From positions 34,271 through 98,270 of the forward strand of contig DXJO01000028.1 of the NCBI GenBank assembly GCA_019057475.1: DNA of 64,000 nt, read 5' to 3'. The notes under the pieces are model-generated. The model did not search any database. It saw nothing but the letters and a program-made list of their open reading frames with translations, and was not told where the DNA came from. Made by a program: the position numbers and the translations under genes. Of the stretch, positions 1 through 64,000 are shown piece by piece. The stretch's first letter is position 1; each line of letters starts with the position of its first letter. The DNA is from Candidatus Thorarchaeota archaeon (GTDB lineage Archaea > Asgardarchaeota > Thorarchaeia > Thorarchaeales > Thorarchaeaceae).

Positions 1-2
1 TA

Positions 3-800
3 GAGTTGGAGGCGAACCCGGGACATGCCTGTTGTCCAGAACCCACGACGTTCACAGGAGTCGATTTCGAGGCTTGGATAACGCTCGCCGCTAGAAATGT
101 CGCTGTTAGCGAAACTACTGGATTGGAAACTCTTTCTCTCTGTAGTGGTTGTTTCCATACTTTGGCTGTTGCTAACCACATGATTCAGGAAGACGAAAAT
201 CTGAAGGGCAGAATCAATGAGCGGCTCAAAACGGTCGGGCTGAAGGTGACTGGACGCTTAATTGTCAAGAATATCCTTCATGTTCTTCATGGGGACGTTG
301 GGCTGGAACGAATAAAGAAGGAGATTACTCATCCACTCACAGGATTAAAGTTCGCACCCCACTATGGATGCCATCTTGTGAGGCCGCTAGAAGCAACTCA
401 CATGGACGATGCTGAGCAACCAAAGTGGATGGATGATTTAATAGAAGTCACAGGTGCCGAGGTGGCGGACTTCGAAGACAAGATGGCTTGCTGTGGGGCA
501 CCGATTATGCCTTCAGATGCAGACAAAGCCTTCACACTCACTGCGGACAGAATCGAGAAAATCCGAGCATCAGGCGCGGATGCTATCATAGTAGTTTGCC
601 CGACTTGCTACACTCAGTTGGAAACGCAGCAGAAAAAGGCAACCGCAAAATTCGATCCGGAGTATAGCATCCCTGTGCTGTATCTGGGCGAGTTACTGGC
701 CATATCGATGGGCATGAAGGACATGGTCATATCTAATGCAAGACGGTATCATCGTGTCAAAGTGGGGCCACTGCTTGAAAAAATCGGAGGTGCCGCATAG
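3..800 (+). CDS. hdrB: Heterodisulfide reductase subunit B (CCG domains), 5'-truncated by window edge
   Basis: Two cysteine-rich CCG-type domains (HACCP...CSGCF; ACCGA...CPTCYTQLE) and HYGCHLVRP; frame open to the window start. Confidence 0.9.
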   Translation, partial: ELEANPGHACCPEPTTFTGVDFEAWITLAARNVAVSETTGLETLSLCSGCFHTLAVANHMIQEDENLKGRINERLKTVGLKVTGRLIVKNILHVLHGDVGLERIKKEITHPLTGLKFAPHYGCHLVRPLEATHMDDAEQPKWMDDLIEVTGAEVADFEDKMACCGAPIMPSDADKAFTLTADRIEKIRASGADAIIVVCPTCYTQLETQQKKATAKFDPEYSIPVLYLGELLAISMGMKDMVISNARRYHRVKVGPLLEKIGGAA

Positions 801-2066
801 ATGACAAAGACTGTTGTTGTTATCGGAGCTGGTTTAGCTGGTATTCAAGTCACTCAGCAGCTCACTGACTTGGGTGTTACCGTTCATCTAATCGAAAAGG
901 AGTCTATTATCGGCGGCCTCGCAACACACTTGGGGCGTGTCTTCCCCACAGGCGACTGTGCTCTTTGTCTAGATGCGTGTGAAGAGCTGTTCGACGGGCA
1001 TCATCGACGGTGTCAGTACAGAAGTCTACTGACGTCGAAGAAGAATCTAAAATTATACACTCAGACGGAGATAAGGTCGATAACTGAAGTAGATGGAAAG
1101 TTCTCTCTTTCCATTAAATCGCATCCGCGCTACGTTCTTCTTGACCGATGTGTTGTATGCCTCGAGTGCATCAATGTATGCGACGTTGAAATCCCGGATG
1201 AATACGCAATTCGGGGCGGTACTAGAAAAGCAATCTATCGACCGATATCTCAAGGTGTTCCACTCGTTCCGCTTATTGACATGGACCACTGCACCCAGTG
1301 TGGCAAGTGTGTTGAAGTCTGTGGAGTCGATGCGATTGACCTTGCAGAGAAAGCTAAGACCCGTACAATCAAAGCTGATGCTCTGATTCTAGCGACGGGC
1401 GTTGAGGAGAAGATACCTCTCAATTTGCCCGGCTATGCTTACAGTGAATCTGACGACATAATCACCCAAAGAGAACTAGCAAGGCTGATTGACCCAACTG
1501 GTGATACGGATGGTCAAGTAATCACATCATCCGGAGATGCTGCAGCTAAGGTAACGATGATATTATGCGCTGGCAGCCGGGATTTGGAAGCCACTGAGTA
1601 CTGCTCCCAAGCTTGTTGTACTTACAGCCTGAAGCACGCAAACATGCTGAGGGACAAGGAGATCGATGTGACAATATGCTACATGGATCTGCGCGTTCAG
1701 AAAGCAAGCAACCACTATCTGGACTTGGCAAGAGAGAAGGGCGTAAAATTCCTCAGAGGAAAGCCTGACCGGGTTGTTGTCAGGAACGGCAAGCCTACTA
1801 CAATCGTTGAAGATACACAGACCCAGCAACGGATGGAGATTGAATCTGACATAGTGGTTCTGGCATCCCCATTATCTCCACTTGCCAGTCAGAGTGAGGT
1901 TTTGGCCGATTTCCTGGGTGAATACGGGTTTGCGTTAAGAGTGGTCAAAGAAGGACGTGTCTATGCGTGTGGCACGGCCACAGGTCCTGAGGATATACCG
2001 ACCAGTATTGCTGAGGCGAATGCCATTGCACTGAGAGTGTATGCAGACTTGGAGGGTGGTCGTTAG
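801..2066 (+). CDS. hdrA: Short HdrA-family flavoprotein/Fe-S protein
   Basis: GAGLAG FAD motif, FPTGDCALC, 2x[4Fe-4S] insert (CVVCLEC, CTQCGKC), CAGSRD...YCSQACC; SD GGAGGTG upstream. Confidence 0.85.
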   Translation: MTKTVVVIGAGLAGIQVTQQLTDLGVTVHLIEKESIIGGLATHLGRVFPTGDCALCLDACEELFDGHHRRCQYRSLLTSKKNLKLYTQTEIRSITEVDGKFSLSIKSHPRYVLLDRCVVCLECINVCDVEIPDEYAIRGGTRKAIYRPISQGVPLVPLIDMDHCTQCGKCVEVCGVDAIDLAEKAKTRTIKADALILATGVEEKIPLNLPGYAYSESDDIITQRELARLIDPTGDTDGQVITSSGDAAAKVTMILCAGSRDLEATEYCSQACCTYSLKHANMLRDKEIDVTICYMDLRVQKASNHYLDLAREKGVKFLRGKPDRVVVRNGKPTTIVEDTQTQQRMEIESDIVVLASPLSPLASQSEVLADFLGEYGFALRVVKEGRVYACGTATGPEDIPTSIAEANAIALRVYADLEGGR

Positions 2067-4031
2067 ATGAAGAAGCTGTTTCTGTGTACCTGCAACAAGA
2101 CACTCGATAAGAAGCTAGACTTTCTGCGCATTGAGAAGGAGCTGAAGGGCGTCTTCGACAGTGTTCAGATTCACGACGCGCTGTGCCTGAAGGAAGGACT
2201 TGCCTTTTTGGAATCAGAAGTTTCCAATGAGGACAGCGTAGTTATTGGAGCCTGCACATCACAAATTATTGGCATGCCCATGTCTGAGAAACTGAAGACT
2301 GAGTCTGTTTCCTTTGTGCCTTTGAGAGAACACGTGGCATGGGTTCACTCTAACGACTTGAAGGGCGCTTCAAACAAGGCTGTAGTGCTATTGTGTGATG
2401 CAGCAATCAGAGTTGACCACATGGATTCCCCAACGGTTGTGGAGAACCATATGGAGAAGGAGGTCCTAATTGTCGGTGGGGGCATGTGTGGCCTGAAGGT
2501 AGCTGCAGACCTTCTACACTTGGGCATTGATGTGACAATTCTTGAGCCTTGTCCGTGGGATGATACGGCCTATGTTGAGGCTGGCCAATTCATGGCTGAC
2601 AAAAATACACTCACGAAAATGGTCAAGGAGTTGGTATCTGCCACTGCATCCGCGACGACGATATGCTGTACCATAACCGGACTCGAGGGTCGGGCTGGGA
2701 AGTATGGCGTGTCCCTCGCGTGTCTTGATGGAAAAGTATCGACCATTGACTGTGGCTCGATTGTTATTGCGACCAATGTCGAGCAAAAGCCGCCGCCCAT
2801 GGCAAAGAAGTTACTCTATGGCAAGTCCGATCGAACGATCCTCCTCGGGAATCTTGCAACCCTCGTTGAAAAGCAAGGACCGAAGGACGTTAGGACAGTA
2901 TTGGTAGCAGTTGACCCAACTCATCATCTCAGTGCTGTTGAGGGCGGTTATCTTCTTCGAGTTGTCACTGAGGCTGCGAAGAAGGGCAACACTGTCATTG
3001 TGGCACATTCAAACATAAGAACCGACGATGAGAACATTTACCGCGCCGCTCGAGAATCTGGTGTCATCTTTGTCAGAGGCACCTTGGAGAAGGCCAAAGA
3101 TACCAAGGACGGAATGGTCTGCCGGCTGGAGAATACGCTGGAGTCGCAGATTAGAGAGTTTGTTGTTGATCTACTAGTACTTCAAACAATGACTCGGCCG
3201 AGAGGCGATACAGCTGAGCTCGCTAGAATAGCGGGGTTGAGTCTGGATGAAGATGGATTCATCACGACACGGTACTCGAAGAACAAGCCCGTCCAGACCT
3301 CCAAGAGAGGAATCTACATTGCTGGCAATGGCAAGATGCCAATGAGTATTGATGATGCGATAGCATCCGCCGGGAATGCGGCCCTCGAAGTATTCAAGGA
3401 TATTCGAACCACCACTCGACGCAAAGGCTGGATTCCAATCATTGACGAGGAGCAATGTGATGTGTGTGAGGCGTGCATTGAGGCATGTCCGAATGACGCA
3501 CTGAGACTTGTGGATGGCAAGGTAACTCACATTTCTCAGCATTGCGAGTTTTGTGGCATCTGCGTTTCGGTTTGTCCAACGCGGGCGATTGAGTTCCAAT
3601 CTCACAGCAAGGAATCGTGGTTTGCCAGGCTCGAAGCTCTTGCAGAGAATCACAAAAAGATGGAGGGTGAGAAACCCTTCACATTCGTATACGCATGCAG
3701 TGAGTGCGCGAATGCATCGATAGACCTTGCTGGTTTCACCGGAAAGGGCTATCCTACCGGAACCTATGTGATTCAATTCCCGTGCGCGGGAATGGTTTCC
3801 CCAATAGAGATTCTGAAAGGGTTGGCGGTTGGCGCTGAACGCATTGTGGTTGCGCATTGTCCACCTGGCGGCTGTCATCATCAGACGGGAGATCATATGG
3901 CTGAGCTTGTTGTAAAATTCACACAGGACATGTTGCGAAGCATAGGACAGGACCCTGAACGAGTAAAGGCCACGTATATGATTGCGGCGTTACCTAACAA
4001 GATGCAGGAGGAGGTGGCACACCGTGGATAA
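2067..4031 (+). CDS. Divergent HdrA-like protein fused to ferredoxin and C-terminal MvhD domain
   Basis: N-terminal CTC...CLK...GAC, LREHVAWVH, GGGMCG, CDVCEAC/CEFCGIC, MvhD-like ACSECANASIDLAG...PCAG...GCHH. Confidence 0.8.
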   Translation: MKKLFLCTCNKTLDKKLDFLRIEKELKGVFDSVQIHDALCLKEGLAFLESEVSNEDSVVIGACTSQIIGMPMSEKLKTESVSFVPLREHVAWVHSNDLKGASNKAVVLLCDAAIRVDHMDSPTVVENHMEKEVLIVGGGMCGLKVAADLLHLGIDVTILEPCPWDDTAYVEAGQFMADKNTLTKMVKELVSATASATTICCTITGLEGRAGKYGVSLACLDGKVSTIDCGSIVIATNVEQKPPPMAKKLLYGKSDRTILLGNLATLVEKQGPKDVRTVLVAVDPTHHLSAVEGGYLLRVVTEAAKKGNTVIVAHSNIRTDDENIYRAARESGVIFVRGTLEKAKDTKDGMVCRLENTLESQIREFVVDLLVLQTMTRPRGDTAELARIAGLSLDEDGFITTRYSKNKPVQTSKRGIYIAGNGKMPMSIDDAIASAGNAALEVFKDIRTTTRRKGWIPIIDEEQCDVCEACIEACPNDALRLVDGKVTHISQHCEFCGICVSVCPTRAIEFQSHSKESWFARLEALAENHKKMEGEKPFTFVYACSECANASIDLAGFTGKGYPTGTYVIQFPCAGMVSPIEILKGLAVGAERIVVAHCPPGGCHHQTGDHMAELVVKFTQDMLRSIGQDPERVKATYMIAALPNKMQEEVAHRG

Positions 4032-4938
4032 ACGTGACCAGCTCATCCAGAAGCTCCGGAACATCGCCGTAAAAACCCCTGAAAATGACGTCGAAGTGCC
4101 GGAGAAGGTTGAAGGCTTTGGAACCATCGAGTACGGCGCACAGACGTGTAGCGCCTGCAAGAAGTGCATCCTAGCCTGCGAGCCTGCCGCGTTGGACATG
4201 GACCCAACGATGAATCTTCCTGACTACTTGAAGGCTACAATTCCACACGACGGCTTCAGGTCCAAGAACCGAGAATCTCTCGTAACCCTCCTACAAGGAC
4301 TTAGGGAAGAAGGCAATGTAGTGGCCATCTCGGTTCCTGATGGACTTCCTGGCTATGGTTCTATTGCATGGGCTGCAGATCGGTGCATTGCCTGCGACAA
4401 GTGCATTGAGGCTTGTCTTGAGGACTGTCTTACGTTGGAGAAGACGTACAAGCTACCAGAGATAATCGGCGAGGTGAAACCGCCTCCGTCAATCACCGTG
4501 AGTAAGGACTGGGAGCCATTCATACTTTGCTTTGTGTGTTGGGAGTGCTCGCATGCGGCGGCCGACTTAGCGGGTCTTATGCACTTGCACTATCCCACGA
4601 ACATCAGAACTATTAGAATACCCTGTCTTGGCGCGGTCGAACCCATGCACATCATGACCGCATTGGAGAACGGAGTCGATGGAGTCTTGTTGACAGGTTG
4701 TCTCCTCTCAGAGTGTCACTATGGAGGAGATAGCCCAAAGGCTGGCAATTTCATGCAGTACGACTTCGTAAAGTTCTGGATGGATGTTCTTGAAGAGATT
4801 GGCATGGGCGGCAGGATTCATATTGACTCCGCATCCGCGGCCATGGGCATTAAATTCGCTGATATCGTGAAGGAATTCACTGAGAAAATACAGAATCTGG
4901 GGCCCAGCCCGATTCGGGGAAAGCTGGAGGTGCGGTAG
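4024..4938 (+). CDS. mvhD: Ferredoxin-MvhD (hydrogenase delta subunit) fusion
   Basis: CSACKKC and CIACDKC motifs, then CWECSHAAADLAG...RIPCLG...GC..SECHY; start set at GTG 4024 after SD GAGGAGGTG. Confidence 0.8.
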   Translation: MDKRDQLIQKLRNIAVKTPENDVEVPEKVEGFGTIEYGAQTCSACKKCILACEPAALDMDPTMNLPDYLKATIPHDGFRSKNRESLVTLLQGLREEGNVVAISVPDGLPGYGSIAWAADRCIACDKCIEACLEDCLTLEKTYKLPEIIGEVKPPPSITVSKDWEPFILCFVCWECSHAAADLAGLMHLHYPTNIRTIRIPCLGAVEPMHIMTALENGVDGVLLTGCLLSECHYGGDSPKAGNFMQYDFVKFWMDVLEEIGMGGRIHIDSASAAMGIKFADIVKEFTEKIQNLGPSPIRGKLEVR

Positions 4939-4939
4939 A

Positions 4940-7900
4940 ATGCCTAAGAAGAAAAAGACTGAAGATCGCATTGGTGTATTTGTTTGTAGCTGCGGGACAA
5001 ACATTGGTGGAGTTATTGATGTCGATAAACTTGCCAAAGAGTTCGAGGACTATCCAGGCGTTGCGTTATCGGCCTGGAACATGTTCACGTGCTCAAAAGA
5101 GGGGCAGGTCCGAATTGCAGAAACCATCGAGGAACAGAACCTTACAGGCGTTGTAGTAGCATCGTGCACGCCGAAGCTTCACGAGGAACTATTCAGGGAC
5201 ATCTTGGAAGAGAAGGGTCTCAATAGGTTTAGACTAGCACAGGCGAACCTCAGAGAGCACAACACATGGGTTCATGATGACGAACCCGAGAAAGCCTACG
5301 AAATAGCTTATGACCTGATTTCAGGAGCAATCGAGAGAGCCAAGCTGCTAGAGGACATAGGATTCGAGGAGTATCCAGTTGAAACGAGCGTGCTTGTTGT
5401 TGGTGCTGGCGTTTCCGGAATTCAAACAGCATTGGATCTCGCTGACAAGGACATCAAAGTTCATCTAATCGAGCGCAATGTTGCTATCGGCGGCTATATG
5501 CCCAAGTTGGAGAAGACATTCCCCACCCTCGATTGTTCCATGTGCATCCTTTCACCAAAACTGAGCGCTGTTGACAGGAGCAAGAATATCGACATACACA
5601 CATGCACTGAAATCATCGACGTGGAGCGGGACTATGGCAACTTCAAAGTCAAACTGCGAACGCGTCCTCGTTACATAGACCTTGAGAAATGCAATGCCTG
5701 TGGAGATTGCGTGGAGGTCTGTCCAGTACTTACCCCCAATGATCATGACCTTGGCATGTCATTGCGAAAAGCAACGTACAAGCCGTATCCCCAAGCAGTC
5801 CCCGGTGCCTTCGCAATCGAAAAGCTGGGGCACGCCGCGTGCAAGATATCCTGTCCTGCACATGTGAGTTGTCAAGCATTTATCACGCTTACACGTGAAG
5901 GCACGTACGATAAGGCTCTCAGTCTCGTGAGAGAAGCAATACCGTTCCCCGGCTCGTTGGGACGTGTATGTCCAGCTTTCTGTGAAGACCAGTGCGAGAG
6001 AGGAACACACGACAAGAGCGTGAGCATCAGAAACGTTCACCGATTCCTCCACGATTATGAGCTTGAAACCGGACCTGTTGAGTCTGTTGAACCAGCAATA
6101 GACAAGGAGGAGCAAGTAGCGGTAGTCGGTGGTGGACCCGCAGGGATTGCATGTGCTCTATACCTTGCCAGACTTGGATATCCAGTGACGGTCTTCGAAG
6201 AAAAGAAGGAGGCGGGTGGCTTGCTCAGATGGGGCATTCCTGAACATCGTCTACCTCGGGATATCCTCCGATCAGAAATTGCTTTCGTAGAACAGCACGG
6301 AGTCAAGATTGTTACCGGAACTCGGGTTGATTCCATTGAACAGTTGAAGAAGCAGGGTTACAAAGCTGTGTTCCTCGGAACTGGTGCGCCTGTAAGTTCA
6401 CAACTGAGACTGACTGGTGAAAACGCGAAAGGCGTTCATCACGCACTCGACTTCCTTTATCGCGTTAATAGTGGTAAGAAGGTCCAGCTTGGAAAGCATG
6501 TCGCCATCATAGGAGGTGGCAACTCTGCGGTTGACTCGGCAAGGGTCGCTTTGCGCCTTGGAGCGGACACAGTGACAATTGTCTATCGAAGGTCAAGGAC
6601 AGAGATGCCGGCCATCCAGAGCGAGATAGATGATGCAGTGAAAGAGGGCGTGAAACTCAAACTGCTTACTAACCCCGTTGAGGTCTTAGTGTCCAATGGT
6701 GCAGTATTCGGCTTGAAGTGCATCAAGATGAAGCTGGGAGAACCCGACGATTCAGGAAGAAGGCGTCCCATTCCAATCCCCGGTTCAGAGTTTGATATTG
6801 AGGTTGACGACATGATCGTCGCCATTGGCCAGAAGGTGGGGCCTGACGGTATACACTCCGGGCTCGAATTGACACGTTGGGGTACTGTCGATGTGGATCC
6901 TCTCACAATGCAGACAAGCATGGATGACGTGTTTGCGGGTGGGGACCTTGTGACTGGTCCAGCTCTCGCCGTGGAGGCGGTTGGTGCGGGGAATGAAGCG
7001 GCGGAGTCAATTCATAGGTACCTCCGCAGTCTTGACCTTCGTGAAGGCAGGCCATTTGTCCTGCCTCAAGCGCCCCCGCCAGATGTTGCTCCTGATGCAC
7101 TCCCTGGTGGTTCACGAGCCAGGATGAAGAAATTGTCTGCAAAGAAGAGAGCAACCAATTTTGACGAAGTGGAGCTTGGTTTCACTGAGAAAATTGCAGT
7201 CAAGGAATCTGAGCGTTGTCTTGGTTGTGCAATCTGTTGCGAGTGCAAGCTATGCGTCGAGGCTTGTCAAAAGGATGCCATCGACCATTACATGAAGGAA
7301 GAGGTGTTTGAACTGACTGTTGGCGCGATAGTTGCTGCCACAGGGTTCCAAGAGATAAGTATGGAAGAGCTGCCAGAATACGGTGGCGGGAAGTTCCAAA
7401 GGGTAATTACAGCTGGTCAGTACGGTCGGCTGTTGAGCCTTGTCGGTCCGACGGCCGGGAAGATAATGATCCCTCCCGACTATACTGAAACGCCAAAGCG
7501 CATTGCTTACATTAACTGCGCAGGGTCTCGTGACGAGGGTTGCAGACCATGGTGCTGCAACTTTGGATGCATGTACACACTTAGGCACGCAGAGATGACC
7601 AACCGTGAATATGGCGACTCGATGGAGCAATGGATAATCTATCATGAGCTCCGTGCAGGAGGAAAGGAGTACGAGCAATTTTACAGGAGAGTAAGAGAGC
7701 ACGGTATTCGTTTTGTGCGAGGCTTCCCCAGCGATTTCACTGAGGAAAAGGACGGTACAATTAGCTTCTCAATCTTCGACCAAGGATCGGGCCAGCTCCT
7801 TCGGTTGAACTTTGATCTCGTTGTGCTCACAATGGCGGTTGATCCGTCGGAGGGAACTGCAGAACTTGCACACATACTGGGAGTTGACAGAAGCGAAGGT

Positions 7901-8344
7901 GGCTTCATGAAGGAGCTACATCCGAAACTCGAGCCAGTGAACACAAAGGCTCGCGGAGTGTACATTGCAGGCACGTGTCAAAGTCCGAAGGATATCCCGT
8001 CTTGCGTTTCGGATGCAAAGGCTGCAGCAAGCGCAGCAGCATCACATGTGCTCAAGGGCATAGTAAGAGTGCAGATGGACAAGGCGATGATCGATGAGGA
8101 CATCTGTATTGGGTGCGGGCTCTGTGAGAAGGTATGTCCGTTCGATGCTATCACAATGAAGGATCGAGATGAAGGGCCACAGCTTGCAGAGGTCAACTCG
8201 CTTCTATGCACAGGTTGTGGTAAGTGTCAGGTGGTCTGCCCCACTGGAGCAGCAAAGCGCAAGCATTACACGACTGAGCAAATCGAAGCAGAGGTTCTTG
8301 GTCTGATAGCGTCTCACAGGAGGCAGCAGGCAGCGCGACACTAG
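4940..8344 (+). CDS. hdrA: Large HdrA (HdrL-type) with inserted GltD/NfnB-like NAD(P)H-binding module
   Basis: CSCGTNIG, KTFPTLDCSMC; insert with CPAH...GRVCPAFCE, GGGPAG, GGGNSAVD..R, YRR, FAGGD; then CAGSRD..WCCNFGC and C-terminal ferredoxin. Confidence 0.9.
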   Translation: MPKKKKTEDRIGVFVCSCGTNIGGVIDVDKLAKEFEDYPGVALSAWNMFTCSKEGQVRIAETIEEQNLTGVVVASCTPKLHEELFRDILEEKGLNRFRLAQANLREHNTWVHDDEPEKAYEIAYDLISGAIERAKLLEDIGFEEYPVETSVLVVGAGVSGIQTALDLADKDIKVHLIERNVAIGGYMPKLEKTFPTLDCSMCILSPKLSAVDRSKNIDIHTCTEIIDVERDYGNFKVKLRTRPRYIDLEKCNACGDCVEVCPVLTPNDHDLGMSLRKATYKPYPQAVPGAFAIEKLGHAACKISCPAHVSCQAFITLTREGTYDKALSLVREAIPFPGSLGRVCPAFCEDQCERGTHDKSVSIRNVHRFLHDYELETGPVESVEPAIDKEEQVAVVGGGPAGIACALYLARLGYPVTVFEEKKEAGGLLRWGIPEHRLPRDILRSEIAFVEQHGVKIVTGTRVDSIEQLKKQGYKAVFLGTGAPVSSQLRLTGENAKGVHHALDFLYRVNSGKKVQLGKHVAIIGGGNSAVDSARVALRLGADTVTIVYRRSRTEMPAIQSEIDDAVKEGVKLKLLTNPVEVLVSNGAVFGLKCIKMKLGEPDDSGRRRPIPIPGSEFDIEVDDMIVAIGQKVGPDGIHSGLELTRWGTVDVDPLTMQTSMDDVFAGGDLVTGPALAVEAVGAGNEAAESIHRYLRSLDLREGRPFVLPQAPPPDVAPDALPGGSRARMKKLSAKKRATNFDEVELGFTEKIAVKESERCLGCAICCECKLCVEACQKDAIDHYMKEEVFELTVGAIVAATGFQEISMEELPEYGGGKFQRVITAGQYGRLLSLVGPTAGKIMIPPDYTETPKRIAYINCAGSRDEGCRPWCCNFGCMYTLRHAEMTNREYGDSMEQWIIYHELRAGGKEYEQFYRRVREHGIRFVRGFPSDFTEEKDGTISFSIFDQGSGQLLRLNFDLVVLTMAVDPSEGTAELAHILGVDRSEGGFMKELHPKLEPVNTKARGVYIAGTCQSPKDIPSCVSDAKAAASAAASHVLKGIVRVQMDKAMIDEDICIGCGLCEKVCPFDAITMKDRDEGPQLAEVNSLLCTGCGKCQVVCPTGAAKRKHYTTEQIEAEVLGLIASHRRQQAARH

Positions 8345-8473
8345 CATTCCGCTGGATGCACTTTGGTCCGTATTCGCATGGGACACGCTAAATGCCGCTA
8401 TACTTAAGGTACCCTTGGTCTAATGAAACACATCATAATCCTCCTTTGATAAAATCCCAAAGTGAGCCAGACG

Positions 8474-8878
8474 ATGACCATTAGAATCCTCCTAGTAGAC
8501 GATGAGCCATCACTTGCCGGTGTCATGGAACTATATTTGAGAAAATTCATTGAGGATTTCGAGATAATCCCCTCTCTTAATGGGAGGGACGCAGTTGAGA
8601 AGGTCAAAGAGCTACTGGAATTGGGGACTCCTCCGGACTTGACTCTGATGGACTTGCGCATGCCTGCTATGGACGGTATTGAGTGCACAAAGGTCCTAGC
8701 TGAAATGGGCTTGCGTAACATACACATCCTCTCAGCCTATGTGGATGCTGAACTCCTAACAGAAGCTCAGTCCGCGGGCGCCAAGGGGGTCTTGAAGAAA
8801 AGCGAAGGCTTCAAGGCGAATGCCATCAAGGTTGCTGAGATGGTCCGTGTAATTCGGAAACCAAACCCAGCTGCGTGA
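8474..8878 (+). CDS. Stand-alone response regulator receiver (CheY-like)
   Basis: ILLVDDE, PDLTLMDLRMPAMDG, LSA, GAKGVLKK; start at ATG 8474 or GTG 8462. Confidence 0.85.
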   Translation: MTIRILLVDDEPSLAGVMELYLRKFIEDFEIIPSLNGRDAVEKVKELLELGTPPDLTLMDLRMPAMDGIECTKVLAEMGLRNIHILSAYVDAELLTEAQSAGAKGVLKKSEGFKANAIKVAEMVRVIRKPNPAA

Positions 8879-8943
8879 CACACAAAACCCTTTTCTGATG
8901 CGATTGCAAATCTTGCTGCTAATTGCAAGGTGATGATTAGGCA

Positions 8944-10626
8944 ATGACACGTTCACGTACAAGGGTTCTCTTACTAGGAATGGCATTGGCATTAATTTTG
9001 CTCTTCATGGTTTCCACCACGAGAGTAAGGGCTCAGGGATATGACGACACTTGGATTGGAGATACCAAGCTTCACATCCTAGTTAGGATTAATGGTGCGC
9101 CCTTGGCTGACGCGAAGGATTCGGCAAGTGCTATCGGCATTGATCTCAAAACCCCAATAGAGATTTACTTCGACACAAACGTAACCAATGACAAAGACCT
9201 GAATGTGACAGCATCACTGGTGTTCCACTACCAAGGTTATCCGCTGTTTTCTGTTGATGTGGTCAATGAAGCGACTGGATTACCCTGGATTATTGCCCCG
9301 CATGACGCGGACATCGATCCGGTCACGTCGATTCTCGACCTCAGCAATCTGACTCTAGGTCCTATCAGCCTCTTCACCGCCGTTATCGAAGTGCAATTCC
9401 TTTTTGAATACACAGAGATGCCCCTACAGGATACGGTGAGCAGAGTTCGGAAACTTTTCTATCTCAAGACGCCCACTGATCCTACATCCATATTGACATC
9501 GGCTACAGGAATCCTTGGCGTTGTGGCGACGGGAACAACAGCTTTTGCCCTTGTATCGAACTTCAACATGCTACTCGATGCCGTGAGAACTTCACACAAG
9601 CTTAGGAGTATTCAGAAGAAGGCTTCTGAACTGAGGTCTCTGCCTAACCTTGCCGTGCTGGGTGCATTACCCGCATTGTTCGCTCTCGTATCAGGGATGT
9701 CCAAAGGTGTCAAGAGAAAAGAGCGCAAGGATGGAGCAGAAGCACCATCCGAGAGCAGTGTCAGCGAGTACATGGTACGCCAGCGAATCCGTGAAACTGC
9801 CGGCGGTGCATGGCTTATGGACAAATGTCCAAAATGTAAGCGAAAGTGGAACAAGAAGACGAACGAATGCAAGAAGTGCGGTTTTGACTTGGAAGATGGT
9901 CAAAGAGCCTATGCGGACCTGCTAACATCCAAGGTGACTCCTGCCCTTCGCTTGCTCAACAAGAAGAAGAATGTATCAATTAAGCAGCTTGCAAAGAAGA
10001 CAAAGTCCAATAACTACAATGCGGGTGTTCTTGGAGCTGCTCTCGTGGATTCAGAGCTGAGTGAGATAACCAAGGTGTCGACTCCATTCAAGAGCTTCGT
10101 TATGAACATCGCAGGTCTCGCTTTTCTTATAATAACTTGGGATCAGCTTCTAGGAGGTAGCACTAGCAGTTTCGAGGACACCTTGACAATCATTGGAGCT
10201 ACGCTCTCTCTCGGAGTGATAGTTGCGCTTTACTTCACTCGCAAGTCACAGATTAAGAAATTCAGGACTGATGCCAATGGAATTACTCTTGAAACGCCAC
10301 CCCCAGAGGAAGATGTAGCTACAGACGAACCAGATGAGTTCGTAGATGAGGAACCATCTGCTGAGTCTGATGAAATCGAATCTCCTGAAGAGCCTGTGGA
10401 AGAGGAAGAGCCTGCTGAAGAAGAATTGGATGCCGAACCCGATGAGGCTGAAGATTCAGAAGAGTCTGTGGAAGAGCCTGTAGAAACAGACGAAGCAGAG
10501 CTCTCCTCTGAGAAGGCAGTCGAGGACAAAGATTCCGTTGAACTCGATGAGCCAAAGGCAGACTCAAACGAAGAAGAGGGGTTTGACCAGCTGACTCCGG
10601 AAGAGTTGGACAAGGAACGTATGTAG
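8944..10626 (+). CDS. Multi-pass membrane protein with signal peptide, zinc ribbon and long acidic C-terminal tail
   Basis: Hydrophobic N-terminus, several TM segments, CPKC...CKKC, more than 100 aa E/D-rich tail. Confidence 0.7.
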   Translation: MTRSRTRVLLLGMALALILLFMVSTTRVRAQGYDDTWIGDTKLHILVRINGAPLADAKDSASAIGIDLKTPIEIYFDTNVTNDKDLNVTASLVFHYQGYPLFSVDVVNEATGLPWIIAPHDADIDPVTSILDLSNLTLGPISLFTAVIEVQFLFEYTEMPLQDTVSRVRKLFYLKTPTDPTSILTSATGILGVVATGTTAFALVSNFNMLLDAVRTSHKLRSIQKKASELRSLPNLAVLGALPALFALVSGMSKGVKRKERKDGAEAPSESSVSEYMVRQRIRETAGGAWLMDKCPKCKRKWNKKTNECKKCGFDLEDGQRAYADLLTSKVTPALRLLNKKKNVSIKQLAKKTKSNNYNAGVLGAALVDSELSEITKVSTPFKSFVMNIAGLAFLIITWDQLLGGSTSSFEDTLTIIGATLSLGVIVALYFTRKSQIKKFRTDANGITLETPPPEEDVATDEPDEFVDEEPSAESDEIESPEEPVEEEEPAEEELDAEPDEAEDSEESVEEPVETDEAELSSEKAVEDKDSVELDEPKADSNEEEGFDQLTPEELDKERM

Positions 10627-10757
10627 TCCAGAGGGACGATAAGTTCCTCTGTTCTCCTTGGCCAGTTGATTCAACATGTAGATTCCCAAAGATTGAAGTT
10701 CAGGCATTTGCCGAGCAGGGCTCACTACTGCTCCAACTAATCTCGGAGTGTTAAGCA

Positions 10758-12119
10758 ATGGTTGACCAAATCGCAATTATTGGATGTGGTGCCGCTGGCG
10801 CAACTGTCGCAATGCAGGCAAGGAAGTTCAATCGAAAAGTAGGAATCTCGATTATTAACAAGGAACCGTACTCTCAGTATTCCCGATGTGGCCTTCCTTA
10901 CACGATTTCTGGAAAGGTAAAGACATTTGACGATCTTATCCTCATGCCGGTTGACAGCTGGTCCGGACTCAGGATTGACGCCAAGTTTGGCACAACAGTT
11001 ACAAAGATTGACCACAAAGCCAAGACATTGTTCTACGAGGGCCCAGAGGGTTTGGGGAGCTGTGAATATGATGCTCTGATCTTCGCAACTGGTGCACGCA
11101 ACGCTGACCCTCCGATAAAGGGTCTCGACAAGAAGCGCGTGTACGGCCTGAGAACTCTGGACGACGCCAAAGCCCTTGCCGCAGAAGTTGGCAAAACAAA
11201 GAATGCCGTCATCATTGGCGGTGGCCTTGTAGGTATGGAGGCTGCGGAAGCATTCCATGAGAAAGGCGTGAACGTGACCGTCGTTGAATTCCTACCCAAC
11301 ATCCTTCTGGCGATGGTTGACCCCGATATGGCAAGTATCGTAGAGGACCACTGCAAAGAGCACGGTCTGGAGATACTCACCAATACTGCCGCCCAAGAGA
11401 TTACTGGTGATGAAACGCCCCGCACTGTATTAGTTCAAAATAGAGAAACTCAGGAAATAAAGGAGATACCTGCCGACATAGTCGTTGTATCGACTGGTGT
11501 GAGAGCTGTCACCGATCTTGCAGCATCAATCGGTGCGGAGATTGGCACGACAAGGGGCATCAAGACCAACGAGCGAATGATGACGAACTTGAAGGACGTC
11601 TACGCCGTCGGCGACTGTTCCGAGAATGTTGGATTCATGACGAGAAAACCCGTTCCCGGTGGTCTCGGAACTGTTGCAGTGAGACAGGCACGTGTTGCAG
11701 GAATCAATGCTGCAGGTGGTGACGTGAAGTTCCCTGGAATTGTTGGAGCTAAGGTCACCAAACTGTTTGGGCTTGAAGTTGCTAGCACAGGCTTCATTGA
11801 ATACACTGCTAAAATCTTCGAAGTAGAAATCGTCAAGGGTTCTGTTAAAGGGAGCACCAAGCCCCATTACTATGCTGGTGGGAAAGATATCAAGGTCAAG
11901 ACGTTCTATGAGAAGGGCACAGGGAAGCTCGTGGGCGGCCAGATTGTGGGTCTCGAAGACGCTGCGATGAGAATCAATGTGATTACGCTCGGAATTCAGC
12001 ACAAGATAACTGCGGCTGACCTATTTAACATGGAGAATTGCTACGCCCCTGCGATTTGCGACACATGGGATCCGCTGGTCACATCTGCAGAAGCGGCTCG
12101 ACGCAGACTGAAGATCTGA
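10758..12119 (+). CDS. NADH oxidase / CoA-disulfide reductase family flavoprotein
   Basis: GCGAAG, redox Cys in SRCGLPY, IGGGLVGME, YAVGDC, C-terminal YAP. Confidence 0.85.
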   Translation: MVDQIAIIGCGAAGATVAMQARKFNRKVGISIINKEPYSQYSRCGLPYTISGKVKTFDDLILMPVDSWSGLRIDAKFGTTVTKIDHKAKTLFYEGPEGLGSCEYDALIFATGARNADPPIKGLDKKRVYGLRTLDDAKALAAEVGKTKNAVIIGGGLVGMEAAEAFHEKGVNVTVVEFLPNILLAMVDPDMASIVEDHCKEHGLEILTNTAAQEITGDETPRTVLVQNRETQEIKEIPADIVVVSTGVRAVTDLAASIGAEIGTTRGIKTNERMMTNLKDVYAVGDCSENVGFMTRKPVPGGLGTVAVRQARVAGINAAGGDVKFPGIVGAKVTKLFGLEVASTGFIEYTAKIFEVEIVKGSVKGSTKPHYYAGGKDIKVKTFYEKGTGKLVGGQIVGLEDAAMRINVITLGIQHKITAADLFNMENCYAPAICDTWDPLVTSAEAARRRLKI

Positions 12120-12173
12120 ATTCCCCCATCATCCACAATCTCAAGCAGTGCTCCAAGGTAGTTCGCCCTTGGC

Positions 12174-12662
12174 TCATTCATAGGTGATTGTCTTGATGTT
12201 GTCAAGCGCGTATTGAAATGACGAAACCTGCGTGGGTGAGCTTGCCACAAGGGCTATTCTCTCCACGCTTTCCGCGTTCTTGGCATGGGCATGAACCGCC
12301 TTCACAATCTCCTCGGCGGTTTCCCACGTGGGAATTCTTCCGACTTCTAGTCCCATTGTGAAGAATCCGACTTCCTTGACCTCAAGACCCTCTGCTGTCC
12401 GTAGAGCTTTGCTAGTCGCGTCATAGATTATTGCCCGTCGACCCGAATCGGTCATTGAAACGCTCGGCCAGTGCTCCACATTCTCAGATGATGTGGCCTC
12501 TTGGATTGTTATCCCAAAGCTCCCAAGGTGGCCGCTTGCACTTCCTGTGTTCGTGCCCACCTGAATGTTCTTTGCCTTGACGACTAAACCAAGGTCTGTG
12601 TCATCCGCGCGGCCAAGCGAAATGGATACAGAGATGTTGCCAATCATCCATTCCTCTTTCAC
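12174..12662 (-). CDS. Degenerate macrodomain-like protein
   Basis: Macro-like C-terminal half (KALRTAEGLEVKEVGFFTMGLEVGRIP); lacks the NAAN/GxGV motif; ATGA overlap with upstream macro gene. Confidence 0.55.
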   Translation of the reverse strand: MKEEWMIGNISVSISLGRADDTDLGLVVKAKNIQVGTNTGSASGHLGSFGITIQEATSSENVEHWPSVSMTDSGRRAIIYDATSKALRTAEGLEVKEVGFFTMGLEVGRIPTWETAEEIVKAVHAHAKNAESVERIALVASSPTQVSSFQYALDNIKTITYE

Positions 12663-13180
12663 ATCCCTGCCCCCGTGATCTTTAGTGCCCCCTCAAATGC
12701 GCCGTTCACTTCAGGACCTAACGATGCAAGAATCACTTCCTTGAGGGAACTGGCGCTGGTTGAATGGTCCTCGATCGCCTCAACAACAGCCTTCGCGGAT
12801 TGTTCTTTGGAGAGTCCCCCGACACCTGCTCCGATTGCTGGAAATGCAATCGATGTCAATTCATTCTCAGTTGCCAGTCTAAGCGCTTCTCGAACAGATG
12901 ACTTGACGCTGTCATATGTGGCGGGTTTTCCTGGTGACATTCCTGCGCAATGAACTACATGTTTTGCGGAGAGCGCTCCTGCACTGGTGATGACTGCCTC
13001 GCCCGGCTTAATGGGTCCTTGAGCCATCGCTTCTTGCTCTATGATGTCTCCTCCTTTTCTCTTGATGGCACCAGCAACACCAGAACCCATCCATAGATCC
13101 GAGTTGGCGGCGTTGACAACTGCATCAACACTTAACGCAGTGATGTTCCCGATGTGCGTTCGGACCAATATGCCTCCCAT
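12659..13180 (-). CDS. Macrodomain protein (MacroD/YmdB-like ADP-ribose hydrolase)
   Basis: GNIT...DAVVNAAN..L.MGSGVAGAI, VVHCAG, SIAFPAIGAGVGG; start trimmed to ATG 13180. Confidence 0.9.
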   Translation of the reverse strand: MGGILVRTHIGNITALSVDAVVNAANSDLWMGSGVAGAIKRKGGDIIEQEAMAQGPIKPGEAVITSAGALSAKHVVHCAGMSPGKPATYDSVKSSVREALRLATENELTSIAFPAIGAGVGGLSKEQSAKAVVEAIEDHSTSASSLKEVILASLGPEVNGAFEGALKITGAGM

Positions 13181-13293
13181 TTTCTTTTCCACAAATGCCA
13201 CTTCCTCGCTTGGACGCATTGAATATATGGCGCGAACACGTAAAAGTATGTCGAGGTACACAACCCTTTTCTCTGCATCAGAATGCGTTCCTA

Positions 13294-13881
13294 GTGGCGA
13301 GTCAACTGAACGACATAGATCCTGCCGAACTCGAGTCCATTATCAACGAATATGGAGCACCCAGACGCCTCCATTTTAAGGCTAATTTCGTTGAGTTCGA
13401 ATGTGAGCTTGTAAGGCGAAGTGCTTCCAAGAATCGATACCATGACATAACGTGTTTCATACCCTATGATGGGGGCTATGTTGGAATACAGAAACCAGGC
13501 TATGCCGGGTCAGGAATCTTCAGAGCCCCCTCAGGAGGTGCCAATCTTGGAGAGTCCTTACGGAAGGCGGCTGTACGTGAGATGCACGAGGAAACCGGTC
13601 TCGATATACAGCTCATCAGATTCGTCCTGGACCTTACCCTAGATGTAGTGTGCAGTGATGGAGTCATACCATGGAGGTCGTTGGTTTTCTTAGTTGAGGC
13701 AACTGGCGGTGAGATGAAACCCATTGACACCCACGAGATTTTTGACATCAGAGTCGTTACTCGTGAGGAGATGCTGGGCGAAATAACTCGTTTCATGGAA
13801 GAGTCTGGTTGGGGTGGCTTCAAGTACCGAGCATTTCTCACCAAATCGTTCTTCGAGAGAATAGACGAGCTTGGTTTCTGA
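13294..13881 (+). CDS. Nudix hydrolase
   Basis: Nudix box GGANLGESLRKAAVREMHEETGL; start uncertain (GTG 13294 chosen). Confidence 0.85.
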   Translation: MASQLNDIDPAELESIINEYGAPRRLHFKANFVEFECELVRRSASKNRYHDITCFIPYDGGYVGIQKPGYAGSGIFRAPSGGANLGESLRKAAVREMHEETGLDIQLIRFVLDLTLDVVCSDGVIPWRSLVFLVEATGGEMKPIDTHEIFDIRVVTREEMLGEITRFMEESGWGGFKYRAFLTKSFFERIDELGF

Positions 13882-13947
13882 TGTGTTTGATCCCGTATTG
13901 CAGAGAATAGGACGGTCGGCTGCAGCGGTACTGCAGCCTACTCAGCT

Positions 13948-14910
13948 CTATGGAGTCATTGTAATGTTGAGCCTTTTTACCAGCTCTTTGTACCTATTCC
14001 TGACAGTCACTTCAGTGACTCCCGCAGCCATTGCGATATCGCGCTGGGTGACTCTGCTGTCTTCTAGGATAGATGCGATATAGATAGCGGCAGCTGCAAG
14101 TCCTCTGGGGTCTCTCCCAGTAATGAGGCTTCTCTGCTTCTTTGCATCTTCAAGGATTTCCAAGACCCTGCGTTGAACTTTGCCTGGAAGGCCTAATTGC
14201 GTGATGAATCTTGGAACATAGTTAGCAGGCTCTGAAACAGGCATTCTTAATCCAAGCTTTTCAACAAGAAGCCTGTAGTGTTGCCCAATCTTCTTCTTGG
14301 ACACGCGTGAGTGCCTTGATATTTCTTCGAGCGACCTTGGAGCGGTTCTTAGTCTGCATGCGGCATAGATTGCTGCTCCGACCATGGCGTCGATTGATCT
14401 ACTGCGTGCGAGCCTTCGAATGATGAGCTTTCTGTACAAGAGCGCAGCAAGCTCTTTGATGCTCCTTGTAAGTCCAAGTTGTGAAGCCAGTCTATCAAGC
14501 TCGCTCATGGCTTGTGCTAGATTTCTATCCACAGAGCTGTGAACCCGTGTCCGAATCTGCCACTTACGAAGCCTGTAGATTTCAGATCTCTTCTTAGCTG
14601 TGAATCGCTTGCCCTGTGAGTCATGGTCTCGCCAATCAATCATGGTTGAGAGACCCTTATCATGGATAGCATAGTTCGTTGGTGCTCCAGTCCTCGAACG
14701 TGCATTCTTCTCATCAGCTGTGAAAGCTCTCCACTCTGGGCCTGTGTCTATTCTGTGATCACTGATCACAAGACCGCACGCGGCGCAGATCCTCTCCCCT
14801 TTCTCAAGGTCCTGTACGACCTCAGTCCCTCCGCACTCTGAACATGTGAAGCCGGATTTACTGCGTGCGCGCTCCCCACGTTTCTCTGTGCGGTTCATAT
14901 TTGATGCCAT
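13948..14910 (-). CDS. tfb: Transcription initiation factor IIB
   Basis: Zn ribbon CSECG...CAACG, GPEWRAF, two cyclin repeats, GVTEVTVRNRYKEL. Confidence 0.97.
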   Translation of the reverse strand: MASNMNRTEKRGERARSKSGFTCSECGGTEVVQDLEKGERICAACGLVISDHRIDTGPEWRAFTADEKNARSRTGAPTNYAIHDKGLSTMIDWRDHDSQGKRFTAKKRSEIYRLRKWQIRTRVHSSVDRNLAQAMSELDRLASQLGLTRSIKELAALLYRKLIIRRLARSRSIDAMVGAAIYAACRLRTAPRSLEEISRHSRVSKKKIGQHYRLLVEKLGLRMPVSEPANYVPRFITQLGLPGKVQRRVLEILEDAKKQRSLITGRDPRGLAAAAIYIASILEDSRVTQRDIAMAAGVTEVTVRNRYKELVKRLNITMTP

Positions 14911-15052
14911 CTTCTTGTTACCTCTCCCTCGGATCTTAGAACGCTAGCCAGCACTGTACCGGTCAATAGCTTCCGTTGCGGATGCTATTTCGGTGGTGAT
15001 ATGACGCAAGAAATCGGTCAGATTCTGCTAAGGCCCCGTCGAATCCGTTACA

Positions 15053-15066
15053 CTTATATATAAACC
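15053..15066 (-). promoter_or_regulatory. Probable TATA box for tfb (TTTATATATAAG on minus strand)
   Basis: Canonical archaeal TATA about 145 bp upstream of the tfb start. Confidence 0.5.
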
Positions 15067-15218
15067 CGCAATCGCACTTAAAAATCTTTCGTTTTATGCT
15101 CGGATAGCACCAATTCTAATTGTTTCCCTCTCCCCGTTCCCAATGTTGGTTTCATTTGCTATTAAAGATTGCGAAATCAGGAACTCGCCCCAAGAATGCA
15201 TTTTTCCAAGTAACTGTT

Positions 15219-15740
15219 TTAACAATCGCAGTCTTCCGGACGGTCGCCGGTCGCAGCGAACTCCTCAAAGTGCTTCAGCCATTTCGGTTTCTTGGGAGCT
15301 GTCTGGATGAACTCAACGAACTTAGTAACCCGATCGATTGTTTCGGGATGAGCGATATGCTCAATCTCACAAGCGTCTATGCTTGCTATCTCCTCTTCAA
15401 TGCCTATGAACAGAAAGAAATTCTTCAGTATATTGTGAACCCTCTCAAGGTATTCGCCTATCTTTCGCCCTTGAACAGTCAGGGTTACACTTCTGTAGGG
15501 CTTGTACTTGACCATTCCTAGATCATGAAGTCGCTTGAGGGCAGAGGTAACACTTGGCGCCTTCACATCCAATGAGTTGGCAATATCAGAAACTGCGGCT
15601 GAACCCTTCTCTTTCTCAAGAATGTGAATTGTCTTGATATACTCCTCAAGAGTTCTTGTAAGCCTTGAGTCGGCTCTGCTTCGTTTAATCGACTTGATTC
15701 TTCCGTGAATAATTGGTATTCCCTCCTTAACGCTGTACAT
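15219..15740 (-). CDS. DtxR/MntR-family metal-dependent repressor
   Basis: EEYIKTI, DIANSLDVKAPSVTSALKRL, DACEIEH; exact start uncertain. Confidence 0.9.
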   Translation of the reverse strand: MYSVKEGIPIIHGRIKSIKRSRADSRLTRTLEEYIKTIHILEKEKGSAAVSDIANSLDVKAPSVTSALKRLHDLGMVKYKPYRSVTLTVQGRKIGEYLERVHNILKNFFLFIGIEEEIASIDACEIEHIAHPETIDRVTKFVEFIQTAPKKPKWLKHFEEFAATGDRPEDCDC

Positions 15741-15990
15741 ACCTCTTGCCCTTTGCAGTCACGTAGTATGCTTGTCCTGATACCTCGGTGTTGCAGCTGC
15801 CTGCAGACGGACAACTCGAACAGACGACCTTCTCAGAGGTTTCGCACTCAGAGAGCCTGAGGTAGCCTCTCTCAAGCAGAATCTTCAACATGTCATCTAG
15901 GGTCTCCATCTGCACTCCCACACGTTCAGCCATCTCTCTCTTGTAGAGTATGCCGTCATTCACTATTAGCTGGAGTATCTTCTTGAGCAC
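15727..15990 (-). CDS. feoC: FeoC-like winged-helix Fe-S protein
   Basis: wHTH followed by CSSCPSAGSC, inside the feo operon. Confidence 0.7.
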   Translation of the reverse strand: MLKKILQLIVNDGILYKREMAERVGVQMETLDDMLKILLERGYLRLSECETSEKVVCSSCPSAGSCNTEVSGQAYYVTAKGKRYVQR

Positions 15991-15994
15991 TAAT

Positions 15995-16456
15995 CTATGC
16001 CCCCCTTCTCGCTCTCCTTTTTTCTCTGTGCATCGATATCGCTATCGGGAGAACTGGGATGAAGAGTAACAGTGCGGGCGTTAAATCGCCGAGGAGAATC
16101 CACTCTCTCCAATCTTCAAGTTGTAGCCACCATCCCAAAGCGTTGGTCCCCAGGATGATAAGCTGCAGAACGAAAAGAATGCCCCCCAAAATCGATCCAA
16201 CAGCTAAGTAGGCATAACCCTCCCGATCCTCTCCGAGTAGAGGACGAACTCCGGAGATGTATACAAGAGCAACAACAACCAGCATGATTCCGCCTATTGG
16301 GTCGCTAATGAGCGCGTTCAGATTCATCATGCCGATTCCCACGAGAATCTGCAACACTCCAAGTATACCGTATCCTGCGCCAGCAAGCGCAGCGATTATG
16401 GCTGCAGTTCTAAATTCCGAGGAAGTACTTGAATGGAAACCTCCACTCCTATCCAA
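15995..16456 (-). CDS. 4-TM membrane protein in feo operon
   Basis: Four hydrophobic helices; overlaps the feoB stop. Confidence 0.7.
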   Translation of the reverse strand: MDRSGGFHSSTSSEFRTAAIIAALAGAGYGILGVLQILVGIGMMNLNALISDPIGGIMLVVVALVYISGVRPLLGEDREGYAYLAVGSILGGILFVLQLIILGTNALGWWLQLEDWREWILLGDLTPALLLFIPVLPIAISMHREKRRARRGA

Positions 16457-17756
16457 CCAACAACCCTCCTACAACAACTACAACAAGCGCCGCCGCGTAT
16501 GCCAGCACTATCTGGTATACCACTGAGAACACAGTCCATTTGTTGGAACCTGTTTCCTTTCTTACTATGCCAATTACTGCGATACAGGGCGTATAAAGCA
16601 AGACAAACACCATGAGCGCGAGTGCCGAAACTGGGGTGATGCTTGCAGCCAACGCCCCAGCTAATGCAGCCTCTCCCTGAGCTGCGTAGATGACACCAAT
16701 TGCTTCGACGACTACTTCCTTCGCCAGCAAGCCGAAGATCAGGGCGGCGACAATCTGCCAGTTGAAGCCTAGCGGTGCAAAAATCGGCTCGAAGAGGTGC
16801 CCAAGTATGCTAACAAAGGACTCCTCAACAGGCACACCAAATCCGCCTGGACCGGTGTTCGATATGAACCACAGGATAATAGCCCCTGCCAGAAGATACG
16901 TTCCTGCTTTCTTCAGGAATAGCGATGCTCTCTCCCACATATGGATGATGGACCCGTGAAATGTTGGGACTTGGTACATCGGGAGTTCCATGAGCAATGG
17001 TGTTGATTCCTCTCTAAAAATGGTTTTTTTGAAGATCAGTGCCATAGTGACTGCCATAACAATCCCCAATATGTACAGCAGGAAGACAATGGTCCCCGCA
17101 ATGTCCGGAAAGAAGACTCCCGCAATCAATACATAGACTGGCAATCTTGCGGCACATGACATGAGTGGGCTCACTAGGATTGTGGTCAGTCGATTTGAAT
17201 CGCCGTCCACTGTCCTTGCTGCCATGATAGCTGGCACAGTACATCCAAATCCCAACAGAAGTGGTATGAATGACCTGCCCTGTAGGCCCATTCTGACCAT
17301 GATGCGATCCATAACGAATGCCGCTCTCGCGAGGTACCCGCTATCTTCGAGGACGGAGATTGCAAAGTACATGAACATTATCGGAGGAACGAATACAAGT
17401 ATGAAACCAACTCCCCCAATTACCCCATCTGTGAGTAAGGATGCAAGCCATGGGATTGGAATCTGAGATGTATAGCTGCCTACCCATTCAAAGATCACCT
17501 CGATAATTGCCATAAAGACAGCTGATGCCTGAAATGTGAAATTAAACATGGACCAGATTATCACTAGAAAAACAGGTAATCCGAGGTACCGGTTGAGGAA
17601 CACCTTATCCAACGAGTCACTCCAGCTCCATTTCGCGTGACCCGGTTCATAGACATCGCACAGAATCTCGCCAATTATTGAGTACCTTTCGTCAGCTAGT
17701 ATTATCTGAGGGTCCATTCCTTCTTCGACATCCAGGATTTCGCTGGACACTTTCAT
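16449..17756 (-). CDS. feoB: FeoB membrane domain (C-terminal half of split FeoB)
   Basis: LEDSGYLARAAFVMD, GFGCTVPAIMAAR, MSCAARLP, AKEVVV, LYTPC. Confidence 0.92.
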   Translation of the reverse strand: MKVSSEILDVEEGMDPQIILADERYSIIGEILCDVYEPGHAKWSWSDSLDKVFLNRYLGLPVFLVIIWSMFNFTFQASAVFMAIIEVIFEWVGSYTSQIPIPWLASLLTDGVIGGVGFILVFVPPIMFMYFAISVLEDSGYLARAAFVMDRIMVRMGLQGRSFIPLLLGFGCTVPAIMAARTVDGDSNRLTTILVSPLMSCAARLPVYVLIAGVFFPDIAGTIVFLLYILGIVMAVTMALIFKKTIFREESTPLLMELPMYQVPTFHGSIIHMWERASLFLKKAGTYLLAGAIILWFISNTGPGGFGVPVEESFVSILGHLFEPIFAPLGFNWQIVAALIFGLLAKEVVVEAIGVIYAAQGEAALAGALAASITPVSALALMVFVLLYTPCIAVIGIVRKETGSNKWTVFSVVYQIVLAYAAALVVVVVGGLLVG

Positions 17757-18574
17757 AAGGTCACCTCCAGAAGGGTTTCCTTGAGTTCTTGATTTTCAAT
17801 GAGTGACAAGATATCGGGGTCCCGTTCGAGGATTCTAAGCGCAAGCCAGCGAGGCGGGAAACGTTCCATTAGCTCTGGTTCGTTGTCAAGAATCATGACT
17901 ATCTGCTTCAGGCGCTTCTCGATTCTGTTGCTGTACTTGATTACGGGCGGCCGGAGGCGTTCATATTGGCCGTGATGATGGAGCTTCGGGTGGTAGTGCA
18001 AGTGGTTTCTCTTGGGTTCTTCGCCTGGCATGTGTTGCTCCCCCGTAGCATCGGCGGCGCCAGCCAGCTTCGCAGCAACATGATTGGGGGCAGCTCTGAG
18101 AATGGCTTCTTTCAGCTCATCCATGCCTTCCTTTTTTGTTGCGGTGGTCACAACGATTGGCACGCCCAAACGCTCGGAAAGCTTTTCGATGTCGATCTTA
18201 TCCCCTCGACTTTCGACCACATCATACATGTTCAAAACAATAACGAGATTCACTTGAAGCTCAATAAGCAGGAGTGCAAGATAGAGGTTTCTCTCGAGTT
18301 GTGAGGCGTTTAGGATGTCCACGACCACATCGGGTCGGTTGTCTACCAAGTAGTCTCGAGCTACTTGCTCATCTTCCGAACGGGCGCTAAGGCTGTAGAC
18401 TCCGGGGAGGTCAATGATTTCGAACTTCTGGTCCTTGTAGGTGAAATATCCCTCTTTCATTTCAACTGTCTTGCCGGGCCAGTTGCCAGTATGCTGCTTA
18501 AGACCGGTGAGGTTGTTGAATACAACGCTCTTGCCGACGTTTGGATTCCCAATTAGGGCGACGCTAATCTTCAT
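17753..18574 (-). CDS. feoB: FeoB GTPase domain (N-terminal half of split FeoB) with His-rich insert
   Basis: GNPNVGKS, GNWPGKTVE, DLPG.YSL, NM.D; HLHYHPKLHHH insert. Confidence 0.92.
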   Translation of the reverse strand: MKISVALIGNPNVGKSVVFNNLTGLKQHTGNWPGKTVEMKEGYFTYKDQKFEIIDLPGVYSLSARSEDEQVARDYLVDNRPDVVVDILNASQLERNLYLALLLIELQVNLVIVLNMYDVVESRGDKIDIEKLSERLGVPIVVTTATKKEGMDELKEAILRAAPNHVAAKLAGAADATGEQHMPGEEPKRNHLHYHPKLHHHGQYERLRPPVIKYSNRIEKRLKQIVMILDNEPELMERFPPRWLALRILERDPDILSLIENQELKETLLEVTL

Positions 18575-18581
18575 AGTCCCT

Positions 18582-18935
18582 TTAGACCTCCTTAACAAGA
18601 ATTCTGGCGGCGAGGCGATGACCGAGAGCTATTCTCGTTCCCCGCACTTCAACCAATACAGGACCTCTGCCTCCTCCATGAACCACTAGGAACGTACAGC
18701 CCCTTGTGAGACCCAGATCCATAATGCGTCTCACCATCTCTCTGTGGTGGTGCCTGAACAGCCCTCTGTGACGACCACCGTGTCTTGCTCCTCGCCTTCC
18801 ATGACCTGCCAAGCGTCGTTGGAATCTCGGTCCCCGCTCGACTACGTCAACTAGTCTGCACATTGTCCCATCCCTTACTGTTGTCAGTGGTTTGGCTTCG
18901 ATGTTTGTCACTGGTTTTCTGTCGTCCGCGGCCAT
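18582..18935 (-). CDS. feoA: FeoA with His/Arg/Gly-rich insert
   Basis: RRIMDLGL..G, GPVLVEVRGTRIALG..LA.RILV. Confidence 0.85.
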   Translation of the reverse strand: MAADDRKPVTNIEAKPLTTVRDGTMCRLVDVVERGPRFQRRLAGHGRRGARHGGRHRGLFRHHHREMVRRIMDLGLTRGCTFLVVHGGGRGPVLVEVRGTRIALGHRLAARILVKEV

Positions 18936-18984
18936 GTTGGTGATTCCTCTCTGCATTATGATTTGCCCGCACAGCATTGGAAAA

Positions 18985-19028
18985 AGTTAGACTCGTCTAA
19001 CTCATGCAAAAGTTAGACTTGTCTAAGA
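18985..19028. promoter_or_regulatory. Two tandem palindromic DtxR-type operators upstream of feoA, next to a TATA box (19027-19034)
   Basis: AGTTAGAC-TC-GTCTAACT (18985-19002) and TTAGAC-TT-GTCTAA (19013-19026), 26 bp period; resemble TTAG..CTAA DtxR/MntR boxes. Confidence 0.8.
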
Positions 19029-19152
19029 TATAAATGTTTTCAAGGCGGCTGCATAAAGCGAACAGTCGCTGCCCATGGACTAGTTGGATTGATAAATCAC
19101 AAACCGAAATCATTACATATCGCGACCAGTCATCTGCGAAGAGGGAAATAGC

Positions 19153-20541
19153 ATGTCCTATCACAAAACTCCACTCAAGTATGGCACTGTTACAGTCGAT
19201 GAGTTCATTCCAACTGACCTAACTGACGTAACGGTCCTTCAGATTGCTGAATATCAGTCCGACTTCACGGATTTCAAGGCCAAGTTCAATGAGGTTCTGG
19301 CGAATCCGATAGGGTCCAAGCCTTTCGATGATTTGGTCAAGGGTCTTTACAAAGAAGGCAAGAAAATGACCCTCCTTATCGATGATAACACAAGACCGAA
19401 CATCCACACAAGAGCCCTTCTACCTCTTGTTACTGGGCGGCTGCTGAGTCTTGGTGTCCTGAAGGAAGACATCCAAATCCTCATCGCGAGTGGGTCCCAC
19501 ACTCCCCCCACCCCCGATAAGATTAGGGCACGAATTCTGAATGACGAACTGCTTGCTGAGTGGAATGACAACCTGCTAATCCACAATTGTGATGATGGAA
19601 ACCGTCATCTCGGCAAGAGCACTCGAGGAACGCCTATCCTCATCGATGAGCGGGTTCTAGAGTCAAGCCTCGTAATTCCATTGAGTGACTCGGAGTACCA
19701 CTATTTCGCAGGGCAAGCAGGAACTGTCAAGCTCTTTTGTCCTGGCGTCGCTGGTCGGGAGACCATTCGTGTGAACCATCCAAGGATGTTTGACTTGGAG
19801 CTTGGTTTCAACCGTGGTTGCAGCCTTGGAAACTGCGATGGGAACCCAGTCATCGAGGACATGATCGAGATTGCCACAATCGTGAAAGCAGATCTTCCAA
19901 TGTTTTGCATTGACACGATTATCCACCACGGCGAAATGGTGTACATGCAAGCAGGCGACCTAATTGAGTGCCACAAGGCGGCGGCTGCGCCTTTGAAGAA
20001 GCTGAGAGTGGTTGATGTTGATGAGCCTGGTGATATTGTGTTTGTGTCAGTGGGTGAGCTCGGATTGAACCTCTATCAGGCTGGCAAGGGTGTGCACGCT
20101 GCTTGGAATGCAGTACGTCATGATCGGAAGGGATGGATTATCTTGCTTGCTCCGTGTCAGGACGGGATCGGGAATCAATCATACGAAGATGCCATGGATG
20201 CAGCAAAGGACAAGAATGTGAAAGATGCTTTGAGGTTCGTTATCGAAACCTATGGTAGCGAGCAAACTTTCAAGATAGGAAACCAGAAACCTCCTGATCT
20301 ATTTCGTATCCTACTCGATGTGGCTGAGCGGAATATCAAAATCATCACAGAATTAGATCCCCAGAAAATGGGCGAGGTTTACAGGATGGAGGCATTGAAC
20401 CCGGATAGTCCGGATGAGTGTCCGAAAGTTCTACGAGAACTAGTGCAGAAGTTTCTTGACGAGAGCGGAGTTTCACAGCCAAAGATCTACGTGTTGGATG
20501 ATCCTGGCCTCTTGATTAAGGTGAAGAACCAGAAGCATTAG
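19153..20541 (+). CDS. larA: LarA-family (nickel-pincer) racemase/epimerase
   Basis: DDNTRP, ASGSH, HYFAG..G..K, NH, NLYQAGKG, APCQDGIG. Confidence 0.8.
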   Translation: MSYHKTPLKYGTVTVDEFIPTDLTDVTVLQIAEYQSDFTDFKAKFNEVLANPIGSKPFDDLVKGLYKEGKKMTLLIDDNTRPNIHTRALLPLVTGRLLSLGVLKEDIQILIASGSHTPPTPDKIRARILNDELLAEWNDNLLIHNCDDGNRHLGKSTRGTPILIDERVLESSLVIPLSDSEYHYFAGQAGTVKLFCPGVAGRETIRVNHPRMFDLELGFNRGCSLGNCDGNPVIEDMIEIATIVKADLPMFCIDTIIHHGEMVYMQAGDLIECHKAAAAPLKKLRVVDVDEPGDIVFVSVGELGLNLYQAGKGVHAAWNAVRHDRKGWIILLAPCQDGIGNQSYEDAMDAAKDKNVKDALRFVIETYGSEQTFKIGNQKPPDLFRILLDVAERNIKIITELDPQKMGEVYRMEALNPDSPDECPKVLRELVQKFLDESGVSQPKIYVLDDPGLLIKVKNQKH

Positions 20542-20552
20542 TAGGTTTTAGT

Positions 20553-20579
20553 TGGAGGACCTTGGAATCTGGTCCTCCA
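20553..20579. terminator. Stem-loop between convergent genes
   Basis: TGGAGGACC-N9-GGTCCTCCA right after the larA stop. Confidence 0.45.
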
Positions 20580-20694
20580 GTTCATGATTTTGATGACGTG
20601 GTTTGGTCTGGTTAACGATTCGTCAATAACTCTTGATGTATTTGAACTATGCATCTAGAAACGCAGATCTAGACTATACTTTTTTGGATAATGG

Positions 20695-22005
20695 CTAGCA
20701 ATAGCAATAATGTATGTGACTCTCGCCTTTCGGAAAGAGTGTATCAATAAATGCCTTGATATCGCCTGAGAACATGATGTCTGCATGCATTCGTTTTAGC
20801 TCTAGCAAGTCGCTCTCTCCAAAGATGAGTCTGACTAAATCGTGGTAACGAATTGAGAGGTCTCCCCAAGGTTTGACACCTAGATCTCTAACTGAATTCA
20901 ATTTACCATCTTCAAAGACCAGCGAGTAGCAGTTATGATAAGTATTGATTGTCAGCTCACGTGTAAGATTTGAAAACACTGTTCCCTTAAGATGACGTTC
21001 AAGAGCAGGGACGATAGCTCGAAGTATAAGCTCCATATCGGGAACGCGAATTTGGTATTTCCAAGCAGTATCTATTGTGCCACCCAAATCAATGCAGATT
21101 CGGCTCAAATTGTCTGCTGATGTGATTGGGAGAAAGATGAGAGGGATACCATCTTTGATTGCAATTTCTTTGAGATAATGTAGCACACGCATTACACCAT
21201 CATACGAGGTGATGCTACTCTCAATGACATCAATCGATGATGTACTCCAAACCAGAGACATTGGGGAATCTTCACCATGAGTTACATATCTGAAGTAACC
21301 GTCTATCTCACCCTCGCGTTCAACTATCTTGGTCTGAAAATCAAATGCTCTCCACTTCCTTAACTGCTCCTGAATTTTCCAGAGCTCTCTACTTCTGCCA
21401 CTTCGAACAAGTAAACGAGCGCCAAGCTCACCGAATAATCGTATTATCTCATCTAAGTCAGGAATGTCTGCATCTCTGATATTGAGGGTCATGAATGAAG
21501 GTGTATCATCTGCCATTATGCGGGGAATCTGATCAACTCTTAATGCCACATGTGAAAACTGAGGTAAGGGAAACATGAAATCATAGCCAAACTGACGAAA
21601 GAATTCAGGGATTCCCTGGAGTGAAGATATATGATATTCGCCACGATTCAATTCTCCCTGGAATTTGGAGTAGAGTAAACGAATGAACCCTCTCTTTCTA
21701 AATTGTTCCGATGTACCAACACAGTCTAACTCCAAATTGCGAAGAGGAACACCATCATACTCCCAGGTACTAGGAATAGCACTAAGCGATGATACTATTT
21801 CACCTGTATCTAGATTACGAATGTAAAAGTTGAGTTCGCGTTTGAAGTCAGGAAGTTGTTCTAATCGCCGTTCCAAGTAACTCGCAATCAGTTCGTTATG
21901 AATAGTAGTATTGAATTTGATGAATTCATCAACTTCATCATCGCTCTTAACGAATCCCAGTTCAAATCCTTCAGGTACGCTAAGGGAATTCGAGTCACTC
22001 TTCAA
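20695..22005 (-). CDS. GNAT (Eis-like) acetyltransferase
   Basis: VGTSEQFRKRGFIR acetyl-CoA motif, GIPEFFRQFGY, SCP2-like C-terminus. Confidence 0.75.
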   Translation of the reverse strand: MKSDSNSLSVPEGFELGFVKSDDEVDEFIKFNTTIHNELIASYLERRLEQLPDFKRELNFYIRNLDTGEIVSSLSAIPSTWEYDGVPLRNLELDCVGTSEQFRKRGFIRLLYSKFQGELNRGEYHISSLQGIPEFFRQFGYDFMFPLPQFSHVALRVDQIPRIMADDTPSFMTLNIRDADIPDLDEIIRLFGELGARLLVRSGRSRELWKIQEQLRKWRAFDFQTKIVEREGEIDGYFRYVTHGEDSPMSLVWSTSSIDVIESSITSYDGVMRVLHYLKEIAIKDGIPLIFLPITSADNLSRICIDLGGTIDTAWKYQIRVPDMELILRAIVPALERHLKGTVFSNLTRELTINTYHNCYSLVFEDGKLNSVRDLGVKPWGDLSIRYHDLVRLIFGESDLLELKRMHADIMFSGDIKAFIDTLFPKGESHIHYCYC

Positions 22006-22341
22006 ATCAATCCCTCAACCCAGTAGAACGCTCTTCATAGTGGGCGCACTTTGATTTCTATGTTTGTAATCGAGCAATGGATACTGGGTGCTGAGAGAAG
22101 TCAACTCTCATAGAAGTAGAAGTAGCCATTGTCTACTTGCCTTGAGATGACACCAAGAGAAGCATATATGGAGTATGCGTCTGAAGACTTCCATTGATTT
22201 GACCAGGCTTTCCTCCTTCTTGACTCTTCTCACTTCCGCGATTATGACAGAAGAAGTGCAACACAAAGGCTGGAAGACGTAGACCGACTCATAGCCACTC
22301 TGCGCGTCCACAGCCTTTGAATTGCTGATGCTCAAGTACGC

Positions 22342-24963
22342 CTATGGGGGCTCCCCCTTGTGTATCTTAATACTTCCACCGCCGAGTTCCGTTCCTCCAT
22401 CACCGTTATCGTAGATAATGAATTCCTCACCAGTTTCTACGTCCTCTGTCCAGATCTTAATCCTGAACCTATCGGGGTCGCCGATGAGATCCCCGTCCCA
22501 TGCTGTGACCATGAATTTATACGAACCTATTCCGTTGATTGTTCCGGTGCCCTTGAATATTGCCTTTGGTCCTGCAATTAACAACCAATCATAAGCATCC
22601 GAGTGGAAATTCAAATCACCTGCTTTGAACTGGAATTCAGTGGTTCCTGTGGGTACTTCAGCACCTTTCTTATACTTGGAAACGAAGCCAAAGCTTGCTT
22701 TGCCGCTGAGAGAAGGATCCGAAGGATCTGCTCCAGGAGGTGAATCTATCCAACCACCACCAGTGACAAAACCAGCTGAGGGGTCGTAGATGACGCAGAA
22801 TTGTGACCACGTCATTGTATCACTTTCATCAAAGGAATCTGTAACAGTGAGAGTGACTGTGTACACTCCAGATGTTCCGTATACATGGGAACCAGTAACT
22901 GTGCGTTCTGTTTGATCTACTGTACCCACTGAAGTTGTACCATCGCCCCAATCCCATATAGCGGAATGTATGTCATCAATGTCTGGATCGGTGAACGTTC
23001 CAGTCATTTCATAAGCGGTTTCTAATTCGACAGGTTCCAAAGGTCCACTAATTGATATGATCTCTGGGGGCAAGTTACAGGGGTCTCTGTAAACCCGCCT
23101 GTCCACCGTGATGGAGTTGCCGAGAGTATCTGTAACTACAATGGTTATGATATTCCATTTATTGACCACAAGTCCTTCCACAGTAGTGCTGAAGGAAACC
23201 TCATTAGGATCATCTGGATTTCCGGTAGATTCAACATCTGCTACTGTGCCGTTAACCGTTATGGATCCCACACCTGAAACATCTGTTGCTGTACCTGCCA
23301 CTACGACGGTAGAACCACAGATATGTTCAGACCCACCTGGTTGGGTTACATCAACTGTCGGAGCCTCAACATCCTGCGTAATAACGTCACCAGCTTCCAC
23401 GGTAACCGTGAATTCCCCGAACTTTGTATAAGATCCCTCAACATAGGCATAGGCTCCAATGATGTGCGTCCCCGGAAATACCGTTATGGTACACTTACCG
23501 AAAGTTGTAAGTTCATCACTCCCCCACCCTTGGACTGATGAAACTATCCTATCCGCCCCAATGCCCTCGTCTGATTTTGCGACCAAGTAAGGTGAGCGAA
23601 GTTGTCCCTCCAAATCCCCGAGTAATTCTACCCTATAATTGACGGTGATTGTAGCTGTACCATAAGAGAAGTCGACTCCACTAACTTCAGTTCCAGGCTC
23701 GACACTTATTTGAGGTGCACCGTAATTTATCAGGAACATGTCCGACCTAATTTCAGGGTCATCATAAGTGAAGTATAGATTTTGATAAGGATAACCAATG
23801 TGCCAAGTTCCTTCATATAAAATTAACCTATAATCACTGCCTGGAGAAGATGCCATCGCTTGACCTGCTGGGGGAGGCCAACCGTAAATCCTAGTCCCAA
23901 CCAAGTTTCCATGTGCTCCATAGAGGTTAACACTCCCGCTCACATAACCAGGATTGTAATTCCAGTTGATTTCTTTGCGTTCATCAATCGCAAGTGTTAC
24001 ACTTTTTCCATGGATTGCCAAAATGTTGTAACCATCGGATCCATGGCTAAAGTATACCCATCCCCCAACCTTCCAAGTTCCTGGAAGAAGGTTGAAATCA
24101 TGACCCTGACTAGCAGGATTGACGTTATGGGTTACACGGATTCTATTGCCATCGATCGTTGCAATTGCAACAAGATAGTAACTTGTGGGCGGGGACGCCT
24201 CAAATACAACATGTCCATGTAAGCTACTCGAGAAATCCAAGCTCCATTCAACAACTGTTGTTTCAGACACAATCACGTCTATATACTGGGGTGTTAGGGG
24301 GTACATTGTACCTTTGATCCAGACATCTCCACCAACCCTGACATACGTATCACCTGAGTCAGTGTAGTCTCCATTATTATTCGCGTCATTGCTGACCCAT
24401 GGTCTCATGGGAAAAGTTGATTCATCACCATTAAGGATGAAGCCAGTTTTGGCACGTATATCATGAAATGCAGCATTGAACTCCGACTCTGGGAGCTCGA
24501 AATCCGTTGTCACACGGAATACCATTCTTTGGATCTCGGCATTCGTAACTGTCACAATTGGTGCGATACGTCCGGGAACTAATGTGAAATTGAAATTATC
24601 TACAGTTTCACCAACCGCCACATACGTATCCTGTCTGCCAATCGATACAGTGCTCCAATACCAGTACGATGGGTAACCAGCTCTTATGTGGGCTTTACTG
24701 AATACCTTATACTCATAGTCCCCTTCAACGGTCACAAAGTAACTGCCGCCTGGTACATCATAATCATGACCATCAAAATCACCTGTCAGAGAGTATGCAT
24801 CTACAGTTCCGCCTGCCAGATATTCTTCTCCCATTAAACCAGTCACATCTATTGTGCCGGTAATATAGCCAGGATGCAATATGGCAGTTCCCGATACTGA
24901 AGTGACTGCAAATCCGAGTACCATTATTGCTAGCCAAACAGCTAGTGTTTTTTTACTTTTCAT
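22342..24963 (-). CDS. Secreted beta-rich surface protein with Ig-like and PKD domains
   Basis: Signal peptide; WDWGDGT...HVY..SGVYTVTLTVTD PKD; C-terminal GFVTGGGWI domain. Confidence 0.8.
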   Translation of the reverse strand: MKSKKTLAVWLAIMVLGFAVTSVSGTAILHPGYITGTIDVTGLMGEEYLAGGTVDAYSLTGDFDGHDYDVPGGSYFVTVEGDYEYKVFSKAHIRAGYPSYWYWSTVSIGRQDTYVAVGETVDNFNFTLVPGRIAPIVTVTNAEIQRMVFRVTTDFELPESEFNAAFHDIRAKTGFILNGDESTFPMRPWVSNDANNNGDYTDSGDTYVRVGGDVWIKGTMYPLTPQYIDVIVSETTVVEWSLDFSSSLHGHVVFEASPPTSYYLVAIATIDGNRIRVTHNVNPASQGHDFNLLPGTWKVGGWVYFSHGSDGYNILAIHGKSVTLAIDERKEINWNYNPGYVSGSVNLYGAHGNLVGTRIYGWPPPAGQAMASSPGSDYRLILYEGTWHIGYPYQNLYFTYDDPEIRSDMFLINYGAPQISVEPGTEVSGVDFSYGTATITVNYRVELLGDLEGQLRSPYLVAKSDEGIGADRIVSSVQGWGSDELTTFGKCTITVFPGTHIIGAYAYVEGSYTKFGEFTVTVEAGDVITQDVEAPTVDVTQPGGSEHICGSTVVVAGTATDVSGVGSITVNGTVADVESTGNPDDPNEVSFSTTVEGLVVNKWNIITIVVTDTLGNSITVDRRVYRDPCNLPPEIISISGPLEPVELETAYEMTGTFTDPDIDDIHSAIWDWGDGTTSVGTVDQTERTVTGSHVYGTSGVYTVTLTVTDSFDESDTMTWSQFCVIYDPSAGFVTGGGWIDSPPGADPSDPSLSGKASFGFVSKYKKGAEVPTGTTEFQFKAGDLNFHSDAYDWLLIAGPKAIFKGTGTINGIGSYKFMVTAWDGDLIGDPDRFRIKIWTEDVETGEEFIIYDNGDGGTELGGGSIKIHKGEPP

Positions 24964-25283
24964 CTCACTCTTCCTCCATTCCATTATTTTCAAGTATTAC
25001 AGACTATAGTAACGCTATTTTTTTTACAATAGTCAAAGTCAAAATATGAAATTCTATAAAAATCTTGTCATTTTTTTAATAAAGAATCGATTTTTGCATA
25101 TAGGTCGGATGTCGTGTCGGGAACATCCTCCGGAACTACTGCTGTGCTTTAAGTCATAGATACCATTGCACTGAACCAGCGGGCCCTCGCGGGGCCGTCT
25201 GACATGACCCGCATCTTTAGGCACATGTCTTCATCCATCGCTGGCTAGCAAGGTGTAATAGTTCGGCCATAGATTTGGTCTGG

Positions 25284-26717
25284 CTAACTCATCTTCCACG
25301 TGGAACCGTCCTTCGTGTCTGAAACAGTGATGCCAAGTTCTCCAAGCCGGTCACGAATCTTATCCGCGGCTGTGTAGTCCTTAGCCTTCCTGGCGTCCTC
25401 CCTGAGTTCGAGAAGGAGTTCAATAGTACTCTTGAGCAAGTCCCCCGACTCAGCTGATGCCGCAGTTTCTTCTAAAGTCAGATCAATACCAAGAATTCCC
25501 ACGAGCTCTATCAATGCAGCAAGAGATTCTCGAAGGACTGCCGCGCCACCTACGTCTTTCGTGTGAGTGTTAATCTCACGAACGAAGGTGAAAACCTCGG
25601 CGAGAGCACCAGGAGTGTTGAAGTCATCATCCATCTCCTTTTCGAACCCTTCTTTGAGCTTTTTGACAGCCTTCAAGAGCTTGGTATCCGCTTTGGATTC
25701 TCGACTTCCCTTCCTCTCGAGTATAGTTATCCTGCCATGAAGAGTATCAGTCGCGTTCTTGATTCGTTCCAGCGATTGGATCGCCTGTTTCAAGACCTTG
25801 TCACCATAGTCGAGTGGTTGACGGTATTGCCCGGAAACCAGGTACAGTCGCACTGCTTGTTTGTCGTAGTTGTCAAGGACCTCTCTTGCTGTGGAGAATC
25901 CGCCTTCCGACTTGGACATCTTTTCGGCATTCAACGTAAGGAACCCGTTGTGAAGCCAATACTTCACAGGCGTTTTGATGCCGTAGGCCGCCGCGGACTG
26001 AGCTATCTCGTTCTCATGGTGCGGGAATATCAGATCCTGGCCTCCTCCGTGAATGTCGAATGGCAGTCCTAGGTAGTGCTTTCCCATCACTGAGCATTCA
26101 GCATGCCATCCGGGCCGTCCTTTGCCCCATGGGCTATCCCAAGACGGTTCACCAGGCTTCTCAGCTTTCCATAAGGCGAAGTCCCGCGGGTCCTGCTTCT
26201 TCTCGTCAATCTCAACTCTGGCTCCTGCAGTCAGATCATCAGTCGATACACGTGATAGGACACCGTAGTCTTTCCAAGCACTTACATCGAAGTAGACATC
26301 ACCGTCGACAACGTATCCCTTACCGTTTTTCACAATGAGCTCTACCATCTCTACGATGTCATCCATGTGCTCAGTGGCCCGGGGGTTGATTGACGCTGGC
26401 TTCAGGTTTAGCTGGTCTGCAATGATCTTGTATTCTGCGATGAACTTGTTGGCTAGTTCCGCAACCGTGATACCTTCCTCTTTCGCACGGTTGATCATCT
26501 TGTCGTCGATATCAGTGAAATTGGTAACAAAGTACACACGGTATCCCTTGTACTCCAGATATCGCCGGATTGTATCGAACACTGCGAAAGACCTGGCGTT
26601 GCCTATGTGGGGGTAATCATAGACGGTCGGACCACAGACATACATTCTTACAGTGTTCTCTTCCTGCGGCCTGAATTCTTCCTTTGATCGGGACAGCGTA
26701 TTGTATACCTTTAGCAT
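25284..26717 (-). CDS. cysS: Cysteinyl-tRNA synthetase
   Basis: MYVCGPTVY, HIGN, GRPGWHAECS, DIHGGG.DL.FPHHENE, KMSKS. Confidence 0.97.
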   Translation of the reverse strand: MLKVYNTLSRSKEEFRPQEENTVRMYVCGPTVYDYPHIGNARSFAVFDTIRRYLEYKGYRVYFVTNFTDIDDKMINRAKEEGITVAELANKFIAEYKIIADQLNLKPASINPRATEHMDDIVEMVELIVKNGKGYVVDGDVYFDVSAWKDYGVLSRVSTDDLTAGARVEIDEKKQDPRDFALWKAEKPGEPSWDSPWGKGRPGWHAECSVMGKHYLGLPFDIHGGGQDLIFPHHENEIAQSAAAYGIKTPVKYWLHNGFLTLNAEKMSKSEGGFSTAREVLDNYDKQAVRLYLVSGQYRQPLDYGDKVLKQAIQSLERIKNATDTLHGRITILERKGSRESKADTKLLKAVKKLKEGFEKEMDDDFNTPGALAEVFTFVREINTHTKDVGGAAVLRESLAALIELVGILGIDLTLEETAASAESGDLLKSTIELLLELREDARKAKDYTAADKIRDRLGELGITVSDTKDGSTWKMS

Positions 26718-26800
26718 CGGTACTACCCTGCTGCCTCTGGCTCAGCCTGCATAAAAAGGCGTCTGCAATTCTTGCCTGCATCATGTAATCCAGCAGCTTG

Positions 26801-27088
26801 CTACTGCCACTGATATGTGCAGATATCCATGTCTTCGGGCAACGCTGCCCGTGAAGTGAAGATGAGGTGTTGGTTTGCATCATTCGCAAACCATGCATGA
26901 AGCCTGGTATCTGAGAGAACCTCCAACATCTTTCCTCTCTCGTTGAAATCAAGACCCATGACCTTCAGCAGGCTTGTTAGGCTTACCAGTCTGTCGACAT
27001 TCTTGTTGATGGCGGCAAGGATTCGAACCTTTGAGCCCGTTTCCATTTGAAGAATCTCTGTATCCCGAAGCACCGCCTTAATCCTCAT
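26801..27088 (-). CDS. Small hypothetical protein
   Basis: Protein-like composition, located between padR and cysS. Confidence 0.6.
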   Translation of the reverse strand: MRIKAVLRDTEILQMETGSKVRILAAINKNVDRLVSLTSLLKVMGLDFNERGKMLEVLSDTRLHAWFANDANQHLIFTSRAALPEDMDICTYQWQ

Positions 27089-27147
27089 AGTAATCGCCTA
27101 TTCTAGAGATGATGATGAAGAAATAAGAACTTCTTGGAGGTGGCCAT

Positions 27148-27516
27148 TCAACACTTCTTACAATCATCGATGCGCACAATGATGACCTTACATTCTTCAG
27201 CGATGTCGCCGAAAGCTTGGTAGAAGTATCTCGCGGCTTCATCGCGCCCTTGTTGGCCAACATCAGTTAGGCGATAGATTACCTGATTGCCTTCCTTGAC
27301 GCCCTCGATCAGTCCCCGTTCCTTCAAGTCCTTTAGCGCCGGATATATCGTACCTGGTGTGGGTTTGGAGCCGCGCCTCTTTGATATCTTTTCAGCAATT
27401 TGCTGTCCATTTAAGCGCTCCTTACCTAACTCCCAAAGTATCTGGAATGTAAGAAATCCCCTCATGTCACAACAGTCTGGCGGACAGCACCTACCTGACT
27501 TCTCGTCGCTTGACAT
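27148..27516 (-). CDS. PadR-family regulator with terminal Cys clusters
   Basis: MRGFL...IL..L, PTPGTIYPALK.L...GLI, Y.LT..G; N-terminal CCPPDCC, C-terminal CKKC; start at ATG 27516. Confidence 0.85.
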   Translation of the reverse strand: MSSDEKSGRCCPPDCCDMRGFLTFQILWELGKERLNGQQIAEKISKRRGSKPTPGTIYPALKDLKERGLIEGVKEGNQVIYRLTDVGQQGRDEAARYFYQAFGDIAEECKVIIVRIDDCKKC

Positions 27517-27522
27517 GTTGAG

Positions 27523-27585
27523 TATTGGACATCCAATATACTTAAATGTATATGTCTGATGCCCAATATTGGTCATCCAATATTG
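27523..27585. promoter_or_regulatory. Two palindromic operators between padR and arsM
   Basis: TATTGGA-CA-TCCAATA (27523-27538) and CAATATTGG-TCAT-CCAATATTG (27564-27585), flanking AT-rich TATA-like sequence. Confidence 0.8.
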
Positions 27586-27611
27586 ACTATCGAATGAATG
27601 CGGTGAAGGAA

Positions 27612-28409
27612 TTGAGCGATACGAAACGAATCAGCGATATGACAGACGATGAGATTAAGGACGAAGTGAAAAAGGCTTACTCAAAAGTTGCTCAGCGAAC
27701 CGGGACGAAATGCTGTGACCAGGAAGACAATCCCTCTAGGGAGTCCACATCCAGCTGCTGCAATCCCTCTCCAAGTGATATGAAACGACTTGTTCTGTCA
27801 TTTGGGTATTCTGTTGACGGGCTTCCTGCGTCAGCGACTGAGTCGTATGCAGGCTGCGGCAACCCTGTCGCTTTGGCAAGCTTACGAGAGGGTGAGGTTG
27901 TTCTGGACTTGGGGAGTGGAGCAGGCTTAGATGTGTTTGAAGCCGCCAAGAGGGTCGGCGAAACCGGTCGGGTTATTGGTGTTGACATGACACAGGAAAT
28001 GCTTCAGAAAGCTGAGGAGAATGCCGTTAAGCTTGGGGTGACGAATGTAGAATTCCGGAAGGGTGACATCGAAAACCTGCCTATCGAAGATGATTCGATT
28101 GACATCATCATCAGTAATTGTGTCATCAACCTCGCCCCGGACAAGTCCAAGGTGTTTCGCGAAGCATTCAGAGTACTCAAACCTGGCGGCCGCGTGATGA
28201 TATCGGATATTGTCCTGCATGGTCCGCTGCCTAAGGATATACGCGACGAGGTCATCACCTACACTGGCTGCCTTGGTGGGGCTATTCCGGAGGAGAAGTA
28301 TCTGCAATTGATGCGCGATGCAGGCTTTGAGAGAGTAGAAGTGGTTGAGAAGTTTGAAATCAATCTCGGTTCCAGTGCAAGGATTTCAGGGTACAAGCCC
28401 AAAGAGTGA
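27612..28409 (+). CDS. arsM: Arsenite S-adenosylmethionine methyltransferase
   Basis: [38 protein letters not shown]-terminal CC pairs; start TTG 27612 or ATG 27594. Confidence 0.9.
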
Positions 28410-28434
28410 CCCGCAAACCGCGTGAGTCCGGATA

Positions 28435-30468
28435 CTACGTGCATGAAATCATTGCTTTGGCTAGAATCTCCTGAGCCGATCGTCCCACGAGGATTTCGAA
28501 GTCACCAGGTTCAACCACCCACTCATGTCTATGGATGTCATAGAATGCCAAATCCTCTGCTCTAACAGCAATGGAAGCTGTCTTCTTCTCGCCTGACTTC
28601 AATCGAATCTTTCCAAAACCGACTAGTTCCTTCTGAGGACGCATAACAGAAGATTGGATGTCTCGAGAATACACTTGAACGACCTCAGCACCAGAACGCT
28701 CGCCAGTGTTTACGACTTCCAGATCGACAACGAATGTGTCATCTGTACGCGTGATGGACTTCTTATCCAGATGTATGCTCCCGTATTCGAATGTAGTGTA
28801 CGACATGCCGAAGCCGAAGGGAAATAGAGGGGCAATCTCTTCCTTGTCGAACCATCGGTAACCAACGAAGATTCCCTCATCGTAGTAGACCTTTTTCTCT
28901 TCGTCACCCGGGTAAGTCCTGCTCAAGCCACTGCTATGTGCAGGGGAGTCAGCGAGTTTTCTAGGGAATGTCAACGGGAGTTTCCCAGATGGGTTAACGT
29001 CCCCAAATAGAACGTTGGCAATCGCGCGACCTCCCTCCATTCCCGAATACCATGCTTCCAAGACAACTGGCACGGCTTCTAGCCAATCGTCCATTGCTAT
29101 TGGGCTCCCTGCTATCAGAACAACAATCGTGTTTGGATTAGTAGCTACAGTCCGATTGATCAATGCAATCTGGTTTCCAGGTAGATCCAGTGAAGCCCGA
29201 TCCTGAAACTCTGAATCCCCGCCCTTCCCGTTATCCAGACCTGCAAAGACTATGGCAAGGTCCGCTTGCGAAGCATCAGTAACAATCTTGATTCTACCTT
29301 TGCATTTTTCTTTCATACCAGCTAGGGGCGTTATCTCGAATGGCGGCTTAACTCCTGATGAACCTCCTTTGAGAAATCCGCCGAATTTCTTCTTCAAGTT
29401 GGGTCCGAGGAGCGCTATCTTGTCTATTGCGTCGATGTCGAGTGGTAGGACGCCTCCGTCGTTCTTCAGAAGTACCATTCCTTCTTCAGCTACTCGACGA
29501 GCAAGGTCATGATGTTGAGCGGTGTTTCGAGACCCTTTGGGTTGTGCTTTCGTATCCCCGATTGCCCCCGTCAGCATCATCACACGTAAGTTCCTTCGAG
29601 CTAAGTCGTTCAGAGTTTCATCGGTGAGAATCCCATCGGTGTAGGCTTTCTTCAATAACTTGACCTTGTACTTAATTGGCCATGGCATCTCCAGAGAGAG
29701 TCCCGCTTTGATACATCCCTCAGTAGTCTGGCCTTTTCTTGTTGAGAGCCAGTCTGTCATGACAATGCCTTTGAAGCCCCATTTATCCATTAGCAAGTCA
29801 CGAATCAGGTTCTTGTTTTCACAAGCGTATACGCCGTTGACCTTGTTGAAGGAGGCCATGACCGCCCAAGGGTCTGCTTCTTTGACTACTGCTCTGAAAG
29901 CTCGAAGGTATATCTCATGTAGTGTCCGTTCATCGATTTCGGCACTGCAGCTTCCTCGATCGGTTTCTTGGTTATTGGCGGCGTAGTGTTTGAGGCAGCC
30001 CCCGATGCCCAGGCTTTGGATTCCTTTTACCACGGGAATCGCTATCTCCTTTGTCAAGTACGGATCTTCGCTGAAGTATTCAAAGGTCCTTCCACATAGG
30101 GGTGTTCGGTGAATGTTCATTGCTGGAGCAAGTATCATGTGCCTGCCTATTGCCCGGACTTCCTCTCCCATTGCAGCTCCGACCTCTCCCGCAAGTTTCC
30201 TGTTCCATGTAGCTGCGAGTGATATTGGGGCTGGGAATCTAGTGTTCTTCTTGAGGCCGCTGGAGTGATAGGAGGCACCAAGTGGGCCGTCAGTCATTTT
30301 GAACGAGGGGATGCGCAGACGCTTGATTGGATTGGTGGTGTAGATGCGCCTTCTGCTATGGCTGGCGAGGAGCATAAACTTCTCTTTGGTTGTCAATCGT
30401 GAGAGGAGGTCTGAAATTCTTTCCTCGATGTCCACGTTCTCATCCAGGTATGGTAGATTGCCATTCAT
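28435..30468 (-). CDS. GH3 beta-glucosidase with Fn3-like C-terminus
   Basis: TDGPLG, GRTFEYFSEDP, KHYAAN.QE, VMTDW, NPSGKLP.TF, YDEGIFVGYR. Confidence 0.93.
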   Translation of the reverse strand: MNGNLPYLDENVDIEERISDLLSRLTTKEKFMLLASHSRRRIYTTNPIKRLRIPSFKMTDGPLGASYHSSGLKKNTRFPAPISLAATWNRKLAGEVGAAMGEEVRAIGRHMILAPAMNIHRTPLCGRTFEYFSEDPYLTKEIAIPVVKGIQSLGIGGCLKHYAANNQETDRGSCSAEIDERTLHEIYLRAFRAVVKEADPWAVMASFNKVNGVYACENKNLIRDLLMDKWGFKGIVMTDWLSTRKGQTTEGCIKAGLSLEMPWPIKYKVKLLKKAYTDGILTDETLNDLARRNLRVMMLTGAIGDTKAQPKGSRNTAQHHDLARRVAEEGMVLLKNDGGVLPLDIDAIDKIALLGPNLKKKFGGFLKGGSSGVKPPFEITPLAGMKEKCKGRIKIVTDASQADLAIVFAGLDNGKGGDSEFQDRASLDLPGNQIALINRTVATNPNTIVVLIAGSPIAMDDWLEAVPVVLEAWYSGMEGGRAIANVLFGDVNPSGKLPLTFPRKLADSPAHSSGLSRTYPGDEEKKVYYDEGIFVGYRWFDKEEIAPLFPFGFGMSYTTFEYGSIHLDKKSITRTDDTFVVDLEVVNTGERSGAEVVQVYSRDIQSSVMRPQKELVGFGKIRLKSGEKKTASIAVRAEDLAFYDIHRHEWVVEPGDFEILVGRSAQEILAKAMISCT

Positions 30469-30538
30469 TGCGGATGTTCTCAGGATAGGCCTTCCTAATT
30501 GTCTTTCTTATCAACTGGAGCGGGACTTGATAGCGATA

Positions 30539-31618
30539 TCAGTAATTCCGCTGTGCAAGGAAGTTGGAGATATCTATGAGAAACTCCTTGTACCGTTTAG
30601 TTAGTGGGGGTTCAGCCTTATCCAACGCTCCCTGACCGGATTTGAGAAGGGCCTGCATTCGCTCCTTGCATGCTTCCAAAGCCCCAGACTTACTGAAGAT
30701 GTTCTTCACCTTCTGCACTTCCTCCTCAGTCATTTCCCCTTTTCCAAGAAGATCATCTAGCTCCTTCCTCTGTTCAGGGGTAGCTCTTTCGTATGTTTCA
30801 AAGACTAGGTATGTTTTCTTGCCCTCACGAATGTCTCCAGATGTTGATTTTCCTGTCTTTGTTTCATCTCCAAACGAACCGAGGATGTCATCTTGCACTT
30901 GGAATGCTTGCCCAGCCTTTAATCCGAATTCCTCCAGGGCAGCTAGTTGCGATTTCGTTCCTCGCGCCATCACAGCACCCATCATGAGCGATCTCTCGAA
31001 GAGCACGGCCGTCTTCATTTTGACCATCTGCAAATAAGTTTCAGTGGAGGCATCTGGATTTGTTATCATATTCATCTCAAGCAATACACCGTCAACAAGA
31101 TGCTGGTAGGCGTGTTGGTAATAATGCTGGCATGTCGCATTCACATCCGGGTCGAGCTGTGCAGAGGTGATTGCTGCTGCACCCATGTTGATTAGCGAGT
31201 CACCTCCCAGAATCGCCATGGTCATCCCGACATCATTGGATTCATTCATGTTGTTACTCCTCTCGAAGTGGAGGTCCCTGTATACTGCGTGGAAGGTCTT
31301 GCCACCGCGACGGGTTTCATCGTGGTCGATTAGGTCGTCTTGCAGGAGCGACCCATTGTGCATCATCTCCATCGAACACGCCGCTCGATACAGATTCTCA
31401 ATCTCGACATCTTCCCTAATGGCTTTGTACCCAACAGCCACGAGGATTGGACGCAATCGCTTTCCTCCCCGCGTCATGTACTCCTTGACATTCTCATAGT
31501 ACTTTTTGTGCCACGGACCGAGCTGACTAACTTCCTTTATCCTCTTGTCAAGGTATTCTTGAAGCGCTCGTTCAACATTCTTAGTTTCTTCCTTCAAGAT
31601 GTCCATGTAGTCCGTCAA
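30539..31618 (-). CDS. idsA: Geranylgeranyl diphosphate synthase (polyprenyl synthetase)
   Basis: GGKRLRP, LQDDLID..ETRRG, KTA.LF, FQVQDDILG, DIREGKKT. Confidence 0.9.
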   Translation of the reverse strand: MTDYMDILKEETKNVERALQEYLDKRIKEVSQLGPWHKKYYENVKEYMTRGGKRLRPILVAVGYKAIREDVEIENLYRAACSMEMMHNGSLLQDDLIDHDETRRGGKTFHAVYRDLHFERSNNMNESNDVGMTMAILGGDSLINMGAAAITSAQLDPDVNATCQHYYQHAYQHLVDGVLLEMNMITNPDASTETYLQMVKMKTAVLFERSLMMGAVMARGTKSQLAALEEFGLKAGQAFQVQDDILGSFGDETKTGKSTSGDIREGKKTYLVFETYERATPEQRKELDDLLGKGEMTEEEVQKVKNIFSKSGALEACKERMQALLKSGQGALDKAEPPLTKRYKEFLIDISNFLAQRNY

Positions 31619-31816
31619 AGCTGTTCCTCTCTAAGCGGATGTTCCAGATTCCTCTTTAATAGAGTTACTGAATTGTCGAGTACAACTTCACAAAATGTCG
31701 AACTGAACTCAGTTGCTGGCAGAAATTGGACGTGCTCGAATCCAACATCTGCGGTTTCATCTAAATGTGGTTCAAAGTTACTACTACATTTCCCCTTTTT
31801 GTGCCCATTGTACGCG

Positions 31817-32572
31817 TTACTTCATTCGCTTAACAAGAAAACGGAAATCGTTAGGACCGCGTTCCTCAGAAACTAAGAGTTCCTGACCCGTGGCACGAGC
31901 CCAAGCTGGAATGTCACTCTTACTCCCAGGATCAGTAGTTAGAATTTCTAGCACTTGGTTAATTTTCAAGGCTTTCAACGCCTCTCTTGATTTCAAAATA
32001 GGTATGGGACAGACGAAATTGCGTACATCTAGGGTATGGTGTACTTCGCATTCTTCATCCAAGGGTTGCTTTCCTTCTATTATTTTGGCTCTGCCTTTCA
32101 AAGGTCCAGGTTCAATATCTTCATGAGGATAAATGATATCTTCAGCTGTTGTGGTGGGATACCCGTTTTGACACCACAAATCCATGCCCCCTCGTAAGCT
32201 CTTAGCATCTGTGAAACCTGCTTTGACCAAAATATCAACAGCAACCAAAGATAGTCCCCCTCCCGGACAACAAGTGACTATTTCCTTGTCCTTGAATGAC
32301 TGAAGCCCCTCTAAATTGGATGCTAATTTCGTAATGGAGATTGACCTAGCATTTGGAATATGTCCAGAAGCTCCGCTAAATTCCTGAGCAGATCGAATGT
32401 CAAGTATTAACGGCGGCTGATTAGAATCTATGCGAGCAAGTAAATCATCAACAGTAATTTCGGACCTATCAGATCTTTGCCATATTATCTTGATAACGGT
32501 CTTCCAATGTCTTATCATGCTTTTAGCATAATAACCCATTACGGTAATATTATCTCGATAAGATTTTTTCAT
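31817..32572 (-). CDS. Rhodanese-TusA/SirA fusion sulfurtransferase
   Basis: LDIR..EF..GHIPNA, CCPGGGLS, L.GGM..W; C-terminal LDVRNFVCPIP...TDPGS..DIPAW. Confidence 0.85.
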   Translation of the reverse strand: MKKSYRDNITVMGYYAKSMIRHWKTVIKIIWQRSDRSEITVDDLLARIDSNQPPLILDIRSAQEFSGASGHIPNARSISITKLASNLEGLQSFKDKEIVTCCPGGGLSLVAVDILVKAGFTDAKSLRGGMDLWCQNGYPTTTAEDIIYPHEDIEPGPLKGRAKIIEGKQPLDEECEVHHTLDVRNFVCPIPILKSREALKALKINQVLEILTTDPGSKSDIPAWARATGQELLVSEERGPNDFRFLVKRMK

Positions 32573-32579
32573 TTCTATT

Positions 32580-32762
32580 TCACCAATTCCAAATTCGGTA
32601 CTGGATTACGGTTTCCATCCTTCGCATTTCACAGTCCCCTGCTGATACTGCTGTCGCATGAACTTCTACCAGAACTTCATTTTCCTTGGGTGTAAATTTT
32701 CCTACGTCTTTTAATTCAAGAACATCCGGTGATCCGTATTTTGTGCATACAATCGCTTTCAT
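32580..32762 (-). pseudogene. 5' fragment of an MDR (NAD(P)-dependent ADH/quinone reductase-like) paralogue
   Basis: First ~48 aa (MKAIVCTKYGSPDVL...SAGDCEMR) match the neighbouring full paralogues, then diverge. Confidence 0.8.
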
Positions 32763-32797
32763 GAGTATTCCATCACTTAATCACGGATTGGTCTCAT

Positions 32798-33730
32798 CTA
32801 ATTATGATCCACAGTTATTACGACGCATCCTTTCTTGCGCCCCGTTTCGACATATGTGTGAGCCTCGGGAATTTGTTCAAATGGATAGGTTCTATCTATG
32901 ACTGATTTTATCTTTCCAGCCTCCATGAGCTCTTTGAGAAAGATAAGATATTCAATGTATTCGTGGCTTTTGCCCATACTACCAGAATCTTTGTTAACGT
33001 TAAGATAGATTCCTTTATCCTTTAGTGATACTTTTCTTTGTGAGGACGCCATCTTATCTACCGCGTCAAAAACAATGTCATAGGTTTCCCCGTTTTGGGT
33101 AAAGTCCTCTTGAGTGTAGTCTATTACCTTATCCGCCCCTAGCTCTTTTACCCATTTCAAATTCTTTGTACTGCATACACCGGTGACTTCTGCTCCAAGG
33201 TGCTTGGCAATCTGAACAGCGTATGTGCCCACATTCCCAGAGGCTCCATAGATCAGAACCTTTTGTCCAGGCTGGATGTTTCCTTTTTTGAGAATCTTAG
33301 CTGCCGTAATTCCTCCTCCAAGAACTGGGACAGCTTCCTCGTAAGACATTTTCTCTGGTATTATTGCTAGCATTCCGTCTTCAGGTATACATTTGTATTG
33401 AGCGTAACCTCCAAGACCAGCCCACAAGGTAGATGCGAATACTTGATCACCAACCTTGAATTTCGTTACATCTGCACCTACTGCTTCAACTTCCCCAGCT
33501 AGCTCCATTCCTAGAACATCTTTCTTTGGTTTTCTAAAACCTAAAAACAATCGCGCGATGAGCCATTGTGAGCGAGGGACATCGAAACTTCGCATTCTCA
33601 CATCCCCAAATGATACCGTTGTCGCATGAATTTTGATTAAAACGTCATTGACCTTGGGGGTTGGCTTTTCTATCTCTCGGAGCTGAAGAACTTCTGGTGG
33701 TCCGTATTTTGTGGTTACCATTGCTTTCAT
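32798..33730 (-). CDS. NAD(P)-dependent MDR oxidoreductase (Zn-independent ADH/quinone reductase-like)
   Basis: [37 protein letters not shown]. Confidence 0.9.
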   Translation of the reverse strand: MKAMVTTKYGPPEVLQLREIEKPTPKVNDVLIKIHATTVSFGDVRMRSFDVPRSQWLIARLFLGFRKPKKDVLGMELAGEVEAVGADVTKFKVGDQVFASTLWAGLGGYAQYKCIPEDGMLAIIPEKMSYEEAVPVLGGGITAAKILKKGNIQPGQKVLIYGASGNVGTYAVQIAKHLGAEVTGVCSTKNLKWVKELGADKVIDYTQEDFTQNGETYDIVFDAVDKMASSQRKVSLKDKGIYLNVNKDSGSMGKSHEYIEYLIFLKELMEAGKIKSVIDRTYPFEQIPEAHTYVETGRKKGCVVITVDHN

Positions 33731-33796
33731 TTGCGTATCCTTCCTAACCTTTGAGGGTATATCTTATCTCATTTATATTTGTCAGTGGAAAGGGAG

Positions 33797-33822
33797 GAAG
33801 TGGTTGTTTCCAATTCCTCCCT
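33797..33822. terminator. Stem-loop downstream of DUF4386 gene
   Basis: GGGAGGAA...TTCCTCCC inverted repeat spanning about 33791-33821. Confidence 0.35.
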
Positions 33823-33845
33823 CCTGTCACGTAGAACGATAGCTT

Positions 33846-34532
33846 CTACGTGGATTGGGAAGCGTTCGCTGATGTGTTGACTCCCTTAACTATCAGCCAT
33901 ATCGCTATGAATAATTCATTCGCGACCATTGGAAGAGCTAAGAGGAACATAACTACTCCTAGATTAATGCCGAGATATATCAACGCATTAAAGACCGTAA
34001 TCAAAAGAACTGCAATGATTCCCCAAAGTGATATGAATCGTGGAACGAGTTCTGATCGGAGCAATAAGACATAGAATATCATAGCGCCTAAGATTAAGAA
34101 CACCGTAAGCATCTCCATGTTCCAATGTCGCTCTGCCAGAACTAAGGCGCCTAATGCATCAAAATAGGAATCAGCTGGAGAGCCTGCTTGAATGTATGCA
34201 TGACTAATTTCGATAAGTGATGCTGCCTTGAGGCTACCTATTATTGAAAAGAGCCCCTCAACAGTCCTGAAAACAAGAAATCCCAGGGCTAGATTTTCAT
34301 CATACTGTTTTAGGATTGGATACAGCATAACTGCAATACCAATAACGGCAATACCATTAACTGACTCAATGAGCACACCTATGCCCACTAGAGTTGCATT
34401 TGGATAAACAATAGCAAGATAATCTGGAGCATCTAGGATAGTTGATAATAAGAGTGCACCTAGAATAAGACCTAGGTAACTTATTAGAAATGATGCTCCC
34501 GCGATTTTTGCGGCCATTCTTTCTGAAGTCAT
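33846..34532 (-). CDS. DUF4386-like membrane protein
   Basis: Multi-TM; LYPILK, R.VEG, LVPRFISLWG, ELFIAIWLIVKG. Confidence 0.75.
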   Translation of the reverse strand: MTSERMAAKIAGASFLISYLGLILGALLLSTILDAPDYLAIVYPNATLVGIGVLIESVNGIAVIGIAVMLYPILKQYDENLALGFLVFRTVEGLFSIIGSLKAASLIEISHAYIQAGSPADSYFDALGALVLAERHWNMEMLTVFLILGAMIFYVLLLRSELVPRFISLWGIIAVLLITVFNALIYLGINLGVVMFLLALPMVANELFIAIWLIVKGVNTSANASQST

Positions 34533-34671
34533 TGTGATCTCTCTCTTTACGGGTTACACATTGTAACCTTCTCACATCACCCATTCAGACTGTATGATAA
34601 GCATTATGCTTTTTTTGAGCAACTTATGCAAGATTGAACTCATCTAATTGTGGTCTAAATTTGGGACTCCA

Positions 34672-35076
34672 TTAGGTTTCTCTGTTAACTTTGATAGCAA
34701 ATACGAGTGTTAGTAGGGGGAATAGGTAGTTTAACAAAGTGGCCCACCAATTCGCAAATGGGTCATGCAAGCTTGGGTCTATTGTTGTTTGAGCTAAATA
34801 CACGACAATGTAAATAGATTGCATTATGATGAGAACAACGGATAGCACCATTAAGCCGGTAACTCCATGTCTTTTACCCAATAGGAACAATGCTGTGAAG
34901 ATGCCTATGAGGACATATATCAGTAAGATTGTCAATGCGCTTTCAGGATCAAGAAATTCGTAAAGATCCTTTCCTATCAAAAACCCACCAAAGAGCAAAC
35001 GGAAGAGCTGTGTTACAACTAAAGCTATACCATTTCCTGTGAGTCCCTCCGTTTGCCTGATTTTGTTTACGGTCAT
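34672..35076 (-). CDS. 4-TM hypothetical membrane protein
   Basis: Four hydrophobic helices; SD GAGGTGG upstream. Confidence 0.7.
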   Translation of the reverse strand: MTVNKIRQTEGLTGNGIALVVTQLFRLLFGGFLIGKDLYEFLDPESALTILLIYVLIGIFTALFLLGKRHGVTGLMVLSVVLIIMQSIYIVVYLAQTTIDPSLHDPFANWWATLLNYLFPLLTLVFAIKVNRET

Positions 35077-35092
35077 TATTCCACCTCATTAG

Positions 35093-35152
35093 TTACTGGT
35101 CAACCACCGTTATGACTACATCTCCTTTCTTGTGGCCTTTGTCAACATAAGC
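35093..35152 (-). pseudogene. 3' fragment of an MDR paralogue
   Basis: Translates [19 protein letters not shown], matching [19 protein letters not shown] of 36828..37805. Confidence 0.8.
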
Positions 35153-35291
35153 TAGTCGTTTTTTTGTTCCAAAAGGATAGACCAAAGATTTGTTTTACTC
35201 TGCCTACTTTGGCCCTCTAACATAGGCTCCTTATTCTCAACTACAATCGATTTTTTCAGAACTCTCTTGCTCTCTTGAATCCCTTTGAACC

Positions 35292-35645
35292 TCACCTGAA
35301 GTGATCTCTGGTACCGGGCGTTAGCAAGTATATCACAATGATAATACTGACAACCAGCGTTGTAAGGCCAGCGATGGGATCCATGATTCCGACTAAGATT
35401 CCTACAATGCTAAATATCAGAGACCCTAACCAGGCCCAGGACTTGAGTGTCCATAGACCATAGAAGAGGATCAAACCAATTATTCCCAAACTAAAAACAA
35501 TTAGTGAAACCCAGGCGCCAAAAATAGCGAGGATACCCAATGGGATTAGGTCCATAAGCACCAAAACACCAGCAAATAGGTCTGATAATGCACTCAGTAG
35601 CTGCAGAATCGCTAGGATTGTGATTCCAGTTGGTCTTTCAGACAT
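35292..35645 (-). CDS. Small membrane protein (RPTGITILAIL family)
   Basis: MSERPTGITILAIL, GLWTLKSWAW, YLLTPGTRDHF; SD GGAGG. Confidence 0.75.
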   Translation of the reverse strand: MSERPTGITILAILQLLSALSDLFAGVLVLMDLIPLGILAIFGAWVSLIVFSLGIIGLILFYGLWTLKSWAWLGSLIFSIVGILVGIMDPIAGLTTLVVSIIIVIYLLTPGTRDHFR

Positions 35646-35703
35646 GTTGATATTCCTCCAAACACAACGCATGTTGTGGATTCTGTTATTGCCATCAGCG
35701 TTT

Positions 35704-36255
35704 CTAATAAGGAGTACTTTCATTGTTCGCAACTGCAATCAATCTTTTCGCGCGCGCCTTGCGAACGAACACGCGCAATATCGCTGAAAAAACTGCCAAA
35801 ACCAGATGCAATATGATTCCCAGCACCATCAACACTCGAGCGATGTCGTTGGAAATCCACTGCACTAAAAATCTGAGGAAATCCGGCAACACGTCTGCAA
35901 CATAAGCAAAGTCAAAGGGAAAGACCACAAAGAGCCAAGCAATGCTGACAGTGACAAAAAAAAGTCCAGGAATGTCAAAGTCGCGAGAAAGGTTTTTGCA
36001 GCTAAATAGCATCAAGGCAGATGTAACAATCCAGTAAATCAGAGAACCATAAAGCAGAAGCATCTCCAACGTGCCGAATGTTGCAGTGAATAAACCTGTT
36101 GACCATGTCTGATGGGCAACGAAGTACAATCCAATCAAGACGCCAAACACAACTATAGCGATGGACGCGACACGCTCGTCATACGGGATGTCATCTTCCA
36201 CGTCTTCCTCTACGAGTTTAGAAAACCAGCTCTTAATCCCTTTGGTTTTGTTCAA
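35704..36255 (-). CDS. Hypothetical membrane protein
   Basis: Four hydrophobic segments. Confidence 0.7.
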   Translation of the reverse strand: MNKTKGIKSWFSKLVEEDVEDDIPYDERVASIAIVVFGVLIGLYFVAHQTWSTGLFTATFGTLEMLLLYGSLIYWIVTSALMLFSCKNLSRDFDIPGLFFVTVSIAWLFVVFPFDFAYVADVLPDFLRFLVQWISNDIARVLMVLGIILHLVLAVFSAILRVFVRKARAKRLIAVANNESTPY

Positions 36256-36292
36256 CCTGTTTTCTCCTTAGCGAATGCGTGTCCCAAATGTG

Positions 36293-36766
36293 TCAATCAT
36301 TCAAGATAATAGTTTTCAGTTTCTGAGCAAACTCTTCTGCATGTTTGAGGTCTTCAGCATTTGGTCTGCCCTTATTCATTCCCCCGAGATATTTCATGAA
36401 ACTATTAGTGTTAAAACCTTTACAAGCAAATTCATCAACAATCATGTAACCTTTGGATTGCAGTTTTTCCCTAAGCGTCGAGTGATCTTCAGCAACTTTT
36501 TTTTCTCCAAGCATAGCACTAGTTGAGAAAATGAATGCTTTCCTGTTGGTGACTTGTGGTAGTTCATCGGCAAGGTCAAGCAGAGATTTATGGTGTTTAT
36601 CACCGTATATCCCTGAGCCAAAGCCTACTAGACTATACTCCTGAAGCTCCTCAGGGTCTATTTGCCGTGGTGTTTTGATTTGTGCATTAAGAACTTTTGC
36701 GATGACCTTAGCGATTTTCTCAGTATTCTTGTGATGATATGAAAACAAGACCAATAGAGATTTCAT
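36293..36766 (-). CDS. Flavodoxin family protein
   Basis: SYHHKNTEKIA, GFGSGIY, AFIFSTS, KGRPNAEDL..AEEFA. Confidence 0.88.
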   Translation of the reverse strand: MKSLLVLFSYHHKNTEKIAKVIAKVLNAQIKTPRQIDPEELQEYSLVGFGSGIYGDKHHKSLLDLADELPQVTNRKAFIFSTSAMLGEKKVAEDHSTLREKLQSKGYMIVDEFACKGFNTNSFMKYLGGMNKGRPNAEDLKHAEEFAQKLKTIILND

Positions 36767-36827
36767 TGGAGTCGTAAGATTAATGGCCCGGCATGCATAT
36801 TAATTTTCATAATTCGAGGGAATAGTG

Positions 36828-37805
36828 ATGAAAGCGATTGTTTATTCAAAATACGGGCCACCAGATGTTCTTCAGCTCAAAGAGGTAGAAAAGCCAACTC
36901 CTAAGGATAATGAAGTACTGGTAAGAGTATTTGCAACAACAGTATCATCAGGGGATATACGAATGCGAAGTTTCGATGTCCCTCGCTCTTACTGGCTCTT
37001 CGCGCGAATGAGTCTTGGTTTTAGAAAACCAAAGCAGCCTATACTGGGTATGGATCTAGCTGGGGAAGTTGAAGCAGTAGGCAAAGATGTAACGCTGTTT
37101 AAGAAGGGTGACCAAGTTTTTGCATCTGCTGGTTTTGGAATGGGTGCTTATGCCGAGTACAAATGTCTGCCTGAAGAAGGAGGGGTGGCAATAAAACCAA
37201 CCAATATGACCTATGAGGAAGCCGCCGCTGTTCCTTTTGGAGGACTTACAGCATTGTATTTTCTTAGAAAAGGAAATATCCAGAGCGGACAAACAGTTCT
37301 AATCTATGGCGCTTCTGGTAGTGTAGGTACTTTTGCTGTACAGCTGGCTAAGCACTTCGGGGCAGAAGTTACCGGGGTATGTAGTACCACAAATCTAGAA
37401 ATGGTGAAAGATCTGGGAGCCGACAAGGTCATTGATTACACTCAGGAAGATTTCACCAAAAGCGGTGAGACCTATGATGTTATTTTTGACGTGGTAGGCA
37501 AAAGGTCATTTTCAGATTGCATAAGATCGCTAAAGGAAAATGGAATCTACCTTGATGCTGTTGCCTCGCCGTCACGAAGTGTTCGAGCGCGTTGGACTGC
37601 AATGAGAAGCAGCAAGAAAGTAGTAGGTGGGACAGCAACTGATAACGCTGAAGATCTAATTTTCCTTAAGGAGCTCATTGAGGCGGGAAAGATGAAATCG
37701 GTCATAGATAGACGCTATCCCTTGGAACAAATTGCCAAGGCTCATACCTATGTTGACAAAGGGCACAAGAAAGGAAACGTAGTAATGACTTTGGACCATC
37801 TCTAA
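36828..37805 (+). CDS. NAD(P)-dependent MDR oxidoreductase paralogue
   Basis: Same motifs as 32798..33730. Confidence 0.9.
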
Positions 37806-37950
37806 ATGAAATCAATCCGTGAATAAGTAAGGATCTTCTCTTCAGGATGACCAAAGTCTGTCAAGGAATCCTCCGTCTGAACTTAGAAATCAATGCAAAT
37901 TCAAGGATAGTATTAGCTTTCTTACCTCTACCTTTTGGAGAAAGAAATGG

Positions 37951-37980
37951 GGTGAGAGGGGCTTGTGCCTCCTCTCATCC
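37951..37980. terminator. Stem-loop between convergent genes
   Basis: GGGTGAGAGGGG...CTCCTCTCATCC. Confidence 0.4.
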
Positions 37981-37995
37981 TCGCCCACTATTGTG

Positions 37996-38391
37996 CTATC
38001 CTTCCTGTTTCATGTATGAGTAAATGCCAAGTATCAGAAGTATGGGCATTATGATAAGGTCCATGATATGCATGTTAATTGCTTCAGCAGAGAGTGATGA
38101 ATATAGCATGACAGTCACTGCACCTTCCATGATTATTGTACTCAAAATCAAAGAATACAGAACCAGATACGCCAATTTGACATGCTCCCAATCCTTTTTG
38201 AAAACTATTAGAAACGTGTAAATTGTAATTACTAATAGTACGCCACCAAACAATCTGGATTGGAACGGATCATTGAACCCGGTCATAGCTACTACCATAT
38301 CAAAAAGGAAAACAGCAAGAACGCCATATAGCAAACAAACAATTCCGTACGCCAAAAGGGAAATCTTTGTGATTTTTAGAATTTCGGTCAT
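37996..38391 (-). CDS. 4-TM small membrane protein (related to 60255 and 63279 ORFs)
   Basis: SRLFGG...KDWEHVK pattern shared with the two paralogues. Confidence 0.7.
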   Translation of the reverse strand: MTEILKITKISLLAYGIVCLLYGVLAVFLFDMVVAMTGFNDPFQSRLFGGVLLVITIYTFLIVFKKDWEHVKLAYLVLYSLILSTIIMEGAVTVMLYSSLSAEAINMHIMDLIIMPILLILGIYSYMKQEG

Positions 38392-38705
38392 TCTCTCAAT
38401 TCAACTCCTTCTTTAGTCATATATCAGATGTTAATACCAATATGTTGTTTAATCATATTGATGTTATATAGTGGGCTCTTCTATGATATAAATCCGTTCT
38501 AATCCGATTAGAAACTGCTACCAATCCTTGCTATAGCGCCCCCCAGTGGCGTTTGAGTGTCACACGTGTAATTACAATGATGAGTGAATGAAATGAAGAT
38601 GGAGATATCCCTGAGGAAAGAATGGGCTGTCATCATTACTATGGCAAGTATTCGTGTGCAAACTTAGATAAGGAATTTACATGATATCTGTGGCGGCCGC
38701 AACCA

Positions 38706-39581
38706 ATGATAGCCAAACAACATTTCGGTCGCACTGGACATGCAAGCACGCGAATCATTTTTGGCTCGTATGCTTTGAGTAAAGCGACACAAGTCGAGGC
38801 GGACCACACGCTTGACCTCTTACTGCAATATGGCGTTAATCACATTGACACGGCACCTATGTACGGGAATGCTGAGAAGCGTATCGGCCCATGGATGGAG
38901 ACGCATCGCAAGGATTTCTTCATCGCTACAAAAACGCGCAAGCGCACATACCAGGGAGCCTGGGATAATCTGCAGCGTTCCCTTGATCGCCTACACGTTG
39001 ACTATGTGGACCTTTGGCAGATGCATGGTTTGACCAACCCCGTGGCATGGGAAAAAGCGATGGGGCCGGGAGGAGCTTTGGACGCCTTCGTCGAGGCACG
39101 CGATAAAGGATTGGTGCGCTTCTTAGGCGTAACAGGACACGGAATCAAAACACCTGCGGTGCATAAACGCAGCCTCGAACGTTTTAATTTCGATTCAGTC
39201 CTGTTGCCTTACAATTATTCGTTGATGCAGAATCCGCGGTATGCTGCTGATTTCAAGGAACTCCTCACCCTGTGTCGCGAACGCAACACCGCTGTGCAGA
39301 CCATCAAATCTATTGCCCGACGACCATGGGAAAATCGCCCTAAGACCTACAACACGTATTTCTATGAACCATTGGAAACTCAAGATGCTATTGATAAGAC
39401 GGTGCATTGGGTCCTGGGTTATCCAGACATTTTTCTAATCACGGCTGGGGATATCCAGCTTCAGCCCAAGATACTGGATGCTGCAAACCGCTTTGAGGAG
39501 CGGCCATCCGACGCGGAAATGGGGGCCCTAGTCGAAAAGCTTGACATTCAACCGATTTGGAGAACTTATAGGCGAAGATAG
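38706..39581 (+). CDS. Aldo/keto reductase
   Basis: [45 protein letters not shown]. Confidence 0.9.
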
Positions 39582-39802
39582 AAAGGAAGACGCCATTACT
39601 GTATCTTATGAGTGCGTAGATTGTGAAGCACCATTCCGGTCTATAACGAGATTCATGCGTTAACTCCTCAGAATTCTAGGATTCAGCTCTCTCCAAAGAA
39701 GATTAATAAAATTGGACCGGAGTATTGAATTTAGCAAAAGGAATCTCAAACGATAAACCAAAGGCCAATTTCGAAATAATCAACAAATGGAAAGTGAAGA
39801 AA

Positions 39803-40474
39803 ATGAGAAAAAGATCGATGGGTATACTCTTTGTTCTGCTATTAGTTACTGCCGTGGTTATTGGTGGACTATACGTGTTACTCACCCAAACGGAATTGGT
39901 CGACTATGATGAAACAGTGACTATCCATGAGGACACCTATTCAAGTGCTGAAAACATTTCAATTTACTATGATGTTTGTTTTCACAATGCAACATTCAAT
40001 GTGGTTGATGACCCTGGTTTCATGATCAGAATTAATTGGAAACTCACAGTCCTTGTCGAAGGAGCAAAAGGAAAAAACACGAATCTTCAAGTAACAAATA
40101 CTTCGTATGGCAAGTATGTGACCATTCAGATATTGAAAGAAAACCCCGGTGATATTTGTGCATTAAATAAAGGAGATGCAGAAGCAACCGTTAATGTTAC
40201 CATTAATAGCGCCTATACCCTTGATATAGAGGCGTTGGCAGGACATGGAAATATCAATCTAACTGCCAGCGAAGCGACTTTTGACGATATTTACTTTCAT
40301 CATGGTATAAATTGTCCAGGCAATAACGGAATCGACATAACGAATTCAACGGTTTATGGGGATCTAACCTGTCAAGTCACAACAGGTTACTTCTGGGTAA
40401 GACTTGAGGACGTATATGTTGGAGGTACATTGTCATGTACACCAGCAACTAGTGGAACACTAATAAGAATATGA
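39803..40474 (+). CDS. Membrane-anchored extracellular beta-rich protein
   Basis: N-terminal TM anchor, many N-x-S/T sequons. Confidence 0.65.
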   Translation: MRKRSMGILFVLLLVTAVVIGGLYVLLTQTELVDYDETVTIHEDTYSSAENISIYYDVCFHNATFNVVDDPGFMIRINWKLTVLVEGAKGKNTNLQVTNTSYGKYVTIQILKENPGDICALNKGDAEATVNVTINSAYTLDIEALAGHGNINLTASEATFDDIYFHHGINCPGNNGIDITNSTVYGDLTCQVTTGYFWVRLEDVYVGGTLSCTPATSGTLIRI

Positions 40475-40505
40475 AGAAACTCCACCGGGGCGTAATTCCC
40501 GAGGA

Positions 40506-41447
40506 TCATTTCTTATCAACATCTGCCGTCATCCCAAGGTCTGACATTAAGCTATCAAGTTGCTGAACCTCGTGAAACTTCAGTAGCTTCTTTATGGACT
40601 CATATCCAAGATATTTGTCCTTTCCTTCTCCAATAATATGATCAGCATATTTGCGTGTGAATGCCCTCTCTATCGCTAGGTAAAGTCCTAGTCCTCGCTC
40701 AATCACATCTTTATCTGCCTGAAGTTCGCTGTGTAAATCAGCACCTAGTGCAATATGTGAGAGTTCATGCGATAATAATCCAAAAAGAGCCGGCTCAGGC
40801 CAATCTCTTACAGCTGCATTGCATCTAATTACATCCGACTTGTCTTGGCTCCAAATGATTACTGCATTCGCCCCTGTTCGCCCCCATACAACATTCACAT
40901 TTCTATCTTTGATATCGCCATACTCTTTACTCATCAAGGTGAAAATGAAATCCTCAAATTTCCTAGTATGAGGATAATCTTCCAATCTTCCTGAGATCTG
41001 AGATTCCAATTTTCTTGAGATCTGATTTCTGAGATTCCAATCTTTCTGAGATCTGATCCGAGAATCTGAATCATTCATGTGGGTTGATTGAGTGCTTTTC
41101 TCCAGAGAGAAGAGCGCATCAATCAGTTTCGTTCCATAGTCGTTGATTACGAACCTATTTTTCGCATAAGCGCGAACGTCCTTCTCCGCAACATCCCATG
41201 TTCGCTCAACCACTTTTACATCCGCCAGCATTCGACAGTACCTAAATGCAGACGACCTACTAAGACTAAATCCAGCAATAACATCTTCAACATTGAATCC
41301 CCCCTCATTCTCATATAGCCACAATAGGAGCGAGAATGTTGTTCTGTTTTTGAACACATTGTGCATTTTGAAGAATAATGAATTTGAATAGAATGGGATT
41401 AGCTTTGCTACCTCTGTTTGGACAGTCTCAAAATTTGAGATTGGCAT
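40506..41447 (-). CDS. Winged-helix domain fused to HExxH metallopeptidase-like domain
   Basis: HTH LSRSSAFRYCRMLADVKVV; C-terminal GLLSHELSHI...ELQAD; repetitive linker. Confidence 0.65.
   Translation of the reverse strand: MPISNFETVQTEVAKLIPFYSNSLFFKMHNVFKNRTTFSLLLWLYENEGGFNVEDVIAGFSLSRSSAFRYCRMLADVKVVERTWDVAEKDVRAYAKNRFVINDYGTKLIDALFSLEKSTQSTHMNDSDSRIRSQKDWNLRNQISRKLESQISGRLEDYPHTRKFEDFIFTLMSKEYGDIKDRNVNVVWGRTGANAVIIWSQDKSDVIRCNAAVRDWPEPALFGLLSHELSHIALGADLHSELQADKDVIERGLGLYLAIERAFTRKYADHIIGEGKDKYLGYESIKKLLKFHEVQQLDSLMSDLGMTADVDKK
40981..41072. repeat. Degenerate tandem repeat (TCCAATyTTyyTGAGATCTGA) x3
   Basis: Units start at 40981, 41005 and 41036. Confidence 0.7.
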
Positions 41448-41496
41448 ATCATAGTATGAGAATCTGCCTCTAATAATCCTTCAGCTTTCCATACGT

Positions 41497-42318
41497 CTAG
41501 ACAGGGATATCTCGGCGCCGGAAGACAAGCAGGCTAGCTGCAATGAGAATGACGTTGACTCCTCCCAACACTAGGATGTCCCGCAGGAGGTTATCAAAGA
41601 ATCCCAGACCGAACAAGTCCATGGTGTTGTAGTAAAACCAGGTTGAGGCATACTTGATATCCTGCTGCGCTTCTGGGAAGTATTGCCAGAACGACCCGAT
41701 GAAGAACATCAGGAACGTTATCATCATGGTGGCTCCCATCGTCTTCTTTGTGTCCAAGAAAATCGTGGCGAACAATAGAGCAGTCATGACCATTGTGCCA
41801 AGATGCAGAACTACGACTACGTAGACCACGAACAGTCGGTCCCAGTGGAGTCCGAAATCAATGAACGTCGGTGAGGTTGCCATCCCCGCCCCGATGAATG
41901 CTACCACGATGCCTATGAGCCCAGCGGTGTAGAGGTATAAGAAGCCAATCTTGCCCGCGAGGTAGGAGGACCGGCTGATTGGTTTGGAGAGGATCAAGTC
42001 TATGGTCTTGTTCTCGACCTCTATCGGGAGCGCAGAGCTGGAGGTCATGTAAACCAGGAAGATGCCCACGAATATCCACATGAATGCGAAGAACTCAATG
42101 CCGACGAAGCCATAGGGAGTACTAAAGGCGACAAACCCACCAAAGAAGTCTGCTAACTCGGGCATACTTTCAAAGATATCTGCATATGCACTAATATCAA
42201 GATATTCCAACATTGCAACGATGCCGAGCCCCATCAGCCCTACGGCACCGCCGAACAAGAGGAGTGACCACTTCTTCTCGTAGAATTGCTCAATAATGAC
42301 CGAAAGCACCTTCAGCAT
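41497..42318 (-). CDS. ABC-2 type exporter permease
   Basis: E.ENKTIDLILSKPISR...GK, six TMs, C-terminal FRRRDI. Confidence 0.88.
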   Translation of the reverse strand: MLKVLSVIIEQFYEKKWSLLLFGGAVGLMGLGIVAMLEYLDISAYADIFESMPELADFFGGFVAFSTPYGFVGIEFFAFMWIFVGIFLVYMTSSSALPIEVENKTIDLILSKPISRSSYLAGKIGFLYLYTAGLIGIVVAFIGAGMATSPTFIDFGLHWDRLFVVYVVVVLHLGTMVMTALLFATIFLDTKKTMGATMMITFLMFFIGSFWQYFPEAQQDIKYASTWFYYNTMDLFGLGFFDNLLRDILVLGGVNVILIAASLLVFRRRDIPV

Positions 42319-43272
42319 CTAAGATACCTCCGACGTGATTCTCTTCTCTTCCTGAACGGAGGCGGAGTCACCGTGGTAGTACTTCAAGAAGATATCCTCC
42401 AAGTCTGGGCTGGTGATGGAGAGGTCAGTGAACTGCACCTCGCGCAAGCTCTCGAGGAGTGTACGGAGGTCGTGTCGGTTCACTAGAAAGTGGGCGCGGG
42501 AGTCGTCGATGGAGAACTCTGCCACGATGTCCGCTGGAATTTGGATACGGAGAAGGGCCTCATCGGGAGTGGAATCGAACAGCAACTCCACTCGTTTCAG
42601 AGCGAGTCCCTTCAGCTTCTGCAAGGTCGCGACCTCAACGATGCTCCCGTTGCGGATGATTCCCACGCGGTGGGCGACCTTCTCGACCTCCCCGAGCATG
42701 TGAGAGCTCAGAAACACCGTGCAGCCGGACTCCGCTTGTTTCTCGTTGATGAGTCTATAAACATCCTGGGTGATTAGCGGGTCGAGACCCGCGGTCGGCT
42801 CGTCGAGGATGAGGAGCTCCACATCCGGCGCCAGAGCGAGAATCACCCCGATCTTTTGCTTGTTTCCCCTGGAGAGGTTGTTCATCTTCCGGTCGAGGTC
42901 AAGCCTAAGGACCGTGGCCATCTCCTCGACCCGCGCCCAGCTGATATCAGTATCGTAGAGTCCGAAGAGGTACTTTAGAATCCGGCGGCCGGTCTTATCC
43001 TTGAACTCGCCTAGTTCGCCAGGCAAGTAGGCGACGCGCTCGCGAATCCGCAGCGAGTCTTGATCCGGGTCGAGTCCAAACACTGACGCCTCTCCCGAAG
43101 TTTTGTGAATCAGCCCTAGAAGAGTCCGGATTGTGGTGGTCTTCCCCGCCCCGTTGGGGCCCAAGAAGCCAAAAACCTCTCCCTCGAGGACTTCCAGGTT
43201 TAGATTCTCGATGCCGCGGGACTCCCCGTAATACTTTGTAAGGTCTTGGCACCTGATAACGACATCGCTCAT
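42319..43272 (-). CDS. ABC transporter ATP-binding protein
   Basis: GPNGAGKTT, LSRGNKQK, LLILDEPTAGLD, SSH. Confidence 0.93.
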   Translation of the reverse strand: MSDVVIRCQDLTKYYGESRGIENLNLEVLEGEVFGFLGPNGAGKTTTIRTLLGLIHKTSGEASVFGLDPDQDSLRIRERVAYLPGELGEFKDKTGRRILKYLFGLYDTDISWARVEEMATVLRLDLDRKMNNLSRGNKQKIGVILALAPDVELLILDEPTAGLDPLITQDVYRLINEKQAESGCTVFLSSHMLGEVEKVAHRVGIIRNGSIVEVATLQKLKGLALKRVELLFDSTPDEALLRIQIPADIVAEFSIDDSRAHFLVNRHDLRTLLESLREVQFTDLSITSPDLEDIFLKYYHGDSASVQEEKRITSEVS

Positions 43273-43352
43273 AGCATGGAAACTTCTGGAATTTGCCAAT
43301 ATATCTTTACTTTTTCAGTGGGAGCAAGCACCATTATCTCTTGCTAATGCAA

Positions 43353-43661
43353 TTACAGGTCTGAAAGGTCCACTGCAGAACCCTGAGTACAATAATACTC
43401 CCAACGCATGCTCATCGTCTTAGTTAATCCGCATTCCGAGCACAGACAACCCTTTTGCTCATGGATCACTTCGCTTTTTCCTATGACACAAAAAACAGCA
43501 CGAGTTTCCCCAGCATCTGTACATGTTGAACATTTATCGCATTGACAAAGATGGAGAACTTGTCCAGCGCTTTTCTTCTGGTCTACCTCCGACATGCCTG
43601 CCATCATCGCTTTAGATTTCTCTTCGAAGGAAGATATTGACCAGTTTTCGATATTTGCCAT
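43353..43661 (-). CDS. DUF2769-like Cys-rich small protein
   Basis: C.C..C, FC..GKS, GCLC..C, YYC..G. Confidence 0.7.
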   Translation of the reverse strand: MANIENWSISSFEEKSKAMMAGMSEVDQKKSAGQVLHLCQCDKCSTCTDAGETRAVFCVIGKSEVIHEQKGCLCSECGLTKTMSMRWEYYCTQGSAVDLSDL

Positions 43662-43756
43662 TCATAGCACCAACATTACACTCACTGCACGAGAATCAGA
43701 ATATAGTCTTATTCATACTCATTTCTTTCCACTTACAATTAGCCCTATCCGATAGG

Positions 43757-46600
43757 CTACGATAAACCCGCTTGCTGCAGGATGCACATCTTGATCTCTC
43801 GAGGGCTGAATCTTAGCGTGACCTTGCTCTCATGAACAGAATGTTCCTTGAGTGTCGCTCCATCGATTCTCACTTCCGTGACCTTCGTAACTTGCCTAAT
43901 CACCTTCATCTCAGTAGCTTCGTCATTGTTCTTCAAGTTGAACATCGTAACCATTACAGAGCCATTGCGAACTCGTAGCGAGGAGATTCTCACATTCGGA
44001 TTGCTCAGCTCGATAATTGGTTCAAGCAAGCTGACGTTTGGCTCTGCTTGGTCTAAGGCGATTGCTATCACATCCTGCGAGCCTGCTTCTGCGTGTTCCG
44101 CACTCATGTACAACGGATCGCCAGCCGAATGCAATAGAAATCCATACGGAAATTCATAGTCTGCGCCCATCTCTTGAGCCCCTTGGGTTTCCTCAGGCGG
44201 TCCTGCATGAATGGGTCTTTCAGGGTAGTCGGAACGCGAGAGCCAGCCTACGGAACGGACAAGTGTGATTGCGATCCTTTTCCTATCTACTAACTCAACC
44301 TCTGGCATTCCTTTGTTGAAGACTGTGATAGCATCACCGCTTTCCTCATTTTCGACTCTGATGAATCGCTTCTGAGGTTGGATGCCAGAAGGCATCTCAG
44401 GATACGTGGATTTGGTCCTCTCAAGCTCCGAGGCATCCGGGATTCTCTCCGCATCTGCCTTTCGTGTCACGCATCCTAGATGGGTTGCGGTCCGTGTTAG
44501 CTCCGAACTGAATGGGAGGTCAAAGCAGATTCTGAGCCTATGGTCCTTGGCAGTGTTTGTCAGTTTAGTTGTGACTTCGATTCGAGGCGTATCACGATAG
44601 AATCTGAAAGTTGACTCGATTGGTATCTCTACCTTGCCAACGCGCTTCTCTCTGGAGTCATCTAGGGTTTCAAACAGTTCAAGGGCCATTGTCTGGCGAA
44701 TCTCGGCCATGACTGGCCCATTGCTCATAATGAATCGTTTGACATTCTTTACCTTGACCTTCTCCGGTTCCACTCTGCCAAAGGTGTACACATCACCTCG
44801 ATCACCAAAGTCCTCGAAGGCATGAAGTCTTTCGTATCTCTGGCCAGTCATTGCGTTAACAGCATTGAATGTTCCATCCTTGTTGAAAGTGATTGAATAG
44901 AATCTGTTGCTTACATGGTTCTTGCTTGCATCAAAGGTATCACTGGATACGGATTTGGGGGTTTCATCAACTGGGTTTAGCTGTGTGAATGCCCATGGTT
45001 GGAGAGGAATGACGGCCGCATAGACACTTTGACTTGGACGCACTGCGACGAGGTGTATCCTTTTGTACCGCTTGCTCTTTATCAGCTCGTGAGCTTGCTT
45101 CTTGAAATCCTCCATGTCAAAGTCGCCCACAGGCTGTCTGTCTGCGATAAGCCTTAGCTCAAGGAGACCTGGCTCGTCGCCATCATAGTGCTCGAAGTCA
45201 TTGATGTAGAAGTTGATGAGTTTCCTGCCGGGTAGCATTGCAATCCCCATCTTTGCAGTAGTCATACCCACTGTTGTTTCCAGAAAGACATCCTCCTGAA
45301 CCCTGACTGGTTGGACGCTGTAGATTGTCCCATCGGGCGCTTGCAGCCCCTTGACACTCCTCTCTCTGGGTTGAGAAAACTCAATACGAACTGGGGTTTC
45401 CAAGCTGGTTCCAGAAGTGAAAGCAAGGATGCATGATTTGTCAGATGGGTTTGATGTTTCCTCAATGGTCTTGACTGCTCCAATGACAATGCTTTCTGCA
45501 ATCGACTCGGACCATGAGAAACGCACCTTCATCTCAGCATGGGTCTGGTCAGCTGAGCAACCGCAGATGGAGTCGTGGGGGTGATTCCGGAGTAGCCATT
45601 TCCACGCGGTTTCGAGAAAGCTGGTTGGATACGAGTGTCCTAGGTAATGCCAGAGATACGCACTGACGGGCTCCGCTTTCAGTAAGAGTATATCCTCAAC
45701 CTTTTGATTCCAGAGCTTAATCCACATGCGGGTTGAGTAGGTGTCCTGTAGTAGAGGAGCTCTGGCAGGAGACCGAAACTCACCTGCATACACTGGGGGA
45801 TTGTAATTCGATTCAGTTACTGCCTTCTCCAGCGCCTCGACATAGTGGTTAAGAAAACCAAGAGTGACGTCTTGCCCTTCTTGTTTCATTTTCTCTGCGT
45901 GCTCCTGGATGAACGGCTGGGGGTGGAGATGGTCAGACCCATTCATCATCAGGTACAGTGGGAGGGGCGAGAATGGCTCCAACTCAGTAACGCTCTCGTT
46001 GATCTTGTCAACAAATCCGTCATAGCTCCCTGGGAATCTAGCGACATTACCATAGCCGCCGGGCAAATAGACACCGAGTATCGATGCTGAGGAAGTTGGA
46101 TGTGATTTCCAGGTGAATGGCACTGTCATGATGTCTGGCGGCACTCCTCTCCAGATAACGGCTGCCTTCAAGTTGGTGAGGTCACCTATTAGCTGGGGAA
46201 TAACGCTCGAATGCCCGAATTGGTCTGGCAAATATGCAACCTGCATCATGGGGATGTCGAGCTTCGTTCCTAGGCCATAGCTGTACTCTAGGTTGCGAAT
46301 CAGGCTCTCACCGCCAACTAACCACTCATCAGGCAGAATGTACCACGGTCCCACGGCAATCTTCCCTTGCCGGATCCATTGCAGTAGCTCCTCCTTTCGC
46401 TCAGGGCGGATCTCGAAGTAGTCCTCTAAGACAACCGTCTGGCCATCTAACATGAACATGAAATCCTGTTGTTTCAGCGTGTCAAGGAGCTCGTCGATTA
46501 GCTCGACCAGCATGTATCTGAATCTCTGAAATGGCAGATACCATTCTCGGTCCCAGTGCGTATGCGGGACAATGATGATCTTCTTGGCGTCCATGTCCAT
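43757..46600 (-). CDS. GH38 alpha-mannosidase
   Basis: HTHWDREWY, LDGQT, GPWY..PDE, PDQFGH, NG.DH, HDSICGCS. Confidence 0.92.
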   Translation of the reverse strand: MDMDAKKIIIVPHTHWDREWYLPFQRFRYMLVELIDELLDTLKQQDFMFMLDGQTVVLEDYFEIRPERKEELLQWIRQGKIAVGPWYILPDEWLVGGESLIRNLEYSYGLGTKLDIPMMQVAYLPDQFGHSSVIPQLIGDLTNLKAAVIWRGVPPDIMTVPFTWKSHPTSSASILGVYLPGGYGNVARFPGSYDGFVDKINESVTELEPFSPLPLYLMMNGSDHLHPQPFIQEHAEKMKQEGQDVTLGFLNHYVEALEKAVTESNYNPPVYAGEFRSPARAPLLQDTYSTRMWIKLWNQKVEDILLLKAEPVSAYLWHYLGHSYPTSFLETAWKWLLRNHPHDSICGCSADQTHAEMKVRFSWSESIAESIVIGAVKTIEETSNPSDKSCILAFTSGTSLETPVRIEFSQPRERSVKGLQAPDGTIYSVQPVRVQEDVFLETTVGMTTAKMGIAMLPGRKLINFYINDFEHYDGDEPGLLELRLIADRQPVGDFDMEDFKKQAHELIKSKRYKRIHLVAVRPSQSVYAAVIPLQPWAFTQLNPVDETPKSVSSDTFDASKNHVSNRFYSITFNKDGTFNAVNAMTGQRYERLHAFEDFGDRGDVYTFGRVEPEKVKVKNVKRFIMSNGPVMAEIRQTMALELFETLDDSREKRVGKVEIPIESTFRFYRDTPRIEVTTKLTNTAKDHRLRICFDLPFSSELTRTATHLGCVTRKADAERIPDASELERTKSTYPEMPSGIQPQKRFIRVENEESGDAITVFNKGMPEVELVDRKRIAITLVRSVGWLSRSDYPERPIHAGPPEETQGAQEMGADYEFPYGFLLHSAGDPLYMSAEHAEAGSQDVIAIALDQAEPNVSLLEPIIELSNPNVRISSLRVRNGSVMVTMFNLKNNDEATEMKVIRQVTKVTEVRIDGATLKEHSVHESKVTLRFSPREIKMCILQQAGLS

Positions 46601-46742
46601 TCACTCCGCTGAGCTGGATTCCCCCTCAATAAGCTTCTCTCTGTCATTTTGCAAACCTTGACGTCATAGTTGCAACTCGTCGTTGCGTGAAGATCAGGAA
46701 TATCGTGGAGATAGATAGGAACTAGCTGTGCAAAATTGTTTG

Positions 46743-47222
46743 CTACAGTGGCAGCCACTTTCGGGTCCTCTTCTTATACTCCAGGAACGCTTCTCCGAAT
46801 CTCTCTTCGAGTAATTTCTCCTCATAGTTTGCTATTACATCGTAGACACCGAAGGCGACTAACCAGACGATGAGTGAGGCAAGCGACAGCGTTGCTATGG
46901 CCAGTGCAAGATAGAACAGGAATGTTCCAAGGTACATCGGATGACGAACTCGTGCGTATATTCCTGATGTGGCCAGACCAGCTTCCTGAGTGTCGAAAAG
47001 GTCTTTGTGAGATGCAACCATGAAGTAGACGGCTGCAGAAAAGATGAGAATGGCAAAGGTGACATGCACCCAGATGGGGACCACTGCCTGTAGGAAGGTT
47101 GTAAGACCCAGGACAAATGAGTCCAGAATCCAGACTATGAGAAACAAGGCGAGCAAGATCATCTGATAGGTATGATTTCCCGGCATTTCCCCAGTGAGAT
47201 GCTCATGACTATGATCGGGCAT
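46743..47222 (-). CDS. Isoprenylcysteine carboxylmethyltransferase/PEMT-family membrane protein
   Basis: GIYARVRHPMYLG, EEKLL.ERFG..F.EYKK.T.KW. Confidence 0.85.
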   Translation of the reverse strand: MPDHSHEHLTGEMPGNHTYQMILLALFLIVWILDSFVLGLTTFLQAVVPIWVHVTFAILIFSAAVYFMVASHKDLFDTQEAGLATSGIYARVRHPMYLGTFLFYLALAIATLSLASLIVWLVAFGVYDVIANYEEKLLEERFGEAFLEYKKRTRKWLPL

Positions 47223-47270
47223 TTCTGCACCATTTCTGTGTAGGTCATTCCGCCTTTTATGATTCATGAT

Positions 47271-47363
47271 TCAGACCAACATGTGCCTGAATCTCTGAAA
47301 TGGCAGATACCATTCTCGGTCCCAATGGGTGTGTGGAACAATGATGACCTTTTTGGCGTCCAT
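47271..47363 (-). pseudogene. Duplicated 5' fragment (30 codons) of the GH38 gene
   Basis: MDAKKVIIVPHTHWDREWYLPFQRFRHMLV* versus MDAKKIIIVPHTHWDREWYLPFQRFRYMLVE. Confidence 0.9.
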
Positions 47364-47515
47364 CTACGGCATCTCTCTAGAGTGCAGATTACATCTCCTC
47401 GTTACGTTTCTATTCGGTTCGCATGGCTTGCTCATTCGCAATAACAAGTCCCAAAGCTGGGATAATGGAGCCAAAGAAGAAAGGTCATTAGTTTTGATTT
47501 GGATATCTTTCCAAT

Positions 47516-48913
47516 CTATTCCCACTCGAGAAGCCGGTGTTCGCCTTCAAGGCTTCGGATTTCGGTCACATCTTGTGACACTTCCAAAGTTCCGACAAAT
47601 TCTCCATTAGCCTCTCTTACTGCGAAATAGCTTATGAGTAGAAAACGGTCATTCATCTGAATCCAAAACACTGCCTTGTCTTTCTTGCCTTCCTTAAAGG
47701 CAGTCATGATTCTCTGTACCTTGTCAAAGCTCTTCTGAGGATGACAGTTGATTACACTTCTTCCAATGACTCCTGGACTCCTCGGGAAAATCCGGTGGTC
47801 TGTTGCGGAATAGTATTTCACCTTTTCATCAACACTAACAAATGAAATATCAGCTGGAAGATGCCGAAGAAGCAGGTCTATCTCTCTTGATGTCAGGCTT
47901 CCTCTGTTCAATTCAATCTCAGGCAATTCCGACTCTTGGTCAGCTTGATGAATCGCAGCTGGGGTAACTGGCTTCCATTCTTTCTCGGGTGTTATCCAAG
48001 CGTACCCAATTTCTTCTTCTCCAGCTCGGACTCTTGCCCAATCATGTTCTGATAGGTTTTCAAGAGACATTGGGTAGAGAATGTTCGCCTCTTTGTAGAT
48101 CATGTCTTCAATGGCAGCAAGCAACTCGTTGAGGTTCGATTCATTTAGCTCACCAATCATTTTGCGAATATCATCTTGCTTTGCCCACATCACAGTAGAT
48201 GGACCCGTTATGCCTGCTTTCTCAAGCATTGGAAAGAGTTGATTCTGCATTCTTGTATAATGCACAATTATTTTCTTCAGCTTCTCGATAGTATCTCCAT
48301 CTTCAGGACTCTTCCTTAGGTGATCAACTAACCTCTGTGCTTCTTCATTCTCTTTCGTGTAGGTGTGAATGGGATGCCCTGGTGTAGTTTCAGGTGTTTG
48401 CTGAACGTCCAGTGATTCCTTGAAGACTTCTACGTGCAAATCACACAGAGCTGTTACTTGTTGTGCTGTGAGTTCACCCGAAGTGATGAGCGCCTGTTCC
48501 ATATCGGCAATCTCGGTTGCACTGACGTCTACAAGAATCTCCTTGAACTGTGACCGCAAATCTTCCATTTCTTTGCCGCCATGCAGTCCCAGAACGATGT
48601 CTTTCAAACTGCTTTGTCTTCTTTCAAGTTCTTCTTGCCATTCGCCCTTTCCCTCGTCTTCTTTGTCAATAGCAACGGTTTCATCGGTGTTTTTTGAAAT
48701 TGATTCGGACAGCAGTACGAATAATCGGTTCAAAGGGACTTTGGAGATCTTTGAAACATCAGTTAGAGTTGCGCGTTTTCCAATGGTCCTTTTCAGAATG
48801 GGGTTTTGCAGCATCTTGAGCTTCGGCGAAATTTGAATCAGAGTATCATATAGGAATGGAAACTCCTTTGCCAAATCCAGTACTCTTGTTGTTGCCTTGA
48901 GTGTAGTTACCAT
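47516..48913 (-). CDS. DUF438 / hemerythrin-like / PAS protein
   Basis: LCDLHVEVF, GHPIHT, HY.R..NQLFP.LE, VMW..D, MIYKE.NILYP, NCHP. Confidence 0.85.
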   Translation of the reverse strand: MVTTLKATTRVLDLAKEFPFLYDTLIQISPKLKMLQNPILKRTIGKRATLTDVSKISKVPLNRLFVLLSESISKNTDETVAIDKEDEGKGEWQEELERRQSSLKDIVLGLHGGKEMEDLRSQFKEILVDVSATEIADMEQALITSGELTAQQVTALCDLHVEVFKESLDVQQTPETTPGHPIHTYTKENEEAQRLVDHLRKSPEDGDTIEKLKKIIVHYTRMQNQLFPMLEKAGITGPSTVMWAKQDDIRKMIGELNESNLNELLAAIEDMIYKEANILYPMSLENLSEHDWARVRAGEEEIGYAWITPEKEWKPVTPAAIHQADQESELPEIELNRGSLTSREIDLLLRHLPADISFVSVDEKVKYYSATDHRIFPRSPGVIGRSVINCHPQKSFDKVQRIMTAFKEGKKDKAVFWIQMNDRFLLISYFAVREANGEFVGTLEVSQDVTEIRSLEGEHRLLEWE

Positions 48914-49214
48914 AGGGAATCCTCACAAGCAGCTACAATAAACAATAGTTAATAAAGCCTGCGCTTTGATTAAGTTGTGGGATGCGCATCTAGATGATGC
49001 GAGGAGCTCAGAACCGGTACAAGTATTGCACTGCTTGCAGATCTCTTTAGTACTATCTGCGGCCACGGTAAGATGCGCTGTTGGTGCAATCTCGGCGAAA
49101 CATCCTTTGACTCCTCAAATCTAAGGAATCACTTTGCTCAACGATAACGTTTCTTAAGAAGTTGTTATATCTTGATTGAGCTATAACACACCTACTAGTT
49201 GAGAGTGGATTGTT

Positions 49215-50639
49215 TTGAGAATCATGTTTGTGGAGCCACCAAAGAAATTCTGGTTTGTCATGGGAGAATACCTTCCTCCTCCACTTGGCATACTCAATCT
49301 GGCTGCTTATCTGAAAACACACAACCAAGACGTAGAAATTGAGGTTGTTGATTGTCAAGCAGAAAGAATCGGGTGGCGGGGTTTGGAGAAGCGTATTGAG
49401 TCTTTCAAGCCTGATGTTGTTGCTCCAAGTGCTCTTGCCACATGCAACTTCTACGCAGGATTGAGGACTGTTGAATTGGCAAAGAAGATGAATCCTGACA
49501 CAACGACAATCATGGGAGGGCAACATTGCACAGCATTGCCTAGGGAATCACTTGGAGCGTATCCTGAAATCGACATTATAGTCATGGGTGAGGGGGAACA
49601 AACCCTCGCTGACGTTATTGATGCACTTCAAGGGAAGAAACGACTTCCTGATGTCAAGGGAATAAGCTTCAGGAGTGGAGATGAAATTAATACGACACCT
49701 GAACGTCCCTTGTTTTCGAACCTTGATGATCTCCCATTTCCTGGGTATGATTTTGTCAAGAAACACATGAAAGGTTATCATTTTGCTATGATGGCTGGTT
49801 CAGATACGCCCTTTGCACTTATCGAGGCATCAAGAGGTTGTCCGCACGATTGCAGTTTTTGCTCCCAATGTAGCTTCTGGAGAAGAAAGTGGAGATCCAA
49901 GTCGCCGAGTCGAATTGCTGAAGAGTTTGCCTATTGCTATGAGCGATATGGCACGAGATTCTTCTGGCTCACTGATGATAACTTTGGCTTGGGTCCTCAA
50001 ACAAGAGAGTTGTGTGATGAAATCGCAAGTAGAGGTTTTGCAGATGATATAATGTGGTTCATGCAAGCAAGGTGCGACGACATAGTAAAGCACCAGGACC
50101 TTTTGCCAATATTACGCAAAGCAGGCATGATGTGGATTCTAGCAGGAGTAGAGAGTCATTCGCCTGAAGTCCTAAAGTCTTTCAACAAGAGGATTGATCC
50201 CTCGTCATCGAAGGAGGCGATTCGCCTTCTCAAACAGAATGACATATTCGCTCAAGCTACTTTGATCATCGGTGAGCGCAGCGATTCACATGAAACCCTT
50301 CAGGGACTCAGAGCTTTTGTTAATGACATTAATCCTGACATCGTGATATACATGACTTTAACACCCTTTCCAGGGACCAAGCTTTACGATGAGGCCCAGC
50401 AAAACGGATGGATTGAAGATACAAATTGGGCTCACTATGACATGGCACATGCAATTATGCCTACAGAGCATTTGACACGTCATGAAGTACAAGAGGAGCT
50501 CTATCGCTGCTATCGAGGGTTCTACGGATCCATGAAGCGACGAATGACAGGAGTCTTCTCAAGCAATGTTATCAAAAGGCGAACATACAGGTATATGGCT
50601 CGTCAAGGAGTCCTTCAGGCTTTAAGGGGAATGTTCTAG
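49215..50639 (+). CDS. Cobalamin-binding radical SAM enzyme (BchE-like clade)
   Basis: PPLG..LAAYL, GGQH, GEGE, SRGCPHDCSFC, DDNF, GVES, TPFPGT. Confidence 0.9.
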   Translation: MRIMFVEPPKKFWFVMGEYLPPPLGILNLAAYLKTHNQDVEIEVVDCQAERIGWRGLEKRIESFKPDVVAPSALATCNFYAGLRTVELAKKMNPDTTTIMGGQHCTALPRESLGAYPEIDIIVMGEGEQTLADVIDALQGKKRLPDVKGISFRSGDEINTTPERPLFSNLDDLPFPGYDFVKKHMKGYHFAMMAGSDTPFALIEASRGCPHDCSFCSQCSFWRRKWRSKSPSRIAEEFAYCYERYGTRFFWLTDDNFGLGPQTRELCDEIASRGFADDIMWFMQARCDDIVKHQDLLPILRKAGMMWILAGVESHSPEVLKSFNKRIDPSSSKEAIRLLKQNDIFAQATLIIGERSDSHETLQGLRAFVNDINPDIVIYMTLTPFPGTKLYDEAQQNGWIEDTNWAHYDMAHAIMPTEHLTRHEVQEELYRCYRGFYGSMKRRMTGVFSSNVIKRRTYRYMARQGVLQALRGMF

Positions 50640-50641
50640 TA

Positions 50642-51394
50642 GTGTCAAGAATCGTGTCTTCGAGAACGCTCTCAGCTTGGTTTCTTTCTGTTTCTCTTCT
50701 AGCATTAGGCATGATGGCATTGATTGTCCTTAATCCTGCGAGCAGTTCTCCTTTTCCGACACGTCAATCAGAGTTGTTGGGTAGCATGTTCATCTCGATT
50801 TGCGTTCTTGGTGCAATCGCAGGAGTACGACCTTCGAGTTATTCCACCCGATCCATCTGGGGGCCAGGATTGAAGAAAACAACTGAATTACCAATGAATG
50901 GAATCCCACAGAAAGGGCCGAAATTGGAGGGGCATCACCGCTCGTGTGACCCATTCGCAGCGCATGTCATTCACCTGCAAGGAAAAACACTATGTGCTGG
51001 GTGCACCGGATTGACTGCTGGCGCAGGGATAGCAATCGCAGGCAGCATCTTGTACTTCTACATCAAGATTCCCTTGGCCAATGCAACCGCAGTGTTCTGG
51101 CTTGGCTTCATTGGCGTGGCAATTGGCCTAGTCCAACATCTTCTCTATAGAGCTCTGCGTGTGAAGATAGGACTTGTAAGATTCGCCATGAACGTTATTT
51201 TCGTTGTCGCATCTTTCCTTCTCTTTATTGCAGTTGATCAACTCACTGGCAATGCTGCTTTGGGAATCTATCTTCTCGTTATCATTATCTTCTGGATACT
51301 GACTAGGATTTCGATGTCTAAGAGCGAACACGAGCGAATTTGCAGGACCTGTGAAGAGATGTGCGATGCTTTACAATCTAAACAATGGACATAG
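50642..51394 (+). CDS. Membrane protein with HH..C...CAGC motif (DUF2085-like)
   Basis: GHHRSC, LCAGCTG, C-terminal CRTCEEMC. Confidence 0.65.
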   Translation: MSRIVSSRTLSAWFLSVSLLALGMMALIVLNPASSSPFPTRQSELLGSMFISICVLGAIAGVRPSSYSTRSIWGPGLKKTTELPMNGIPQKGPKLEGHHRSCDPFAAHVIHLQGKTLCAGCTGLTAGAGIAIAGSILYFYIKIPLANATAVFWLGFIGVAIGLVQHLLYRALRVKIGLVRFAMNVIFVVASFLLFIAVDQLTGNAALGIYLLVIIIFWILTRISMSKSEHERICRTCEEMCDALQSKQWT

Positions 51395-51437
51395 CACTAA
51401 GTTCGAATACTCCGTCTGGACATTCATTCTTAATTGC

Positions 51438-51761
51438 TCAGCGACCTTGCTTAATACTATAAAGCGCACCTAGTATTATCAAGATTCCAATGAAAATCAC
51501 GACGAACGGACCAATCGCTGTTTCCCAAATCGTTGATAGATCCCAGCCTAGATACCAACTTAATCCGGATATTACTATAAGCGTGCCAATGAAAAGACCC
51601 CCGATTGCTCCGCCATGCGGAAGACCAAAACACTCATCCTTTTCTTCTGACATTCCTCTTGTCTCTCCTTTTAATACATCAGGGTAAAGGGTAGCTCCGC
51701 ATTCTGCACAGAACTCGGCGTTGTCCTCGTTTGTTGCCCCGCACTTGTTGCAGTACACCAA
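51438..51761 (-). CDS. Zinc-ribbon membrane protein
   Basis: YCNKCG...FCAECG plus two TMs; start set at TTG 51761. Confidence 0.75.
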   Translation of the reverse strand: MVYCNKCGATNEDNAEFCAECGATLYPDVLKGETRGMSEEKDECFGLPHGGAIGGLFIGTLIVISGLSWYLGWDLSTIWETAIGPFVVIFIGILIILGALYSIKQGR

Positions 51762-51913
51762 AACAAATACCCGGAAATCAAAGGTGTGAGCTTGTATTAA
51801 AGGATGACGCATTAGCAGACTGATACTTAGTAAGCCTGCTTTGCCAACCTGCGCCACCCATCTAACATTCCTAGTAAAAAACTGCGGATATCCTCCGCGT
51901 ATAGATTTCTATG

Positions 51914-54430
51914 CTAATAGTTGGTATACGCTAGTAGTTTCCTTGGTAATTCTTCAATCGATTCGATATCCACAACTACTCCTCGACTCGCACTTGCAAG
52001 TGCTCTGGTTGCATCCCTATCATAGTGTGATTCTGGTACAATGAGAATTACTTTGATTCCTCTCTGTTTCATCTGTTCCGCCAAGGCCTCGCACTCACTT
52101 TGATCATTCAGGTAGGCATCGCTATTGAGGAAGAAGAACTTCTCTCTTGCTCGCGACTCATCAAGATTCTTGAGGGCGATACGCATAGACTGTGCCCCTC
52201 CAGTACCGCCTCCTGCTTCCACATCCATCAGTTTCTCAGCGACGTCTTCTACAGAGATATGCTTCTCCGAAATCCCTTTGACCACATGGGTTTCATGATC
52301 GAACAACACCACACCAAAGTCATCTTTCTTGATGCCAAAGAGACCCGCCATTACTGATAGGGCTAGCATCCCAAGCTTCTCGGGTGCGTCCATGGATTTG
52401 GATTTATCGAGAGCCCAAAAGAATGCTCTATGCCCTTGATATGGTTGGGTCACCAGGAAATCATCATTGTTGAGAATATTGAACTTGGTGTGTCCTTGGG
52501 ATAGCAGATAATCCATTGTTTCCTCAAGGTGAATCATATCAAAGTCATCACCCACTCTGAATGGTCGCACAGTAGTCGATTCCTGAAGTCCCCCGAGCAT
52601 AGACGAACCCATAGTCTGTTTTGCATATTGCGAGCCCATCTCAATCAGGAGTCGCTTTGCAATCGCTCTAAGTTTTTGATTGATTTCCTTTGGGAGTTTA
52701 TGACGATGATGGTACCATGCTTTGATTACATCTGTAGCCGGTCCAATAATGAGACCCTCAAGCGCTTGCTCTGCTCTCTCCTCCGAAACCTTTCCTCTGT
52801 ATTGGAATGTTCGGTCTTTCATCATCTTTCCTTGCCATCGTCCCAGTGCCGCCTGTAGATTGATTGATGCGATTGCAGACAGGGCATCTTTGTTCTCCAC
52901 TTCTGCTGCCAGATTAGCAAGCTCCGTGAGCTGATCTGGCTCCAAATCAAGGGACGTAAGAAGATGATGAAGCCGCTCGTAGCCTGAGTTTCCTGTCTTG
53001 ATAAGATTCTCAACAATCTCATACGAAGGTGATGCGATTTCCTGTATCTCCTCCTCTGTCATACCAAGGGATTCAGCAGTCTTTCTAACAACATCAGAGG
53101 AAAGCGTTATGTCATGCTTGGCGGAGGTTCGAACAGTTTTTCGAAGTCTGCTCTGGGTCTTGACTAATTCAGCGGCAGCATCTGCAAGTTTTTGCATAGC
53201 TGGACTCCAGTCTTCTCGCATTTCTTGTTCAGTGAGATTATCCTTTAGATCTGCCATCTCTTGAAGATGATTCTCTAAGTAATCTGCAGCTGCTGTTCGT
53301 GCATCAGCTCCATGAAGGATTTTCTCGGTTTCTTTCTCCAGCAGATTCTTCCAATGGACTCCGTTTCGATACGCCTCGGATAGCTGTGTCATATCAACAT
53401 TTTCCGAGGCTCCTTTCTCGTAATGACTATCGTATGCTTCCATAATTGGCTCTGCAAAATCCTGACCGGTATCTTCCAGTATGCGTTTGGAGAACTCTAG
53501 GGCATCAATTAGAGGAAACCTCTGTGCAGCATCTTGTATGTGTTTTGTGACATCTTCGGGGAGCCGCTTGAGTTCATTTGCATAGTCTGCTACTTCACTG
53601 AGATTCTTCAGACCTTGTTGTAGGGTCTTGTCCATCTTCTCGTTTTCTTCGGAAGTGGGTATACCGAGTTCTTCTAGGTGACGCAAAGCTCTTGCTGCCG
53701 TTGCTGAATCCTGTTTTGCTAGATTCTCAAATCGACCCACAAGGTCGTTCTCTCCACGAAATGCACGTGCTACCAGTTGCTCTGCTGCATTTGGAGCAGC
53801 TGCCAATCTATCAATGACACCCAGAGTTTCTGCACGTGATATATCTTCAGACGTCAAACTGCCTAGCTTACTAAGGAGTTGTCGGCCAGCTGCTTCTCTC
53901 AATTCATCATCATTCTTCAAACCCTTCAGAATGATATCGCCCTCAGTCAGATACTGAAGTGCAGTTTCGATTTCTGGCGCATCTTTTCTTGTGAGTAGAT
54001 TATCAAGATATTCTGAACCTGCTTCAATTTCTTCATCCTGCAGCTTTCTTGATGAATCTCTTTCACGTTTTATCTTAGCAATCATCGCTTCAAGTGGGTC
54101 GGCATCTACAGGTCTTGGTGGAGTGTACTGAACAGGAGTTTCAGGTTTCTTCTTTCTACTTGAAGCTCCAAGAATGATGTCCTCAGCGACTTCTCTTCCA
54201 ATACCTTGGTCCTCCGGGTTTGTTGTAAAAACTGCAACCTCAACCAGATCTAAGTGAGATATTTTGCCATTCCTGAAATATCTAGCAGAAAGAAGCTTTG
54301 GGATAGCATGTGTCTGACGAATACTGGGCGGTGACATGAGGTCTGCTCTATTACGCATTCTCTTTACGAATTCGTACGTGAACTCGAGCACTCCTGTGAG
54401 GGCTGGCCCTGTATCCGCTGAATCTGACAT
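51914..54430 (-). CDS. vWA (MIDAS) domain protein, CoxE/ViaA-like partner
   Basis: LDKSKSM, GGT, SD; RPFRVGDD; long helical middle region. Confidence 0.85.
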   Translation of the reverse strand: MSDSADTGPALTGVLEFTYEFVKRMRNRADLMSPPSIRQTHAIPKLLSARYFRNGKISHLDLVEVAVFTTNPEDQGIGREVAEDIILGASSRKKKPETPVQYTPPRPVDADPLEAMIAKIKRERDSSRKLQDEEIEAGSEYLDNLLTRKDAPEIETALQYLTEGDIILKGLKNDDELREAAGRQLLSKLGSLTSEDISRAETLGVIDRLAAAPNAAEQLVARAFRGENDLVGRFENLAKQDSATAARALRHLEELGIPTSEENEKMDKTLQQGLKNLSEVADYANELKRLPEDVTKHIQDAAQRFPLIDALEFSKRILEDTGQDFAEPIMEAYDSHYEKGASENVDMTQLSEAYRNGVHWKNLLEKETEKILHGADARTAAADYLENHLQEMADLKDNLTEQEMREDWSPAMQKLADAAAELVKTQSRLRKTVRTSAKHDITLSSDVVRKTAESLGMTEEEIQEIASPSYEIVENLIKTGNSGYERLHHLLTSLDLEPDQLTELANLAAEVENKDALSAIASINLQAALGRWQGKMMKDRTFQYRGKVSEERAEQALEGLIIGPATDVIKAWYHHRHKLPKEINQKLRAIAKRLLIEMGSQYAKQTMGSSMLGGLQESTTVRPFRVGDDFDMIHLEETMDYLLSQGHTKFNILNNDDFLVTQPYQGHRAFFWALDKSKSMDAPEKLGMLALSVMAGLFGIKKDDFGVVLFDHETHVVKGISEKHISVEDVAEKLMDVEAGGGTGGAQSMRIALKNLDESRAREKFFFLNSDAYLNDQSECEALAEQMKQRGIKVILIVPESHYDRDATRALASASRGVVVDIESIEELPRKLLAYTNY

Positions 54431-55344
54431 TATCTCCTACCTGCTCCAAGGGCTCTTCGAATGAGGGTTGCTACAGCTTTTTCAGGATCAACACCTGGTC
54501 GAAACTTCAGAGCTCCAGATAGAACTAGGCTCGCTGCTTTTGAGAGCACTCCGTGTGAAACCTCTCCCTCTTCCTCTCGCTCCGCAAGTCTTTGACTAAG
54601 ACGTGCAATCGCTATTCCTGCACGTATGGAGGCTGGAACTTCAATGTCCGTACTCTCTCTTGTTAGCGAAACCAGACTGTACACGGACTCAATTGCATGG
54701 TCTGATAGCTTGTACTCAGGACAGTTGACCTTTACAATCTCAATTTCGATTTCCTTCTTAGGATAGCCTATTCGAATCCAAACACGGATCCGGTCTCGCA
54801 GAGCCTCACTGAGCCTGTGAGCTCCCGCCATCTCCTCGGGATTCATTGTTAACACAGGGAAGAACCCATCGTGCGCCTCGATTCTACCAAGTCGTTGGAC
54901 ATTGACACTTCTTTCTTCAAATGGTTCAAGCAGCGTATTCTGTACATACTCGGGCAATCTGTTGGCCTCGTTCAATCCGAACACACCACCATGCACCATT
55001 GACTTCAGCAATGGACCTGGCTCAAACGAATCAAGCGTGAATCCCTTGCTTAGTACGATTGCAGGATTGAACGAACCTACAAGATGTGACGGACGAATGC
55101 CCTCATCCCCAGTGACCCACGCGAACTCTCGCTCACTCTTCTCTGCATACGCTCGAAGAAGCAATGTCTTGCCTACACCTGGTGGGCCAATAATTCCTGG
55201 AATCAGGTCTGTCACCTCGCAGTCGGAGAGAATATCCATTGCGTCCTTGTACTGATCCTTTACAACAATCTTCACTTTTCGTTTAGATGCAGCTTTTAGT
55301 CGTTCGCCAAAATCCTTTGCAAATTTCTCTTGCTCTTTTCCCAT
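54430..55344 (-). CDS. MoxR-family AAA+ ATPase
   Basis: GPPGVGKT, GPL..M..G, NEANR, N.LL, TMNP, LSEALRDR, YP; start at ATG 55344. Confidence 0.9.
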   Translation of the reverse strand: MGKEQEKFAKDFGERLKAASKRKVKIVVKDQYKDAMDILSDCEVTDLIPGIIGPPGVGKTLLLRAYAEKSEREFAWVTGDEGIRPSHLVGSFNPAIVLSKGFTLDSFEPGPLLKSMVHGGVFGLNEANRLPEYVQNTLLEPFEERSVNVQRLGRIEAHDGFFPVLTMNPEEMAGAHRLSEALRDRIRVWIRIGYPKKEIEIEIVKVNCPEYKLSDHAIESVYSLVSLTRESTDIEVPASIRAGIAIARLSQRLAEREEEGEVSHGVLSKAASLVLSGALKFRPGVDPEKAVATLIRRALGAGRR

Positions 55345-55351
55345 TAGTTCA

Positions 55352-57112
55352 TCATCTCCATCTCTCAGTTCCCACAAATGATCTGAAGACATACTCCTTC
55401 AAACTATCAGACGTACTACTCCAAATTACTGGTGGGTCCATTTTTTCGGAATTCTTTTCCAGTCTTAGTGTGACATCAATTCGCTCCATTGCAGCTTGAA
55501 TTCTCCTGAGCATTCGAAGGTTCATCCTTGTTTCCTTGACATTCATTGTGGAAAGAATGGAGAACCCATGGTTTGTGCACCAGAGATATCTGAGGTCTGC
55601 CATCCCTTGCACAACAGGAATGAAGGTCTCGCTAATTTCTCTCTCCCGAAGCTCGTGAATCTTTGGTATCAATCTTGATGCTCTAGATTGGGAGAGTTCC
55701 TCGATGTCCAGAAAGAGAGTAGATCCTTCCTGCTCAAACTGTTTCTCAAGTAGATCTACAACACCCTCAATAACGGAATCTTGTGCTTGTTTGTAATCAG
55801 ACGCATCCCTTGCCATTATTAGTATCCGCTTCGGATTACTATCAAGCCCTCCCAGTTCACGTATGCCAAAACCTTCGAGAATCCCTCTCTGTGCTGCATA
55901 CCAATCTCTCTCTTCAATCCAATCCAGAGCACTTCGGATTTCATTGAAAGTCTGTGGCCAACTGGTTTCTGAAGACCTTCCTTCATAGTCTTGCCAAATT
56001 AATCTCGAAGCTAGAAGCTCTGATAACCAGGGAGGCCTTTCTTGGAATTTGAACATTGGATCAGCTAGCAAATCTACTGAACTATCAATCTCCAGTTTTG
56101 TGAGATTCTTACATGCGAATAACGCGGAGATATCAAGCTGTTCTATAGATGTCCCCTCTAGGTTCAAGTCATCTAATTCTGAGCAACCAGATAGAGGGCG
56201 CAACTCAATTGCACTCAGAGGATTATCGGTTAGCCTGAGTCTTTGTAGTCCCACACAAGTTTTGAGTGGTGTAATATCCACATCTCTAATCTTATTTCCA
56301 GAGAGATCAATACTCTGAAGTTCAAGTTTTCCTGCTAGCGGTGTCAAATCAACCTGTTTTAGTCTGTTATCTCCCAGCCAAAGGGATACAAGCGATGAAA
56401 TCTCTGAGAGTGGACCCAGGTCTATGTCTTTCAATCGACAACCACTCAATCCAACTCTCTGCAGATTAGCACACGCCGCAATTGGTTTCAAATCTAGTGT
56501 CTTTATTGGATTATGAGAGATGTCCAAGATTTTCAAGTTGATACATCCACTCAAATGGGCTAGATTGATTACAGATAGCTTGTTAGATTGGAGTTTCAAA
56601 TGTTGTAATTTGCCCAACTGAGAAATGGGCGAAAGATCGATGGCTGCAAGTTGGTTGTCATTTAGTCCTAGTGCTACTAGTCCTCTAGAATCCTGCAATG
56701 GCTTGAGGTCGATATTTCGTAACATATTGAAATCCAATTCTAAGATAATGAGCTCAATGGAACTAATCATTGGAGCTAAGTCGATGGTGGTCAGTTTGTT
56801 ATGACTCAGGTTTAGATGTCTTAGTTCTTTGAGATTCTTCAGAACATCAAGGTCTAGACTCTCAAGAAGATTATGATTCAACTGAAGCACAGTTAGTTTT
56901 TCACAGTGTCTAAGGGGACTGAGATTGATACGTTCAAGCTTGTTGTGGCTCAATATTATTTGCTGCAGCTGTACGCACAGTTCAAGTGGGGAGAGATCTA
57001 TTGCCAGAACTTCACGTGATGTAAGGTCTACATTCACAGTTCCAGTATTGATTCCTATTGCAGCTTGTTCTCCTTTTACCGCTGAAAATTCCAACTTGAA
57101 TTGGCTCACCAC
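55352..57112 (-). CDS. Leucine-rich repeat protein
   Basis: About 13 repeats of LxxLxLxxNxLxxIDLxPL (22 aa) plus a helical C-terminal domain. Confidence 0.92.
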   Translation of the reverse strand: MVSQFKLEFSAVKGEQAAIGINTGTVNVDLTSREVLAIDLSPLELCVQLQQIILSHNKLERINLSPLRHCEKLTVLQLNHNLLESLDLDVLKNLKELRHLNLSHNKLTTIDLAPMISSIELIILELDFNMLRNIDLKPLQDSRGLVALGLNDNQLAAIDLSPISQLGKLQHLKLQSNKLSVINLAHLSGCINLKILDISHNPIKTLDLKPIAACANLQRVGLSGCRLKDIDLGPLSEISSLVSLWLGDNRLKQVDLTPLAGKLELQSIDLSGNKIRDVDITPLKTCVGLQRLRLTDNPLSAIELRPLSGCSELDDLNLEGTSIEQLDISALFACKNLTKLEIDSSVDLLADPMFKFQERPPWLSELLASRLIWQDYEGRSSETSWPQTFNEIRSALDWIEERDWYAAQRGILEGFGIRELGGLDSNPKRILIMARDASDYKQAQDSVIEGVVDLLEKQFEQEGSTLFLDIEELSQSRASRLIPKIHELREREISETFIPVVQGMADLRYLWCTNHGFSILSTMNVKETRMNLRMLRRIQAAMERIDVTLRLEKNSEKMDPPVIWSSTSDSLKEYVFRSFVGTERWR

Positions 57113-57216
57113 AATACCTCAAGTATCAGCAGGATATGTGCGAGGTTCCTATTCTGTTTATGCCCAGAAGAATGTGGTGTTTTTTCTGTTGTGATACATT
57201 ACACACTGGTCATAGG

Positions 57217-58371
57217 TCATTTTCCATCGAATTCTCTCAGACATGCGTCAACGAAATGTACAGTGCGATCTAATGTTGCAGGATTTATCCGATTCATGTT
57301 ATCCTTTGATGTATGAGCAGCCTCCCGAATCTCGTCGCTGAATCTCCAGACAGTGGCTACATCATATCCATGCTTCGCGAATTGATAGCCATCCGTTCTT
57401 ATAGCTCGGCTGATCGGAAAAGCCTCTTCTCCTGTTGCGTCGGCCGCCCTTTGGAAAAGGTCAATGACTTTTTCAGACGTTTCTGCTGTTCTCAATGACA
57501 TCTCTTTCGTTGAGTACGCAAGTGGGGCATCCACACCACACCCTTCGATATTGATGATTATTGATTCGGCGAGGATTTCATGATGAGTTCTAACGAATTC
57601 AATCGCTCCCTTCATTGCAATCTCTTCCCCATCCGTGAAGAGAAACCAAACCTCGATTTCTGAGAGAGGCTCCTCTTTCAGCTTCTTCGCCACCTCAAGT
57701 GCGACGCCTACAGAAGAGGCATTATCATCAGCTCCAGGACTCTGAGCAACGAATCTTGTGATGAAGTTGAGAATAGCATAGATGAAAACGAATGGCACAA
57801 CCAGCAACATTCCACTGCTAATCAAGTAAGTGAAGTCAATTACTTGAGGAAGGATTGTAACACTGAGCACTCGCATCAATGAAATGACGAAAAGGTAGAA
57901 CATGGATAAGAGGACTAGAAGAAGAATGGGACCTCTTACTCTGATTGGTATCGCTTGTGTCTTTGAATCATGGTGAGCACAAAGAATGACACGTTTAGTT
58001 GATTTTCCAGAAGGCTTCTCCTTCCCAATGATATTTCGGCCTGTTCTAGAAGGAAGTAATCTCATTGTGATTTCCTTACCGCTATCTACCTCTAATACTG
58101 TCAGGACTGGAAGAGCTACAGATAGAATCAGTGCGAAGGGTGGGTAAAATACCAACATAAGCAGAATTGCTATAGTGAAAGTAACTGCTAGTAATGCAGT
58201 TCCATTCCAGAAATCAGGCCGTAGCGTAAACTCTTGTGTGCTTACTTCATCAACTCCGATGTTCTCAAGCTCATTCCGTAGAAATTCTGCCGTCTGTTTA
58301 TTATTTTCCGAACCAGCTGGTCTGGGTCCAATGTCTACTGATAAAATCTTGACATACTCGTAGGCAGTCAT
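57217..58371 (-). CDS. Membrane-bound M28 family peptidase
   Basis: GPRPAGS, AHHDS, PGADDNAS, DGEE, TD, HT..D. Confidence 0.88.
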   Translation of the reverse strand: MTAYEYVKILSVDIGPRPAGSENNKQTAEFLRNELENIGVDEVSTQEFTLRPDFWNGTALLAVTFTIAILLMLVFYPPFALILSVALPVLTVLEVDSGKEITMRLLPSRTGRNIIGKEKPSGKSTKRVILCAHHDSKTQAIPIRVRGPILLLVLLSMFYLFVISLMRVLSVTILPQVIDFTYLISSGMLLVVPFVFIYAILNFITRFVAQSPGADDNASSVGVALEVAKKLKEEPLSEIEVWFLFTDGEEIAMKGAIEFVRTHHEILAESIIINIEGCGVDAPLAYSTKEMSLRTAETSEKVIDLFQRAADATGEEAFPISRAIRTDGYQFAKHGYDVATVWRFSDEIREAAHTSKDNMNRINPATLDRTVHFVDACLREFDGK

Positions 58372-58563
58372 CTGTCATCTCCGAACTCCTGGTTCAAGAA
58401 TATCCTAGGACTTTTATGTCGGGACATAAACCTGCCTCCTTTACTTCAAACACAGGTGTAGATGTCATCAGAACCTTCCTCTCATCTAACTCCGGTGCGT
58501 AACTGAAGCCTCTGATATATATAATGGCGGTGGGCTATCCTGCGACCCTTCTGACTATCTATT

Positions 58564-59136
58564 TCAAGGGGCATGAAATTCGCTCTTCAACAGTCCATAA
58601 TGCAAAGTACCAGAATAGGTTCCATCAGGGTTTTTCTTATTCTCTCGAATATGGCCCTCCCTTACAAAACCACATCTTTCTGCAACGCCTCTACTTCTAA
58701 CATTAGTATCATCAGTTTCAATCCGAATCCTGCAGACCTTAAGCCTTTCAAAAAGCAACTCGACTACTGCATTCACAGCCTCTGTCACGTATCCATTGCC
58801 CTCATGTTCCACATCTGCGAAGTAACCGATTCCAAACTCAGGCAAGTCCCAATTAGCAGGACCAATGTAGAGCTGAGCTACAAACTGATCAGATCCTTTT
58901 AGAAAAACCCCCATGAAGAAATGAGTGCAGGTTTTCCAAGCGTTGACGAGGTCGAATACCATCTTCTTGGCATCGTCTTTGCTACGAATTTCCATTACTG
59001 GATTATCCGGTTCATATTTCTCTAGATGAACATGATTTCTCTTACTCATTTCAAAATACCATGTTTCATCGCCTTCACGATAAGAACGAAGGATAAGACG
59101 ATCAGTTTCTATTTCCGATGGCACTGCAGATTTCAT
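58564..59136 (-). CDS. RimJ/RimL-family GNAT acetyltransferase
   Basis: ETDRLILR, IGYF...EGNGYVTEA, N.RS..VAERCGF..EG. Confidence 0.88.
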   Translation of the reverse strand: MKSAVPSEIETDRLILRSYREGDETWYFEMSKRNHVHLEKYEPDNPVMEIRSKDDAKKMVFDLVNAWKTCTHFFMGVFLKGSDQFVAQLYIGPANWDLPEFGIGYFADVEHEGNGYVTEAVNAVVELLFERLKVCRIRIETDDTNVRSRGVAERCGFVREGHIRENKKNPDGTYSGTLHYGLLKSEFHAP

Positions 59137-59313
59137 ATTACTATCTCAATGAAGCTCAAGGAAACAGACATTTTTCGATTCTGGTTTAAGCAAAAGATAC
59201 TACCATGTTTCATTTTTCCGTGATTAGAGCGTCGATTTGAAGCATCAGCTATTTAACATTCTGGCAGTATCCATCAGAAACGGCTGCTTTGATTGTTGGA
59301 CGGTTGATTACTG

Positions 59314-59793
59314 TTGAAGGTTACAAATACCCACTTTCGAACATTACCAAAATCGATGTCTGTAGTTTCAAGGCTGCTTGAAACCCTAGCAACTGATAAC
59401 GATGCTTTTTGGCCAAGTGAGAAATGGCATCCCATGCGATTCAAGGATGGGGTACGCGTTGGGTCTCGTGGAGGACATGGACCAATTAGGTATAGCGTTA
59501 AAGAAATCGTTCCTGGAAAAGGGATTGAGTTTCAGTTCGAGAAACCAAGTGGATTTCATGGGGTTCACGGTTTCATCTTGGAGGAGCAGACTGAATCTCT
59601 TACGCTTTTGAGTCACTATATACGGATGAAGACTACTGGGAAGTCTATCTTGTCTTGGTGGTTTATCTATCGACCTCTTCATAATGCTCTGATTGAGGAC
59701 TGCCTTACAAAAGCTGAGCGAAGTCTTGAATTGACCCCAAAGCGGAAGAAGTGGAATCTCTGGGTTCGCTTTCTACGGAACGTCTTATCATAA
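59314..59793 (+). CDS. SRPBCC-like hypothetical protein
   Basis: WP...W.PM, GGHGPIRY.V, F.G.H.F, RPLHNALIED. Confidence 0.7.
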   Translation: MKVTNTHFRTLPKSMSVVSRLLETLATDNDAFWPSEKWHPMRFKDGVRVGSRGGHGPIRYSVKEIVPGKGIEFQFEKPSGFHGVHGFILEEQTESLTLLSHYIRMKTTGKSILSWWFIYRPLHNALIEDCLTKAERSLELTPKRKKWNLWVRFLRNVLS

Positions 59794-60037
59794 CTGTTCT
59801 CATACTCATTCACGTGATATTAGAAAGACTACTAAAATCCAGATACGAGGATATCAAGCACCTCTTTGATATCGAAAACAAATGGAATAAGGAAAGTGAT
59901 CGTCGTGCTAAAGATCCAGAATCTGTGAAGAACGAGGATGCTCCCACGGATAACAAATGGTTCTGATATAGAACTGATTTCTCCATCTCTTGCACCTAGT
60001 GCTATGGAGAAGACTGAATGCCCAATGCAGACAAGCT

Positions 60038-60110
60038 TTGCCGATATCATTAAAATCCAAAGCGCTGTGCTTCACTTTAGCTGAGCCGGTTTGGCGGAGT
60101 AGCTTGCGAT
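60038..60110 (+). pseudogene. Displaced copy of tRNA-Cys promoter and 5' half
   Basis: TTGCCGATATCATTAAAATCCA (21/22 identical to 62225-62246), then GCCGGTTTGGCGGAG identical to the tRNA 5' end. Confidence 0.8.
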
Positions 60111-60254
60111 TCTTCCTCGTAGAACAAGAATGAGAAAGCATTTTCAAGAAAGACTCAATTGAATCTCATAACGGTTCGAGTCGGTATTGATTTAAGCCCC
60201 GTATGAGATTGCTTCTGTGCATCTTCTTGAAAGAGGAGATGAGTTGGTGTTAGG

Positions 60255-60635
60255 ATGGAGATAAAGACAACAACAAAGTATACGTTCTTGATTAATTTCC
60301 TGATAGGTATCTTCTTTGGATTCTCTATGCTTGTGATTCCAGAGATGTACTTCGATCTCACAGGCTGGCTCGAAGAGCTATATCTAGCTCGAGTTGTAGG
60401 ACCATTCTTTATGGCTATTGCGATTGGTGCTCTGCTTGCCTTTAGGGAATCAGATTGGGAACGCGTTGAGATATTCGTCTATATGAACGTGATATTGAAT
60501 TTCCTTGGTCTTGTGGGATCCGTATGGAGCATGCTCATTATGACTCTGCCAGTCATGGGCTGGGCCTACACAGGTATATGGGCATTTTTGCTTCTGTTGT
60601 ACTTCTACGTATACTACGTACAGAAGATGAAGTGA
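60255..60635 (+). CDS. 4-TM small membrane protein
   Basis: Paralogue of 63279..63665 (LTGW, LA.R...W..VE..V.M). Confidence 0.8.
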   Translation: MEIKTTTKYTFLINFLIGIFFGFSMLVIPEMYFDLTGWLEELYLARVVGPFFMAIAIGALLAFRESDWERVEIFVYMNVILNFLGLVGSVWSMLIMTLPVMGWAYTGIWAFLLLLYFYVYYVQKMK

Positions 60636-61031
60636 ATCCATTAGCGTTCTGTGTTGGAATAATGTAGGCGTAGAATGTGAGGCTGTGTGTGTGCGACACA
60701 TAGTGCTTACTCTACTAGGGTTTTTCCAAGACGCATCACAGGCAAAATAGTAAGTGAGGGGATATTTCCCCATCACTTTTTTTCTGGAGCTATAATATTA
60801 TGTGCCATTTTTGCCGAGATTCGGGCAAAGTTTTAAGGATACTGCAGGATGTGAAAATATAGAAATGAATGAGACATATCGTAAGTTTCACAGGAAAGCC
60901 TGTAGACATCTATCACCTGCAGTAAGAGGAAAGATAGAGCGATGGTTAGAGCTCTATGGTAGGATAGAGCTCTATGGTAGATTTCCTCGATTATCTATTA
61001 ATAAGGGTTGTGCAAGAACCCTGCACAATCG

Positions 61032-61877
61032 CTAGAGTTCAGGTGGTCCCTGCTTGACTCGTTTCATCATATCTTTAGGAGTCTTTCCCCAATCTATGAG
61101 ATACTCTAGCCACCAAGTCATTCCTGCATCAGCGCATGGTTGAAGCTTCTCAGAGTCTGCTTTCCTGTCATTGCCTGAAGTATTACCTGAAACCACAATA
61201 TCATAGTTCAGGAGATTACCTCGTTCCTTCTCTATGATTGAGAGTGACTCTTTCATTCCCTCAATGGTCAGCCCATCTTCCCCGTCCGCAAGAGGAAATA
61301 CTCCATCATATCGTGCTGCTCTTTTGAAAGGTGCTTTCTTTGGCCAATAGCCTGCAACCCAGATTGGTATCTTCTTCTGGATCGGTTTTGGGAGAAATGT
61401 CACTTCCTTCTGCTGATAGTACTCTCCCTCAAAAGAGAATGGTTCACCACTCCAGAGACCTGTAAGGACTTCGAGCCCTTCGTCTAACATCTTTGCTCGA
61501 ACTTTTGGATCAGAGGTTTCGCCAAAGTGATCGAACTCCTGTGAGGAACCTCCAAGACCTACACCCATGATTAATCGACCGTTTGAGAGGTGATCAAGTG
61601 AAGCAGTTTCTCTTGCAAGTTTTGATGGTCTCCTACGGGGAATTGGTGTGACCATAGGACCTATCATAATCTCTTCAGTTTTAGCAGCAACAGCAGCCAT
61701 TACAATCCATGGATCTACAACTCCCATAGTACCTTCCCAGCATGCCCAGATGTGGTCCCATATGAAGAATCCATCCCACCCTGCATCTTCTGCTGCCAAT
61801 GCAAGGTCTACATGAAAATCTATTCCCTTGCTTCCATTTCCATAAAGGAAACAATATGGGTATATACCATACTTCAT
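61032..61877 (-). CDS. LLM-class (luciferase-like) flavin/F420-dependent oxidoreductase
   Basis: AEDAGWDGFFIWDH, DPW, RRRP.KLARE.ASLDHLSNGR, IPIWVAG. Confidence 0.9.
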   Translation of the reverse strand: MKYGIYPYCFLYGNGSKGIDFHVDLALAAEDAGWDGFFIWDHIWACWEGTMGVVDPWIVMAAVAAKTEEIMIGPMVTPIPRRRPSKLARETASLDHLSNGRLIMGVGLGGSSQEFDHFGETSDPKVRAKMLDEGLEVLTGLWSGEPFSFEGEYYQQKEVTFLPKPIQKKIPIWVAGYWPKKAPFKRAARYDGVFPLADGEDGLTIEGMKESLSIIEKERGNLLNYDIVVSGNTSGNDRKADSEKLQPCADAGMTWWLEYLIDWGKTPKDMMKRVKQGPPEL

Positions 61878-62224
61878 TTTACATAACCTCTGAAAATTGA
61901 TAGCTATAATCCCTGCTTTACTACTATTTAGCAGTTCCACTCATTTACTCCGAGTGAAGATTATCCACATCCTTCTACCGACGTTTGAGAATAATGACAA
62001 AAATGACTATGAGAATTCCCGTGGTTCCGATAATAACAGATGTATATAGATTAAGAGGTGTTTCCACATCTGTGGTGTTCATTGAGGTTCCAGTGACGTC
62101 TATGATGATTACACTGAGGAACTCTAGGCAAAATTTGCAGATTTCTTTAATACTATATGCAGCAACCCTAAAACTTGATGTGGGTATAGTATTTCTGCAG
62201 TATCCTTACAAACTGCACGACTTC

Positions 62225-62246
62225 TTGCCGATATCCTTAAAATCCA
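62225..62246 (+). promoter_or_regulatory. Probable BRE/TATA promoter of tRNA-Cys
   Basis: CCGATATCCTTAAAA; the motif ends 24 nt before the mature 5' end; conserved in the second copy. Confidence 0.65.
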
Positions 62247-62270
62247 GTCAGGGGTGGAACTGCATGGCAA

Positions 62271-62345
62271 GCCGGTTTGGCGGAGCAGTTACGCGATGGA
62301 TTGCAGATCCATTCTACTTGGGTGCAAATCCCAAAGCCGGCTCCA
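62271..62345 (+). tRNA. tRNA-Cys (GCA), intronless, CCA encoded
   Basis: Acceptor GCCGGTT/AGCCGGC, anticodon arm ATGGA-TTGCAGA-TCCAT, T arm TTGGG-TGCAAAT-CCCAA, discriminator T then CCA. Confidence 0.95.
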
Positions 62346-62389
62346 CTTCTTTTCGGTGAGCAAATCTTTAATCGCAATATCTGGTTGCG

Positions 62390-63130
62390 ATGACTATGCC
62401 TCATAGACCATTGAAGGGTTACTCAGCAATCTCATTCGATATAGGTGGCACATTGATCAAACCTTTCATTCTCCCTGTCTTTGAAGTCCACAAGAAATTC
62501 ATCCACCAGGTGTGTGGTGATGAATGTAGCTTCTCTGATGAGGAGATTGCAGACGCAATCGATGTGGCCGAAAAAGAAGTATGGGAACTAGTGCCAGAAA
62601 AGGATGTCAACTATTTCTTTTCAAATGAGGATTGGACAAAGCGCAATCGCGTTATCCTGAGAACCCTTGGAATTACTGAAATGCTGGATGAACGTGCTAG
62701 CCATATGCAGACGCTGTGGACGGAGATTCTTGCGGCCAATCCCCACAAATTGAAACCTGATGCAAAAGAAGTTCTCGAACAACTGAAACAACGTGGATAT
62801 ACTCTGGCTATCTCTACCAACTGGTATGATCCGCGTGAGCTCCTCACTTCCTATGGAATCTATGATATGTTTCAGAGCATCCAATTCAGCATCGTTCCAG
62901 GTTATTGTAAACCTGCTCCATACATGTTGATACAAAACGCCCGTGAGATGGGTGTCAATCCGTTAAAGTGTGCCTTTATTGGTGACGACATCAAGCGGGA
63001 TATTCCAGCCGCCAAGAGTGCAGGGATGCATCCCATCTTGATTGTCAATGAGGGCAAAGAGATAACCCCCGGTGATGACGGCTTGACAGTCATTCACGAA
63101 CTGAATGAGCTGCTAGAATTGTTTGATTGA
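62390..63130 (+). CDS. HAD-superfamily hydrolase
   Basis: FDIGGTL, STN, KP.P, FIGDD...DI..AK.AGM. Confidence 0.9.
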   Translation: MTMPHRPLKGYSAISFDIGGTLIKPFILPVFEVHKKFIHQVCGDECSFSDEEIADAIDVAEKEVWELVPEKDVNYFFSNEDWTKRNRVILRTLGITEMLDERASHMQTLWTEILAANPHKLKPDAKEVLEQLKQRGYTLAISTNWYDPRELLTSYGIYDMFQSIQFSIVPGYCKPAPYMLIQNAREMGVNPLKCAFIGDDIKRDIPAAKSAGMHPILIVNEGKEITPGDDGLTVIHELNELLELFD

Positions 63131-63278
63131 ACTGCCAAATCATTCCTCACGTGTGCACTAGTCGCTGTTCATAAGAAAGGAGAAAATAACGCATTCATCG
63201 TCCATACGGTCGTTTACACAAAGGATTCATAAGAAAGCTCAACCCCAATTAGAGGGATTTTCAAGGGAGTGACATAAA

Positions 63279-63665
63279 ATGAGCGAAAATATCAGTAATA
63301 TTGCTAGGTATGTTTTTCTGCTGGCCTTCATTGTTGACTTGATTTTCGGAGTGTGGTATTTCATATCTCCTGAATCATGGACCGCTTTAACCGGATGGCC
63401 GACTGAAACAGCTTCTGGTCGTATGCTGGGTGTTGCTATCATTATGCTCGCAGTTGGTTCTATCTTGGCCTATCGAGCGACTTCGTGGGGGCAGGTAGAG
63501 CTCTATGTTATGATGGAGATCGTCTGGAATCTCCTAGGTGTCATAGGCATGATCTGGAACTACGCGACAATGACCCTTCCTATCGCTGGGTGGTTCATGA
63601 CCGGCCTTCTGGCGCTATTCCTGCTTCTGTTTGTGTATGTATATTATCAGGCCAAACAGACTTGA
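63279..63665 (+). CDS. 4-TM small membrane protein
   Basis: Paralogue of 60255..60635. Confidence 0.8.
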   Translation: MSENISNIARYVFLLAFIVDLIFGVWYFISPESWTALTGWPTETASGRMLGVAIIMLAVGSILAYRATSWGQVELYVMMEIVWNLLGVIGMIWNYATMTLPIAGWFMTGLLALFLLLFVYVYYQAKQT

Positions 63666-63849
63666 GCGAGACGAGAACACCTCGTCGAACAGACTAGGCG
63701 GAGGAAGACTACTCTCAGCCCCTTAGGTAACGACAGCGCCCTTAGCTGGGTGCTTGCGTTACCCGGGGGATGATTTGTAGTGGAGGTTAGGCTTAAGCGA
63801 CATGAACAAGAGCGATTGCCTTGGTAAATGACTGCCTAGGTCTACCCAA

Positions 63850-64000
63850 CCGTTGCCCGAAACCTAGACAATCCTGGACACCAAGGTCATGAACTGATGT
63901 TCGGTTCCTGCTTCATCGAGGTTGCTTTTTGTTAATTCTGAAGAATTAACTGAAAGTCTTACGTCCTCTCCACGGGCATTTTACGTCCCCGGCCAACTGA
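63850..64000 (-). mobile_element. tnpB: 3' end of tnpB / omegaRNA scaffold and right end of an IS607- (or IS605-) family element, truncated by the window
   Basis: Minus strand AGTTGGCCGGGGACGTAAAATGCCCGTGGAGAGGACGTAAGAC...GCAACCTCGATGAAGCAGGAA...GTCTAGGTTTCGGGCAACGG; one frame reads SWPGT*NARGEDVR, typical of TnpB tails. Confidence 0.7.

Follow-up and report, generated by a model that had tools for sequence, protein, structure and literature searches.

A cysteine-tagged PadR-type protein encoded divergently from arsM is a candidate metalloid-responsive repressor in Thorarchaeota and other archaea

The As(III)-responsive repressors of the ArsR/SmtB family, such as R773 ArsR, AfArsR and CgArsR1, are small, dimeric winged-helix proteins that act as autorepressors of ars genes. 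Their As(III) sites consist of three thiolates, often including a vicinal cysteine pair near one end of the chain, and such sites have evolved on several occasions at varying positions in the protein. Vicinal cysteine pairs make up the sites of AfArsR, CgArsR1 and ArsD, but pairs of this kind are also ligands of Hg(II), Cd(II) and Cu(I), can hold Fe-S clusters and can be oxidised to disulfides. Copper repressors of the CopY type are likewise winged-helix proteins, and they sense their metal by means of a terminal cysteine cluster. We know of no description of how arsM, the gene for arsenite methyltransferase, is controlled in Asgard archaea or Bathyarchaeia.

There is one described arsenic repressor of the PadR type, called PadRars, and it is reportedly released by As(III) and Sb(III) in a cysteine-dependent manner. 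This protein of Azospirillum halopraeferens Au 4 is presented as a PadR-type As(III)/Sb(III) repressor (Zhang, Wu, Tang, Chen, Rosen and Zhao 2022, Environ Microbiol 24:5139, PMID 35880613; cited in PMC11566425 and PMC12817078), and its operator is quoted as CCTTGA-N11-TCAAGG (PMC12817078). An earlier note on the DNA considered here had proposed a possibly undescribed PadR-type metalloid sensor. Since PadRars is already published, such a sensor is not undescribed as a kind, and only the archaeal branch presented below appears to be so. Judged by operator, target and host as described, PadRars differs from that branch in being bacterial, in being associated with a different ars operon and not with arsM, and in the operator quoted for it, which is unlike the archaeal ATYGG-N4-CCAAT. 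Literature searches that paired PadR with arsM, or with the arsenic genes of Asgard archaea, turned up no paper on the padR-arsM module.

The window, by which we mean the whole 64-kb stretch of DNA that was analysed, comes from a Candidatus Thorarchaeota archaeon and carries a padR-type gene on the minus strand (27148-27516 including the stop codon, with its ATG at 27516). According to the list of open reading frames and the sequence, the 122 amino acid product begins with MSSDEKSGRCCPPDCC and ends with DDCKKC. Its best match is the Pfam PadR family (PF03551, E 5.9e-11), where it scores 42.7 bits and exceeds the gathering cut-off of 27. Membership in the ArsR/SmtB or CopY/BlaI families was considered and rejected, as all models of these kinds fall below their cut-offs. 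Specifically, Penicillinase_R (PF03965, CopY/BlaI) reaches 20.5 bits against a cut-off of 22.6 and the ArsR-type metalloregulator model NF033788 reaches 22.5 bits against 55, while PF01022 (HTH_5) is absent from the Pfam matches of the protein; the TrmB model likewise gives only a sub-threshold match. The protein resembles ArsR/SmtB members as a small, putative winged-helix regulator of an ars gene, but it belongs to another Pfam family.

The AF2 model of the monomer (pLDDT 82.8) has a single-domain PadR fold with helices at residues 19-30, 37-48 and 54-66, a wing at residues 70-83 and one long C-terminal helix spanning residues 85-119. Residues 1-17 have pLDDT values below 50 and are disordered, as are the last three residues. 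The best fold matches found with Foldseek are TA0346 (3elk), RosR, Rv3488 and LmrR-type proteins, wherein TA0346 and Halobacterium RosR (6ez1, 6qfd) are the best matches in both sequence and fold, sharing the single-domain winged helix and the long dimerisation helix at 23-29% identity over the fold alignment. RosR is tied to oxidative stress and TA0346 has no known function. There are 575 relatives of the window protein among the roughly 5.8 billion proteins searched, the named ones mainly from Thorarchaeota, and its nearest look-alikes are all archaeal. The closest public locus (L001) encodes a protein with 98% identity, and the related loci used for comparison throughout this work come from the genomes of relatives and are not independent samples. 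There is also a 95 amino acid open reading frame without a family match at 26801-27088 on the minus strand, between padR and cysS. We rejected it as a part of the module, given that it is kept only in five close Thorarchaeota relatives.

A search of plasmids for a bacterial relative resembling PadRars yielded only PadR proteins encoded next to chrA. These closest bacterial plasmid genes (L185 3983-4330, L186 3977-4282 and L187 3977-4282) show 28-30% identity to the window protein and lie beside chrA chromate pumps, sometimes inside ars islands. Like the CopY-type repressors, they are comparable to the archaeal protein in that they are winged-helix proteins that repress genes for resistance to metals or oxyanions. 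However, the two products that were translated (L185 and L187) contain no cysteine.

The archaeal protein, in contrast, carries two cysteine motifs that can be read directly from the sequence. An N-terminal tag, CCPPDCC, occupies residues 10-16 (codons at 27469-27489, minus strand) and is located in the disordered N-terminal segment just ahead of helix 1, whereas a C-terminal CKKC forms residues 119-122 (codons at 27151-27162, minus strand). Both cysteine pairs of the tag, together with the DMRG that joins it to helix 1, are invariant in an alignment of 29 members. A tag of the form C(C)-P-x(1-6)-CC is present in 80 of 80 metagenome loci and in 72 of 80 genome loci, where the eight loci lacking a tag call reflect protein starts mis-set by the start-calling script and do not demonstrate loss of the tag. 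Indeed, the extended form C(C)-P-x(1-6)-CC-DMRG occurs in all loci whose protein start is correctly read.

The second set of cysteines is far less uniform. A CxC or CxxC tail is found on the tagged PadR of 41 of the 80 genome loci and is the form seen in Thorarchaeota. The loci of Bathyarchaeia, Methanomethylicota and Methanosarcinaceae have CxYFC within helix 4 in place of the tail, and those of Hermodarchaeota have no second set. Across the loci compared, then, only the N-terminal tag is universal; the C-terminal CKKC is a trait of the Thorarchaeota clade, and the other cysteines vary by clade. The expectation that the cysteine clusters would be conserved therefore holds for the tag and fails for the CKKC motif. 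A profile search of 1.84 billion representatives also reveals a wider radiation of small PadR proteins (for example P0125, P0126, P0130 and P0132) that share (C)CDMRG ahead of helix 1. These have one to nine N-terminal cysteines, many also have CxYFC in helix 4, and they are archaeal wherever the taxon is known.

The gene divergent from padR is arsM, which encodes a short-form arsenite S-adenosylmethionine methyltransferase of 265 amino acids and begins with a TTG codon (27612-28409, plus strand). Its product scores 316 bits against the arsenite methyltransferase model NF008823, whose cut-off is 263, and it aligns with the solved ArsM structures 5evj and 4fr0 (E 5e-38) such that the catalytic-core cysteines within GCGNP, SNCVINL and TGCLGG are matched. 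A Shine-Dalgarno-like GGTGA lies at 27602-27606 on the plus strand, and a motif of this kind precedes arsM in 38 of 47 related loci. The codon homologous to the TTG at 27612 serves as a start codon in 46 of these 47. The core observation of the earlier note, a PadR-fold protein with CCPPDCC and CKKC that is divergent from arsM, is confirmed.

There are hundreds of other archaeal loci with the padR-arsM module besides that of this Thorarchaeote. Among the 80 genome loci, whose annotated taxa are Thor-, Hermod- and Bathyarchaeota, Methanomethylicota and Methanosarcinaceae, arsM is located directly upstream of and divergent from the tagged padR in 78, and at least four archaeal phyla are represented. 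Of 201 Asgard genomes sampled evenly, 117 contain ArsM and 56 the regulator, and arsM adjoins the regulator at 52 of the 57 places where it occurs. The exceptions include one contig end, one genome without arsM and two genomes in which the partner is a nitroreductase-family gene. Within the taxonomic family of the window, the tagged padR is found in 34 of 43 sampled genomes, wherein 33 have both genes, one has padR only, none has arsM only and nine have neither. A second Asgard family, which its loci identify as Hermodarchaeota, has the tagged padR in 18 of 19 genomes. A sample of 251 Thermoproteota genomes contains 13 places with the regulator, 11 of them adjoining arsM.

The pairing also extends to distant members of the family. 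In a metagenome scan of clades that are at most 50% identical to the window protein, with tags such as CCRAPECC, CCPPPACC and CPPECC, arsM adjoins padR in 69 of 80 loci; of the remaining 11, ten have too little upstream sequence and one has arsM 880 bp away. Pairwise identities of the PadR and ArsM proteins are correlated (r = 0.81), a value reached by none of 999 Mantel permutations. A few members sit without arsM (L016/G037, L065 and G430). Comparison of these genomes indicates that the pairing recurs across phyla and deep divergence, even given the kinship of the genomes, and that it is no local chance.

The two genes are separated by a spacer of 95 bp (27517-27611), whose limits agree with those given in the earlier note, as does the presence of two copies of TATTGG-N4-CCAATA, one near each gene. 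The first candidate operator, O1 (TATTGGACATCCAATA, 27523-27538), is an exact copy of the palindrome whose 14-bp core ends 7 nucleotides before the padR ATG. The second, O2 (TATTGGTCATCCAATA, 27567-27582), is also exact and is located 29 nucleotides before the arsM start, its centre 44 bp from that of O1. Between them are an A+T-rich TATA region (TACTTAAATGTATAT, 27539-27553), to which archaeal promoter geometry assigns a promoter role, and a degenerate middle box (27554-27567) that keeps only its right half, CCAAT, at a position where many relatives have a full box. A weak fourth box with two mismatches (ATTGACTATCGAAT, 27582-27595) abuts O2; an equivalent site occurs in L001 and L002, and its significance is uncertain.

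These palindromes are not expected by chance. The two exact copies in the spacer are the only ones in the window, and two matches were obtained in none of 100 shuffles, for which the mean was 0.07. The 14-bp core occurs ten times in the whole 3.34-Mb genome versus once for a reversed control. All eight copies outside the padR-arsM spacer lie within long open reading frames, and the search of this genome for the core found no intergenic copies beyond the spacer. As judged by this search, padR and arsM appear to be the sole targets in the genome from which the window derives.

The arrangement of the boxes is conserved as well. About 60 of the 78 loci linked to arsM have a homologous box 7-8 nucleotides ahead of padR, as taken from a tblastn-anchored listing. 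The padR start was mis-set by the script in 29 loci, so that distances rest on this listing and on the 51 loci with a cleanly called start, among which the spacing is 7-8 nucleotides in 46 and a TATA-like element is found just upstream in 47. The family consensus of the box is ATYGG-N4-CCAAT, and the copy nearest to padR is directly adjoined on its upstream side by a conserved TTTAAAT(G)T. Two or more boxes are present within 200 nucleotides upstream of padR in 71 of 80 loci, and the commonest spacing of the outermost boxes is 44 bp. The most common layout has three boxes (14 + 30 = 44 bp), and in many relatives the middle box abuts the one proximal to arsM. The window retains the 44-bp layout with its middle box decayed to a half-site. 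On the arsM side of the A+T-rich segment, the family order is one or two boxes, often abutting, followed by the Shine-Dalgarno-like motif and arsM. The location of a box between the TATA element and the padR start, taken with archaeal promoter geometry, implies that the padR transcript is leaderless, and the TATA region at 27539-27553 is predicted to serve both divergent promoters.

In six Thorarchaeota loci (L011, L025, L033, L040, L048 and L055), the spacer between operator and arsM is 360-490 bp long and contains two kinds of mini-ORFs in the direction of arsM. One kind encodes about 45 amino acids with a conserved F-S/T-C-Q-x2-3-C, and the other encodes about 55 amino acids that resemble the N-terminus of ArsM and include a CC pair. 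The products, which have no counterpart in the window, may be metalloid-handling peptides.

Genes other than arsM are sometimes associated with the operator or the regulator. In Hermodarchaeota loci (L057 and L061) the operator motif is also found ahead of a nitroreductase-family gene with a conserved cysteine pair, and in one Hermodarchaeota locus it precedes a second methyltransferase. In another Asgard family (L081), a PadR with the tag CCPEKPDCC is divergent from this kind of nitroreductase-family gene across the operator, and padR is followed by a gene for an ArsN2-like GNAT acetyltransferase, whose score of 115 bits against NF040501 is below the cut-off of 125. These nitroreductase-family and ArsN2-like genes (L057 5925-6542, L061 7405-8010, L081 3338-3916 and L081 4372-4812) give a second line of association with arsenic besides arsM. 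Across the loci examined, the neighbours of padR included no identified metal pump, mer gene or redox gene.

The genome that contains the window also encodes an ACR3-like arsenite pump outside the window (C42:217433-218392 in G000), which scores 281.7 bits against a cut-off of 282.8. This gene follows a gene for a 404 amino acid protein. Neither an operator box nor a nearby regulator was found for it, and thus the tagged PadR does not control the whole arsenic response. The same genome has 15 HTH_5 genes, none of them near arsM. The proposal that a PadR protein stands at arsM in the place expected of ArsR, and would act there through two operators, is strongly supported by comparative genomics: tag, linkage and palindrome are conserved together in other archaeal phyla, which is the co-occurrence that the earlier note had suggested looking for.

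We consider it likely that the tagged PadR is an autorepressor of the arsM module that responds to trivalent metalloids, acting via boxes that flank a shared TATA region and using its N-terminal tag as the sensor. We infer from the features described above that the protein represses, where the promoters lie, which ligand is sensed and by what allosteric path. The regulator would be a small, single-domain winged-helix repressor of the dimer-forming PadR kind that binds ATYGG-N4-CCAAT palindromes. One box would be situated between the TATA element and the start of the leaderless padR transcript, and the remaining one or more between that element and the transcription start of arsM. Since the boxes flank the shared TATA region, a bound dimer would block recruitment of the polymerase at both divergent promoters, and padR would thereby repress itself along with arsM. 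The thiolates of the flexible CC-P-x-CC tag beside helix 1 would chelate As(III), or perhaps MAs(III) or Sb(III), with a contribution in Thorarchaeota that may come from the C-terminal CxxC. Binding of the metalloid would then lower the affinity for DNA, and arsM would be induced. As the AF2 monomer leaves the tag disordered, it provides no structural support for a metal site. On the strength of gene context and conserved cysteines, the tagged PadR probably senses As(III) or another metalloid.

One alternative, which we regard as unlikely, is that the protein represses arsM and itself while its tag senses another soft metal (Hg, Cd, Cu or Zn) or else thiol oxidation and disulfide stress, in which case arsM would be one of the outputs of a broader response to thiol stress. 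Mercury-handling proteins typically have CC pairs, and CopY-type copper sensors typically have cysteine motifs at the C-terminus. Moreover, the closest solved archaeal fold relatives include the oxidative-stress regulator RosR, another near fold match, Rv3488, is a PadR protein solved with bound ligands, and the sub-threshold scores for Penicillinase_R and the ArsR-type model weakly recall metal-responsive families. However, the neighbour is nearly always arsM, and the exceptions include the locus with ArsN2-like and nitroreductase-family genes. The lack of pump, mer and redox neighbours in the loci examined, and of further intergenic boxes in the genome, also argues against this alternative.

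Less probable still is a purely structural role for the cysteines, perhaps in a Zn or Fe-S site that steadies the dimer, where the true effector is an organic ligand that occupies the pore of the dimer, as in LmrR and PadR proteins, or where there is no effector whatsoever. Most of the PadR proteins characterised so far have organic ligands, the fold matches include LmrR-type structures, and the variation of the second cysteine set by clade could reflect different structural solutions. Nevertheless, the tag lies in a disordered tail outside the fold, which would be unusual for a structural site, and the strict coupling to arsM across clades that are at most 50% identical argues for a link to the substrate of ArsM. 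In addition, other Asgard arsM genes are accompanied by unrelated regulators with vicinal cysteines, which points to thiols as the common sensing element. Finally, the notion that the juxtaposition of padR and arsM and the palindromes are coincidental, such that PadR regulates unrelated genes, is effectively refuted by the conserved linkage and the box statistics and is very improbable.

These other regulators come from 20 arsM neighbourhoods in Asgard families that lack the tagged PadR, in which some of the neighbouring genes were profiled. No ArsR-type gene is evident beside arsM in these roughly 20 neighbourhoods, as far as the profiled neighbours indicate. In several of them, the gene immediately ahead of arsM on its strand encodes an AbrB/MazE-like protein of about 96 amino acids (up to about 125 as called) with C..CC near the N-terminus and a CC pair further on (L084 2211-2501, L090 2185-2475, L091 3368-3667, L092 2214-2558, L096 3349-3642, L097 2264-2563, L099 3462-3839 and L101 3440-3730). 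A match to PF04014 was obtained for the two members that were profiled, and the rest are alike by eye. This protein is a candidate for a further, apparently undescribed, type of arsenic-sensing regulator.

Yet other Asgard arsM genes are flanked by a gene for a MarR-family protein with ACCCS or an HxlR-family protein with FCCS (L086 3449-3928, L093 4595-5095, L103 1960-2439 and L094 4248-4667), where one example of each family assignment was confirmed with Pfam. This diversity suggests that vicinal-thiol sensors have been recruited to arsM repeatedly, on differing scaffolds. There are also two loci (L095 1883-2278 and L102 1930-2316) in which a PadR protein without the N-terminal cysteine tag is encoded divergently from an ArsM-like methyltransferase. 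The latter has LGSGNP in place of LGCGNP and is therefore missing one catalytic cysteine.

It is quite conceivable, and we offer this tentatively, that the archaeal protein is an independent invention and not an orthologue of PadRars. In that case, a disordered tag of four cysteines would have been placed on an archaeal PadR scaffold, which would be one of at least four unrelated vicinal-cysteine scaffolds (PadR, AbrB/MazE-like, MarR and HxlR) recruited to arsM in Asgard archaea.

By methylating arsenic, the archaea of anaerobic sediments influence how mobile and how toxic it is, and the padR-arsM module offers a compact candidate sensor for this process, consisting of a protein of 122 amino acids and a predicted operator of 16 bp that are found in at least three other archaeal phyla besides Asgard archaea. 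If the tagged PadR senses metalloids as proposed, PadR-type arsenic sensing, which has been described in a single bacterium, would extend to archaea, where the cysteine layout, the operator and the target are different, and the protein could be of use as a new part for biosensors. Taken with the cysteine-bearing AbrB-, MarR- and HxlR-type neighbours of arsM, it points to a repeated origin of thiol-tagged regulators on whichever scaffold is available. Should independent invention prove to be the true reading, arsM would represent a natural experiment on how metalloid sensors evolve convergently.

Follow-up and report, generated by a model that had tools for sequence, protein, structure and literature searches.

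A truncated, g3-like tRNA-Cys allele with its promoter upstream of the intact tRNA-Cys gene in a Thorarchaeota genome

The tRNA-Cys locus and its upstream partial copy

The locus described here belongs to a metagenome-assembled genome of a Thorarchaeota (Asgard) archaeon, denoted G000 (assembly of 3.34 Mb, 96% complete), and lies near the end of the window, the 64,000-nucleotide stretch of one contig that was analysed. Its features are as follows (g3 and similar labels denote genera).

60038..60059, plus strand: promoter copy A, a BRE/TATA-type tRNA-Cys promoter, TTGCCGATATCATTAAAATCCA
60060..60084, plus strand: spacer A (5′ leader), a foreign, g3-like allele
60085..60110, plus strand: tRNA-Cys 5′ stub, similar to the 5′ end of the intact tRNA, not a tRNA
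60255..60635, plus strand: membA, 126-aa multi-pass membrane protein without a Pfam family, co-oriented with the stub
60948..62016, minus strand: horizontally exchanged block with the gene of a luciferase-like (LLM/F420-type) oxidoreductase (CDS 61032-61877, ORF to 61940)
61975..62082, minus strand: ORF of a 35-aa single-pass membrane peptide in the promoter-proximal block
62225..62246, plus strand: promoter copy B, native, at the right junction of the insert
62247..62270, plus strand: spacer B, native to the genus
62271..62345, plus strand: intact tRNA-Cys(GCA), called by ARAGORN and Rfam (52.8 bits)
62390..63130, plus strand: HAD-family hydrolase (PF00702, 2.4e-28), native downstream neighbour
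63279..63665, plus strand: membB, native paralogue of membA

A repeat search finds the two promoter segments, 60038-60059 and 62225-62246, identical at 21 of 22 positions. The tRNA 5′ end is duplicated as well: over tRNA nt 1-19 the stub (60085-60103) and the intact gene agree at 18 of 19 positions, the repeat search pairing 60084-60102 with 62270-62288, and the similarity reaches about nt 26 if a 2-nt gap is allowed, while with the tRNA-Cys alleles of relatives the stub matches contiguously up to tRNA nt 21. The spacers between promoter and tRNA are unrelated, since the 26 nt preceding the tRNA start have 11 positions in common in copies A and B, compared with a family median of 12-13. In these three respects (promoter duplicated at 21/22, tRNA similarity to about nt 26, unrelated spacers) the original prediction, made from the sequence of the window, is borne out.

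With up to 3 mismatches the promoter 22-mer occurs at just these two sites in the entire 3.34-Mb assembly, and the first 15 tRNA bases, with up to 2 mismatches, at the two copies and at two unrelated sites with 2 mismatches each; chance is excluded as the source of the repeat. ARAGORN and Rfam find an intact tRNA-Cys(GCA) in the assembly at 62271-62345 only. At the stub ARAGORN reports no tRNA with thresholds lowered to 85% of default, and Rfam has no match at E≤5.

Provenance of the two copies and of the insert

As a reference for the native arrangement a same-genus genome of about 90% nucleotide identity (G004) was used. Promoter, spacer, tRNA and HAD gene are the same there as at copy B (97-100% / 90%), with homology beginning at 62222. 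The promoter of G004 is preceded by a family-typical, ancestral-type extension (...tgccatt...), that of copy B by the end of the LLM block. Spacer B agrees with the G004 spacer at 23 of 26 positions and with the next best allele at 17 of 26. Because G004 shares promoter B, spacer B, the tRNA and the HAD gene behind the ancestral-type extension, the comparison clearly identifies the intact tRNA-Cys with promoter B and spacer B as the native arrangement of the genus. G004 is not a clean empty site, since its own upstream region is rearranged (a truncated GNAT gene and an inserted NTase/HEPN pair), with the right junction in the ancestral form. Upstream of 60037 no homology to G004 or to a further genome, G001, rises above shuffled controls, which leaves the left junction without an anchor.

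Copy A has a different affinity. Its promoter is one base off the allele of the g3 genomes G086, G087 and G091, an allele identical to copy B, and its spacer agrees with those of G087, G091 and G086 at 19-20 positions against a family median of 13, in a comparison resting on 26 nt. Copy A as a whole (60037-60108) matches g3 tRNA-Cys loci contiguously, spacer included, at 88% over 68-72 nt (G086, E=1.7e-19; G087, 1.1e-18), as opposed to two short blocks only with copy B of its own genome. This clearly points to copy A as a truncated tRNA-Cys allele of foreign, g3-like affinity. The earlier proposal that an island had supplied the promoter and replacement half of the intact tRNA is consequently not supported in this genome, G004 showing copy B as native and copy A being g3-like. 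It had also been suggested that both parts were under selection in separately evolved copies. Separate evolution as parts of working tRNA-Cys genes is supported; on the explanation favoured below, the promoter and the first ~20 tRNA bases would appear selected because the working genes belonged to different lineages, and not through a present function of the stub.

Of the genes in the insert, membA encodes a protein 38% identical to that of membB, the two being the sole such paralogues in the genome; its best match among 86 family genomes is 47%, and homologues at 80-86% are found among metagenome proteins (P0001-P0008). The LLM oxidoreductase (Pfam PF00296, 2e-47) lies in a block that is 85-91% identical in nucleotides to genomes of genera g3, g5, g7 and g11. 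Its third-codon identity between genera is 77-84%, in contrast to 37-55% for the neighbouring HAD and membB genes, whose third codon positions are saturated between genera; the value for LLM is thus at the level of the HAD gene between G000 and G004 (79.6%), that is, of orthologues within a genus. Identities among the LLM proteins fall into two groups, 85-93% and 59% or less, and the six remaining genomes of the genus yielded no LLM of this type. The pattern shows horizontal exchange of the LLM block, as the prediction of an acquired island between the copies had implied. Closer to the tRNA, the segment 61982-62246, promoter included, is approximately 88-92% identical to G056 (g5) and approximately 78% to G022 (g2). 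Both homologies stop within promoter B, and this places the right junction of the insert at the promoter. A foreign origin is accordingly indicated for 60948-62246 and may extend to 60104-60947.

Downstream, the HAD protein is 86% identical to that of G004, compared with 68% (73% in nucleotides) for G008 and 70% in nucleotides for G086, both of g3, and the stretch from HAD through membB is 89% identical in nucleotides to the same-genus genome G005. In nucleotides, membB has matches of approximately 70% in G073, where the gene concerned immediately follows tRNA-Cys, and in G044, where the paralogues are found a few kb downstream. LLM genes of the exchanged type occur no more than 3 kb upstream of tRNA-Cys in G073, G092, G093, G044 and G056. 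In G073 the order is compact (LLM, promoter, tRNA-Cys, memb), and the insert of G000 is a circular permutation of it.

An integrase was not detected in cis at the insert of G000. Pfam searches of the sizeable ORFs of 59314-62356 gave none, the small ORFs of the insert contain no remnants, and no int(N) or int(C) fragments occur in or beside it. PF00589 has no match on this contig of G000 and none at all in G061, G056, G091 and G093, four family genomes with stubs described below. Recombinases and replication modules are likewise lacking in the insert of G000, in the scanned ORFs adjoining the stubs of G061 and G057 and in the insert of G099; of enzymes of this kind G099 has a DDE transposase only. 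Exact IMG/VR scans for a viral or plasmid attP with the promoter and the tRNA 5′ end returned chance matches in unrelated phage genes only, and an exact scan of metagenome contigs for population variants of the stub junction a single unrelated one.

Recurrence at tRNA-Cys and at a second anchor

At least five independent tRNA-Cys 5′ stubs are found in other genomes of the family, 1.5-10 kb upstream of the intact tRNA-Cys, namely in G061 and G075 (counted as one shared event), G057, G056, G091 and G093. Insertion on the 5′ side of this tRNA, as originally proposed, is therefore a recurrent arrangement in the family. The stubs end at tRNA nt 10-26 in six genomes, and those of G000 and G061/G075 have the same apparent 2-nt gap; such clustering could mean site-specific crossover in the D-arm and not general recombination. 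In two genomes, G056 and G075, it is the stub that has the common local allele, the allele of the intact gene being unusual, so that the predicted polarity of a replacement half, not supported for G000, seemingly holds there.

Two complete tRNA-Cys genes in relatives had been named as a sign of simple decay. This was found in part: G099 carries a pair of complete alleles (392 bp, 83% identical) 9.8 kb apart with ABC-transporter cargo between them, and G061 also has two complete copies, and decay of a once-complete second copy is thus possible.

The promoter is kept where a co-oriented gene follows the stub (G000, G061 and G075 16/17 each, G057 15/17) and has decayed where none does (G091 14/17, G056 12/17, G093 none); these scores were counted by eye on few cases, with G061 and G075 being one event. 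Further promoter-plus-stub cases in G000 were sought, none of them clear: 5′ copies of tRNA-Ala proved to be uncalled intron-bearing tRNA genes, and 5′ copies of tRNA-Tyr were rejected as lacking a promoter.

Elsewhere in the window a protein-coding gene shows the same signature. The start of the GH38 gene is repeated over 90 nt (46505-46600 and 47274-47369, 88.9% identical), with about 0.7 kb of inserted DNA, lacking in G004, between the two copies; for this event a clean empty site exists. The signature at the GH38 start argues against site specificity.

Models for the origin of the arrangement

Insertion-duplication by recombination at the conserved promoter and tRNA 5′ end is the explanation we favour, with a confidence somewhat above even. 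About 2.2 kb of DNA from related Thorarchaeota would have recombined with the chromosome inside the strongly conserved tRNA-Cys promoter, bringing in a promoter with its own spacer, the 5′ part of a tRNA-Cys (or a complete gene that was shortened afterwards) and the genes for membA, the LLM oxidoreductase and the small membrane peptide. The 22-bp promoter and the ~20-nt tRNA 5′ end would have served as anchors for homology-driven recombination. The event would resemble a Campbell-type single crossover of a circular piece: spacer, stub and cargo of the incoming DNA would come to lie upstream, and the resident tRNA would keep its own spacer and stay whole, preceded by a second copy of the promoter; the position of the crossover would decide whether the incoming or the resident promoter serves the tRNA. 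That there was one event, that it passed through a circular intermediate, that the recombination was homologous and that membA uses the displaced promoter is our inference. As to the last, the ATG of membA lies 170 nt downstream of the stub start and promoter A is its putative promoter, now probably driving it, with TTTAAG at approximately 60190 as a possible alternative.

In Campbell-type insertion-duplication, known mainly as a laboratory tool or from plasmid integration, a circular molecule with the 5′ portion of a gene produces a truncated upstream and an intact downstream copy. The layout of G000 is predicted exactly, and the flanking repeats are, as expected, two diverged alleles of the same locus, of which one is foreign. 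Also predicted are the service of the gene by either allele, depending on the crossover point, and the same signature at anchors other than tRNA genes, as at the GH38 gene start. We know of no description in Asgard archaea of natural, recurrent insertion-duplication between genera that uses 20-nt anchors at a tRNA promoter. No donor genome combining spacer A, membA and the LLM block was found, and the insert may hence stem from two or more events. On the favoured explanation the locus would be a concrete, datable case of gene flow between genera of Asgard archaea without recognisable mobile-element machinery, in which a conserved tRNA promoter and 5′ end form the landing pad and the scar provides a spare promoter reusable by an incoming gene. 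Horizontal swaps could then affect the promoter and spacer alleles of a tRNA gene whose tRNA sequence appears vertically inherited.

An old in-situ tandem duplication of promoter, tRNA-Cys, possibly HAD, and memb is considered unlikely. The upstream tRNA would have decayed, LLM would have arrived later and independently, and promoter A would have been kept for membA. The sole paralogue pair of the genome does lie with one member downstream of each promoter copy, tandem memb paralogues beside tRNA-Cys are common in the family, and G099 and G061 have their two complete tRNA-Cys genes; moreover, the 80-86% membA homologues from metagenomes could come from unsampled species of the same genus. At 38% memb protein identity, however, neutral bases should be randomised, yet the stub agrees with the intact gene at 18/19 and its spacer with g3 alleles at 19-20/26. 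Furthermore, copy A aligns contiguously with g3 loci and not with copy B, and it was found in none of the other, incomplete genomes of the genus.

An integrase-type island in the tRNA-Cys 5′ half, whose own promoter and replacement half would now be working with copy A as the displaced native part, is considered rather improbable. Its model is the pTN3-like (SSV-type, 'suicidal') tyrosine integrase elements of Thermococcales, which integrate on the 5′ side of tRNAs, and use the tRNA 5′ half as attB, so that one end of the integrated DNA bears the displaced native promoter plus tRNA 5′ half and the other a reconstituted tRNA; genes of the element can be read from the displaced tRNA promoter (PMC8371274). 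In these elements integration splits the integrase gene, whose promoter then serves the restored tRNA. The order of stub, cargo, promoter and intact tRNA in G000 is that of a 5′-half integration, with a direct repeat of the tRNA 5′ part (stub 60085-60105 versus 62271 onwards) at its flanks; the D-arm clustering of stub ends and the allele distribution in G056 and G075 agree with it as well. Unlike in pTN3-like elements, the insert has neither an integrase nor an int(N) or int(C) fragment, both copies have a genuine tRNA-Cys promoter, and the repeats are inexact, diverged alleles with the junction of the shared block in the promoter and not in the tRNA. The native promoter also appears to have stayed with the tRNA, as island-free G004 has promoter B, spacer B and tRNA in their ancestral-type context, and copy A is g3-like.

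A related comparison is offered by the tycheposon-built islands of Prochlorococcus, where a tRNA hotspot has cargo between full and partial tRNAs, repeated events and remnants; tycheposons encode tyrosine recombinases and replication modules, and duplicated promoters are not described there (bioRxiv 10.1101/2020.12.28.424599). The partial tRNA copy bounding cargo beside a full tRNA is shared with G000, whose scar differs in comprising the tRNA 5′ end plus a promoter and in which no recombinase was found. More speculatively, and in our estimate improbably, the unusually conserved promoter element (~27 nt) together with the first ~20 tRNA nt would be the attachment site of a cassette-exchange system, trans-acting or integrase-free, which builds swappable cargo stacks on both sides of tRNA-Cys in Thorarchaeota, moves them between genera and, in an integron-like manner, reuses displaced promoters for captured genes.

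A misassembly, in which the contig joined two Thorarchaeota populations at short conserved promoter and tRNA sequences, is very doubtful. The genome is metagenome-assembled, copies A and B represent distinct alleles and the intervening DNA is similar to that of other genera, but the longest exact shared words (16, 11 and 10 nt) are judged too short to mislead an assembler. A chimera would change organism once, whereas in G000 native DNA borders the insert to the left (orf159 91% to G001) as well as to the right (tRNA through membB 89-90% to G004 and G005). Similar layouts are also seen in other, separately made assemblies, among them G044 with its one 3.16-Mb record under the title 'chromosome'.

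Split tRNA genes, as in Nanoarchaeum and Caldivirga, have a 5′ tRNA piece with its own promoter, depend on a 3′ half encoded apart from it that has a complementary leader, and lack an intact gene. The stub resembles such a piece, with promoter A intact-looking and correctly spaced to the stub start and a T-loop-like GGTTCGAGTC at 60173-60182, but a functional 5′ half or a tRNA-derived or structured RNA, both earlier offered as alternatives, is scarcely credible: a complete tRNA-Cys is present, and assembly-wide searches for a T-arm with acceptor 3′ strand, or for a 5-bp/7-nt hairpin followed by RRCCGGC, fit the intact gene only, in an assembly 96% complete. A tRNA interrupted by an unusual intron, or an RNA resembling a tRNA, was rejected on the ARAGORN and Rfam results and on the ordinary fold of 60078-60260 (z = -0.84; 37 of 200 shuffles fold as well), and the sequence downstream of the stubs varies between genomes. 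In annotation, promoter-plus-stub relics of this type risk being read as split tRNAs or small RNAs.

The duplicated tRNA-Cys start

tRNA-Cys(GCA) is encoded once in the assembly (3.34 Mb, 56 contigs, 96% complete), of which the window covers C8:34271-98270; the gene lies at 62271-62345. The repeat search pairs its promoter, 62225-62246, with 60038-60059 at 21 of 22 positions and its start, 62270-62288, with 60084-60102 at 18 of 19 positions, while the 26 nt preceding each tRNA start agree at 11/26, which upholds the original prediction of a duplicated tRNA-Cys promoter and 5′ tRNA part with unlike spacers. Genome-wide, the 22-mer is found with up to three mismatches at these two sites only (60038 and 62225), and the initial 15 bases of the tRNA, two mismatches being allowed, in both copies and in two unrelated matches. 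Many tRNA genes of this genome contain introns. A BRE-like stretch with TTTAA/TTAAA lies about 35-45 nt ahead of its other tRNA genes, and therefore the repeated 22-mer resembles a tRNA promoter both in form and in where it lies. The locus is arranged in the following order.

Features of the tRNA-Cys locus
60038-60059, promoter of copy A
60060-60084, spacer A
from 60085, 5′ stub of tRNA-Cys
60255-60635, membA, membrane protein of 126 aa without Pfam family, downstream of the stub
61032-61877, minus strand, luciferase-like oxidoreductase (PF00296)
61975-62082, minus strand, membrane peptide of 35 aa
62225-62246, promoter B
62247-62270, spacer B
62271-62345, intact tRNA-Cys (copy B)
62390-63130, HAD hydrolase, after promoter B and tRNA
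63279-63665, membB, membrane protein, after the HAD hydrolase

The two membrane proteins are 38% identical and the sole such paralogues in the genome; homologues of membA at 80-86% are metagenome proteins only. A weak RAGATH-18 match at 63905-63976 on the minus strand (26.1 bits, below the gathering score of 44.9; E = 0.13) adjoins the contig end, where an IS/TnpB end is suspected from sequence alone. Ahead of tRNA-Cys, an element of about 27 nt, tGCCAnTTTTGCCGAYATCCTTAAA, is kept across at least nine genera (e.g. L013 15455-15493, L064, L065, L084), far more strongly than the BRE/TATA of the other tRNA genes, and is absent elsewhere in the genome; it may be a regulator or a recombination site.

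Origins of the two alleles

Copy A (60037-60108) was compared with 86 family genomes and aligns without a break, spacer included, to the DNA ahead of tRNA-Cys in genus g3 (G086 and G087 88%, G091 85%, G097 82%, G008 81%), whereas against copy B of its own genome it yields two separate short blocks only. For spacer A the agreement with G087, G091 and G086 is 19-20 of 26 positions (median 13 across 42 alleles), and the D-loop variant GAGTAGCTT is of the g3/g5/g7 type, unlike that of this genome and its congener G004. Because of the contiguous match, the spacer affinity and the D-loop type, copy A is an allele from another lineage, where it evolved as part of a functional tRNA-Cys gene; this explains why promoter and tRNA bases are kept and the spacer is not. 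The earlier proposal of separately evolved, selected copies thus holds for working tRNA-Cys genes in different lineages; selection on the stub itself is not needed to explain the conservation pattern.

Copy B is compared best with G004, which is collinear with the window at about 90% DNA identity. Homology to G004 restarts at 62222, three bases ahead of promoter B, and continues through spacer B, the tRNA and the HAD gene; spacer B agrees with that of G004 at 23/26 positions, the runner-up allele at 17/26. The extension immediately upstream of the G004 promoter, ...catgccatta, is common to most family members and is replaced here by ...actgcacgacttc, the end of a block common to G056 (genus g5, about 88-92%) and G022 (genus g2, about 78%). 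Their homology ends within the promoter; from there on, spacer and tRNA variant are particular to each genome. On these alignments, at least the 3′ part of promoter B, spacer B and the tRNA are native, with foreign DNA adjoining or entering the promoter. The idea that an island brought the promoter and 5′ half serving the intact tRNA consequently finds no support in this genome, since these parts are common to G004. In G004 itself (L013 14258-15230) a truncated GNAT gene is separated from tRNA-Cys by a nucleotidyltransferase-like and a HEPN-like gene, so labelled from their sequences; on either side of the pair lies a direct repeat some 18 nt long, tcacactccttccatcct, at ~14259 and ~15205.

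Horizontal exchange and recurrence in the family

Part of the DNA between the copies, 60948-62016, is 85-91% identical to that of G073 (g5), G092 and G093 (g3), G044 (g11) and G046-G050 (g7), in agreement with the acquired island proposed originally. Third-codon identity of the oxidoreductase between genera (77-84%) is at the level of a within-genus ortholog (79.6% for HAD between this genome and G004), far above the 37-55% of HAD and membB between genera; therefore this DNA moved horizontally. Oxidoreductase protein identities are bimodal, 85-93% in eight genomes and at most 59% for the remaining matches. Together with a pseudogene in G056 the type is present in nine other genomes, in five of them within 3 kb upstream of tRNA-Cys; on the stretches examined around it in the four g7 genomes tRNA-Cys is not present, and none of the six remaining congeneric genomes (52-92% complete) showed the type. 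No donor was found, and the left junction is unanchored, as the DNA upstream of 60037 has no match in G004 or G001. At the start of the shared block (60947-60990) an 18-nt unit occurs twice in tandem with the palindrome TAGAGCTCTA inside; G092 has both too.

Stubs of the tRNA-Cys 5′ end, ending at tRNA nt 10-26, are also found 1.5-10 kb upstream of the intact gene and in the same orientation in G061 and G075 (a single shared event), G057, G056, G091 and G093. The promoter is near-intact (15-16 of 17 core bases) where a co-oriented gene comes next, namely membA here, an alpha/beta hydrolase in G061/G075 and a flavodoxin-like gene in G057, and decayed where none does (14/17, 12/17, unrecognisable). 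This suggests that the displaced promoter is reused by the gene behind the stub; the cases are few and partly related. In G056 and G075 it is the stub that has the locally usual spacer class, and the spacer of the intact gene is of an uncommon class; there, unlike in the genome under study, the tRNA seems to be served by the incoming promoter, as the original replacement-half reading had it.

Two complete tRNA genes in relatives, named originally as a sign of simple decay that would tell against the island reading, are found as an intermediate state in G099 and G061, so that a second copy, complete at first, may have decayed. In G099 two alleles in 392-bp repeats, 83% identical (L096 6348-6738 and 16189-16579), enclose 9.8 kb coding for an ABC transporter of the MacB/FtsX type and a DDE transposase; in G061 there are two complete copies besides fragments. 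Furthermore, several genera (L093, L094, L095, L016, L152) have 3′ fragments (T-arm and acceptor) at 0.5-3 kb downstream of the complete gene, and the 3′ side of tRNA-Cys is therefore also a hotspot.

Mode of insertion

The compact order of G073 is oxidoreductase, promoter, tRNA-Cys, memb. The insert, which runs from promoter and spacer A through stub, membA, oxidoreductase and peptide to promoter B, is circularly permuted relative to it. A circularised copy of a G073-like locus recombining with the resident promoter would give this order; if crossovers fell anywhere in the short homology, either allele could end up serving the tRNA. Neither integrase nor integrase fragment was found in or beside the insert, PF00589 has no match on the contig of the window or anywhere in four stub-bearing genomes, and the G099 insert contains no integrase. 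The first ~90 nt of a GH38 (alpha-mannosidase-like) gene are likewise repeated, at 46505-46600 and 47274-47369 (88.9% identity), on either side of some 0.7 kb of inserted DNA, and G004 (L013 10555-10715) has a single copy without insert, a clean empty site; this is the same insertion-duplication signature at a protein-coding anchor. Owing to the missing integrase and this second case, homology-driven insertion-duplication is favoured over a site-specific enzyme, although the latter could account for stub ends that cluster in the D-arm.

Among described systems, the pTN3-like integrase family of Thermococcales comes closest: it uses a tRNA gene's 5′ half as attB, and after integration the native tRNA promoter reads into DNA of the element (PMC8371274). 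Its defining split integrase and element-borne tRNA promoter are both absent here. Hotspot logic is in common with tycheposon-built and other tRNA-anchored flexible islands with partial-tRNA scars, although tycheposon-type islands encode recombinases (10.1101/2020.12.28.424599). The event is regarded as a form of tRNA-anchored island formation that is 5′-sided, promoter-duplicating, integrase-free and between genera.

The alternative of a split-tRNA half or tRNA-derived structured RNA is very unlikely, as no second T-arm and acceptor strand is found anywhere in the assembly, ARAGORN reports no tRNA at 59900-60700 with thresholds lowered to 85%, Rfam has no match over the stub region at E<=5, and the fold of 60078-60260 is not better than shuffles (z = -0.84). 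A T-loop-like GGTTCGAGTC at 60173-60182, in the leader between stub and membA, mismatches the tRNA-Cys T-arm, and a tRNA fold is unsupported. Elsewhere in the genome, two near-identical repeat copies (C29:128309, C45:165) contain the tRNA-Tyr start, ~21 nt with one mismatch, without the tRNA promoter. An intron-bearing 'tRNA-Stop (tta)' called by ARAGORN at C54:106528-106620 (Rfam tRNA score 56.7 bits) is likely a misplaced intron call. Five additional 3′ ends of tRNA-Ala(CGC) with at most one mismatch (C9:1795, C9:2738, C21:77262, C21:78948, C21:80689) look like stacked integration scars on two contigs.
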